The position numbers and the translations under genes are program-made. Of a stretch of 64,000 nucleotides of DNA, positions 1 to 64,000 are shown piece by piece. The stretch covers positions 57,226,001 through 57,290,000 of the forward strand of contig OX597818.1 of assembly GCA_951406725.2 (NCBI GenBank), read 5' to 3'. Numbering within the stretch: position 1 is the stretch's first letter; the number at the start of each line of letters is the position of its first letter. The notes beneath the pieces were generated by a model. It saw only the letters and a list, made by a program, of their open reading frames with translations. It did no database searches and was not told the DNA's origin. The DNA comes from Octopus vulgaris. Lineage: Eukaryota.

Positions 1-100
1 TCGAAATGTAAAAGACTTTTTCATTTTCCCGAGCGTCAAACAAATAAACCTGCTTGTTATTCATGCACCTGTCTTCGTCTTTTGTTTTTCTATAAATTTG
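1..100 (+). mobile_element. 3' part of short HHR-bearing PLE-derived element (family GAAGAGCgtagGCTCGAAAcgt), cut by window edge
   Basis: tcgaaatgtaaaagactttt...cacctgtcttcgtcttttg matches the tails at 16843-16945, 55356-55460 and 59798-59890. Confidence 0.65.
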
Positions 101-479
101 AAGTACACACACACACACACACACACATATTGTACATACAAATAAGATATTTTTTGAACGCAGAGTTGCTGTTAGAGCAGCAGGAATATCGGGCTAATTA
201 CCCTTACAAGGAGAAATTTGTTATCAACTCTGAAAAATTGGCAAGTCTCATAAGTGATGCGAAAATAAAAGGAGAGAGAATGAAAAAAAAAAACCCCCGT
301 AGATTTAGCGGTCAGGCATGGTGAATGATAAGGAAAAAGTTTGATAGAAGAGGTTGGAAGAAAGGGAAATAATACAGTGCTGGTGATGCAAAGTAATGAA
401 TGACCCAACTCTGAAAACATAGAGAAAATTGTCACAGATCTTGATCAAGAACAACGATCGCTTTATACCAATGAAGTAC

Positions 480-1890
480 AGACAACTGAATCAACACTAG
501 AGTAAACTATCACACGTGTATGGTCCACCAAAGATTCAGAAGTATGGTATTGCAGTAAGACCTATAGTGAGCTGTAGAGGTTCAGCATGTTATCCAATGA
601 GCCGCTTCCTTGTGGATATAATCAGTCCATTAGCAGGAAAGTCAACACCGTATGTGAAGAATTCCACCCACTTCACAGAATTGATCAAGGATACCCCTAT
701 TGGATCCAACCAGATGGTGAGTGTAGAAAAGTCCCAACTGATGAAGCACTATCGGTGATTCAAGAAAAACTAGTGACAGACACCCATCTAAAACAACGCA
801 CTAGTATACCAATAAGAAACTTGATGGAAATGTTGACATTCTGTGTAGAAACTACTTACTTCAGTATGGACACTGATATATATTGACAGGAAGAGGGTTT
901 AGCTATGGGCTCGCTATTATCACCAATAATAGCCAATATATACATGGAATACTTTGAGAATTTAGCTTTAGGATCAACACCACTAAAACCAACCCTATGG
1001 CTGCGATATGTTGATGACACGTTCATACTCTGGCCCCACGAGGAAGATGTCCAAATATTATTAGATCATGTGAACTCAAAGCCATCCATACAGTTCACAA
1101 TGGAAAAGGAAAAAGACAATCAGCTAGCATTCCTGGACGTATAAATAACACGCACCAAAATATGAATCCAGGACATCCGTATATCGCAAGCCGACCTTTA
1201 CTGGACGATGCCTCATCTTCAATTCCCACCATCCATGCAGTGTAAAGAAAGGGATTGCTCAGTGCCTAAAACATCGAACAAAGAATATAAGTAGCGATCG
1301 TGATATCCACCAGGAAGAAATAACTAAGCTCAGTAACAATCAATCAAGTAACAACTAACCCAAAAGCATACTCTCCACTCCAATTATGAAGAAAATAGAA
1401 GACGAAACCGATAGACTGTCCACATTCTGTCTACCCTATGTGAAAGGCCTCTCCGAAAAGATACAAAAGATATGCGGCCTATATGACATCAGGACAGTAT
1501 TCAAGAGTAATACAACACTTCGCAAATATCTCCTTCGAGTAAAACCACCAATAGAAGAGAATATGACCAAAAACTTCGTGGACTCAATCCCATGCAGTTG
1601 TGGTAGGATATACAATGTTGAAACATGCCACCCCTCAAAATAAAAATAGAGAACAACGCAAAGCTGTGACACGAGGAAATATTGATAAATCAGGTATAGC
1701 TGATCATGTATGGAAAAATGAAGCCCCCCCCCTGTGGGATGAAGTTAAAATAATAGACAGAGAACACCACTGGAAAATACGAAAACTAAGAGGCAGCACA
1801 AATACTAGGATATAATAACCTTCTAAGCAGACTTAGTACACATACGAGTCGCATATGGGAACCGGTATTAAGAAAGGATAGGAAAATATT
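480..1890 (+). pseudogene. Decayed Penelope-like retroelement ORF (reverse transcriptase + GIY-YIG endonuclease)
   Basis: Frameshifted fragments YGPPKIQK..RPIVS, MGSLLSPIIANIYM, WLRYVDDTF, FTMEKEKDNQLAFLDV, LPYVKGLSEKI, SIPCSCGRIYNVET (degenerate GIY-YIG), SGIADHVW. Confidence 0.92.
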
Positions 1891-1929
1891 AGATATATAA
1901 GCCCTAAAATTCACTCCATAATTACCCAC

Positions 1930-2228
1930 GGGCACATGGTGTAGTGGTTAAGAGTACAGGCTACTTACCCTACAATTCCGAACAACAACACCAACACCAC
2001 CACCAACAACAACAACAACAACACCACCAACAACAACAACAACACCACCAACAACAACACCAACAACAACAACAACAACAACAACAACAGGGAAAAATAC
2101 CTTAGGAATGAGAACCCAGGTTCGAAATTCCCCCAGGACACCTGATGAAGGCTGGAGAGTACATTAGCTGAAACGTGTTAACGACAAGCAAGATGAGGAC
2201 AAATATTCGCCAAATGTAAATAATATAT
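1930..2228 (+). mobile_element. tRNA-like head + (AAC)n + hammerhead-bearing tail directly after the PLE ORF
   Basis: A-box-like tggtgtagtggttaag, (AAC)n 1981-2089, tail homologous to 48620-48788. Confidence 0.7.
2137..2179 (+). ncRNA. Degenerate minimal type-I hammerhead ribozyme
   Basis: gacac-CTGATGA-a-ggctgg/ttagct-GAAA-c-gtgtt; 3 nt of the stem III/cleavage site are missing relative to the 48418-48463 copy. Confidence 0.6.
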
Positions 2229-2862
2229 CCCTCCTTAATATGTTCTAGAACATATACACTCAAACATCTATCTATATAGGAGGGAGAGTCGAAAATTAAT
2301 TTGTTTGTTGATTCCAATAAACAAAAATTCGCGTTCTTGAGACAGAGGTAGCTTTGACTGAGAAGACGCACAACGAGGTCGAAACACCGCTTACATCGGT
2401 GAATGTTATGGGTTATAAACACAACAGCGATCAATTATTCACTTTCGAATCTTCCAGAACGTATAAAGAATGAATATAGTTATTGTTTGGACTCTTGCTG
2501 CTGTACGTGCACTCTATGAAGCTTTAAGTACAGCAAAAACATTAAAAAAAAACGAGAAAATGAATTTAAGTGCTTAATCTAAGAGAGAGGGATTGGCAGT
2601 GTTTACTTCCCTTTCTCGATTACATAAAACCTTCTGTGTTCTCTAATGCAATTATTTAGCAGTCTCCTTTCATATAAGTTATATTTGAAAGCCTGCTGTA
2701 GTGATATTTAACGGCTGTTTTATGTTATTCCATTGTTATAATACTTTTACCTCATCTCAGTACAAAACAAAAGTTACGTTAGCTTCAACAGAAGTTCCTT
2801 GTCATTTTTGTCTAATTATTTTCCCTGTTTATAAAAGGCGTAACATATTGAAGCTACAAAAG

Positions 2863-2864
<2 letters not shown>

Positions 2865-2922
<58 letters not shown>

Positions 2923-3355
2923 GGGTGCTTGTATTATTATGTGTATGTTTGTGTCTGTTGTGTATGCGTGTGCACATACGTATGTTTGTGTTATACACAC
3001 ACCCACATAGATATATATGTATATGTATGTATGCATATACATTTATATGTGTGTATGTATGTATACATATACATTTATATATATTCATGTGTGTATATAT
3101 AGGTATATGTATGCATGTATACATATACATTTATATATATTCATATGTATATATGTGTGTGTATGTATGTATACATATACATTTATATATATTCATGTGT
3201 ATATATATATGTATGTATACATATATATTTATATATATTCATGTATGTTTATATATAAATGTATGTATGCATACATATACATTTATATATATTCATGTGT
3301 GTATATATATATAGGTATATGTATGCATGTATACATATACATTTATACATATTCA

Positions 3356-3411
<56 letters not shown>

Positions 3412-3530
3412 CATATACATTTATATATATTCATGTGTGTGTATATAAATATATATGTGTGCATAGACACACATATATGTATATGTCATACATGTGTTTA
3501 TGCGCGCACGTTTGTGTATGTGGATATGTG
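2865..3530. repeat. (TA)n/(TG)n compound microsatellite with degenerate ~50-70 bp higher-order unit
   Basis: Repeated atacatatacatttatatatattcatgtgtg. Confidence 0.9.
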
Positions 3531-4919
3531 AATGTGTGGATGTCTGTGTGTGTTAGCGCACACATAAACAGGTGCGCGCACGCAAAGTCTTTCTTATTTT
3601 TGATTTTGTCCGCCATTTACTTCTATACTCAATATATGTTCCATATTATTCGATAACACTGTCTTTACAATTCTTCTTTTGTCTTTAAGTGTTGTCTTTT
3701 AATAGGTTGTTTCACAAATATGTTTAGCTGTGTCCATTTTTTTCTTCTTCTTTTTTATTCCACCTCTATTTAAGTGCATTTCTGGTTTCTGCTGTCTTTT
3801 GTATCTTTTGCAATTTTTCGCGTTTCTTCTATTCAAACAATATATTTCTTTTATCACCTTTTACGTTTCCCTAACAATCTTTTCGGTTCCTTCTACAATT
3901 AATGCTTTCATTTTGGTTTGTTTCTTTAACAATTCAATTTCTTTTCAGCTAACATGAACATCTAACTTTCTTCATACAACTTTGGCATTTTTCAAATATT
4001 CTCATTCTTTGATTTAGTTTATTTTTACTAAAATTGTTATTTAATTTGTTAGTTTTACTTCGATCCATTGTAAAAGATTAAAGGCATTCTTCTAAATTAC
4101 ATTTTTTAAATATTTTTAAATATTTGGTTAAATTTTTCTTAAAACTCTTTTATTAGGCTTTTCCTGACTACTCAACTAAAAGAAAGGTTTATATTTTTTT
4201 TTTTACGTTCACCGTTTCGTTTCGTTTCTATTCTGTCGGATTTTATATTTTCCCGTTACGTATCTCAAGCTGACACCAGGTGAAATTAGCGATAAATATA
4301 GTTGTTACACCACCTGTTTACTATGTTTATTTCAGCATTTACAAGATTTTTAATATTGCTTTGTTATATCTTGACACATCGTTTTATAAATCCGTTCTTA
4401 TTACCTTCAAGAATTTTACATTCTTGTAACTGAATAGAATTCACACAACCTGCCTCTTTTAATATGTATTCTCTCAAATCCTGAAGAATGCAGTCTATTG
4501 ATTTCATAAAATACATAACAGTTAAATAATGTCACTCGTTCAAATTTGGATGATGTTTATTCAGCAGCTCATTCAGTGTAGTTATTTATTCTATTCAGCC
4601 CAGCTTTGTATTAATTTGATGTAACTACAACCATTATTAATATATTATTGTGAGTTATTACTTTGGAAAATATTAACGTATCTTAATCGCTGAAGATAAT
4701 AAAATGTTAGTTTATGACTATTTCTCTTGTTATGCCGGAAAATACACGAAATAAATAAAAGTGTTCATTCTTGAAGACCTCTTCAGGGAAACATGAACTT
4801 TAGCACAGTTGCTGAAGTAGTGATCAGAAAATAAATATACATTATCGTATAAGAATAAACGTGAAAATCAGGTGAGAATGTTAGAAAATAAATTACTGTG
4901 AAAAGTAAGTACAGAATGC

Positions 4920-5727
4920 GGATCTTTTCGGTTTGAACGGCAGTTTTTTCTAGCGGTGTCATATGAAATTGTCACCCATAATTATGACCCTAGCATCGAT
5001 CTATTGCATTTCAATCTGTTTTAGGGTTCGGGATGGGGGGAAGGGTATCTTTTTTTTCTTCACAAATGTAAATAAAAACAATCTTTTTCTTAAACGAGGG
5101 ATATATTCATACGGCACAGAATATTTTCACCTCAATAGACGTCATTGATTGGTTGAAATTGCAGAAATTGAAGAAAAAACAACAACAAATATCTTACAAA
5201 CTATAGAATTTTCTCAATAAAGCCAAGAGAAAAAGATGTTTTATAAACACATTCTACCAGTATACGAAGTTTAAAAGTGTTTAGTTACGTGGAAATTATT
5301 TTAAAAAACTCTCTTTACTCTTTTACTCTTTTACTTGTTTCAGTCGAGCAAATCGACTCCAGGACTTATTCTTTGTAAGGCCAGTACTTAGTCTATCTGT
5401 CTCTTTTGCCGAACCGCTAGGTGACGGGGACGTAAACACACCAGCATCGGTTGTCAAGCAATGTAGGGGGACAAATACAGACACACAAACATATACACAC
5501 ACACTTATATATATATATATACATATATACGACAGGCTTCTTTCAGTTTCCGTCTACCAAATCCACTCATAAGGCATTGGTCGTCCCGGGGCTATAGCAG
5601 AAGACACTTGCCCAAGATGCCACGCAGTGGGACTGAACCCAGAACCATGTGGTTAGTTAGCAAGCTACTTACCACACAGCCACTCCTGCGCCTGTCGTTC
5701 AAACTGTCGTTCAAACCGAAAAGATCC
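4920..5727. mobile_element. MITE-like non-autonomous DNA transposon with a SINE inserted in its right TIR
   Basis: TIRs ggatcttttcggtttgaacggcagtttt ... aaactgtcgttcaaaccgaaaagatcc. Confidence 0.75.
5311..5693 (-). mobile_element. tRNA-derived SINE family B (CORE-like)
   Basis: Reverse complement of ggcgcaggagtggctgtgtggtaagtag...ccttgggcaagtgtcttc...aagtaaaagag. Confidence 0.9.
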
Positions 5728-6042
5728 CAACTTCCCTTCAAAATCTTGGATTATTTTCGATATTATATTTGGTAAGGATGCTCTCCCGAAATATAACAGA
5801 AACATTAAACCAGCTATATAGAGTGTTATAATGTTTCTACCTTTGGCCTTCGACCTTTTTATATGCAAAGCATTTTTTTACCCAATATTTACAAGCTGTT
5901 ATTTGTAGCTTGACATACTTCCTGTTCTACAATTAAAAACAAAACATTTTTGTCCATATTTATTGGCGTCATCTTGAATTATTTTGCCTGAATTCTCACC
6001 TGCGTTACTTAGTCTTTCTTTAAAATATTTTCAGAGGAGAGA

Positions 6043-6780
6043 GGCACTCCGTCGATTACGACGACGCAGGTCCCAGCTGATATGATCAACGGAACAGCTT
6101 GCTCGTGAAATAACGTGCAAGTGGCTGACACGTGTACCCTTAACATAGGCGGCGAGCTGGAAGAAACGTTAGCACGCCGGACAAAATGCTTTGCGGTATT
6201 TCGTCTGTCTCTACGTTCTGAGTTCAAATTCCGCCGAGGTCGACTTTGCCTTTCATCCTTTCGGGGTCGATAATTTAAGTACCAGTTACGCACTGGGGTC
6301 GATATAATCGACTTAATCCGTTTGTCTGTCCTTGTTTGTCCTCTCTGTGTTTAGCCCCTTGTGGGTAGTAAAGAAATAGGTATTTCGTCTTCTTTACGTT
6401 CTGTAGTTCAAATTCCGCCGAGGTCGACTTTGCCTTTCATCCTTTCGGGGTCGATTAAATAAGTACCAGTTACGCACTGAGGTCGATATAATCGACTTAA
6501 TCCGTTTGTCCTCTCTGTGTTTAGCCCCTTGTGGGTAGTAAAGAAATAGGCTGACACGTGTACCCTTAACCTAATTCTCAGGGAGATTTAGTATGATACA
6601 GCATGTGACAAGGCTGGCCCTTTGAAATACAGGTACTACTCATTTTTGCCAGCTAAGTGGACTGGAGCAATGTGAAGTAAAGTGTCTTGCTCGCTCAAGG
6701 ACACAACGCGTCGCTGGGAATTGAACTGACGACCTTACAATCGTGAGTCGAATGCCCTAACCACTAAGCCACGTGCCTTC
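6043..6780 (-). mobile_element. tRNA-derived SINE family C variant, interrupted by a family A SINE
   Basis: Shares gcactccgtcg...acgtgtacccttaac...tgtgacaaggctggcc with 44096-44476; tRNA-like head at 6700-6780. Confidence 0.8.
6147..6548 (+). mobile_element. SINE family A (Deu/Nin-domain-like), dimeric, with 22-bp TSD
   Basis: ggcggcgagctgg head; gtcgactttgcctttcatcctttcggggtcga core; TSD ggctgacacgtgtacccttaac at 6123 and 6549. Confidence 0.9.
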
Positions 6781-6986
6781 GCAAGATATTTACCGCATTT
6801 AGAGAAATTAGCTATAATTTTCATTGAAGTGAATATTGAAAAGTTCATTCGGCGTGACAATGTTGCAAGGAAAGACAATACAACTTCATATTGTTTTAAT
6901 AATTTGAAAAGTCCAGGCCAGCTCTGGTCAAAAGTTTTTCAATTGTAACAACTCCAACTTTTAAACATAATATATCAAGGGCTATC

Positions 6987-7410
6987 AGGGTGGCGAGCTG
7001 GCAGAATCGTTAGCACGCCGGGCGAAATGCTTGGCAGTATTTCATCTGTCGCTACGTTCTGAGTTCAAATTCCGCCAAGGTCGACTTTGCCTTTCATCCT
7101 TTCAGGGTCGATTAAATAAGTACCAGTTACGCACTGGGGTCGATCTAATCGGCTTAATCCGTTTGTCTGTCCTTGTTCGCCCCCTCTATGTTTAGCCCCT
7201 TGTGGGCAATAAAGAAATAGGTATTTCGTCTGCCGCTACGTTCTGAGTTCAAATTCCGCCGAGGTCGAATTTGCCTTTCATCATTTTTGGGTCGATTAAA
7301 TAATAAGTACCAGCTACGCACTGGGTTTGATGTGATTGACATCATCCCTTTGTCTGTTCTTGTTTTTCCTCTCTATGTTTAGCCCCACCCCCTGAGCAAT
7401 AAAGAAATAA
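6987..7410 (+). mobile_element. SINE family A, dimeric, with TSD
   Basis: TSD aatatatcaagggcta at ~6969 and ~7410. Confidence 0.9.
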
Positions 7411-8491
7411 ATATATCAAGGGCTACATTATCAAATATTTTCCCTTATTTAGACAGCAGTTTGATTCAGAGATTTGGTTATATTTATATTAGGTTGCGCT
7501 GAACATTGACTTGCCATTTCACATTTACAGTACATTTTAAGAATACATTGCTCTCGCAGATAGCACAACGTTGTAGTTTTTGCGGGTTACCTAAGCAGCA
7601 ACAGAGCAGCCAATTCGTGGATTCTTTCTGGATTCAATATATTCAATTATTTTGGTTCCTACGTTTTTGTTTGCTTCATATTTTTTTTGTATTTGCAGTT
7701 GTTGTTGTAGCAAAATCTTTTAGATGCTGTAAATATGATGCGATTCCTTAGAAGACTGCTGAAGCCAGAGCCCTTTACAAATAGTGACAAGCATTGATAT
7801 GCTAAGGCAAACAAAAATGATAGACTAAAGCATAAAGAAACAACAGGCACAGTTCATTGGATAAGAGAAGAAGAAATAGCCTGAGCACTTGATGATGACT
7901 GTGACACTAGAAAGACGTTGGGGGAAGACAAAGCGAGGTGATACTTGATTGTCTGACTCATAGGTTTCGGAAAGACCAGCCCAGTAACATGTTAAGAAGT
8001 GAGGGCTCGGAGATCTAACATAACTAACGTCTGTGAGCATGGTACATGTATGGGTGAGAGAGAGAGATGTTTTTGATAAGTTCTTTCTGATGAATGAACA
8101 AGAAATTTCAAACGGCGACCAGTTGCGTGTGCAAAGAACATCTTAGTCCAATGTATTTTAAAGACTGCAGGGTTAACATTAGAAACGTGTGACTGCTGTT
8201 TCTTGCAGGTCAAGTTACTGTGTCGAGGCTCCATTATCAGGCCGGGTTGTTCTGTCATTTATTTACTGATTTGCGTCCGTGATTTTTCTTATGCAACTAG
8301 GGGGGAGGGGCTCTCATTTTTTACGACTACTTACAACTGAAATCAGATTAGTGGAAATCTTTCCTACCAGTCAGGCAAACAAAGAATTAGATTAAACCAC
8401 TAGAATTCTATGAAACAAATGATGGACTGTAGCGTCACTAAGTAGGAAGTGCCAACCATATTCAATTTGGAATAAATTATTTTATCGTAAG

Positions 8492-9260
8492 TACAAGCAG
8501 TGTAGTGTCCCACGGTAACAACAATATATTAGGGCTTATGATCCTTTGACCTTCGTTGGAAAACGATGAAACACGCGTGGTAAATATTTCCCACTCTCGG
8601 TGGAAATACTGTATTCCAAAACGGGAAATTTCTCCTTTTATTCGTTATAGAATTTCTCCACTGTGCAAACCTTTCCGACAAGCAGTGTAGTGTCCCACGA
8701 TGACAACTGTATGTTAAGACTTATGATCCTTTGACCTTCGCTGGAAAACGACGAAACACGCGTAGTAAATATTTCCTCCCTCTCGGTGGAAATACTGTAT
8801 CCAAAACGTAGAATTTCTCCACTGTGCAAACCTTTCCGACAAGTAGTGTAGTGTCCCACAATGACAACTGTATGTTAGAACTTATGATCCTTTGACATAT
8901 AACGACGAAACACGCGTAGTAAATATTTCCTCCTCTCGGTCGAAATACCGCATCTAAAATGGTATATTTCTCCTTTTATTCGTTGTAGAATTTCTCCACT
9001 GTGCAAACCTTTCCGACAAGCAATGTAGTGTCCCACGATGACAACTGTATGTTAAGACTTATGATCCTTTGACCTTCGCTGGAAAACGACGAAACACGCG
9101 TAGTAAATATTTCCTCCTTCTCGGTCGAAATACCGCATCTAAACCGGTATATTTCTCCTTTTATTCGTTGTAGAATTTCTCCACTGTGCAAACCTTTCCG
9201 ATAAGCGGTGTAGTGTCCCACGATGACAACTGTATGTTAGAACTTAAGATCCTTTGACGT
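8492..9260. repeat. Tandem minisatellite, ~160-185 bp unit, ~4.3 copies
   Basis: Unit start a(c/t)aag..gtgtagtgtcccac at ~8492, 8678, 8839, 9016, 9201. Confidence 0.9.
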
Positions 9261-9944
9261 ATAAGTCCATCTTTTTACACTCACTGTTATTATTCTGAAT
9301 ATAATATATGCTTCCATTTTGTGAACCATTTGCGTGATCGTGCTGTGCAGCTTTCCAAATAATTCCCATTATATTTTGTGCTAATAAGCGGCGAAACAGG
9401 ACGCGAATGCATTAATCATAACGAGCAAGACATGGTAAATTTGAAGATTAACTTTTAAGTAGAGACATGAAGTGTTCCAATGCAACGGGGGTTCAAAACT
9501 AATATTTCAGTTGTACATAATTTGCAATTCACTGCAAGCACACGACACAATGAAGTCGAAGATCAACGTTCTGAACACTCACTCAGAGTTAACACAAGAC
9601 GTGATTCACTTCCAGTTTAATGGAGTGTAACAATAGATTTCACTTGCGCCTGTCACTAGCTTCTGTTGTCTGCAAATTTGTAATTGTGAAAACTTCTATC
9701 ATCTTACTCTTGTAGAAAATGCTTTTAGAGATGGCTTCATATTAATTCATTTCGCTCACCGTCTTTCAGAGATTTATGTCTTAGATTAAAGCACAATCCT
9801 TTCTGCTTTCATTCAATTTGTCATACATTTGTGAGTCATTCATACAAACCGGGGTCGGAATTCTACTCACACGACGCAACATATCTAAGTCAAATTACTA
9901 CCAACTAGAAATAGCAGCCATATTACTCTAAAATCATACCCTAA

Positions 9945-10140
9945 TCTCTATATGTATATAAAGCTGAAGTTGTCTGTGTATGGCAGGTTTGGTAGCCTTC
10001 AACTAACACTATCTCCTCCGAGACCCTGCAGTGCAAATTGACCAAAATTGAAAGTATGATAGAAGAAGGCTTGCTCTTCCTTCTGTAGAAGAAAAAGTTG
10101 AAATCGGACCATGTTAACACCAAACATTATTTACATCAAA
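9945..10140 (+). mobile_element. Non-autonomous Helitron family 1, 5' portion
   Basis: 5' TC..tatataaagctgaagttgtctgtg, identical to the complete copy at 15164-15552. Confidence 0.8.
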
Positions 10141-10182
10141 TACACACACAAAGACACAAATACACGCACACGCAAATACACA

Positions 10183-10276
<94 letters not shown>

Positions 10277-10410
10277 TACATACATACATACATACATACA
10301 TACATACATACATACATACATACATACATACATACATACATACATACATACATACATACATACATACATACATACATACATACATACATACATACATACA
10401 TACATACATA
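10141..10410. repeat. (CA)n + (CATA)n microsatellite
   Basis: Direct reading. Confidence 0.97.
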
Positions 10411-10628
10411 AATAAATGAAAGAATGGAGTTGAACGACGATTTAACAAAATTCCTTTATATATATTCCTTTATTTATAGTAAAAAAAACACAAATTTCCA
10501 CACGAAAGCACATGATTTCTGCCCTTGGCATGTAGCTTAAACCGTGCTTTCTGACATAAATTTGCTACCCGGGTATCGGTTAACCGAATTATCCATACTA
10601 GGATAATTCCTTCAACTACTTAAACATT

Positions 10629-10689
<61 letters not shown>

Positions 10690-10763
10690 CGGACGAAGAC
10701 AGGTGGTGTAGAAAACAGAGATGTATTAGTATAGCGCTCAGGAATAGTAAAAGTCTTTTACGT
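10690..10763 (-). mobile_element. Truncated tail of the GAAGAGC-HHR family, in (TA)n
   Basis: Reverse complement acgtaaaagactttt...ctgagcgctatactaatacatc...caccacctgtcttcgtcc matches 16847-16920. Confidence 0.75.
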
Positions 10764-10857
10764 ATATATATATATATATATATATATTTTATAGGATGAA
10801 TTTTCGTCCTTTAACTTTGAATTTACTTATATAAAATCGTATAGGTATGAAAACTTG

Positions 10858-11514
10858 TATCAGTTTATGATTTAACTTATTAAACACAGTTAAACAAATT
10901 CATTCATATTTGTGTAATGGAGGAGATTAGATGTTAAAATGGATTATGGATTTTATTTTTCACGTTGCTACACAATTTGTTTCATACAAAAAGACTCAGA
11001 TATTCGTAAACAGAAAATCGCAGAAGTCGTATTTGTACTCGTCAGTAGCTGATATAAAAACTAAAAAAAAGACAGAATTACTAAGATTTTCTGTTTGTTA
11101 TCATTTTAGGATTATATTCGTTCTTGTAGTCCTGTCTATTTGAATCAAGACCGAAAAAGAAATATATTAAGGGGGTGCTAATATATGTAATATTAAAACT
11201 GACATTCTCTCTATAGAGAAATATTTTTTCAGTCTTGATTTAAATAGACATGACTGCAAGAACGAATACAACAATCGTAAAATGATAACCAAGATAAAAT
11301 CTATGTAATTCTGACATCTTTTTTCAGTTTTTATATTAGCTACTGACGAGTACAAATACGACTATTATGATTTTCTAGTCATGAATATCTGAGACTTTTT
11401 GTATGGACTAAATTTTATAGCAACATGAAAAATAAAAACTATCATCCATTTTAACACACCTAAACATGAATGCGTATGTTGAACTGTGTTTAATAAGTTG
11501 AATCATATACTGAT

Positions 11515-11515
<1 letters not shown>
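10858..11515. mobile_element. Foldback element, ~300-bp diverged inverted arms with ~55-bp spacer, HHR-bearing
   Basis: 10858-11166 is the reverse complement of 11220-11515; flanked by microsatellites. Confidence 0.85.
10967..11049 (-). ncRNA. Type-I hammerhead fold with long stem II (mirror copy at 11339-11421, +)
   Basis: gcta-CTGACGA-gtacaaa..gactt..gagtc..tttgtat-GAAA-caaattg-TG-tagc; the other arm has TA at the cleavage site but a damaged GAAA. Confidence 0.7.
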
Positions 11516-12420
<905 letters not shown>

Positions 12421-12439
12421 CACATACGATGCTTTCACA

Positions 12440-12748
12440 GTTTTATTCTTTTACTTATTTCAGTCATTTGACTGCGGTCATGCTGGAGCACCAGCTTATA
12501 AGTTTGTTTATAAAATAATATTCTTTCTTTTCTTTTACTTGCTTCAGTAATTTGACTGCGGCCATGCTGGAGCACCGCCTTTTAGTCGAGCAAATCGACC
12601 CCAGGACTTATTCTTTGTAAGCCTTATTCTATCGGCCTCTTGTGCCGAAAAGCTAAGTTACGGGGACGTAAACACACCAGTATCGGTTGTCAAGCGATGT
12701 TGCGGACAAACACAAACACAGACACAAAAACATATACACGCACATACA

Positions 12749-12795
<47 letters not shown>

Positions 12796-12955
12796 GACGG
12801 GCCTCTTTCAGTTACCGTCTACCAAATCCACCCAGAAGGCTTTGGACGGCCCGAGGCTATAATAGAATACACTTGCTCAAGGTGCCACGCAGTGGGACTG
12901 AACCTGGAACCATGTGGCTGGTAAGCAAGCTACTTGCCACACAGCCACTCCTGAT
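12440..12955 (-). mobile_element. SINE family B plus extra tail fragment
   Basis: Homology to other family B copies. Confidence 0.88.
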
Positions 12956-13119
12956 TCTAATATAAGTGGAAGGTTTTAAATTAGGAGTGACGGGTGGTTA
13001 GTCGACTAAACAGTTTTTTTACTTCAGTGGTATTTTATTTTATCTATACTTTGTCCGGCTGCCTAAAGTGTGTGTCAATCCCCATGCTATATAGAAATAA
13101 TAATAATAATAATAATAAT

Positions 13120-14425
13120 AATAATCCTTTCTACTATGGGCACAAGGCCTATTTGATGGAGGAGGAAAATCGATTATATTGACCCCAGTGCGTGACTGGT
13201 ACTTAGTTTAACGACTCCGAAAGGATGAAAGACGAACTCGACCTCGGTGGAATTTGAACTCGGAACATAAAGACGGACGAAATGCCGCTAATCATTTCGT
13301 CCAGCGTGCTAACGATTCTGTCAGCTTGCTGCCATAGTAATAATAATAATAGTTTCAAATTTTGCCACAAGGGTATCCTTTACATCGATCACAGTCTTTC
13401 ACTGATCCTTAGTTCATCGACACCAGAAGGATGAAAGGCAAAGTCTACCTTGTCGGAATTTGAACTCAGAACGTAGCGATGTAATACCTATTTCTTTATT
13501 ACCCACAAGGGGCTAAACACAGAGTGGACAAACAAGGACAGACAAAGGGATTAAGTCGATTACACCGATCCCAGTGCGTAACTGGTACTTATTTAATCGA
13601 CCCCGAAAGGATGAAAGCAAAGTTGACCTCGGCAGAATTTGAACTCAGAACGTAACGGCAGACGAAATACCGCTAAGCATTTCGCTCGGCGTGCTAACGA
13701 TTCTACCAGCTCACCGCCTTAATAATAACAACAATTAAAATAATAGTAATGATGATAATAATAATAATAATAATAATTATGATATTCCTTTCTATTATAG
13801 TCACAAAGCCTCAAATTAGGCGGGCGGGGGGCAGTCGATTACATCGACTCCAGTATACACCACAACTGATACTTAATTCATTGACCCCGAAAGGATGAAA
13901 ACCATAGTCGACTTCTGTAGAAACTTGAACTCAGAACGTAGCGGCAGACGAAATACCGCTGAGCATTTCCGGCGTGCAAACTATTCTGCCAGCTCGCCAT
14001 CTTAATAATGATGACGATGATGATGAGAATCCTTTCTTCTGGAAGCACAGGGCCTCAAATTTTGGGCAAGGGATTAAGTCTATTACATCAACTCCAGTGC
14101 GTAACTGGTACTTATTTAATCTACCCTGAAATGATGAAAGCAAAGTCGACTTCGGCGCAATTTGAACTCAGAACGTAGAGGCAGGCGAAATACCTATTTC
14201 TTTACTACCCACAAGGGGCTAAACACAGAGAGGACAAGCAAGGACAGACATACGGATTAAGTCGATTATATCGACCCCAGTGCGTAACTGGTACCAAATT
14301 TATCGACCCCGAAAGGATGAAAGGCAAAGTAGATCTCGGCGGGATTTGAACTCAGAACGTAGCGGCAAAGGAAATACGACCACACATTTCGCCCGGCGTG
14401 CTAACGTTTCTGTCAGCTCACCATC

Positions 14426-14464
<39 letters not shown>

Positions 14465-14660
14465 TTCTTTTTCTGCTGGAAGCACAGGGCCTTAAATTTT
14501 GGGGAAGGGATGATTAAGTCGATTACACCGATCCCAGTGCGTAACTGGTACTTATTTAATCTACCCTGAAAGGATGAAAGGCAAAGTCGACTTCGGTGGA
14601 ATTTGAACTCAGAACGTAGCGGCAGACGAAATACCGCTAGGCATTTCCCCAGCGCGCTAC
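13120..14660 (-). mobile_element. Cluster of ~5 family A SINE insertions separated by (AAT)n
   Basis: Repeated aaaggatgaaaggcaaagtcgac...gaatttgaactcagaacgta; heads near 13335, 13720, 14003, 14428, 14660. Confidence 0.9.
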
Positions 14661-15163
14661 CGCTTGTGATAACTCACTGTCTTAATAATAATAATAATCA
14701 TAAGAAGACGAAGAAGAAGAAAAAGAACAAGAATAAAAGAAAAGCCAGAACAGAGATTGCAACATAAGATTTGTACTTTAAGACTTTCATAAGAATTACA
14801 GTTAGGAAAACACAAGGTATTTTGATTGATTTGCCAATACAAAACATGTCTTTTATTAATATCATACATGCATGCATGCATACATACACACTACGTACGT
14901 GCATCTATATACATATGAGAAATGCTAATATTGCAAGTTTGAAGAGTGTTCTTGCCAGCCGAGAGATACTTTGCCGAAGATACGTAATCTTTAGTTAGTG
15001 AACAATAGTTCACTTCGCTCAATCAATTTTGATGGACAAGAGCATCTACGTTTGACAGCGATTTGAACTGCTCTAGTTCTATAGATCGATCCTGATTGAT
15101 TGGCGAGCAAGGCTTTTCGACAGCGTCTGTAGTAGAAGAACATCCATATATATATATACATTA

Positions 15164-15552
15164 CTAGCAGTATCGCCCGACGTTGCTTGGGTTTGTTTCG
15201 ACCCTTTAGAATTGGAATTTTTGAAAAGTAAAAATTCTGCATTATGTAGCTTGTTATTCTCCTTAAGTGAACAATTTTCTGGTTGAAATACACAGAAAAA
15301 TGCCGACACAGCAGTCGAAAAATGGTAAAAAATAGGGATTTTCATAGAACAAAAGCAGTTTTTGATGTAAATAATGTTTGGTGTTAACATGATCCGATTT
15401 CAAATTTTTCTTCTACAGAAGGAAGAGTAAGCCTTCTTCTATCATACTCTCAATTTTGGTCAACTTGCACCACAGGGACTCGGAGGAGATAGTGTTAGTT
15501 GAAGGCTACCAAACCTGCCATACACAGACAACTTCAGCTTTATATATATAGA
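15164..15552 (-). mobile_element. Non-autonomous Helitron family 1, complete
   Basis: 5' TC, 3' hairpin cccaagcaacgtcggg + gatactgCTAG, inserted between A and T. Confidence 0.85.
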
Positions 15553-15564
15553 GAGATAAATACA

Positions 15565-15626
<62 letters not shown>

Positions 15627-15644
15627 GTGTGTGTGTTATCTCTC

Positions 15645-16039
15645 TCTTTTTTCTCTTTTACTTGTTCCAGTCATTTGACTGCGGCCATGCTGGAGCACCG
15701 CTATTAGTCGAGCAAATCGACTGCAGAACTTATTCTTTTTAAGCCTAGTACTTATTCTATCGATCTATCTTACGGGGGCGTAAACACTCCAGCATCGGTT
15801 GTCGAGCGATGTTGGGGGGACACAGACACACAAACATATGCACACACACATATACACATACATACATATATATATACACGACGGGTTTCTTTCAATTTCC
15901 GTCTACCAAATCCACTCACAAGGCTTTGGTCGGCTCGAAGCTATAGTAGAAGACACTTGCCCAAGGTGTCACGCAATGGGACTGAACCCGGAACCATGTG
16001 GTTGGTAAGTAAGCTACTTACCACACAGCCACTCCTGCG

Positions 16040-16098
<59 letters not shown>

Positions 16099-16285
16099 TT
16101 TCATTCTTTTACATGTTTCAGTCATTTGGCTGTGGCCATGCTGAAGCACCAACTTTAGTCGAACAAATCAACCCCAGGACTTATTGTATCGGAATCTTTT
16201 GCCGAACCGCTAAATTACGGCGATGTAAACACACCAACATTGGTTGTCAAGCGATGGTGGTGAGTGGACAAACACAGACACAGAA

Positions 16286-16290
<5 letters not shown>
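15645..16290 (-). mobile_element. Two family B SINEs (15645-16041 near full; 16097-16290 3' half)
   Basis: Family homology. Confidence 0.88.
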
Positions 16291-16344
<54 letters not shown>

Positions 16345-16346
<2 letters not shown>

Positions 16347-16605
16347 AGAAAATGGAGAAACAATTCACTTGGTTCGTCAGGTTTCGGATATTAGAATGTT
16401 GACTGATTTATTTATTCATTTAACAAAAACGAGAATCTAAATTTACATTAAGATTTTTATAATTGTATTCTTATCTTATATGTATTGAATTATAATGTAT
16501 ATATGTATGTTATCAAGGTTCTCGTTTTTCTTAAATAAATAAATCAACATTCTAATATCCGAAACCTGATGAACCAACTAAATTGTTTGTCCGTTTTCTT
16601 ATTTG
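16345..16605. mobile_element. Foldback element next to (TA)n, with HHR-like core
   Basis: 16346-16437 inverted to 16518-16600; minus strand gaaac-CTGACGA-ac caa gt-GAA-tt-gtttc. Confidence 0.7.
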
Positions 16606-16789
16606 TATTATAAATTAATGGTAAAATATTTCTTTATCTTCACCCATTTAATACAATAAATGAAATAATTGCATTGCAATTAAAAACATTTGCGTATTAA
16701 GAATTTGGGTATTATACCAACAGTATATTGGATAAATATTATCCCTTAGTGGGTTGGATCCATAACCCCTAACTTAGCCACTACACACA

Positions 16790-16948
16790 TTTTTTTCTCT
16801 CCTTGTTTTTTCTGTGTACCTTTCTATAGAAGAGCGTAGGCTCGAAACGTGAAAGACTTTTTCTATTCCTGAGCGTTATACTAATACATCTGTTTGTTTT
16901 CTACACCACCTGTCTTCGTCTTTTGTTTTTTTCATAAACTTTCCCTTT
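16790..16948 (+). mobile_element. Short PLE-derived element with variant HHR
   Basis: cttt-CTATAGA-a-gagc gtag gctc-GAAA-cg-TG-aaag; ends in (TA)n. Confidence 0.7.
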
Positions 16949-16970
16949 ATATATATATATAATATATATA

Positions 16971-17353
16971 TCTTTATAGATAAAAGTGAAGTTGTGTGTC
17001 TGTCTCCTACGATTTAGATTCCTAACTACTCCCACATTTTGCGGTGCAGTGTAACCAAAAGCGGGTATCTTATAGTCGTGATTCATATCGAGCCCTTCTG
17101 GGTATTAGCGCGCGTCTACGATGAGTCTACGATTTAAAAGAAAATTACCATAATTTGTTTCCATTTTAAAGCATTTTTTCGCTATTATATAAGGGAAGTA
17201 ACTCTCTAAAAATGTGTACGATGAGTCAACGATTTAAAAAAAAATACCATCATTTTTTTGCATTTTTAATGCATTCTTTTGCTATAACTCTCTAAAAATG
17301 CTTATATAGTTATTTCCCTTACAAACCCGAGCAACGCCGGGCGATACTGCTAG
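16971..17353 (+). mobile_element. Non-autonomous Helitron family 2, complete
   Basis: A|TCtttata...cccgagcaacgccgggcgatactgCTAG|T. Confidence 0.88.
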
Positions 17354-17368
17354 TATATATATATATAT

Positions 17369-17445
17369 AATGTTGTGTTAACGACAAACAAGATGAGAAC
17401 ACATATCCGCCCAATGTAAATAATGTAAATAATGTAAATAATGTA
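17369..17445 (+). mobile_element. Tail of the tRNA-head/HHR element, truncated at stem III
   Basis: tgttgtgttaacgacaaacaagatgag...aatgtaaataatgta matches 2175-2225 and 48730-48788. Confidence 0.7.
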
Positions 17446-17664
17446 TATCATTCAATTTATTGGATATTCTAACAGCAGCGAAGGTAATGAAATTCTTATT
17501 AAACAGCATTGATGTTTTTTTGTTTCTCGTGGCGAATGGTTGTTCCTCTGATTGGTTTAAATGTGCTTAGGTTACGTTTGGTTTCGTTTATTATGTCCGT
17601 TGTGTGTGCTTTGAATATCATAGAAGTGTTGTTGTCTAAACCTATCGCTAGTTTTGTTGTTTAT

Positions 17665-17712
<48 letters not shown>

Positions 17713-17794
17713 ATGGCGTTTATATTGTTGCCTGTTAAAGTTGGCCGTATTTGATGTTCTCTTGTCTTGCTGGTAATGAGAGATTAAAGATAAA

Positions 17795-18105
17795 TGGGGG
17801 GGGGGGGGGTTAATGAGGGGGGGGTAGGGAAGAAAAAGGAATGGGAGGAAGTGAGAGTGAGAGGGAGGGACAGAGGGGATCGGAGGGAGGGATAGAGCGA
17901 GAGGGAGGAATGGAGAGAGGGGATGGGAGGGATAGTGAGATGGAGGGGGGAAGGGATAGAGGGAGGGGGAGGGATAGTGAGAGGAAGATGGGGAAGGGAT
18001 AGAGAGAGGGAGGGAGGGATGGAGAGAGAACGAAGGAGAGTGAACGAGGGAGAGAGAGCTGGAGAGAGATATATAGTGAGGTATGGAGAGAGAGAGAGAG
18101 AGAGA
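17795..18105. repeat. GA-rich polypurine low-complexity tract
   Basis: Direct reading. Confidence 0.9.
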
Positions 18106-18498
18106 AGGTGTTTAATCTGTTCTTGTAGAAATTGGTTTCCGGATGATTTAAATAGGGTTGGAGTAAATTGTACAGTAATGTTTGGAGAATTCTGGAAGGA
18201 TGTGTGTGTGTGTGTACGTTTGTGTGCATGTATGTGCATGTGAGTATGTGTGCGTGTGTGTTTTAAGTAATCTGTATATTAAACAGTTTGTCTTATGGAG
18301 AAAGACCCGCATAAATAGTTTGAAAAAAGCGAGCGAGAGAAAGGACCCTTGTGGCACAAGCATCGAGGTGTTGGTCTGGAAGGATTGTTATTGTATTTTA
18401 ACATAGGACTAATGGCTAGACTGGTAGCTTACTATCGTGAAGTGCATAATTTGTTTTATTGGACGGCAGGGAAAATTAGTCGAAGACTTTGCGAATAT

Positions 18499-19293
18499 TC
18501 TTTTCTACTCTAGACACAAGGTCCGAAATTTTTGGGGAGGGGACCAGTCGATTAGATAGACCCCGGTATGCAACTGGCACTTAATTTATCGACCCTGAAA
18601 GGACGAAAGGCAAAGTCGACCTTGGTGGAATTTGAACTCAGAACGTATCGGCAGACGAAATACCTATTTCTTTACTACAAGGGGCTAAACACAGAGAGGA
18701 CAAACAAGGACAGACAAACGGATTAAATCGATTACATCGACTCCAGTGCGTAACTGGTTCTTAATTTATCGACCCCGAAAGGATGAAAGGCAAAGTCGAC
18801 CTCGGCGGAATTTGAACTCAGAACGTAATGAAAGACGAAATACCTATTTGTTTACTGCCCACAAGGGGCTAAACACAGAGGGGACAAACAAGGACAGATA
18901 AACGGATTAAATCGATTACATCGACCCCAGTGCGTAACTGGTTCTTAATTTATCGACCCCGAAAGGATGAAAGGCAAAGTCGACGTTGGCGGAATTTGAA
19001 CTCGGAACGTAATGAAAGACGAAATACCGCTAAGCATTTCGCCCGGCGTGCTAACGTTTATTTCTTTATTGCCCACAAGGGACTAAACATACAGGGGACA
19101 AAAAAGGACAGACAAAGGGATTAAGTCGATTACATCGACCCCAGTGCGTAACTGGTACTTAATTTATCGACCCCGTAGGAATGAAAAGCAAAGTCGACCT
19201 CGGCGGAATATGAACTCAGAACGTAAAGACAGACGAAATACCGCTATGCATTTCATCCTGCGTGCTAACGTTTCTGCCAGCTCGCTTCCTTAA
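18499..19293 (-). mobile_element. Family A SINE concatemer (4 units) with one TSD
   Basis: TSD ctttgcgaatat at 18487 and 19296. Confidence 0.9.
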
Positions 19294-19318
19294 GGCTTTG
19301 CGAATATTGATGTCATTT

Positions 19319-19500
19319 AAGGCGGTGACATGGTAGAATCGTTAAACGTCGGGCAAAATTCTTAGCGGCATTCCGTTCGTCATTACGTTCCGAGTTCAAA
19401 TTCCAGCGAGGTCATCATTGTCTTTCATCTCTTCGGAGTCAGTGTAATCGACTTACCTGTCCCTAAAATTATCGATCTTGTGCCAGATTTCGAAACCATT
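19319..19500 (+). mobile_element. Older diverged family A SINE
   Basis: aaggcggtgacatggtagaatcgtta...gagttcaaattcc. Confidence 0.75.
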
Positions 19501-20118
19501 ATTAATGCCGGTTAGAATAGTAACTTATGAGAGGATTTCAGTCTTGAAACCACCGGTTTGCGAGTTGTGGGATGGTTGTGATTGTGCTTAGCCACCAAAA
19601 TCGGTGTTGTGATTTGTTAGGGGAACGTGTGAGTTAGTGAAATCAAGGATAAAATTTTCTAGAATTTCAGAAGGTGCGCGTTGGAATGGTAAGGTCTGTA
19701 CGATGTTAATTCATTTGAATTGTAATAGAATTAAGAACTGCAATAATATTGCAGATTCATAGAAATTAACAGTGATGATACGAGTAATTATATATCTTGG
19801 CTATCATAGAAAGTCCTTCAGGCTTAATGCATTCTCGGGTTACATGTTTGTAATTTTATCAGGCCCTAAGGCTTTTGAGGTATTAGATTTTTTTCCATTG
19901 CAATTTGGAGTTTTTGATTGAAAGAAGGAAACAAAATCATGGCCAAAGTGTAAAGTAGGTATATTTTGTTTTGTGTCTGTTGTTTTTTATAAAGCTTTTC
20001 GTTATTGATTTTCGAGAATTATACAAAAGTGTTCCAGGCGTGACTGTGCATTTAAGAAGTTTGCTTCCTAGTCATAAAGTTTCTGGTTCGGTCCAACTTC
20101 TGGCATTATAGGCAAGTG

Positions 20119-20155
<37 letters not shown>

Positions 20156-20189
20156 TAGGGAGAGAGAGAGAGAGAGAGATATATAGATA

Positions 20190-20482
20190 TCGCAATGGTC
20201 CAGTGGAAAGGGCAGCGGACTCGCGGTCGTAGGATCGCGGTTTCGATTACCAGACTGGGCGTTGCGAGTGGTTATTGAGCGAAAACACCCGAGGCTCCGG
20301 CAGGGGGTGATGGCGATCCCTGCTGTACTCTTTCGCCACAACTTTCGCTCACTCTTTCTTCTGTTGGCCTGCTCGCTTAGCCAGCGGGATGGCGTCATTT
20401 GAAGGCTAAAAACAATGCGAAGCGCATTGTGACCAGCGATCTGTTGCAACATCTGATAGCCTGGTCGGTCACGGTGATCACA

Positions 20483-20485
<3 letters not shown>
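20190..20485 (+). mobile_element. SINE family C (tRNA-Arg-like head), alternative tail
   Basis: cgcaatggtccagtgg..gcagcggactcgcggtcgtaggatcgcggtttcgatt. Confidence 0.85.
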
Positions 20486-20533
<48 letters not shown>

Positions 20534-20714
20534 CTATGTTTACATGTTTATCGCCCTCAAATTATTTTCCATTTGAAACAATGCATCGGTCCAGACGCGT
20601 TTTCCTTCACAATTAGGAATATGCAGCCTTCGAAACATATGTCGAAAATAAAGGAAATTTGTTAATTTGTCGTTCAACTCCATTCTTTCATTTATTCATA
20701 AATTTTATAAATAA

Positions 20715-20756
<42 letters not shown>

Positions 20757-20757
<1 letters not shown>

Positions 20758-22260
20758 GTTTACATGTTTACATTTTTATCGCCCTCAAATTACTTTCCAT
20801 TTGAAGCAATGCATCGGTCCAGACGCGTTCTCCACTGTTCGAAGCAGTCCTGGAACTCTTGCGAAGTGATACTTTTGAACTCCCCCGTCGTTTATTTTCT
20901 TCACCTCTTCCAAATCTGCAAAAAGTTTTCCTTTAAGAACGTTTTTCATTCAGGGTAACAAGATCAGTGACTAGAGGAGGCGGGTGATGCCATTTTGGGT
21001 CAAAAACTGTCCCACACTCATGGCGGTGTCTACAGGCGTATTGTCATGATGAAATCCCCACTCTCCACTTTGCCACTGGTCGTGGCGTTTTCGTCTCATC
21101 GCCTCTCGCAAACGCTCCAAAACTGACAAGCAAAATGTCTGGTTAACAGTTTGACCAGGAGGAACAAATTCTGTGTGGACAATTCCTCTCGCATCGATGA
21201 AACAAACTAGCGTCGTCTTGATATTGGACTTCACTTTTTATTGGACGCACGTTTTACGGGTGAGATGACATTGAATGATTCCATTGACTTAATTGCTGCA
21301 TCGTTTCCGGGTCGTAGCCGTAGCAACAACATCCATCAACAGTGATGACCTTCAAAAAAAGGTCCGAACCACCTTCCATCTGTTCTTTCAGTTCACTTTC
21401 AATAAAAAAATTCCAAATTGCAATGGAAAAAATCCAATACCTCAAAAGCCTTAGGGCCAGATAAAATTACAAACATGTAACCCGAGAATGCATTAAGCCT
21501 GAAGGACTTTCTATGATAGCCAAGATATATAATTATTCGTGTCATCACTGTTAATTTCTATGAATCTGAATGTTCAGCAATATTATTGCAATTCTTAATT
21601 CTATTACAATTCAAATGAATTAACATCGTACAGACCTTACCAATCCTACGCGCACCTTCTGAAATTCTAGAAAATTTTAGCTTTAATTTCACTAACTTAC
21701 ACGTTCCCCTAACAAAAAGCAACACCGATTTTGGTGGCTAAGCACCATCACGACCATCTCACAACTCGCGCACCTTCTGAAATTCTAGAAAATTTTATCC
21801 TTAGTCGTGACTACTTTTGATCTTCTGTGAGCAAGTGAGGCACAAATTTTTCTGCGACTCTTTTCATTCGCAATTCCTCGCTCAAAATTCATTGCCAGGA
21901 GCTCCAGGACATACCAGTCATCTCAACAATTTCATCAATTGTTCGGCGATGGTCCTCCAAGATCAGTTCACGAAGTTTCGTGATGTTTTCGTTCGTCCGG
22001 GGGGGTCGATGGTCGTCGTGAACGAGGTTGGTCTTCAAGAGACAATTGGCCATTTCTATAACGTGAAAACCACTCATAAACTTGCGTTTTACTCATAGCA
22101 GCATCCCTGTAAGCTGTTTGAAACAAGACAACTTTTTCGGCCGCCGTTTTCCCCAGCAGAAAAACAGAATTTCACGGAAGCACGTTGTTCCTTCGTTTCA
22201 GCCGTCACCGACAGAGGAGATGCATTGCAAAACAAAGAAACAGCACGTGGCAGTACGAGT
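20757..22260 (-). pseudogene. Decayed mariner transposase (irritans-like), interrupted at 21396-21802
   Basis: FIDARGIVHTEFVPPGQTVN..HHDNTP, VITVD..YGYDPET, EDHRRTIDEI (HTH), C-terminal RCIASNG.FEG; 3' end partly duplicated at 20535-20623. Confidence 0.88.
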
Positions 22261-22272
22261 TCTCAGAGAACT

Positions 22273-22320
22273 GGTAGACGGTAACTAAAAGAGGCCCGTC
22301 GTATATGTGTGTATATATAT

Positions 22321-22351
<31 letters not shown>

Positions 22352-22597
22352 GTGTGTGTGTGTGTGTAATTATGTATGTGTATATGTTTGTGTGTCTGTG
22401 TTTTTCACCCCTACAACACTTGACAACCGATGCTGGTGTGTTTACGTCCCCGTAACTTAGCGGTTCGGTACAAGAAACCGATAGCATAAGTACTAGGCTT
22501 ACAAAAGATAAGTCCTGCAGTCGATTTGTTCGACTCAAGGCGGTGCCCCAGCATGGCCGCAGGGAAATGTCTGAAACAAGCAAAAGAATAAAAGAAT
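22273..22597 (+). mobile_element. Family B SINE, 5'-truncated
   Basis: Family homology. Confidence 0.85.
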
Positions 22598-22617
22598 ATT
22601 GTTTGAATACAGTTATC

Positions 22618-22848
22618 CGTTTCTTTACTACACACAATGGGCTAAACACAGAGAGAACAAACAAAGACAGACAAACGGATTAAGTCGATTACATCGACCC
22701 CAGTGCGTAACTGGTACTTAATTTATCGACCCCGAAAGGATGAAAGGCAAAGTCGACCTCGGCGGAATTTGAACTCAGAACGTAACGACAGACGAAATAC
22801 AACTACGCATTTCGCCCGGCGTGCTAACGGTTCTGCCAGCTCGCCGCC
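22618..22848 (-). mobile_element. Family A SINE monomer
   Basis: Family homology. Confidence 0.9.
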
Positions 22849-23151
22849 TCATTGAATACAGTTTGAATACCCAGTTTGAATACAGCTCGCCCCCTGTTTG
22901 AATACAGTTATCGCATTATCAAATCTTGTGATTTGAGTATTGAATTCTGAAAACCTTTATTCTGTTTCTGAGAGGAATTCGTTTCCTGGTCCTTTTTTTT
23001 TTTGTAATTTATGAAAACGTTTTTCTGATTCCTTCATTGACGGGCGACTATTATGCTAAGTTGTTGTTTCTGTTGATCAGGTTGATTCAGATACCTCCAA
23101 TGGGAACCGAATAGGATTCGAAAGTCAATGAAACCTGTTTGCCATGTTTTT

Positions 23152-23550
23152 AAGGCGGCGAGCTGACAAAATCGTTAGCATGCCGGGCGAAATGCGTAGC
23201 CGTATTTCGTCTGCCGTTACGTTCTGAGTTCAAATTCCGCCGAGGTCGACTTTGCCTTTCATCCTTTCGGGGTCCATTAAATAAGTACCAGTTACCCACT
23301 GGGGTCGATATAATCGTTTGTTTGTCCTTGTTTGTCCCCTCTGTGTTTATCCCCTTTTGGGTAGTAACGAAATAGGTATTTCGTCTGCCGTTACGTTCTG
23401 AGTTCAAATTCTGCCGAGGTCGACTTTGCCTTTCATCCTTTCGGGGTCTATTAAATAAGTACCAGTTACCCACTGGGGTCGATATAATCGTTTGTTTGTC
23501 CTTGTTTGTCCCCTCTGTGTTTAGCCCCTTGTAGGTAGTAAAGAAATAGG
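23152..23550 (+). mobile_element. Family A SINE dimer
   Basis: Family homology; gaaata|ggtatttcgtc junction. Confidence 0.9.
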
Positions 23551-24736
23551 TAAGTTGTTTCTGTTGACTTCAAGAGATATAAGTGTGCTCCTGCCAATTG
23601 TTTTAAGATGTAAAATAGGTTGAGTTGTAACGACAATAAGTAACCTCCCGAGTTGTCTTGTTATATTTGAAAGTCAGGAGGTGTTGTTTGCATTGAAATC
23701 TTCAGTTATGGAGCATATGAAAGAGTTAAATCACTACAGCTGAGGTGTGTATTCTGACAAACGTGTCTTTGATACCGTTAATGCAATATTGCAGCGCTTT
23801 TAAATTTTTAAAGTTACGTTTTCAAAATGTACTTTTGTGGGTAACATTTATTTTTAATTGCATTCTGTGTGAAGTCTTGAAATTGTAAACAGAGTTAATG
23901 AAAGAACTGTTTTCTCAACGTTGTTATTGCTGTAATTATATTTTGCAAAGTGCATTTATTCTGGGTTATTTGGAAATGTTTTTGTTTGGTGCAAACTTTT
24001 GTTTGTATTTCGAAAACGATGTTTTAAGGATCACTTCTTAAAGTTATATAGCTTCGATCGTTCTCCGATGGTTTACACAATATTCCCATGTGTCAGCCAG
24101 CTTTTTACTTGTGACTACCCTGTCTTCTGTTCTGGTATATTTAGTATTAGTTTATTTTGTATATTTAACCATTTTAAAGCTGGTCGGATATCGTTTGAGA
24201 AAAGTTTTGCGCAAATTACTTCACGTCGAGCGCAACCGTATAGTCACTCACCCGTTGCGGTCTCCCTCGTGTAATTCGTGGAGTTTAGCACGGGAGCCTC
24301 TTCACTCGACTGCAATAAACGACAGCCGGTTTTACACACACGTGCGCGCGCACACTCACACACATTAACATGTCTCTGTATGCGCGAATATGATGTGTAT
24401 CTGTAATACATACATATACATATATGCATGCATTCGTACATACATACATACATGAAACACATAAAATTCAGGATGATTTCGTCAAACCAGTGTTTCCCAA
24501 ATTTTTCGCACCAGATTGAACTATCGCCCACCTATCAGCCAAAAAATGCTTCATCACCCACCTGTGTAAAAACAAAAACCCTAACACAACCACCCCAACA
24601 AAAAATCCCCTACCTTCCCTCCGTATCATTTGACATACACTATATCTAGACTCGTTGCTCTGTTAGTGCCGTTTGGACTAAATATGCGGGTCTTTACAAA
24701 TCCCTTAATGTGGGTTTAGTTTTGTCAGTAGTGTCA

Positions 24737-24921
24737 ACAAGGACAGACAGACGGATTAAGTCGATTATATCGACCCCAGTGCGTAACTGGTACTGTACTT
24801 ATTTCATCGAACCCGAAAGGATGAAAGGCAAAGTCGACCTCGGCGGAATTTGAACTCAGAACATAACGGCAGACGAAATACGGCTACGCATTTCACCCGG
24901 CGTGCTAACGTTTCTGCCAGA
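24737..24921 (-). mobile_element. Truncated family A SINE flanked by a ~97-bp direct duplication
   Basis: 24638-24735 repeated at 24924-25021. Confidence 0.85.
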
Positions 24922-25179
24922 TCACTATATCGTAGACTTGTTGCCCTTTTAGTGCCGTCTGGACTAAATATGCGGTTCTTTACAAATCCCTTAATGCGGG
25001 TTTAGTTTTGTCAGTAGTGTCCATAAAATTCTAACGTTAGCTCTATATTTTTCAGACAGATTAACTTCTGGTCCTTACGCTTTCTTTTACACAGATTTTC
25101 ATTTCCCCCAAATGAACCATTGATCAGAACTAACGATGCAACAATAATTAATGATTGTATTATAAAGGAAAAAGAATAA

Positions 25180-25285
25180 AACTTTTAAATGAGAACCATG
25201 TGTCTGGTGCGATGCAGCCAGTGCAGATACATTGGGTTTCAAACTTGGCAACTTTAACCGCAAGTCTTCTCTTTGTGTCAATAGA
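25180..25285 (-). pseudogene. hAT (Buster/Charlie-like) transposase C-terminal relic
   Basis: DLRLKLPSLKPNVSALAASHQTHGSH resembles the DLRLxLS..P.I..L....Q...SH terminus. Confidence 0.6.
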
Positions 25286-25429
25286 GAAAGGGCCGGTTTC
25301 TAACCTCGATCCCAAACTCCTCCATTGGAATTTCAACATCAACAACATGGTATTTTTGTCTGTCTGTCTGTATGTATATGTGCAGATTTGTATGCTTTGT
25401 TTTATGTATGTATTCTCATGCATATAGTT

Positions 25430-26090
25430 TCATATCTAGACATGCTCATATCTATTTAAATGATAATCTTACGGAAAAGTTTTACAGATTTTCGCAGTTC
25501 CAGTGATGGATTGGACCTGTAGCCTTCGAATTAGCTTTCTCCTTTCTGGTTTTGAGAAGCCTAATTTCTCAAGAGTAATATTTAGGCAGTGTGTTACCTA
25601 TCCGAGGGCCCCATAATTAAAGGTATAAAACTGAACTTATAACCTGGATCGAGTAACTGCAGATTTCTCAATAGTTCAGCTTAGGTATTCTCTTTTTCAC
25701 TGATCTTCAGCCTTATGTTAACATCTGCTGGGCAGCTAATTTCCACAACTGTACACAGTTTCTCTTCTTTATCCCAAATCATTATATCAGGTCCGTTACT
25801 ACTTACATTTTTATTGAGGTATTCACTGGGACATTCCACCGTTACTCCTTTTTATTATGAGTGGCTCTGGCTTTTACCATACTATGGGTTCTTATTTCTT
25901 TGTCCTCGGGATTATCCTTCCGACGAATTTCATTATAGAGTGTCCTAGCTACAACATCGTGTCCCGTCGGTAGATAATACCGTGATGACATTTTCGGACA
26001 ACTGCTTATAATGTGGGTGATATCTTTGGTGTTAACTCCACAAAGTTGCTTCGGTTGTCATATTTTACTGCTTTTCCCGCATCTCTATCT
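25430..26090 (-). pseudogene. 3' part of a non-LTR retrotransposon with restriction-like endonuclease
   Basis: CGVNTKDITHIISSCPKM..HDVVA (CCHC knuckle), PDIMIWDKEEKLCTVVEISCPADVN..EK (PD..D/E), IPLIMG, QSITGTAKICKTF. Confidence 0.85.
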
Positions 26091-26279
26091 CTTTTCTGTA
26101 TGAGGTATTTGGTTTGTATGTATGAATGTATGTATGTTCTTTAATCGTTCTGGTTTTACTGCGCGCTCTGACACAAAGAGCATTTCTGCATCCCCGTGCA
26201 CAGATATAATGTGATCACATATGTTAGTTAACTCATAGGTATCCTGACATATATAAGTATGTGTGTGTGCATATATATG

Positions 26280-27564
26280 TTGGGTTGTCCGGAAAGTTCT
26301 TGCCGATTTTTAAAGGAAAGAAAAAGGTCAATAAATACTTGCCATTACATTTTTAATCACCAAATATGAACCATTTTGTTGCACAAGGCGTCTCCATCTT
26401 TCCTTTAACTTGAAAATACCCTCTTCCCAGAACTGAGGTGGTTTCATGGCAAAGAGTTCATCAAGGTATCCTTTTACGTCATCCAATGAATTGAAATTTT
26501 AACTATTAAGACTATTCTGCAGAGACCTGAATAAGTGGAAATCCGAAGGAGCAATATCTGGTGAATATGGAGGGTGGGGTAACACATCCCAGCTGAGCTG
26601 CAGCAATTTTTGTCAGGTTCCCAAAGAAACGTGCAGTCTTGCATTATCATGTTGGAAAACAACACCCTTCCTGTTGGCCAATTCTGGACGTTTCTCTTGA
26701 ATTGCTGCTTTTAAGTAGTTCAATTGTGTGCAGTATTTCTCAGAATTAATTGTCTAGTTACTTGGGGGAAGCTCATTGTACAGAATTCCTTTCCAGTCCC
26801 ACCAGACACAAAGTAACACTTATTTTAGGGTGAAGACCCGCTTTTGGGGTGGCTAAGGGTGGCTCATGTCGCTTACTCCTGGATCGCTTTCTCTGAACAT
26901 TTCGGTAGATAATCCATTTCTCATCACCTGTCACAATTTGCTTTAAAAACGGCGCGGTTTCATTTCGTTTATAAAGCGAATCACAGATGGAAATGTGATC
27001 CAAAAGGTTCTTCTCACTCAACTCATGTGGTACCCACACATCGTAGCGATTTGTGTACCACAGCTTTATCAGGTGCTCATAAACGACGGATTTTGATAGG
27101 TTGAGGCTTTCTGCCAATTCTCGGGTTGTGTAATGGGAATTATTCTCAATTAATGACTTGATTTGGTCTTCAGCTGTAATGGATGGTTTGCCTGATCGCT
27201 CTTTATCAATAAGGCTACAATCTCTAGCTAGGAACCTTGCAAACCACTTCTGTAAGGTTCTTCCGGATAAAGAAACATCACCGTAAACTGCGCATATTTC
27301 TTTGGTGGTTTTTGAGGCATTTTTCCCTTTTACGGAAGAAGAAAAGCATCAAGTGCCAAAAATAAACTTTCATATCTTCCATTTTAAAGGGTTACAGAAT
27401 GAACACAGGTTATAGGAACATAAACCTTCTTCCACGAAAAGATAACTTAAACTGTGCTCTAAATGGAGATGTAGTCAAATCCTACTTTATGGACTCAACC
27501 ATGTTCCTAAATAAGTCGAAAGGTAAGCTACTATAAATCGGCACGAACTTTCCGGAGAACCCAA
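26280..27564 (-). mobile_element. Full-length (~1.29 kb) decayed mariner transposon
   Basis: TIRs ttgggttgtccggaaagttcttgccgattt / aaatcggcacgaactttccggagaacccaa; WVPHELSEKN, IVTGDEKWIIY, HDNA, PYSPDIAPSDFHLF; frameshifts present. Confidence 0.95.
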
Positions 27565-28345
27565 TGTATACGTATATTGTTTTTATAAAAGAGTGAACTA
27601 CATAAAATATATTTTACACTATACAGTATCGGAGAGTTTGGTAATTTTTTCCCTGTATACCAAGTAATGAGTTAGTGACCAACAAACTTACTGACTGAAA
27701 GTCTGTTTATGCTGGTAACTATAACCACAAAACAAAATATTGACTTATACATTGATAGCTCTATCAATTGTAAGTCCAATGAGTAAGAAGTCCTAACTTT
27801 TGATTTTTAGTATAGATATAATATCACAGATTTTGTAGAGGAAACTAACTTCAATAAACTCCTACACCCACACCGGTGAGATGAAAAAGGAAGTCAAACC
27901 TAACGGTATTTAAACTCAGGAAGTAGATGTAATTAATTAAAATAGATACAAATATCTGATATATATATTAACAACATCGAAATTGATCTGGATAGAGGTG
28001 ATTCAGTAATATAGTAAAACTATAAAAGAATTATGTCTTCGGCATAATTCTTTGTTTCCGATTCAAAAGCCAAAATACAGGAAACTTTAATCCATTAATC
28101 CATTCAATGCATCAAACACGGATAAAGGATGTGAAAGCATGTTTTCCTAGTGTACAGGCAACAAATAATTTAAATTGTATTATTTGTGTTTATAAGCTGT
28201 GTTCGTAGAGAGTTAAAGACGGCATACAGTTACGGACAGAAATTTCAACAAGAACCAAAACGTACATGCATCGGTTCCTTCTCTTTTCTATCTAAAACTC
28301 ATTGCTTACAATCATCATAATACCCAGGATTATAGTACATTATGT

Positions 28346-28724
28346 GGAGGCGCAATGGCCCAGTGGTTAGGGCAGCGGACTCGCGGTCGTAGGATCACGG
28401 TTTCGATTCTCAGAACGGGCGTTGTGAGTGTTTATTGAGCGAAAACACCTAAAGCTCCATGAGGCTCCAGCAGGGGATGGTGGTGATCCCTGCTGTACTC
28501 TTTCACCACAACTTTCTCTCACTCTTACTTCCTGTTTCTGTTGTACCTGTATTTCAAAGGGCCGGCCTTGTCACTCTCTGTGTCACGCTGAATATCCCCG
28601 AGAACTACGTTAAGGGTACACGTGTCTGTGGAGTGCTCAGCCACTTACATGTTAATTTCACGAGCAGGCTGTTCCGTTGATCGGATCAACCGGAACCGTC
28701 GTCGTCGTAACCGACGGAGTGCTT
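28346..28724 (+). mobile_element. Full-length family C SINE with TSD
   Basis: tRNA-like head ggaggcgcaatggcccagtggttagggcagcgg; TSD atagtacattat at 28332 and 28731. Confidence 0.93.
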
Positions 28725-28960
28725 CCATCCATAGTACATTATAGCAATGAAATAACACACTGTTGAAACACAGGAAATTTTAAAATTCAAACTATATACC
28801 AACAAAGTGTTAAATATGAAAGTTGTGTATCTAGTTTACTTTAGTGAGTTTCTAACAGTCTGTTCGTTGATAGTCAAAGAGGGTATTCAGTCGGTGACGA
28901 AGATTCCACTGATAGTCTGAATGCACGAACAGCTGTTCCCTCTTCTTTTTTTTTTGTACG

Positions 28961-29124
28961 GGCGCAGGAGTGGCTGTATGGTAAGTAGCTTGCTTACCAA
29001 CCACATGGTTCCGGGTTCAGTCCCACTGCGTGGCAACTTGGGCAAGTGTCTTCTACTATAGCCTCGGGCCGACCAAAGCCTTGTGAGTGGATTTGGTAGA
29101 CGGAAACTGAAAGAAGCCCGTCGT

Positions 29125-29155
<31 letters not shown>

Positions 29156-29329
29156 CACACACCTACACAAAACGATCATAGAAAGTATGACCCCAAATGA
29201 CATTTTTCCGGCCAGCCTACTCACCAACACACACTCAGTGACACCAGAATGGACAGAGAGCTAAAATTCTTAGAAAACCCTTGGGGGTCCAGCAGGCCAA
29301 AGGAAATATTTTTTCCCTCTCAGATACAA

Positions 29330-29411
<82 letters not shown>

Positions 29412-29722
29412 ACACACATATACACACACACACACATACACACACACACACATACACATACACACATGTTTTCTCTCTCTCACTTCCTCCTCACCCACCT
29501 CACCCTCTTATACTGTCTTATTCCTCCCCACTACTACGAAACTCTATAAAATGTTCAAATTCCCCACAAAGGGATTAATTTGATTTGAAAACCCCACTGG
29601 AATGGGAGAAAGCGCTAATAATCCGAATGATATGATCTGAATGATATGATATATATATGTAAAAAATGTAATATATTAATAAATATCTATAAATATGAAC
29701 CATCCGATCTGATTACCTCATT

Positions 29723-29771
<49 letters not shown>

Positions 29772-30000
29772 GCATGAATGTATGTATGTGTGTGTGTGTG
29801 TGTATTTTTCCTCCCAACATCGCTTGACAGCCGATGCTGGTGTGTTTATGTCCCCGTAACTTAGCAGTTCGGCAAAAGAGACCGATAGAATAAGTACTAG
29901 GCTTACAAAGAATAAGTCCTGGGGTCGATTTGCTCGACTAAAGGTGGTGCTCCAGCATGACCCAGTCAAATGACTGAAACAAGCAAAAGAGTAAAAGAAT
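28961..30000 (+). mobile_element. Family B SINE halves (28961-29160 and 29790-30000) separated by microsatellite-rich insert
   Basis: Family homology; (CA)n at 29331-29466. Confidence 0.8.
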
Positions 30001-30001
30001 A

Positions 30002-30397
30002 TCTTTATATATAAGAGTGAAGTTGTGTGTCTGTCTCCTACGATTTAGATTCCTAACTACTCCCACATTTTGCGGTGCAGTTTAACCAAAACCGTGTATC
30101 TTATAGTCGTGATTCATATCGAGCCCTTCGGGGTATTAGCGCGCGTCTACGATGAGTCTACGATTTTAAAAATAATTTACCATCATTTTTTTCCATTTTA
30201 ATGCATTTTTTTCGGTATTATATAAGGGAAGTAACAATCTAAAAATGTCTACGATGAGTCAACGATTTAAAAAAAAATTATCATAATTTTTTTCCATTTT
30301 TAATGCATTTTTTTGCTATTTTTTGGCTATAACTCTCTAAAAATGCTTTATAGTTATTTCCCTTACAAACCCGAGCAACGCCGGGCGATACTGCTAG
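30002..30397 (+). mobile_element. Non-autonomous Helitron family 2, complete
   Basis: Near-identical to 16971-17353; A|TC...CTAG|T. Confidence 0.88.
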
Positions 30398-30984
30398 TAT
30401 ATATATATATATATAAAACGTATTGTTTACAATCGTTATGACGCACAGCGTTGGCTAAACTATCTGTAGATATGTTCTTTTGTACAACAATTAAATGCAA
30501 CTATAATAAAAAAAAAAAAAGCCAGTGATTTCTCATCAAATGTGAAATTATTATTGGTAGCTACAAGGACAGTTACTCTTGAAAAGTTGTAGCGAAACAG
30601 TTTGAATATTCTGCTTTGTTCTCGCTCTTTTATCGTTTTATAAGAACAATGTACGAAGATTTATAAGAATAGTGTATAAAGACTTGAATATCATTAAATC
30701 CTATGTTGATATTATCTGCAATATAAGCTTATTGTTTCTGTTATAATATACAGCGGCATTTCCTCTAGGTAATTGTTTTAAATACATTCGTTATCTGAAG
30801 TGTTAATTAGAAGCGAAAGACGTCGGAGTGGCTAACTGATTAAAACGAAATGAAATAACTTCAGAAAAGTGGAAAAGTATAGAAAAACGAAAAAATATAA
30901 AAAATAGTATTTCGCTAGAAGTGTCCTTCCTGAGAAAATGCATATCAGAAGGAAACAAGAGTTTCAAAACTTGTATTTAACTCT

Positions 30985-31030
30985 CTCACACTCACATATA
31001 TATATATATAATATATATATACACACACAC

Positions 31031-31066
<36 letters not shown>

Positions 31067-31140
31067 TATATATACATATATGATATAATATATATATATA
31101 TATATATATAACACACAAACATATATATATACACACACAC

Positions 31141-31171
<31 letters not shown>

Positions 31172-31207
31172 CACATATATATATATATAAAACAAATATA
31201 TATACAC

Positions 31208-31242
<35 letters not shown>

Positions 31243-31320
31243 TATATATATGTATATATATATATACAAACATATATACACACACACAATATATATATAT
31301 ATATACACATATATATACAC

Positions 31321-31353
<33 letters not shown>

Positions 31354-31426
31354 ACAAACATATATACACACACATATATATATATATATATACACACATA
31401 TATACACACACAATATATATATATAC

Positions 31427-31489
<63 letters not shown>

Positions 31490-31522
31490 ATATATGTATA
31501 TGTATATATATATGTATATATG

Positions 31523-31590
<68 letters not shown>

Positions 31591-31592
31591 CA

Positions 31593-31648
<56 letters not shown>

Positions 31649-31650
31649 CA

Positions 31651-31739
<89 letters not shown>

Positions 31740-31741
31740 TA
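30985..31741. repeat. Long compound (TA)n/(CA)n microsatellite
   Basis: Direct reading. Confidence 0.97.
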
Positions 31742-32234
31742 GCAGTCATAATAAGGTTTTCTTTGAGAGAAATCATTGAAATTACAATGATGTATAAGTG
31801 ATTTCGGAAAGTAGTGACAATCTAATGGATATCTTTTTTTGTAAGTTTTCCTATTTGTCGTGTTCTGGAAACAGCGGTGCCTCTCCTCTACAGTAATATA
31901 TTCTATTGAATATTTCTCTATTCTCTCTAAGGTTATAGCTTATCAATGCAGTATAACACAAGCTGTACGGTGTTATTGTAGTACAACAGTTCTATGTCTT
32001 GGGTGATGTGATAGATCTAATCCGTTGCTCTGCGTATTACACACATCAGGACTTTGCGGCTATTAAATTAGAAAATAAATATTTTTTTTTGCGTTGTCTT
32101 CTCTTGTAGTAACCCTCGAAAATCTTTCCTTGCTTTCACTCCAACGTATTTCGCGGACGTTAAGACAAACGTGTGCGGGCGTAAGCCGTTTTCTTTCAAG
32201 ACATAAATAAATAATAGTCATACATTACCTTTCT

Positions 32235-32286
<52 letters not shown>

Positions 32287-32291
32287 CATTG

Positions 32292-32584
32292 TCATTTACT
32301 TTTAATCTGCATGTTTGATGCAATCACCTGCCGGGGCACACCCAGCGCCCTAGGGCAAGTGAAGGTTAAGAGTTGTTGAAATATAGCTGAAAGCTTGGGG
32401 AGGGGAAGTAGAGATATATCTCCATGTAATGCAAACACAAACATTTACATTGATAGGGTTTTTCTAAGGATGTGGGCAGTACTTGTTAGCACAATCTTTT
32501 GGATTTCCTTGAGACATGGTTTTCCAGGGATATTGTCTAGGTGTTTCTGACATCCCTTTTTTATCATACCTAGGGCACCTACAA

Positions 32585-32586
<2 letters not shown>
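32292..32586 (-). pseudogene. 3' end of R4/Dong-like RLE retrotransposon in (TAA)n
   Basis: IVVGALGMIKKGCQKHLDNIPGKPCLKEIQKIVLTSTAHILRKTLSM; (ATT)n on both sides. Confidence 0.85.
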
Positions 32587-32662
<76 letters not shown>

Positions 32663-32666
<4 letters not shown>

Positions 32667-33062
32667 TAGTTTTATTTTTATAGCGTGCTTTCACTTCACT
32701 ACCGAGCGCAGCTCTGTGTGCCTTGGGTATGTACTGTGATTTGTTGTGATGCTCTGATGGTTATTGTATGGAAAGTGTTCTGCGTAGGATGTGTGCAGTG
32801 CCTAGTAGTGCAATTTTCTGTATGTTATATGTGTTTGTAAGTCCTGGTGTTTTTGTTATGTATTTGTCTGAATATTTTTTTATCATGCCTAATGCACCTA
32901 CTATGATAGGAATTGTTTCTGTTTTTAGATTCCACATTCTGGTTACCTCTATTTCCAGGTCTTTGTATTTTGAGAGTTTCTCCATTTCTTTTAGAGACAC
33001 GTTGTCATCAGCCGGTATTGATACATCAATTAGAAAGCATTTTTTTCTTCATGGTCTCTGAT
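32663..33062 (-). pseudogene. 3' end of a second R4/Dong-like RLE retrotransposon in (TAA)n
   Basis: CFLIDVSIPADDNVSLKEMEKLSKYKDLEIEVTRMW..PIIVGALG..QKIALLGTAHILRR. Confidence 0.9.
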
Positions 33063-33063
33063 A

Positions 33064-33117
<54 letters not shown>

Positions 33118-33139
33118 GTTGTTGTTGTTCTAGTTCATT

Positions 33140-33615
33140 AAGGCGGCGAGCTGGCAGAATCGTTAGCACGCCGGACGAAATGCTTAGCGGTATTTCGCCC
33201 TTCGCTACGTTGAGTTCAAATTCCGCCGAGGTTGACTTCTCTTTTTATCCTTTCGGGATCGATTAGATAAATACCAGTTACGCACTGGGGTCGATGTAAT
33301 TGTCTTAATCCTTTCCTCCAAATTTCAGGCCTTATGCTTCCAATGGAACGGATTATTATTCTAGTTAATTGACTTTACTATACCTATTTCTTTATTACCC
33401 ACAAGGGGCTAAACACAGAGGGGACAAACTAGGACACACATAGGTATTAAGTCGATTACATCGACTCCAGTGCATAACTGGTACTTAATTTATCGACCCC
33501 AAAAGGATGAAAGGCAAAGTCGACCTCGGCGGAATTTGAACTCACAACGTAACGACAGACGAAATACGGCTACGCATTTCGCCCGGCGTGCTAACGTTTC
33601 TGCCAGCTCGCCGCC
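33140..33615. mobile_element. Two family A SINEs tail-to-tail (33140-33360 +, 33382-33615 -)
   Basis: Family homology. Confidence 0.88.
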
Positions 33616-34016
33616 CTGAAATTTACCATACCGTCTCTGTTCTCTAACAATATCTGGGCTGTTACTCTACACGGAATCCGAATAGAGTGTGCCGTATATT
33701 TTGTTGATTTTATTTTGATTCAATATTAATGAGATTATAAGCAATGTGCGTGCGTATAGTTTAAAGAGGGCACGCAGGTGCTGATGGATGTTGCAACGAT
33801 AGCCAAAATCTACCCTTCTTTGCTTTGTGTCCTATTATTCAACATCAAATTAATTCTGATCCAGAAGACCGGGGCCCAAGTGTTAATTAATTGTGACAAT
33901 TCAGTCTTTCCGAGTATTCTCTGTATTTTTTGTATCGTGCTATTTTTTGTAATTACTCTTCCTATAGAAATTTTTGATTATCGTGTTTGAAATTTAACTA
34001 AATTTTAATTCTTATC

Positions 34017-34425
34017 AGACGCAGAAGTGGCTGTGTGGTAAGTAACTTCCTTACTAACCACATGGTTCCGGGTTCATTCCCACTGCGTGGCACGTTGGGC
34101 AAGTGTCTTCTACTATAGCCTCGGGCTGACCAAAGCCTTGTGAGTGGATTTGGTAGAGGGAAACTGAAAGAAGCCTGTCGTATATATGTATATATATATA
34201 TAAGTGTGAGTGTATATATTTGTGTCTGTGTTTGTCCCTCCAAACATCGCTTGACAACCGATGCTGGTGTGTTTATGTCCCTGTAACTTAGCGGTTTGGC
34301 AAAAAGAGACCGATAGAATTAGTACTAGGTTTCCAAAGAATAAGCCCTCGGGTGGATTTGCTCGACTAAAGGCGGTGTTCCAGCATGGCCACAGTCAAAT
34401 GACAAAAACAAGTAAAAGAGTAAAA
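34017..34425 (+). mobile_element. Full-length family B SINE
   Basis: Family homology. Confidence 0.92.
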
Positions 34426-34527
34426 TAGATATGAAGAAGGACGGCCAAGTAGGAAATATCCAAGAGAAAAAGCAACAAGAAACCCCAAAACAAACAAGTT
34501 GGTAGTCCAATAATTAGCTCTAGTTTA

Positions 34528-35046
34528 GTTATATGACCTGAGACATTCCAACTGTGGCTGTCCCGTCTTTATTTATGGACTGTAAATGAGCGCTTAATCC
34601 ATTTCGTCGTTCTATAAGTTGGTTTGGTGTTGGCTGAGAGAGAGATTTCACTGATCTTTCTAGCAGACTAGGTTACAGTGGGCTGTTGTGGACAGTTGCG
34701 TTATATGACCTGAGACATTCCAGGCGTGGCTATCCCATCTTTATTTATGGACTGTAAATGAGCACATAATCCATTCAGTCGTTCTATAAGTTGGTTTGGT
34801 GTTGGCTGAGTGAGAAATTTCACTGGTCTTTCTAGCAGAACTAGGTTACATTGGGCTGTTGTGGACAGTTGCGTTATATGACCTGAGACATTCCAGGCGT
34901 GGCTATTCCGTCTTTATTTATGGACTGTAAATGAGCATTTAATCCATTTAGTCGTTCTTTAAGTTGGTTTGGTGTTGGCTGAGAGAGAGATTTTTACTGA
35001 TCTTTCTAGCAGACTAGGTTACATTGGGCTGTTGTGGACAGTTGCG
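34528..35046. repeat. Tandem repeat, ~172-bp unit x3
   Basis: gttatatgacctgagacattcc at 34528, 34700, 34872. Confidence 0.93.
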
Positions 35047-35539
35047 GATATTAACGCAAGACGCCATGCTTAAATGAATAATATTGAATCGGCACAAAGA
35101 TATGTTCTGTAGTATGTAGGAAGGCGGAAAATTCGGATTTACTATAGAGGATTTGGTGCCGAATTGGAATACCTAACGTCTAATTTCTTTAATAATTTCT
35201 TTTCCCCAGGCAAAATATGAAGTTCTTAGAGGAGCGAGGAATAACGTTTTTTTTTCAATTCGCATCTATCTGAAAATTAATGAAATACAAAATAGATTCA
35301 GTTGGAATTTGAATTCAGTGAGGTATTGAAATAATCACTCTAACCTCTATCAACCTATTTTCTCTTAAGAGTAATAGCATTATCGAGAACAATAGCAATA
35401 ACAAAAGGAATAATCAAAATGGCTGATGGCAGATTCAGAAATTTAATTTGTCAGTAAAAGAGTGAAGAAATAGATGTGTGCTTAAGAAAAATAATTATAC
35501 TTTAAACACACTAACACTTGCATAAACACATACATACAG

Positions 35540-35605
<66 letters not shown>

Positions 35606-35992
35606 GTATACATATATATATATAAATCTATACATATATATATAAATTTATACACATATATATATATAAATTTATACAAATATATATATAAATTTATACA
35701 TATATATAATACATATATATACATTTAAATTTATACATATATATATAAATTTATACACATATATATATATATACATATATATACATTTAAATTTATACAT
35801 ATATATACACATATATATATATATACACATAAATTTATACATATATATATATATACGTATAAATTTATACATTTATACATGTATATATACGTATAAATTT
35901 ATATATATATATAAGTATAAATTTATACATGTATATATACGTATAAATTTATATATATACGTATAAATTTATATATATATATATACGTATAA

Positions 35993-36026
<34 letters not shown>

Positions 36027-36172
36027 GTATAAATTTATATATATATATATATATACGTATAAATTTATATATATATATACGTATAAATTTATACATATAT
36101 ATATACGTATAAATTTATATATATATATATACGTATAAATTTTTATATATATATATATATACGTATAAATTT

Positions 36173-36212
<40 letters not shown>

Positions 36213-36360
36213 GTATAATTTTATACATATACATATAAATTATATACATATATAAATATATACATATATACATATAGATTTATACATATATAGCAATTTA
36301 TACATATATACATATAGATTTATACATATATAGCAATTTATACATATATACATACATGAA
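35540..36360. repeat. AT-rich minisatellite (tatatacgtataaattta)n within (TA)n
   Basis: Direct reading. Confidence 0.93.
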
Positions 36361-36989
36361 AAATATATAAACGGACATATATGCATGCATATTTAGATAT
36401 TAGTGTACATATATACGCGCGCGCATATGTGTGTAGACATTTCGATGTACACAGAGGAAATGAAAGTAGACGATAGAATAGATTATATATATAATGTGTG
36501 TGTATGTATATGCGTACGTATGTATTAATATATAAACATATGTATATATATATACATATATAGTATGTATGTATGCGTGTGTACGCGAAACACTGGTACG
36601 CTTACCCATAAACACATACATTTATATGTATATATATATATATATATATATTAGGTGAGAGACGCACGCATATACACACATATATATATATACCTATATG
36701 TAAAGCAACACGCGCACCAACAAGTAAAGAACAATATTCACCCTCAGTCAAGTTTAATTTCTACTTGAAAGAGAAAATGTCTGCTTGTGAGTATCTCCTA
36801 TAATTAATGTAATGATACTTAGCAGAGTGTCTCGGATATCTCGGGAAAATTTAACGCAAACACAAAATTCAATTTGACAAAACCAACATTTTTATTTGAA
36901 ACAAATCAGATACTTAGAAAAGTTGATAGTTTTTGCTGAGTAAGTTGGTTTCTCAATTTAGGTTATACAATATATATTTACAGTATATC

Positions 36990-37230
36990 CTATTCTTTTC
37001 TACTTGTTTCAGTCCTTAGGCTGCGGCCTTGCTGGGGCACGGCTTTGAAGAGTGTTCAGTTGAATAAATCGCAATCCGAAATTATTTTTTTAAAGCTTTC
37101 TTTTTACTTATTTTAGCGATTTTTCTTTGTCGAACTGCTAATTTAAGCTGGCGTAATCACACCCAACACCGGTTGTCAAGTGATAGGGGAGGAGAAACAA
37201 AGACATTAAGAGATAAAAACATAAAAACAC
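36990..37230 (-). mobile_element. Diverged family B SINE 3' half
   Basis: cttgtttcagtc..ctgcggcc..ccggttgtcaag. Confidence 0.7.
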
Positions 37231-37239
37231 AAAGGCATC

Positions 37240-37296
37240 TACCTATCTGTATATCTATTTATATCTATCTATCTATCTATTTATCTATATCCATCC

Positions 37297-37366
<70 letters not shown>

Positions 37367-37449
37367 ACATCTATCTATCTATTTATATATCTACCTATCT
37401 ATTTATCTATCTATTTCTATCTACCTGTATCTATCTATTTATCTACCTG

Positions 37450-37522
<73 letters not shown>

Positions 37523-37551
37523 CTCTATCTCTCTCTCTCTCTCTCTCTCTA
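37240..37551. repeat. (TATC)n microsatellite
   Basis: Direct reading. Confidence 0.97.
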
Positions 37552-38100
37552 TAACAACATAAGCTGGGCTACACATATAAGCAGCAAAGTTGACATGGCC
37601 CGCAGAATGTGTTCCTGGATTCTCAGAACCTTCCAGTCGAGAGATTCCCACGCTATTATCCTTCTCTTCTCCACTTTTGCCCGACCCCACCTTGAATACT
37701 GCTGTCCACTGTGGTCTCCCTACACAAAACAAAATATTATGAGAATTAAAGCTCCCCAAAGGTCAATCACAAAAAAGATAGATGGCATGTCAGACCTTGA
37801 CTACTGGGGTAGACTAGAGAAGCTGAAATTGTATTCACTCCAACGACGCCGTGAACGCTACATTATCTGTATGATGTGGAAAATATTCCATCAGCACTGT
37901 CCGAATGATGTTGGCATCACCTTCAAAATGCATCCAAGGCTTGGACCACGTGCCATCCGTCCACAACAAAAATCTAAATCGCATCACATAACGACAATAC
38001 GGCACAACTATTTCACCTCAATTGGACCCGCTCTCTTCAACATTACACCAGGACACGTCAAAAAAGAAACAAGTTAGACATGGCCTGGGCCAATACTGGC
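37552..38100 (+). pseudogene. CR1-clade LINE ORF2 C-terminal fragment
   Basis: RPHLEYCCPLWSPY..QRSITKKI..YWGRLEKLKLYSLQRRRER. Confidence 0.9.
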
Positions 38101-38449
38101 CAAAAACCTTTCTAAGTTATTCTAAGTTATATATATATATATATATATATATATGTTTATCTATCTGTCAATCGATCTATCTGTCTATGTATACAAATAT
38201 ATAAGCCTATTCACATTTAGTAGTGGTCCACAACCGGGGTCTGTAAGACATCTGGGGGTTCATATAAGATTGTTGGGGTTCCACGCAAGCAAAATAGTAA
38301 ATTGGGGATCCCTAGTAACGTTTTAAGGGTCAAAGAAAAATGTTGCTTTAAACGTGTTTACCGCTCGAAACAACTAGGTTTCCTTCTCTAGCGTTTTACA
38401 TCGTTTAACAACAAAATATTAATTTTGAAAGAAGCACCTATAACACGGT

Positions 38450-39247
38450 GCCTTCACTAGAATGTTAGGTGCAGTGCTCAACATCTCTTGGAGGAAGGAT
38501 CCAACAAAACAACGGTTAAATGGGAATCTACCAACTTTCTCATCAACCATCCAAGAGCGGAGATTGAGGTTCGCTGGCCACTGCTGGAAAAGTAAAGAAC
38601 AGCTTGTGAATAACGTGTTGCTGTGGACACCAAATCATGGTAACACAGAGGCTGGAAGACCACGGAAGAGGTATATATAACAGTTTGTAGAAGATGTTAA
38701 ATGCCAAGTTCAAGACCTAGTACAACAGCTTGCAGAAGATGTTGCTGTTGAGCGAACGGTCTTCGTCCCAGAGCTCGCAAGATGGGAGAAGTCCGAAACG
38801 TGGTCCTTTGCTATTCGTAAGACCCGCCAAAGAGAAAGCAGGTCAACCCCCGACACCGAGAGCATCGACGGATGGATGAATGCGCATCCAGGCTCAGCGG
38901 TTGCGTAGGAAGTCGGGGACAAGAAACAGGAAGAAAGAGTGAGAGAAAGTTGTGGTGAAAGAGTACAACAGGGGTCGCCACCACCCCCTGCCGGAGCCTC
39001 GTGGAGTTTAGGTGTTTTCGCTCAATAAACACACACAACGCTCGGTCTGGGAATCGAAACCGCGATCCTCCGACCGCGAGTCCGCTGCCCTAAGCACTGG
39101 GCCATTGCGCCTCCACTGCAGAAGATGTTGGATGCCAAGTTGAAGACCTAAAAACACTAGTGGAAGATCGGAAGGAATGGAGAGCGGTAGTGAGATGGAT
39201 GGTAGTTAGGCTCTCCCAGGCAACCAACCAGATTAGATGATGCCTCG

Positions 39248-39278
<31 letters not shown>
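38450..39278 (+). pseudogene. RTE-clade LINE 3' end with (TAA)n tail, interrupted by a SINE
   Basis: LNISWR..IQERRLRFAGHCW..VLLWTP.HG..GRPRKRY; continues after 39117 (EDRKEWR). Confidence 0.87.
38745..39116 (-). mobile_element. Family C SINE with TSD
   Basis: TSD tgcagaagatgttg at 38731 and 39117. Confidence 0.88.
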
Positions 39279-39280
<2 letters not shown>

Positions 39281-39285
39281 CGTAT

Positions 39286-39693
39286 AGGCGCAGGAGTGGC
39301 TGTGTGGTAAGTAGCTTGCTAACCAACCACATGGTTCCGGGTTCAGTCCCACTGCGTGACATCTTGGGCAGGTGTCTTCTGCTATAGCCTCGGGCCGACC
39401 AAAGCCTTGTGAGTGGATTTGGTAAACGGAAACTGAAAGAAGCCTGTCGTATATATGTATATATATGTATGTGTGTGTATATGCTTGTGTGTCTGTTTTT
39501 GTCTCTCTAGCATTGCTTGACAACCGATGCTGGTGTGTTTACGTCCCCGTCACTTAGCGGTTCGGCAAAAGCGACCGATAGAATAAGTACTGGGCTTACA
39601 AAGAATAAGTCCCAGGGTCGAGTTGCTCGACTAAAGGCGGTGCTCTAGCATGGCCGCAGTCAAATGACTGAAACAAGTAAAAGAGTAAAGAGT
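39286..39693 (+). mobile_element. Full-length family B SINE
   Basis: Family homology. Confidence 0.92.
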
Positions 39694-40054
39694 ATAACTT
39701 TCAAACATCAAATGTCGGTTGACCAGAGTAAAATAGTAACCAAACGCCCCAAGATAAAGAAATAGTTGGACAAAGCCTTCGTCCAACTATATCGTTTCGT
39801 GAGTTTATCTCACCAGGGAGTTATCGTTTAGCTTGCTGTGTCCGCTTCACGTAAACAATGATGAGGGTAGTGTTTTTGTGGCTTTTAGAGTGAATATTTG
39901 ACTCCTATTTTTAGCAATCGGCGGTTGCTATGTTGTACCCTTTATTTATTGATTCCTTTTTGGTTATTAATTATTAGCGAGCCACTTATAATATGATGTG
40001 TTTAATGTATCTTAATATATTAATATATCATTAGAATATCTTTTGCATTGATGG

Positions 40055-40806
40055 CACACACGCACACACACACATGTATATATATATATATACGAATACA
40101 TACATATATATATACATATATATATACATATACATATATACATATATATATATATATACATGTACATACATATATATATATATACATGTACATACATATA
40201 TATATATACATGTACATACATATACTTACATACATATATATACATGTACATACATATACTTACATACATATATATACACATATATATATGTATACATACA
40301 TATATATACACATACATATATATATGTATACATACATATATATACACATACATATATATATGTATACATACATATATGTATACATACATATATATATGTA
40401 TACATACATATATGTATACATACATATATACATACATATATACATATATGTATACATATATACATATACATGCATGTAGATACATACATACATATACATG
40501 CATGTAGATACATACATACATACATAAATATATATACTTACACATACACATATATACATGTACATACATATATATATATATACATATATACACATACATG
40601 CACATACATATATACACACACACACACATACATATATACACATACATAGATACACATACATACATGCACATAGATGCATATACATAGATATACATACATA
40701 TATTACATATATATACATGCATACATCTATTACATATATATACATATATTACATGCATGCATATATATACACATGCATACATATATATATATATATATAT
40801 ATACAT
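40055..40806. repeat. Compound (TA)/(CA)/(CATA) microsatellite
   Basis: Direct reading. Confidence 0.95.
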
Positions 40807-41654
40807 ATTATTACCACTGCATTATATTGCGTCTTGAATGTAAGATATTGCGCAGCTTACATGACACATTTTAGATTAACGTGCAACATCCACGGATTGC
40901 ATAGAATATTTTTAATGTCAACAAATATGCAACGTGCATAGAAGCAAAATAATTAAGTCTGAATATCTCTCCATCTTTATCCTTCCTTCTTCTCTCTCTC
41001 CCCTATTGTGAGTGTGACATGACGTGCCATTTATAATCTTCTCTACATAGAATCTTTTTTCTCTATTGAGATTCTCCTTTATAAGAACATATTGAATACA
41101 CTGCAAGATGTCTTCCGAAAGTTGTACTTCACCTTTTTTATATTTGGTTCAATGTTTTCTTACTTTTTTTTCCCCTTTTCGTCAGTCATTTGACGTTACA
41201 TCTATCACCGGCTGAATGATACACAACAAAATTGTGTAGATTTCGCAATTTTGACAAACATTCAGTTTTCTTTGACATTTCAAAATACCTGAATCAGCTT
41301 TTGTCGACTGCGTTACAGTAAATTTTCCACAAACTGTTTCAGATTTCTAATTTGGTGAAAATATCTCGTATCATTATTAACCATCCCGCTCATTATTCAG
41401 ATATTTCCTTTACGGCTCCACAATTTGATTATCAGCTTCAAACAGGAATATCTTCTCAAATACGGTTTGGACATATTTGGCCTGTAAAAAGACTATTTTC
41501 ACTGCTGTTTGCCATGGTAAAACGGTATAAAACACCAAAGTCATTTTGAAGCGTCACCAACCAATGGACTAATATGCGTTTCAAGCTACTTATGTTCCAA
41601 TCAGTATTGATTATACGGCGGTTTTTCTAGTTTTATCTTAGGTTATATTATTTA

Positions 41655-42050
41655 CTAGCAGTATCGCCCGGCGTTGCTCGGGTTTGTAAGGGAAATAACT
41701 ATATAAGCATTTTTAGAGTTATAGCCAAAAAATAGCAAAAAAATGCATTAAAAATGGTAAATTTTAAAAAAAATCGTTGACTCATCGTAGACATTTTTAG
41801 AGAGTTACTTCCCTTATATAATAGCGAAAAAAATTATGGTAAATTTTTTTTAAATCGTTGACGCATAGTAGACATTTTTAGAGAGTTACTTCCCTTATAT
41901 AATAGTGAAAAAATGCATTAAAATGGAAAAAAATTATGGTAAATTTTTTAAAAAAATCATAGACTCATCGTAGACGCGCGCTAATACCCAGAAGGGCTCG
42001 ATATGAATCACGACTATAAGATACCCGGTTTTGGTTAAACTGCACCGAGA
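41655..42050 (-). mobile_element. Helitron family 2 lacking its 5' end, with internal duplication
   Basis: ctagcagtatcgcccggcgttgctcggg 3' end. Confidence 0.85.
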
Positions 42051-42811
42051 ATTTGGGCTTTTCTCTGTGCAAGGGAGAATATAATGATTCAACGTCACTT
42101 ATACTCAAGTGTTATCATTATACCTAAAACCCTACCACAGTTATAACGTCATATAGACATATACGCATGAAACGCTATATTAATGACATGTATGTTGAAT
42201 ATTTTAATCGTGTCCTTTAAACCGCTATAAGAAACATAAATCAAAGATTACATAAATGCATATTTATCTACGCTCAGTTGAAAAACAAACGTGAAGAGAA
42301 ACATTTTCTCTTTAATTATTTTTTATTATATAAATATAACATTTTATATTATTTACAGTAAGAAAGATAACTTTGTTGCGAAGAAAAACGACTATAAATT
42401 CCTTAGCTAATTTCTTCTTTCTATCTAATACATTAACCAACAAATCAAAATGGATTTGTGATTAACTTAGACATGGCATAAAAATTACCGATGTCTCCAA
42501 AAGAGTGAGTGACGTGGAGTTACGTGACAACCAACGAACACTGAAATATTTTCCAAAATCCAGGGTTTTTATAACTGCTCAACTTGACTAAAAAGAATCG
42601 AAATCCATGACAGATATTCTTTTCGAAACTTCTAGAATCTTTATATGAGCAGTTATATTAACCAATGGAAAAAAAACGAAAATGATAATTCGTCGGCAAT
42701 ACGACATTACGTCATATTGCCAATTCGCGCCACATTTCAAAATGGCTAAAATGGTTATTGCTACAATTACAAAGCAAGAAAACTAGAAAATGACTGTGAA
42801 ATATTGTATCT

Positions 42812-43205
42812 AGGCGACGAGCTGGCAGAAACGTTAGCACGCCGGGCGAAATGCGTAGCCGTATTTCGTCTACCGTTACGTTCTGAGTTCAAATTCCACC
42901 GAGGTCGACTTTGCCTTTCACCCTTCGGGGTCGATAAATTAAGTACCAGTTACGCACTGGGGTCGATGTAATCGACTTACCCCGTTTGTCTGTCCTTGTT
43001 TGTCCTCTCTGTGTTTAGTCCCTTGTGTAAAGAAATAGGTATTTCGTCTGCCGCTACATTCTAAGTTCAAATTCCGCGGAGGTCGACTTTGCTTTTCATC
43101 CTTTTGAGGGTCGATAAATTTAGTACCAGTTGCGTACTGGGGTCGATCTAATCGACTGGTCTCCGTCCCCCCAATTTCGGGCCTTGTTTCTTGAGTAGAA
43201 AAGAA
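42812..43205 (+). mobile_element. Family A SINE dimer
   Basis: Family homology. Confidence 0.9.
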
Positions 43206-43749
43206 TGAGTGCTTAAAAACTCACTATTTTCATTCTCAAATATTTATGAAAATAAGTGGTTGGTTTGGTTAGTGATAGAAAGAAGAATTTTCAATGCAGG
43301 AAAAATAGTCAGACTGTGTTAGGAAGTAATGACAGCCAGTTAAGTTTACATGATGAGAGTAATTTCCTGCAATGGACTGCAATAAAATTTCAATACTGAC
43401 TGAACAGCTAATATCGATCGCACTAGATACAGTACAGGCAATCGGGGCAGTTGGATTTTTAAGCAGTTGGACAGCTATTCGCAACGTGAGCGAATTTTTT
43501 ATTATTGTTTTCGTATATCGGAGACGGTGAATTCTCAGCTAGGAATGTGGTTGATAGAATATACGCCACTAAAGAAACCTAAAGGTCGAAATTCTGGCGC
43601 TCTCGTTGGTCGCTGCTGGGATGAATTATTTTTCTCTTTTTCTCCAATATTAATTATACTTTTAACTAAAGTCAGAAGAAATGTTATTTTAAGAAAAATA
43701 CTGCAGTGGCTGGTCGACTGTGTGTATAACTTAAGTACGATACGTAGAC

Positions 43750-43946
43750 AGCTTTTTGATGTAAATAATTTTTGGTGTTACCATGGTCCGATTTGAATTT
43801 TGTCTTCTACAGAAGGAAGAGAAAGCCTTCTTCTATCATACTCTCAATTTTGGTCAACTTGCGCCGCAGGGTCTCGGAGGAGATAGTGTTAGTTGAAGGC
43901 TACCAAACCTACCATACACAGACAACTTCAGCTTTATATATATAGA
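43750..43946 (-). mobile_element. Helitron family 1, 5' portion
   Basis: Homology to 15355-15552. Confidence 0.82.
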
Positions 43947-44095
43947 TATTCATCTGTGATGGTTCCGCATCAAAGGAAAGCAGATAATTAATAACAGTTT
44001 TCGTATTTTGTTCGAGTCCTAGAAAACTTCACTGCGTCCCCAGAATCATAGAAATTCCCTTAAACAAGACAGAGACCAGCTCGTGATTATAATAG

Positions 44096-44476
44096 GAGCA
44101 CTCCGTCGGTTTCGACGATGAGGGTCCCAGCTGATACGATCAAACGGAACAGCTTGCTCGTGATATTAACGTGCTAGTGGCTGAGCACTCCACAGACACG
44201 TGTACCCTTAACGTAGTTCTCGAGGAGATTCAGCATGACACAGTGTGACAAGGCCTGGCCCTTTGAAATACAGGTACAAGAGAAACAGGAAGAAAGAGCG
44301 AGAGAAAGTTGTGGTGAAAGAGTACAGCAGGGTTCACCACCATCCCCTGCCGGAGCCTCGTGGAGCTTTAAGTGTTTTCGCTCAATAAACACTCACAATG
44401 CCCGGTCTGGGAATCGAAACCGCGATCCTCAGACCGCGAGTCCGCTGCCCTAACCACTGGGCCATTGCGCCTCCAC
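44096..44476 (-). mobile_element. Full-length family C SINE with TSD
   Basis: TSD accagctcgtgattat at 44075 and 44478. Confidence 0.93.
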
Positions 44477-44747
44477 AACCAGCTCGTGATTATGAAGCTA
44501 CTGTAATGTTTAACAGATTTTCTTTTTAAACCAGGTATTAAATATGAAGCTAAATTTCATAGACGAGTCTCCCCTGGGACAGATTGCTTGGGTTTACCTG
44601 AATTTGCAGATCATTAAAGCGATTTTTCGACCAATATAGCTGGGTTGAGATTCTTCTGTAAAGGGCTCACTTAGCGTTAATTCTAAACGACTATCCTTGT
44701 GATGAGTAACAAGATGCTCCAAATACGTGATAGCTAATAGCTTTTAT

Positions 44748-45060
44748 GTGAAGGCGAGCTTACGATCGTGAGGTTGTGAGTTCGATTCCCGGACTGGGCT
44801 GTGTGTTGTGTTCTTGAGCAAGACACTTTATTTCACGTTGCTCCTGATACTCAGCTGTAGAAATGAGTTGCGACATCACTGGTACCAAGCTGTATCGGCC
44901 CCTTTGCCTTTCTCTTGGATAACATCAGTGGTGTGCAGAGGGGAGGCTGGTATGCACGGGCGACTGGTGGTCTTCCACAAACAACCTTGCCCGGACTTGT
45001 GCCTCGGAGGGTAACTTTCTAGGTTCAATCCCATGGTCATTCATGACCAAAGGGTGTCTC
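44748..45060 (+). mobile_element. tRNA-derived SINE with CORE/V-like central segment
   Basis: B-box gagttcgattcc followed by gtgttcttgagcaagacacttt. Confidence 0.7.
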
Positions 45061-45529
45061 CTCAATAGCTATTTGTATGAATATAGATCATTTGAGAATA
45101 AAGCGTCTTCAGTATAGTATGGACACTGCACAATACCGATGCTTGTATATAAATCAAGAGCTCTCGACTGATTGTCTGATATTTATCGAATCAACGTTAC
45201 TTTTGTATGAAAAGGGTTCAACAACCGTTACATCATGTAAAGTGCTTTGATACTAAATTCTCATGACGACGACAGACAATTCATTTACCATTAATAAATT
45301 AAAATTAGCAGCTGTAACAAAGCACGATTATAATGAAAAAGGAAAACATGATCTCGCATTGATCACTTTTAGGAAGTAGACTTCAAATAGATTGAAAAGC
45401 CGATAAGTATTCGAAAAATATCAATAATTTAGAAAAGTGTTGGAGTCGTAGAAGGAGTAGAAAATAAGATGAATGAATTTTCCTGCAACATTTTGTGCCG
45501 TTTATTTACCTGCTGACTAAAGATGTTCT

Positions 45530-45800
45530 TTCTTGCTTACTTGTTTCAGTCATTTGACTGCGGCCATACTTGAGCACCACCTTTAGTCGAGCAAATCGGA
45601 CCCCAGGACTTATTCTTTGGAAGCCTACTACTTATTCTATCGGTCTCTTTTTGCCGAACCGCTAGGTTACGGGGACGTAAACACACACACCAGCATCGGT
45701 TGTCAAGCGTTCGTGAAGTAAAATTATGTAGCAACACCAAATGGCGGTACCCCAGCATGGCCACAGCTCGTGAGCTGAAACTAGATGACATAAAAATAAA
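45530..45800. mobile_element. Family B SINE 3' half (-) abutting a CR1-type LINE 3' tail (+, 45720-45800)
   Basis: ggcggtaccccagcatggccacagctcgtgagctgaaactag matches 54853-54893. Confidence 0.75.
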
Positions 45801-48370
45801 ATTTAAAAAATCCTAAAAAGAAAAAAGGTTGCTTTTTTTGTTGTCAGAAACTTATCAATGTTGTTGTTGTTCTCAACCCCGACCGAGCTTGCTTATTAGC
45901 ACAGATATAACTGCTGATTCAATTTCTTCTTCTTCACAATCGTATTGGGTATAAAACACTAAAAACTATGTGTCTAGAGAATAATTTTACAGAGATTTAG
46001 CTGATACCCTTTGTCGATCGTGTGAGTTCTTACACGTTCTTCATTAGCTTTTTACTGTTTTTTTTTAAAAAAATTCAATATTTTCCCATAAGTGTTGCGA
46101 GTTTGCATTAAGAAAATTAAGAAAATAAAAACGAAAACACGGATCTTTAATATGTCGTTGCTTTTTCTAATAAAAATAGACATCTTTTTTACTACACAAA
46201 TTTGTTATTTTTCGAAACAAAACAAAATGTTTCCTTTTCTTGTCTGTACTAAGAGTTCGATAATTTGGTTTATTGTCACGATCTTCCGTGTAGTCAATTG
46301 TATGTCAGTAGCGCTTCCAACGTCCTATAGTGATTGATAACACTCTGAAAGAAAGAATGGTTGCCGAACACGTGTCTTTAACTTTAACGATTTTTTCACT
46401 AGAGCCAAATACAACGGAGTATTCTTGTAAAATAACAAAACCCTCAGTGAATAGATACAACCTGCTACGAACTAAAGATAAGGCCAAAAATCTTGTCTTT
46501 TATATTTTCTTTCATGTATTCTATCATATTTCTTCCTCAGCTCACATATTCTTACATAAAAGAAGTAAAAACAGTAAAACAAAATGTGCACGTCTCTTAA
46601 AGCAGTAACTTCTTACTTTTTCCTTAACGCGGGTGTTCAATAGTTCGGGGGGGGGGGGAATAAACAGACAATAATTGAGAAAATCTATAAAACTCAAGTT
46701 GTTCCTGAGCAGAAAAAAAACAAAAAAACAAATTGAAATTGGAATTATGAACGACACAAAGGAACGCAGAAGAGAATTGACATTTGGAAAAAGACAACAA
46801 TAAGTCTAAAGTTTGAAAAAGAGAAAATATAATACGATGCAGATTGAAGAAGATATCAACATAAAAAGTTAAAAGTTGGAAAATAAAAGAGCAGAGAGGA
46901 GAGCGAGGAGAGAGAAGGGGGAAGTGAGGAGGACATGGAGAGAAAAACGTCTTTGTTTCCAAAGCGTTCGGAATGAATAGCAGCGCATGTTTGGTCAATC
47001 GTTATCACCGGCAGAGCATGTCGTCTGTGCGTTCACTAACAGTCAGCATATCGAAGAATGGCAAAGCAATTCCGACTCTGTTGAAACACATTATTATGTA
47101 CTTACCTGTAGTTGTATTACATGCACAAGTCTTTGTTAATAAAGACATTTAACTAACAAAAACGGAACAGATTTCTCTTATGAACAACTCTATAGTGGAA
47201 GGATTCAAACTGTTAAGAATTGCAGATAATGGCAGAAAGTTCCATCTCTTATCAAATGTCATATAGTCTCAATACTATACACCCGTCACCACTCCGTCCA
47301 ACGTTTCTTTACAATCGGTGGCGAGTCGTCAGTGCCTGTGGACAGTGAATCGGAGGAATATCTTGCGACATATGTTTCGTTAAGTGTTCAAATTCCACCA
47401 AGGCCAAAAGTGATTTCCAAGCTTCCAAAATCAATCATCTTTGGTGTCATGGTGTCGAAAACGGTAGTGTGGCCGGAAGGAAACCAAGTGATATTTATTC
47501 CGGGATTTTACGTCGGTCTGATTTCAAATCTTACTATAGCCTATATGGTTGGTAGGCTTACCCTATTAACCAATTTAACACCAAGGATTTGATTCTGGGA
47601 TCATTCATAGCAGAGGTCACTCCTTTGCATCTACTGGTTCTGTCTCTATCACGAGGACATCTCTCTGACTAACCTCAAAGGTATTGATCTTCACTCCTGA
47701 CTAGGAAGTAAAAAAACTTCCACTTAAACATTTTTCCAGACGATTAACATTCACTATTTTCATATATGTTAATATTCACACACACACACACATACATACA
47801 TATATATATACATGCGTAAATATGCATACATATATATGTTCATACATACATTTACATCTACAAACATATACATACATGCACACACACGCACGCGCCTTTA
47901 CACACCACTGTCTTTAAGAAACAAAAGAGAACGCTTTGAGAATTTTATCATTGATAAGAGGAAGAAAATATTTACATTGTTTCAAAATATGCTACCGGTT
48001 TCAATCGCTTAAAAAGTTGATTTAGTCATGCTGAAAAGAAACTAAAATAATTTTATGAATCTGTCTTGATATCACTTCTGGAAATTCACATATTTTTGTG
48101 CTACTTTTCTTTATTAATTTGAATGAGTTTATCTTTTGGAGTAAAACATAGAAAAGAGTACCAGCCACTTTCATGATGCGGATATATTCTTCTTTACTTT
48201 ATTATAAAATTCAATAATGCGTCTCGTACGTTTCTTTGTGTCCTTCAAGTAAAAATACCCTTTTCTATTGGTTTTAATATTATTCCCCCCTTCACTCTCT
48301 CTCTCATCGGCATCCCAAACCGGCGGTCTAAACGATTCATTGAGTTCTATATTTAAGGGATGAGGAATTA

Positions 48371-48525
48371 TGTACATTATTTACAATTGACGGATAGTTT
48401 TCATCTTGTTTGTTGTTAACACAACGTTTCGGCTGATATACCCTCCAGGCTTCATCAGGTGTCTTGGGGAAATTTCAAACCTGGGTTCTCATTCCTAAGG
48501 TATTTTTCGATGGTTTTATCATTAC

Positions 48526-48578
<53 letters not shown>

Positions 48579-48788
48579 TCACTGTTTGGAATAGAACTCG
48601 GAATCCTGGGGGCTAGTATAATAATAATAGTAATGATAAAACCATCGAAAAATACCTTAGGAAAGAGAACCCAGGTTCGAAATTTCACCAAGACACCTGA
48701 TGAAGCCTGGAGGGTATATCAGCCGAAAAGTTGTGCGAACAAGAAACAAGATGAGAAAAAATATCCGTCAAATGTAAATAATGTAAAC
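48371..48788. mobile_element. Head-to-head inverted pair of the tRNA-head/(AAT)n/HHR element
   Basis: 48371-48535 inverted to 48620-48788; tRNA-like remnant at 48573-48618 (-). Confidence 0.88.
48418..48463 (-). ncRNA. Minimal type-I hammerhead ribozyme with palindromic stem III (mutated mirror copy at 48692-48737, +)
   Basis: gacac-CTGATGA-a-gcctgg/tcagcc-GAAA-cg-TT-gtgtt. Confidence 0.8.
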
Positions 48789-49255
48789 GACGTCTCAGAG
48801 TGTAAATTAACGTAATTAATTAATAAGAACATATTTAATCAAGCACTCTGTGACTTCTCGCAGTATTATATGATTCTGAAAGTTTTAATTAAGCTACATA
48901 TAAATAAATGAATTTTGCTGTTTATCTCATAAAATATGTAACGAAATCCATTCTTTATTTCGATAGTTCCGAAACTTCATTTTCCATTTTTGATGTTTGT
49001 TTGAATTTCACTGCGTCGTACGTCATAAATCGATTTGTCCTTAGTTGCTTTAGAATGTAAGAATTGGAATTAATTGCTGTGTCATAGAAATATTCTATTA
49101 ATAATAATTTTCCAGACAGAAAATTTGAAAAGACCAACTTTTACGTAATTTCTATATCATTTGTGTTAGCGTAATTTGACTCATCTTCTCTTCATAACAT
49201 AATTTTTCTGCAGATAATTTTGATATGAAAACAATATAAATTTGAATATGAAACA

Positions 49256-49712
49256 GTGGCTGTGTGCTAAGTAGGCGTAGGGAGTGGCTGTGTAGTAAGT
49301 TAGACGCAGGAGTGGCTGTGTGGTAAGTAGCTTGCTTACGAACCTCATGGTTTCGGCTTCAGTCTCACTGTGTGGCACCTTGGGCAAGTGTCTTCTATTA
49401 TAGCCTCGGGCCGACCAAAGCCTTGCGAGTGGATTTGGTAGACGGAAACTGAAAGAAGCCCATCGTATATATGTATATATATATATATATATATGTATGT
49501 GTCTGTGTATACGTTTGTGTGTCTGTGTTTTTGTCCCCCTAATATCGCTTGACAACCGATGCTGGTGTGTTTACGTCCCCGTAACATAGCGGTTCGGAGA
49601 AAGAGACCGATAGAGTAAGTACTAGGATTACAAAGAATAAGTCCTGGGATCGATTTGCTCGACTCAAGGCTGTGCTCCAGCATGGCCGCAGTCAAATGAC
49701 TGAAACAAGTAA
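49256..49712 (+). mobile_element. Family B SINE with reiterated head
   Basis: gtggctgtgt three times at 49256, 49284, 49312. Confidence 0.9.
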
Positions 49713-50088
49713 ATGTGTGAACATTTTCCTGCAATATTTTTAGTTTCCTTTAATGAAACTTGGAAGAATTAATCATTTTAATTTTTAGACAGATTTTCCT
49801 CGCTTTCTAAATTTGAAAATGGACTGAAACTATCAGTAAAGTTAAATATTCAAAACATTTTTATTTAATATATAACTTCAGTTTTCCAATTCCATTTCCA
49901 GCTATTGTAGGTTTCAAATAAATAAATTTACATTATCTTTTCTAATTTCACCTGCAGCAAATTTAACATTGTAACCAATTAGTTAAAATCTACTAAAAAG
50001 ATTTCCGATGGTGATTTACAAACTTTGAGATATTCATTTCAATTAACTATCCAATGTATTTAATGGATCAAACTGCATTTTATTATTA

Positions 50089-50590
50089 ACTAGCTGGCCA
50101 CGTGCCGTCAAAACTGACGGCTAATTGTAGCATTTTATATATAAGGTACAAAACAATCACAGATACAAGCATTCACATAATTCCCTTGTACACATACACA
50201 CATATACTTAGAGTTGAAATGCTGTTTGACTTTTTTTCAGCGTTGATTGTTCACCATCCCATTTCTATGGCACACACACACCTCCCTTTTACATATACAC
50301 ATATATTCACACAGTTGAAACGCTGATAATGGTTCACCCCTTCCGTCCTTATTCATCTATCTCCCCTTCCTTTCTCCATCTGTCCCCCTTTCCTTTCTCT
50401 ATTATTTTCTCTCACTCTCTCTCAGTCAGGGCTATTACTCTCACTACTTCTCCTTCACTGAATTACTATTTTCTCTCCTCTCTTCTACTACTCTTTCTCC
50501 TTTTCCGTCCTACTCCTACTCTGTGATTTTGGACACATACACACTTACGCACACACATATAAACACTACGCTCATTATTAATTTAGGAGA
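50089..50590 (-). mobile_element. Non-autonomous Helitron, third family
   Basis: Minus-strand 3' end gccgtca-gttt-tgacggc hairpin + acgtggccagCTAG|T; 5' A|TCtcctaaattaataatg. Confidence 0.65.
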
Positions 50591-51382
50591 TACATTTTAT
50601 AAAGTAGTGGAGTCGGCAGAATCGTTAGTACAGCAGATAAGCGGCATTTCTGTGTTTAGTTGCTTTGTCAGCTACTGAGATATTTGTTTTCTTTAGTACT
50701 ATACGTATATAAGAATGAAGAAAGAAATGCTTCCTTCTCGAGCCATGGCTGGCTCATAAGGGCCGGCTCCCCGGTTTCAGTGGCGTATAAATTCCCCCAC
50801 CTGGACGGGATGCCAATCCGTCGCAGGATTACTCAGGAATTATTCAGGAATAATACCGCATAAGAGTCTTGCACAGGAATATAGTGTAGGTAAATAAACA
50901 GCACTTGCACTAAAGCGGTTGACGTAAATATTCGCCGAACGGTATCTCTCGCTGAGTGCTGACCTCAATCGGCGTGATTTCCGTTGCCGTACGCGGACAA
51001 CCGAATGAATCACCTCCGTGAACTGGTTAAAGCGGTCGGTGTAAATATACGCCAAACCATTGCCGTGCGCTAAATAATGATCTCAGCCGAGATGATTACC
51101 TTCAATGCATCCTTGTTGCTTGATGAAAAAGAACCTTATGGGGTTAAATTAGAAAGATTAGGCGAACGTAGGAAAACGTTACCATCAATGAAATGTGCCT
51201 AAAAATACACTTTCCTAACAGTTGACTTCTTCGTTAAACTGTGCAGCACTTTTAGGAAAGTCTTCTACAATAGCCTCGAGTTGCCTAATTTTAGTAAATG
51301 AAATTTGTCAGACAGAAACCATAAATGAATGTGTGTATACATATGTACGTACACCACATACCTGTGTGTGTGTGTGTGTGTG

Positions 51383-51426
<44 letters not shown>

Positions 51427-51551
51427 GGTATGTAGAAAAATACAACATGGACAAGAACGTATAACTCTGGGAAGACGATACAATAAACACGGACAGGACA
51501 TTCGAAACCCTCAGTCTTCAGTCAAGAACCGGATCATCGTAGTAATTTCGG

Positions 51552-51613
<62 letters not shown>

Positions 51614-52213
51614 AATATATATGTATATATGTAAGTATATTATACATACCTACACACAGTATAAAATAAGAAGTAGGTCACTGAAAAGGAAAATGGGGAT
51701 GAATGGTACGTGGGGGTTGTGCCTGATGAGGAATTTACTAAGTTGGCGTGTTTTTGTTGTTGCACTGTTGTACCATGGTATTGCATGATTCATGGATGCA
51801 GTTTGGGAGTTAGCGGTTTCTGTTCATTTTGGTCGGTCGTAATAAGGGGGACTATCATGTATATGGCATGCGGTGTATGTGAGGACGTTTGCTGTTGTGT
51901 TCTGAGCTTGTGTTTTTTTGGGGGGTTGCATTTGACTGGAGTTTGGTGTGTTTAGTGGAAAGAACGTTTCTCCTCTTTTCTTTAAGAGTATACGTCAACA
52001 ATGTCAGGATTTAAAGCTTTAAAGTTAGTTAGGATGCATTCAGTTTGTGGTATTCGAGGAAGGCTGTATTTTTGATATTGCATGCTTTGGGTCTTTCTTT
52101 ATAGAAATGATTTCCTCATTAGGTTGGTGGAATGAGGTGGGGGGGTATTCATCCGTAGAATGATTCATATCGTTGATTAGAAAGTTGATTATAAGCACTG
52201 ATTTTCAACATAA

Positions 52214-52244
<31 letters not shown>

Positions 52245-52261
52245 CTTACATATATATATAT

Positions 52262-52462
52262 ACTCCTGTTTCAGCCATTTGACTGCGGCTATGCTGGAGC
52301 ACCGCCTTTAGTCGAGCAAATCGACCCCAGGACTTTGGAAGCCTAGTACTTATTCTATTGGTCTCTTTTTCCGAACCGCAAAGTTATGGGGTCGTAAAAG
52401 CACCACCACCGGTTGTCAAGCGATGTTGGGGGACAAACAGACACGCAAACATATACACACAC

Positions 52463-52513
<51 letters not shown>

Positions 52514-52681
52514 TATGTGAGGGCTTTTTTTAGTTTCCGTTTACCAAATCCACTCACAAGGATTTGGTCAGCCCGAAGCTATAATAGAAGACACTTGCCC
52601 AAGGTGCCACGCAGTGGGAAGGAACCCGGAACCATGTGGTTCGTAAGCAGGCTACTTGCCACACAGCCACTCCTAAGCCTA
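52262..52681 (-). mobile_element. Family B SINE
   Basis: Family homology. Confidence 0.9.
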
Positions 52682-53264
52682 TGTATATATATATTTTCTT
52701 TTTACGAACACATCCACACACATAAATTATAGATGTATAAATATTTGTCTGTTAGTACGTATGTATGAATGAATGTCTGTATGAAGCTTATAAAAAATAT
52801 ACGTGATTCAGTCATAATGTAGAAGAAAGATTTCCTTAAACGTTATTAAATATTTAAGAGGAATTTGAAAAACAAAATATCACGAAATTTTTGGAAAGAA
52901 ACGTTCGTATTGTGTGTACTTTGTCTAAGTGCGTTCGTTGTTCGATCAAATTTTCAAACACAAGTGTTTTAGGCTAATCTGTGTGACAAAGAAGAGACAA
53001 ACAGTTGAATAATATATGGAGTTAGATAAGCGAAAGCGCTTGACCAAAAAACGCATCGAAACTTCAATTGAACAAAAATAGCGTTTTTGGTAATAGTCTT
53101 TGTTAAAAAGAAAGACATTGATTCAAAACATACAGATTATAAGAAGTCCGTTTGCATATCTCTCTTTCTTGTTATAACAAGATTACTTTCTTATATCTGA
53201 GTAATAAGGCGTTTCAGTAGAACATATTTACCCCCGGGAATTACCGGGTACTCCAGATAGTATA

Positions 53265-53266
53265 TT

Positions 53267-53323
<57 letters not shown>

Positions 53324-53390
53324 ACACTTACATATGTATATACATATATGTATTATATATATACATATATTTTGTTTTTATGTAGACACA

Positions 53391-53467
<77 letters not shown>

Positions 53468-53810
53468 GGATACAATTGCTGCATGGAAGCTGTTTATAAG
53501 CCATTTAATAAACACACCTTCCACACTGCAATTGTTTTCGTTCCAGTACACGATCTCAGATCAGGTCACTTGCTATGCAAGTACATCTCCGTAATATATA
53601 TGTAAATATATATATATATACATATATATGTAAGTATGAATATATATATATACATATTTATATATATATATATAAGTATATATATATGCATATATAAGTA
53701 TATACATATATATACACACGCATATATATGTATGTATATATACACATATGTGTATGTATGTAAATATATACATATATATATTTTTTCTTATATACGCCCA
53801 CACACACACG

Positions 53811-53853
<43 letters not shown>
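53265..53853. repeat. (TA)n/(CA)n microsatellite blocks
   Basis: Direct reading. Confidence 0.9.
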
Positions 53854-53858
<5 letters not shown>

Positions 53859-54439
53859 AAAATCACAAAATGCTTTACTACTTATCGAACTTCAAACTAC
53901 GCTGGCACATACACACACACACCTACACATCTACTTAAAGTAGATATTATAAAAACAAGAATGCAATGTAGCAGAGTATGTTCACAGAATTGCCCATGAG
54001 GATATCGCAACGTATCTGTCGCGATTCAGACGACCATAAAATCGCCTGCATCATCCATACACTCCCATGTTTATTCCATCCACTCAACGCAGCACGTCTA
54101 AATCAACACTCCTCAAACATCTTATCTATCTCGCCTCTCACAAAAGAAACGATATAGTCATTGTGATTTACGCTAAGCCGCAACAAGATTATTTCGTATT
54201 TCATTTGTATTTATCATTTAACAGTTGTTTTCACGTCTGAAAATCTTCCTGTATTAAGAAGGAACTGGCAGACACTGTACTAATACTAGTGGAAGACTAT
54301 ATAAAGTAAACAGTCAAGATTTCCGAATTTTAAAGTATCTAATGTAATTTAAACTTTAGTTTATAATCGAAAAACTTCATTGTTGATCAGTAGTTGCTAC
54401 AGTAGTGGTATTGCATACACATACATGCAAATGTATATA

Positions 54440-54507
<68 letters not shown>

Positions 54508-54510
<3 letters not shown>

Positions 54511-54900
54511 TGCCAAATTTTGGCATTGAAAGCTACACCGATGCTAGAACGGGACGACACTGCATAGTGCCAAAGATCCCAGCAATGCCATCACGTTTCA
54601 GGACCAGTTACTGCAACAGCTTAGGTTTCAAGGGCCCACAGCTTTTTAATATTATCCCAAAGAGTCTGAGGAACTTGCACAAAGTAGATGTAGCGGTTTT
54701 TAAATCAAAGCTGGATCTCTTCCTGCCCAGAGTCCCAGATGATCCTGCCTCACGGCAAGAGGTGCAAATGAGGGTAGCTATATCAAACTCCTTTGTTCAC
54801 CAAGTGCCACATATTAGAGGAGGCTCTTAGTAATAAAAGTGTAGCACAAAACGGCGGTGCATCAGCATGGCCGCAGCTCTGAGATGAAACTAGAAAAAAT
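54508..54900 (+). pseudogene. CR1-clade LINE 3' end and 3' UTR
   Basis: RTGRHCIVPK..NSLGFKGPQLFNIIPKSLRNL..FKSKLDLFL..VPDDP; tail ggcggtgcatcagcatggccgcagc. Confidence 0.88.
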
Positions 54901-55294
54901 AATATGTATAAGTACTCCTGGGGTAAAAAAAAATGGTAGTATCGTAGTTCCGTACGGAACCGCCATGTCGAAGTGGCACCAAACATTATTTTTCAGTATT
55001 GTTACTACTTACCTCCCTTATAGAGATTTTAGTACTAGCTACTTTGCTTCTGTCTGTCTGTCTGTCAATCAAGATTCAGTTGAATTAGGTACTTAAAGTA
55101 AAGCACCAAGCCAATTTGGTATAGACCGCGCAGCTCGAAGTCAGGTGAATACAAGGATGTCCACCTAACAATGCATTACGGGCGTTTCGTTGATCGATTA
55201 AATGGAGCCGCTTGAATCGTCCGTAATGCATTGATACCTTGACATCCTTGTTACTTATATATATATATCGCTATGATATATCACTAGTCACTAA

Positions 55295-55454
55295 GCCTTT
55301 TTTTATTTTCTCTCCCTGTTTATTTCTGTGTTCCTTTCTGTCGAAGAGCGTCGGCTCGAAACATAAGACTTTCTCATTTCCCGAGTGTTAAACTAATACA
55401 TCTGTTTGTTGTTTACACACCCCTCTTCGTCTTTTGTTTTTTTTTTGTAAATTC

Positions 55455-55460
<6 letters not shown>
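55295..55460 (+). mobile_element. Short PLE-derived element with variant HHR
   Basis: cttt-CTGTCGA-a-gagc gtcg gctc-GAAA-ca-TA-agac; ends in (TA)n. Confidence 0.72.
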
Positions 55461-55520
<60 letters not shown>

Positions 55521-55525
55521 TATAT

Positions 55526-55992
<467 letters not shown>

Positions 55993-55995
55993 ATA

Positions 55996-56730
55996 AATTG
56001 AGAATATAATCATTAAAATGATTAAATCAGTGACCCCCGTATTGTAACATCCGTATCGGTAAAATTGATATTTAAGTATACAATTACAAGTATATAATTA
56101 TAGTTAAGGGCGATGGAGGGACAACGCCAATACGCTAGAAGTAGAAGTCAAATGTTTACAAACCACTCTATATATGTTCTCCTTTTGGTATATATATTTG
56201 AATTCTCTAATCATTATATTTGCTCCTGTACTATTGTGACAACAGGCACATGGCTGATAATGGCGATTAGATCTAATATATATCTTGGAAATGTATGTAT
56301 ATATTGGTATTTGTATGCAAGTATTTATCGGTATGTATATATATATATTTCACTTATGTATGGTCAGTATATTTTACTGATGACTGCAAAGTAATTTTTA
56401 TTACAAAGCAGAAAATCCTAAGATTATATCTTAAGATTTTCTGCTTGTCCGAAATTCTTACGATTTCTTGTCCGAAATTCTTAAGAAATATCTTAAGATC
56501 TTCGGCTTGTCCGAAATTTCATAAATTTTGCCAATTTCCCCGCATTCAATTTTGTACCAAAAGGAGAACGTATTTAAAGTGGTTTGTAGATATTTGACAT
56601 CTATTTCTTGGCGTTGTCCCATAGTAATTATATATTTATAATTATATACCTAAATATTAATTTTACCGATATGGTAGTTTTAATACACTGGTCACTGATT
56701 TAATCATTTTAATGATTATATCCTCAATTC
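55996..56730 (+). mobile_element. Foldback element between microsatellites with internal HHR fold
   Basis: 55996-56103 inverted to 56621-56730. Confidence 0.8.
56371..56424 (+). ncRNA. Type-I hammerhead fold, one mismatch at U16.1
   Basis: atttta-CTGATGA-c-tgc aaa gtaat tttt attac aaa gca-GAAA-at-CC-taagat. Confidence 0.6.
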
Positions 56731-56889
56731 ACACACACACACACACACACATACATTCAGGCTGATATACAGAAACACGCCGACACACTAGTGTGTATCA
56801 CGCGCTGTACGCACACAGCGGAGCGTATACTTACAGATAAAGTTTATTAACACACATAGACACATCTTTATCTATCTATCTGTATATAT

Positions 56890-57306
56890 AGAATCAGATG
56901 AATATGGTACTTAAGTTGAAGGCACCAGAATTTAGTATGGTATTATCCATATAATTTAAAATAAGGTGATTATAACCAAATAAGCAACAAGGATATCCAG
57001 AGGTAATGCAGTACGATCGTTTCATGCGACTCCATTTAATTGAACAATGCAAACATTTACATCAATTTCAAATGTAGAGCAATCTTCAGCTGCATAAAAA
57101 TATAGAATTGAGTTAAATTCGAAGGACTCATTTGTATATTTTTAAAAAATCCAAAATCACCAAGAGGATAAGGAGATAGACAAAGAACATGTTTTACCAA
57201 CAACATCTCAGTTGTAACTCTTGTAAATTGATGTAAATGTTTGCATTGTTCTATTAAATGGAGTCGCATGAAACGATCGTACTGCATTACGTTGTTGCTT
57301 ATTTTG
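56890..57306 (-). mobile_element. TA-embedded element with inverted partial copy
   Basis: 56977-57068 inverted to 57225-57306. Confidence 0.8.
57006..57095 (-). ncRNA. Type-I hammerhead ribozyme fold with long stem II and intact core
   Basis: atgcag-CTGAAGA-[t tgc..ctc..cattt..aattga..tgtaaa/tttgca..tcaatt..aaatg gag..gca t]-GAAA-cgatcg-TA-ctgcat. Confidence 0.8.
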
Positions 57307-57314
57307 AATATCTG

Positions 57315-57367
<53 letters not shown>

Positions 57368-57492
57368 TTTATTTAAAGCAGCAGAAAATTCAACAAAACC
57401 TGTTACTCTGAGTTTAAATAAAGCATATTACTCTACCACTGGTATTTGAGTACTCTTTTTTCCACCTTGTTTCACATTTATGTGTTTACTCC

Positions 57493-57531
<39 letters not shown>

Positions 57532-58237
57532 GCACGCATACACAAATGCATGTGGACAGGTAAATAAAGATTCTATACAAATATACCCACACGTGCATGT
57601 GTATATTCTAATGCACGTTCTTTTATAGGTAGCCTTGCATGTATTTCATTGTTCTGTACATGTATGTATATGCCTATGAAGAAATGTAGATATTAACACT
57701 TATGTATGTGCATTAGTATGTATTCTACACATGCACAGATACATTTAAATGTGTGTGTGTGTGTAAAGGAAACAATTTCCATTGTATGTCGTGGTTATCT
57801 GTAGCGAAATTGTGCTGGGAAAAAATATACAATTGTAGTGTATAGTTGAAAAGGTAAAGATTTCATTTATACATACATTCCAAGCTCATCGTGTGATCGG
57901 AAAATGGATAGTGTGATTGCTCTATTTATATATAGCTACTCTTATATATCTACTTCTTCCAGTAACATGTTGCAGGCACGTGACGATCGCGTCACGTTAT
58001 TCACTCAGCCAGTAGTATGTCTTTCACATCTCAGATTATCTGGCTACCGCTGGTCCTTAAAATTATACCAGCACGTTTGTATTAAAATCATTCACAGCTC
58101 TTAAACCACTGGCAAGATGGACTCGATTCATTAAGGATTCTCGGCCCTGACTGAGATACATCTTTGTCAGTATCGTCAATCGATACTAATGTTTGGTTCT
58201 TTTAATTTTTTCCCTAAATTCTATAGAGAATTTATAT

Positions 58238-58790
58238 GGTGGCAAGTTGGGAGAAACGTTAGCGGTATCTCGTCTGCCTTTCGGTGTCGATTAAATAAGT
58301 ACCAGTCACGCACTGGTTTCGATATAATCGACTTAATCCGTTTGTCTGTCCTTGTTTGTCCTCTCTGTGTTTAGCCCCTTGTGGGTAGTATAGAAATAGG
58401 TATTTCGTCTGCCGCTACGTTCTGAGTTCAAATTCCACCGAGGTCAACTTTGTCTTTCATTCTTTCGGGGTCGATAAATTAAGTACCAGTGAAACTCTGG
58501 GGGTTGATGTTATCGACCAGATCCCTCCCCACACATTTCAGGCTTTTTGCCACTTGTAGAAATGATTATGTAGTGTGTTGGTGAAACAGCGAGCTGGCAG
58601 AATCGTTACCGCGCCGACAAAATGCCGAGTGGCATTTCGTCCGTCTTTACATTTTAAGTTCAGTTTCAACCGAGCTCGAATTTACCTTTCATTTCTCCGG
58701 GGTCTATAAAATAAGTGCCAATCGAACGCTGATTGACACATATTCCTTAGAAATTGATCACCTTGTGCCAAAATTAGAAACAATTATTTA
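58238..58790 (+). mobile_element. Family A SINEs (deleted dimer plus older copy)
   Basis: Family homology. Confidence 0.8.
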
Positions 58791-59080
58791 AAGTGGCCGT
58801 TCTGTTTTTTTACGACAGTTGATTATACTATGAGAAAATTAAATTATCACTATATCTAGAAGATTAACCAATCTTGTGCGTGGTCACAAACGAAATATTT
58901 TGTGTAGTGTGACATTTGAAAATGAAATTGAAATAAGGTAGAGTTAGAAATCATAATCTATATGGCTTGGCCGAGCAAGATCTATATAATTGCATTATTG
59001 GAGAAAGAAGGAAGTAGGAAACAATGCAAATGGGAAGAAAACACTAACGAAACGTATGTACAGTGGATTCAATTACAGCG

Positions 59081-59122
<42 letters not shown>

Positions 59123-59329
59123 TACATACCTTCGATGTATTTGAATCCACTGTACATATATGTATGTATGTATATATATATATATAATTGCTTAATATGG
59201 AGACGAAATACAACGGGAGAGATTCAACACTTGTATGTATTTAGATATACCAATGAATAAAAATAAATATCTAATTATATGAACACTATTACACATGTAT
59301 TCTTATACTCATGCGTCGGTGCTTACATA

Positions 59330-59388
<59 letters not shown>

Positions 59389-59536
59389 TAAAAACGGTAA
59401 GATAACAAAAGAAAGAAAGAGACCTCAATATTATGTACATAGAGGAAATTTATCTATAAAATATATATATATATCGTTGTATCGTTGGTGATTTTATTTA
59501 TCCGTCTTCCCTTCCTTGGGCTTTTCCTTTTCCTAT

Positions 59537-59571
59537 GTTTCTGACGAAGAGCTCCGCTCGAAACTTTAAAT
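59537..59571 (+). ncRNA. Minimal type-I hammerhead fold
   Basis: gttt-CTGACGA-a-gagc tcc gctc-GAAA-ct-TT-aaat; stem III palindrome broken by one change. Confidence 0.65.
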
Positions 59572-59744
59572 CCTCCTTGTCCTCACGTTGTTGTGTTTTC
59601 TCTTTGTTCATGTTTGGATTAAATATATATATCATTGCGATCACCATTACATTATTATCTCCCCTTCTTTCTACCTTTCCCGTCAAACCATTTTTTTCCC
59701 AATCACCTGCCATGCTTGATCGCTAAATCCACAAGTTTCTGTTT

Positions 59745-59895
59745 TAATCCTCTCCCTGTTTATTTTGTCTTATACCTTTTTGTTGAAGAGCGTAGGCTCG
59801 AAACATAAAAGACTCCCACTTTCCCTAGCGTCAAAGTAATACAACTGCTTATTCATTCATCTGTCTTCGCCTAGTTTTTCTGTAAATTTCAACTA
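59745..59895 (+). mobile_element. Short PLE-derived element with variant HHR
   Basis: cttt-TTGTTGA-a-gagc gtag gctc-GAAA-ca-TA-aaag; ends at (CA)/(TA)n. Confidence 0.7.
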
Positions 59896-59898
59896 AAC

Positions 59899-60148
<250 letters not shown>

Positions 60149-60154
<6 letters not shown>

Positions 60155-60308
60155 GGTTTGGAGATGATGTACAGGTATTTTATATTAGAAGAAATGAGGT
60201 ACTCAGAAATTCGGATGGTTTTATATTTACAGATATTTATTTGTATATTACATGTTTTTATACATCATATAACTTATATCATATATATAGCGCTTTCGTC
60301 CATTCTGG
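60149..60308 (-). mobile_element. TA-anchored element beginning with the 3' half of an HHR
   Basis: Minus strand cca gaa tgg ac-GAAA-gcgc-TA (palindromic AGCGCT); the CUGANGA half is absent. Confidence 0.5.
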
Positions 60309-60349
60309 TGTATTTTTCAAATTGAACAAAGTTCCTGTAAATCTTTTGA

Positions 60350-60800
60350 CCATTTTATAGTGTTATTGAGTGTGTAGTGGCGGGGAGGGATATAAGATAG
60401 TACAAGAGGGTGATGAATGGGGAGAAAGTGAGAGAGAGAACATGTATGTATGTGTGTGTGTGTATGTGCGCGCGTGTGTTTTTGTATCTGAAAGAGGTGT
60501 GAAAGAAAAAGAAGGGGAGGAAGAAAAGGGAGAGAAGGAAGAAGAGAAAATTGTTTTGCTGGTTTCTTTTGTAGTTGGTCAGGATGTTTACTCCAAGATC
60601 TTGGAGAAAATTTTTTTTCCATTTTATAGTATTACTGAGTGTGTAGTGGTGGAGAGGGATATAAGATAGTACAAGAGGGTGATGAATGGGAGAAGGTGAG
60701 AGAGAGCATATGTGTGTGCCTGTGTGTGTGTGTGTGTGTTTTTGTATCTGAAAGGGTGTGTTAGAGAAAAAGAAGGAAAGGAAGAGAAAGAAGACCATAA
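60350..60800. repeat. ~270-bp direct duplication
   Basis: cattttatagt..gagtgtgtagtgg..gatataagatagtacaagagggtgatgaatggg at 60351 and 60620. Confidence 0.88.
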
Positions 60801-61416
60801 ATTATATTTCCTTTTTATCATTGTCTTGTGTGTGAGAGAGAGCGAGAGTGTGTGTGTGTGTGTTTATGTGCGCGCGTGTGTGGTGCATGTGTTTGTGTCT
60901 TTGTATCTGAAAGTGGTGTTAAGGAGGAATGGTCAAGTCGTTAAGAATAATCAGTGCCACTTTTGTTTTTATTTTTTTGCAACTGTAAATGGTTTTTGGT
61001 TTTAAGAAATTGGCCATTTCAAAAAAGAATTGTCTGGATTTCTTTTTATTATTATTTTGTAAAGGTGTGTGTGTGCGTGTGTCTGTGATTCTTGAAGGGG
61101 TGTCGTTGGAAAAGGGAAGAAAGAAGAAAAAGAAATAATTGTGTTGATATTTATACCACTATTCAGTTCTTTCAATCCAATGTTTAATTCCTGTGCTTAC
61201 ATGGAATGGAAAATCTGGAATATATATACATATATAGCCGCCAACACTTTTTCTGCAAACTAGGGGGTTTATCCTGTTCAGGGTATATTGTTAGCAATAT
61301 CTTGTGTTTGAGAATTGAAAAAAATCACTTCTTTGACTTTCTAAGACATCTCAACGCTTCTAAAGCAAACTTCCTTTGTTTGCTTACTTTCATCGTAATA
61401 TATATATATATATAAT

Positions 61417-61700
61417 TTAGAAAACAGAGAGATCCAATGCACACGAATTAATTTAATTTATTAATTAATCAACATATCAACCAAGGAGTTGTTTCATTTC
61501 TCAAATAAGATTAAAATTGCAAAACGTATATTAAAAGATATAATTTTGCATTTTAAATACCTTAGGCATATAAATTAAAAGGTATATTGTTGTATATGTT
61601 ACGCAATTTTAATCTCATTTGAGAAATAAAACAAATGTTGGTTAAGATGTTGATAAATTAATAAAATAATTCGTATCCGTTAGAACTTTTTATTTTCTAA
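61417..61700. repeat. Diverged foldback (~140-bp arms) next to (TA)n
   Basis: tttctcaaataagattaaaattgc inverted to gcaattttaatctcatttgagaaa. Confidence 0.75.
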
Positions 61701-62098
61701 CTCAATAAAAACGAGTGATATCTTGTGATATTCTACATAATATCTTCATTAAAAGATTTTGTTTCTTCAAAATTTAATATATTAAACCAGTGTATCTTGG
61801 ATAAATATCCCTATAAGAGGGTTGAATATACTCACTGTGACTATGTATATATATGTATATACACATATAAATCTCTCTCTGTATGTATATATATATATAT
61901 ACATATATATATACACGCTCACATACGTATATAAATCTATCTATATATCTATCTATTTATATATAAATATACATACACTCATAAATATGTAAATCTATAT
62001 ATATGTATACATACACACATGCATATATAAATTTCTATATATTTTTTCATACACATATATAGACCTATATATATATATATACATACACACATATAGAA

Positions 62099-62130
<32 letters not shown>

Positions 62131-62197
62131 TATATATATATACATACATACATATATAAATCTATATACATATATGTATATATATATATATATATAT

Positions 62198-62985
62198 ACA
62201 CAATTTAGAGGATTGACCACTAAAAGTGGACACCCTGTATGCCAGTTTTTGCTGAATTTTTTCTTGAGAACACATTCTCCGTGGAAAATGACGATTTTGA
62301 CGTCTATATCTAGCATACAGGTTGTCTACTTTTAGTGGTCAATCCTCTAAATTTTGTATGTAAAAAAATTTTTAATCTTCAGATTTTTTAAAAATATGCT
62401 AGGCCACTGGTTTTAATTGATTAATATCAATTTCTACCCTTATTTAATTTTAAATAAAAAAAAAAATGTTCCCTAGCCGGTAAATTGACTACTGTAGTTT
62501 CTTAACTGCAGAGTAATTTCCGATTTCAGCACGCCAAAGTGAGGGTATTTGAAAGATACACATAAATATAAATTGTGGAACTCTATATAATGCTGGATTT
62601 CGGTCGAGCGCCCTGTATCTATTTCTAGAAATTGTTTCATAAACGACAGACTATACTGATGATCTTGCAGATGTTTATGTATTCATATACGTAAATTATT
62701 AACGAGTGAAACTAATTAGTACATAGGTAGTCGTTTTTTATTTCGTATATTTTCATTTGTCTTGCTTATTTTTACGCTTTGGTTTTTTGCTGAATTTTTT
62801 CTTGAGAACACATTCTCCGTGGAAAATGGCGATTTTGACGTCTATATCTAGCATACAGGCTGTCCACATTTAGAGGTCAGTCCTTTAAATTTTGTATGTA
62901 AAAAATGTTTAATCTTTGGATTTTTAAAATATGCTAGGCCACTGGTTTTAATTGATTAATATCAATTTCTACCCTTATTTAATTA
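62198..62985 (+). mobile_element. Miniature PLE-like element: inverted 5' piece + ~200-bp direct repeats (pseudo-LTRs), in (TA)n
   Basis: 62198-62243 inverted to 62312-62358; 62246-62449 repeated at 62783-62984. Confidence 0.85.
62651..62726 (+). ncRNA. Type-I hammerhead fold with long stem II and intact core
   Basis: ctata-CTGATGA-t cttg..gtttatgtat tcat atacgtaaat..cgag t-GAAA-ctaattag-TA-catag. Confidence 0.78.
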
Positions 62986-62995
62986 TATATATATA

Positions 62996-64000
62996 ATCCC
63001 AGGAATGACACGATGCAAACGAGGACAGGCGAGGTCCCTCCTGAACCTCATCAACACTCTGTACATGGAGCAAGTAATACTCCAACCAACCAGGGAAGGT
63101 AACATACTGGATCTCTGCTTCACAAATAATATGGATCTCATCCATAATGTGAAAGTGACACCGACAGTACTCTCGGATCACAACATGGTAGAGCTGACCA
63201 TGTACGGGCCAAAGGAAAGCATGGACATGCAGCCTACAAGAAACCTCAGAATCTTTCCAGCTTGAACTTCCATAAGGCAAACTGGAAACAAATTGAGAAA
63301 GAGATCCTCAAACAAAACTGGCCTGAATGTCTCTCCTCGCCAGACATCGACATGAAACTTCAACAATTCATGTCTGTAATGCAAGCCATATACTACAAAT
63401 GTGTCCCAGAGAGAAAGGCCACAGTACACAAGAACAAAATCTCCAGTGAGAGGAAAATTCTAATGCGACGGCGTACAAAAGTTTCAAATCGCCTAAACAA
63501 ACAGATTGAAAGCAGTGAAAAGTCCCGCCTGAAAATAAAACTGTTGGAAATTGAAAAAATGTCTGCAACTCTCCCATGAAAAAGAAAGAGCTGGCAAAGA
63601 AGCCTGGGCTATAGACAACATAAAATCTAACCCCAGAGCTTTCTACAGGTATGCCAAAGAAACAGCTAAGGGGCACTGTAGGATAGGGCCACTCCTTGAA
63701 AAGGATGGCACACTCACAGGAAATCCAATGAGGATAAGTGAAATACTAAATGAGAAATTCAAGAGTATTTTCACTCCACCCCTAGGGCATTTTCAAGTCA
63801 GCAATCCAACTGACTTCTTTACCACTGCAGATATAAAATCAGAGGCAGCGATGATTGATTACATCAATATTAAGGAAGACGATGTAATACAGGCTATAGA
63901 TGAAATGAAAACAAACTCAGCTACTGGCCCCGATGGATTCCCAGCAATCCTTCTAAAAGTATGTAAGAGAGTCTTAGCAAGACCACTGCAGTTCCTCTTT
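62996..64000 (+). pseudogene. 5'-truncated CR1-clade LINE ORF2 (endonuclease C-terminus to RT start), runs off the window
   Basis: QPTREGNILDLCFTN..SDH, NFHKANW, NPRAFYRY, SATGPDGFPAILLKVC..LARPL; has frameshifts. Confidence 0.92.

Follow-up and report, generated by a model that had tools for sequence, protein, structure and literature searches.

Results

A protein-free insertion lies in a TA repeat of the octopus genome

We analyzed a 64-kb window of the Octopus vulgaris genome (64,000 nt of contig OX597818.1). Close to its right-hand end lies a unit of ~790 bp with TA repeats at both ends, which the first-pass annotation had described as a miniature element of PLE architecture containing a 45-bp inverted 5′ segment, two ~200-bp direct repeats, and a hammerhead ribozyme (HHR). 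Copies elsewhere in the genome, their ends, and the covariation of the hammerhead back this description. The unit and its neighbor comprise the following features.

62193..62245, minus strand: inverted short arm, the reverse complement of 62310-62362, equivalent to monomer positions 65-117
62246..62985, plus strand: main arm of 1.4 monomers (538-nt period), 5′-truncated and ending with the family's long 3′ end in (TA)n
62246..62449, plus strand: direct repeat 1, the pLTR-like 3′ part of the upstream monomer, tail included
62450..62640, plus strand: monomer interior, non-coding, without PLE protein similarity
62784..62984, plus strand: direct repeat 2, with the short end at ~62900, the tail at ~62901-62985, and the long end at ~62985
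62997..64000, plus strand: neighbor outside the unit, a 5′-truncated LINE fragment that begins after a TA run (weak Exo_endo_phos_2 match, E 1.3e-4, below cut-off)

The inverted arm is slightly longer than first described (53 nt by BLAST, 90.6% identity), and its outer end, which adjoins (TA)n, is the short 3′ end of the family. It carries 5 mismatches in 53 positions to direct repeat 1 and 8 to direct repeat 2. The direct repeats themselves (62246-62449 and 62784-62984) align with 93.6% identity over 204 columns and a period of 538. The repeat is low in GC (0.30) and the unit is indeed ORF-less, the longest stop-to-stop frame wholly within it measuring 69 aa; tblastn with seven PLE protein pieces from the same genome found no similarity below E 0.5 in the unit, and Rfam returned only chance snoRNA matches on it (E 3-8). 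Assembled contigs of four sequencing runs, which are not on record as RNA, cover the unit, and near-identical words occur in sequencing runs of three organism labels, none of them RNA-labelled. The LINE fragment follows the unit directly, as an insertion in the TA run.

Genome-wide copies define a 538-nt monomer

A BLAST search of the whole genome (2.8 Gb, 227 contigs), which had been proposed as a way to define the monomer, recovered a dispersed ORF-less family. A first look gave 2,809 candidate copies, 40 of which were scored; full-length matches are 87-92% identical and lie on many contigs. Exact matches to a 21-mer motif number at least 255 in the genome (control, 0), from which we infer several hundred copies of the family. 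Upstream of the hammerhead the sequence re-enters the repeat itself, and the monomer is therefore 538 nt long and without ORF. Tandem HHRs spaced 534-538 nt apart are found at three loci (L024, L025, and L140), so that at least two consecutive HHR-bearing units are present in the family, as they are in the sister arrays described below, and not in the window copy. With its single type I HHR per monomer, the short, non-coding, low-GC repeat has the makeup of a retrozyme. Four loci (L138, L139, L145, and L146; G000:C10 2.46-2.84 Mb) share kilobases of flank and represent a segmental duplication; we dropped L139, L145, and L146 as duplicates of L138, and also L227, L231, L236, L246, and L253, where one insertion was represented twice. 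The window copy is one aged insertion of this dispersed protein-free family; it is likely decayed and bears no sign of host function.

Insertions have two fixed 3′ ends and variable 5′ ends

Across copies, 5′ ends vary continuously, whereas 3′ ends lie at one of two fixed sites ~85-90 nt apart, monomer position ~117 (short) or 201-211 (long). In 64 copies chosen by their 3′ motif (65 examined after 5 duplicate loci had been dropped, one of them without a match), the main arm terminates at the long site in 41, at the short site in 17, and elsewhere in 6, and dinucleotide repeats are found at the main-arm end in 55. A further 87 copies gave 46 long, 29 short, and 12 other ends. When both ends of two-armed copies could be classified (n = 49; 17 more had an unclassifiable end), one arm was long and the other short in 47 cases, with one long+long and one short+short pair (binomial p 4e-12). 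A single arm is present in 30 of the 64 copies, arm lengths range from 40 to >1,000 nt, and an arm exceeds one monomer in 33 of the 87 copies, the first 30 of which were chosen to span the junction. Polymorphic sites differ by 12-13% among arms and repeats within an insertion, compared with 36% between loci; arms and repeats thus share a haplotype, and each insertion is therefore one event. The flanks are TA repeats, against which no TSD is discernible. The family combines 5′ truncation, partial tandems, an inverted 5′ arm, a tail at one end only, and a microsatellite target, the features of EN+ PLE insertions; the same one-end tail pattern, with a tail of 33 nt, is found in an RT+GIY-YIG element of this genome (L081).

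The window unit contains a type I hammerhead with a long stem II

A scan of both strands located two hammerhead motifs in the window, both of them palindromic: that of the unit and a second one at 57006. Rfam reported nothing at gathering score in the window and missed both. The motif placed at 62651-62726 by the first-pass annotation was confirmed, with a stem I that runs beyond these limits to 62641-62735, and is organized as follows.

62641..62735, plus strand: type I hammerhead; its stem I is extended, with the distal helix at 62641-62646/62731-62736
62647-62650/62727-62730, plus strand: stem I internal loop; proximal helix at 62651-62655/62722-62726
62656..62662, plus strand: core CUGAUGA, N7 being 62660
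62663..62707, plus strand: long stem II, with U·U closure, 4-bp helix, CA/AA 2×2 internal loop, 13-bp distal helix, and 4-nt loop
62668-62669/62701-62702, plus strand: CA/AA internal loop of stem II
62708..62721, plus strand: GAA (62708-62710), stem III (62711-62720), and predicted cut after A62721

Core CUGANGA, GAAA, and UH follow each other in type I order, with a spacer of 45 nt between the half cores. Stem III contains the 10-nt perfect palindrome ACUAAUUAGU (62711-62720), and the GUA site is likewise present, with cleavage predicted after 62721. The palindromic 15.2-16.2/loop 3 region is predicted to permit a dimer, as in the minimal hammerheads of PLEs; in place of their G10.1-C11.1 pair, 7-8-bp helix II, and short helix I, we find U·U, a 17-bp helix II, and an extended helix I. 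An A-C mismatch at 2.1/1.1 breaks pair 1.1-2.1 in this copy: the A at 62655 is a G in 31 of 34 BLAST-picked motifs, and positions 62704 and 62730 are also unlike nearly all other copies. By comparison with its relatives, the mismatch reads as decay of the window copy, which with its single HHR and three near-private changes (62655, 62704, and 62730) is likely a weak or dead ribozyme.

The hammerhead fold is conserved across copies

Comparison of 30 BLAST-picked copies revealed that 96% of 990 cells are paired, compared with 28-45% in slid controls, and that stems I, II, and III contain eight double-sided changes (2 of 500 shuffles as high). Covariation within family A, that of the window unit, is modest and inflated by related copies (four pairs, 77 of 500 shuffles as high; further pair types, 202 of 500). 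All three helices are backed by structure-preserving variation, and their letters differ across five lineages; those of stem III change among copies and lineages while the palindrome is kept. N7 is the sole core position with a shared polymorphism, varying by eye in 7 of 34 BLAST-picked motifs (7 of 41 were left out as short HHR matches of <80 nt), and a fully intact core is present, again by eye, in only 23 of the 34. Core conservation in a larger comparison of 86 copies is not independent evidence, because 57 of them were chosen by core pattern. The core pattern has 138 exact matches in the genome and none in a reversed control, and thus the motif is not due to chance.

The monomer MFE structure is predicted to be a misfold. 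For the copy at L011, a self-dimer in the hammerhead fold is predicted at -57.6 kcal, versus -52.2 kcal for two misfolded monomers. The circular fold has a z score of -5.8 for the 538-nt family (25 shuffles) and -7.1 for a 505-bp sister family, a high degree of self-pairing of the kind expected for retrozymes.

No sharp pile-up of 5′ ends occurs at the predicted cut: by eye, ~5 of 100 listed copies start ≤2 nt away from it, and one of 98 arms starts at monomer positions 470-484. 5′ truncation is more frequent in the stretch of 62 nt immediately downstream of the cut than elsewhere (33 of 56 versus 48 of 141, p 0.002), a T-rich window defined post hoc. Apparent 5′ ends near monomer 118-123 were left unused, being partly deletions and fold-backs. 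Three copies (L002, L011, and L291) start at monomer position 466, within the palindrome of stem III, and have a short fold-back there, which suggests that the palindrome promotes template switching.

Long stem II and U·U closure do not define a subclass

The first-pass annotation had noted a long stem II with U·U closure in both hammerheads of the window, without sequence similarity between them, and had proposed a conserved structural subclass. The U·U closure and the long (45-nt) spacer are present in the unit's HHR, and the two motifs are indeed dissimilar in sequence (score 14, 231 of 300 shuffles as high); for the whole units the score of 32 is above the average of shuffles (23; 4 of 200 reach it) because of one 16-nt AT-rich match. 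The proposed subclass itself was not supported. Long-spacer patterns, defined by 28-58 nt between half cores and a palindrome-like stem III, were matched 7,145 times genome-wide versus 731 in the control and, in a second set, 32,077 versus 2,623 times (~39,000 versus 3,354), with matches from many unrelated families. In 21 distinct motifs drawn from 40 loci hand-picked to span different families, stem II is closed by G-C in 8, A·A in 4, U·U in only 3, and other combinations in 6. U·U closure is found on a short stem II (18 nt) as well, in an RT+GIY-YIG PLE family (L081/L090), and the closure varies even within the lineage of the window element. U10.1·U11.1 has moreover been described (PMC3088659 and PMC7229834). 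Since long spacers are common, U·U is found in 3 of 21 motifs and on a short stem, and U·U is published, the combination defines no subclass. Long stem II arms are common in this genome, and judging by the genome-wide count, a large class of hammerheads there escapes censuses that limit stem II to short lengths.

Compared by sequence and predicted structure, the 57006 motif shares only generic traits with the window hammerhead. It belongs to an unrelated element:

56890..57315, minus strand: comparison element with the 57006 motif (family B), two-armed, with a long and a short end, a 59-nt spacer, and without the CA/AA loop

Family B has 2,192 first-look candidates and a tail of ~85-100 nt; a relative at L098 has G-C closure and a 59-nt spacer. 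Other head-to-head inverted structures were seen by eye near the 57006 element, at window positions 55620-55960 and 56000-56760.

Sister lineages share two internal loops

We located four sister lineages of the window family: A2 (L170, 505 bp, 74% identity), A3 (L176, 75%), A4 (L177, 69% over 243 nt), and A5 (L194, 534 bp), the last being linked more weakly, by a MAFFT alignment and a short match to A4. MAFFT misaligned the lineage hammerheads, and their anatomy was mapped by script. In all lineages the proximal helix II is 4 bp long and CA/AA comes next, whereas the letters of the helices, the closure, and the length of the distal part vary (spacers of 33-50 nt). Most also retain, 5 bp up stem I, a YRGN/NUAA loop that is register-shifted in one lineage. 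The CA/AA loop occurs in all 9 rows of the lineage group and in none of 29 other long-spacer rows, family B included; for the stem I loop the counts are 7 of 9 and again 0 of 29. Both motifs were defined after viewing the five related lineages. In canonical hammerheads, loop 1-loop 2 contacts form with a helix I of 6 bp and a helix II of 4 bp (PMC4209133). Because the loop spacing resembles this arrangement, we infer docking, and the CA/AA and YRGN/NUAA loops likely form a tertiary contact.

The A2 arrays are 99-100% identical, two-armed, and found on many contigs, which points to recent mobility of this lineage. They form a very young 505-507-bp sister family (L170:1320-4721 and L201-L225), with two-armed arrays of up to ~7 monomers without ORF. 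At L223, each arm spans almost exactly two monomers, a length that could come from a circular template. A5 is a 534-bp tandem (L194:1515-3394) of 100% identical monomers with G-C closure and the CA/AA loop.

Other PLEs in the genome

The unit lacks the RT+GIY-YIG ORF of an autonomous EN+ PLE. We found no ORF-bearing element sharing the repeat among 50 loci fetched around GIY-YIG matches (6,136 candidates, 150 scored) or family B, and none among 40 long-spacer loci; sister-lineage loci contained no correctly placed PLE ORF, and 60 HHR-picked loci shared no upstream extension beyond one segmental duplication. For a Poseidon-like RT query, the match examined was the window's own remnant, which does not share the repeat. 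No terminal sequence shared with an identified autonomous PLE was found among the few families sampled, and the tail measures 85-90 nt in the window family versus 33-36 nt in the two ORF-bearing families checked.

Several PLEs came to light in these searches. A young element at L096:906-5672 (G000:C16), with many intact copies, has a 781-aa RT+GIY-YIG ORF after a separate 359-aa ORF; its hammerhead is a U3-A8 core variant and its tail 36 nt long. Another RT+GIY-YIG PLE (L081:2321-5483 and L090:5220-5260) forms a two-armed insertion that is 100% identical over 766 bp; the first and last letters of its 18-nt stem II match family B, and its youngest copies have CCGAAGA in the core. The window also contains a decayed Poseidon-like PLE at 450-2230 (RT; 5,350 genome candidates), with a short-stem hammerhead-like motif at ~2135-2180.

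Discussion

The unit is best read, from the sequence comparisons above, as a non-autonomous PLE derivative of the animal retrozyme kind. We regard it as very probable that it belongs to a dispersed, protein-free 538-bp family with a type I hammerhead, likely copied into TA microsatellites by a PLE RT and GIY-YIG acting in trans. A tandem array would be transcribed, and two hammerheads would pair via their palindromic stem III and cut the RNA into 538-nt monomers, which may circularize. A PLE protein, probably a dimer, would then cut both (TA)n strands and prime reverse transcription at two positions within the RNA, one for each DNA end, and the two truncated cDNAs would be joined head to head. 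For an anole PLE, RT was reported to start at two internal sites in vitro and both strands to be cut, and a dimer was predicted; its hammerhead was dispensable for insertion in vitro (PMC11167929). The long stem II is likely a canonical 4-bp helix II in which the CA/AA loop would replace the terminal loop and dock on the stem I loop, and the distal helix would be a cap whose length is free. More tentatively, and short of an even chance in our estimate, this could be an undescribed extended hammerhead, in which a two-loop activating contact frees stem II to grow, among tens of thousands missed by Rfam and short-spacer descriptors, with the young 505-nt sister as a minimal substrate whose strict long-end/short-end insertions would record a PLE dimer that primes both DNA strands at two sites lying 85-90 nt from each other, perhaps on circular RNA.

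Most PLE insertions are 5′-truncated pLTR fragments, and only 150 of ~6,100 GIY-YIG candidates were scored; the unit might accordingly be a pLTR, the truncated 3′ end of an autonomous PLE that in full-length copies would have its ORF farther upstream. We consider this highly improbable, since the monomer tandems largely refute it: the repeat recurs every 538 nt upstream of the hammerhead, 33 of 87 copies have an arm exceeding one monomer, HHRs recur at 534-538 nt, and sister arrays reach ~7 monomers without ORF. A MITE-like DNA transposon, or a foldback element, that targets TA and has inverted repeats at its termini would account for the many copies with inverted outer ends in TA repeats, and yet it deserves practically no credence, given arms of 40 to >1,000 nt, ends that differ in 47 of 49 copies, single arms in 30 of 64, and continuous polar 5′ truncation; invariant terminal inverted repeats at both ends were not observed.

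More weight attaches to a variant in which the element is mobilized by a PLE and the hammerhead does not cut, being kept as a fold bound by the PLE protein, with an uncut tandem transcript as template and no circle. The lack of a 5′-end spike at the cut site and the misfolded monomer MFE speak for it, as do the dispensable HHR of the anole PLE (PMC11167929) and the failure of 8 of 9 Xenopus retrozyme dimers to cleave (bioRxiv 10.64898/2026.07.22.740005). However, the catalytic core is kept, N7 remaining free, across lineages ~69-80% identical elsewhere, and truncation is raised downstream of the cut (in the post hoc, T-rich 62-nt window, p 0.002), and we find this variant doubtful. The inverted arm, rather than marking a second RNA-primed start, could also arise if the first cDNA snapped back and was resolved by the endonuclease at a fixed site. 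In favor of this, the two arms have one haplotype in common, and the inverted arm of the window copy is nearer to the repeat beside it (5 versus 8 mismatches); the tail has been ascribed to EN resolution (PMC8557442) and self-priming has been discussed (PMC3846280). In several copies (e.g. L009, L021, and L287), however, the inverted arm reaches farther 5′ than the start of the main arm, sequence that a simple fold-back would not supply, and two RT start sites were demonstrated in vitro for the anole PLE (PMC11167929), which makes snap-back unlikely in our view.

Animal non-LTR retrozymes have been proposed as non-autonomous PLE derivatives (Cervera & de la Pena 2020, PMC7229834; Li, Clavereau & Pollet 2026, bioRxiv 10.64898/2026.07.22.740005), and the enzyme that copies them was argued from co-occurrence and pLTR similarity; the window-family insertions carry the PLE footprint directly. 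The sister arrays, being nearly identical, provide a small substrate of natural origin on which PLE priming, the cleavage of dimers, and the formation of circles could be tested. We found no description of the hammerhead variant in the literature searched; long stems may be described in Lunse et al. 2017 (PMC5785218) and in the supplements of Li et al.

Comparison with known systems

Like the animal retrozymes (PMC7229834; bioRxiv 10.64898/2026.07.22.740005), the window family is a self-paired, non-coding, low-GC repeat with one type I HHR per monomer that occurs as monomers to multimers, and axolotl HHR_Amex2 has the same U·U at the base of helix II (PMC7229834). Retrozyme monomers are typically 170-400 nt long (51-972 in Li et al.) compared with 538 nt here, and a 44-45-nt stem II and a 10-nt palindromic stem III set the window family apart. 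Its insertions are mostly sub-monomer and two-armed with explicit PLE ends, a form absent from the accounts of retrozymes in PMC7229834 and in the covered parts of Li et al.

With the EN+ PLEs Neptune, Poseidon, and Naiad (PMC8557442, PMC3846280, PMC11167929) the family shares 5′ truncation, partial tandems, a head-to-head inverted 5′ arm, a tail at one end only, (TA)n targets, and an HHR near the 3′ end; in contrast to them it has no ORF, a tail of 85-90 rather than 30-40 nt, and no pLTR in common with any ORF-bearing family sampled. Naiad 'HHR_half_core' motifs, octopus Naiad being among those tabulated, resemble ours in half cores 35-50 nt apart and a (TA)n target (PMC8557442). At the 3′ end of Naiad_Ovul, GAAA precedes CUGAUGA by eye, the reverse of the window order (PMC8557442); we dropped the idea that the window HHR is the missing Naiad hammerhead on account of this opposite strand order.

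The minimal, palindromic type I hammerheads of PLEs (Cervera & de la Pena 2014, PMC4209133; Perreault et al. 2011, PMC3088659) likewise have a palindromic stem III/loop 3 suited to dimer cleavage and allow U10.1·U11.1, and a 10-bp dimer stem has been drawn for an Aedes hammerhead (PMC4209133/PMC3088659). Their helix II of 7-8 bp and short, ill-defined helix I contrast with the 17-bp, internally looped helix II of the window HHR and with its extended helix I, which has a conserved internal loop, and the window HHR does not have G10.1-C11.1. An element of this kind, a non-autonomous retrozyme mobilized by a PLE, has already been proposed (PMC7229834; bioRxiv 10.64898/2026.07.22.740005).
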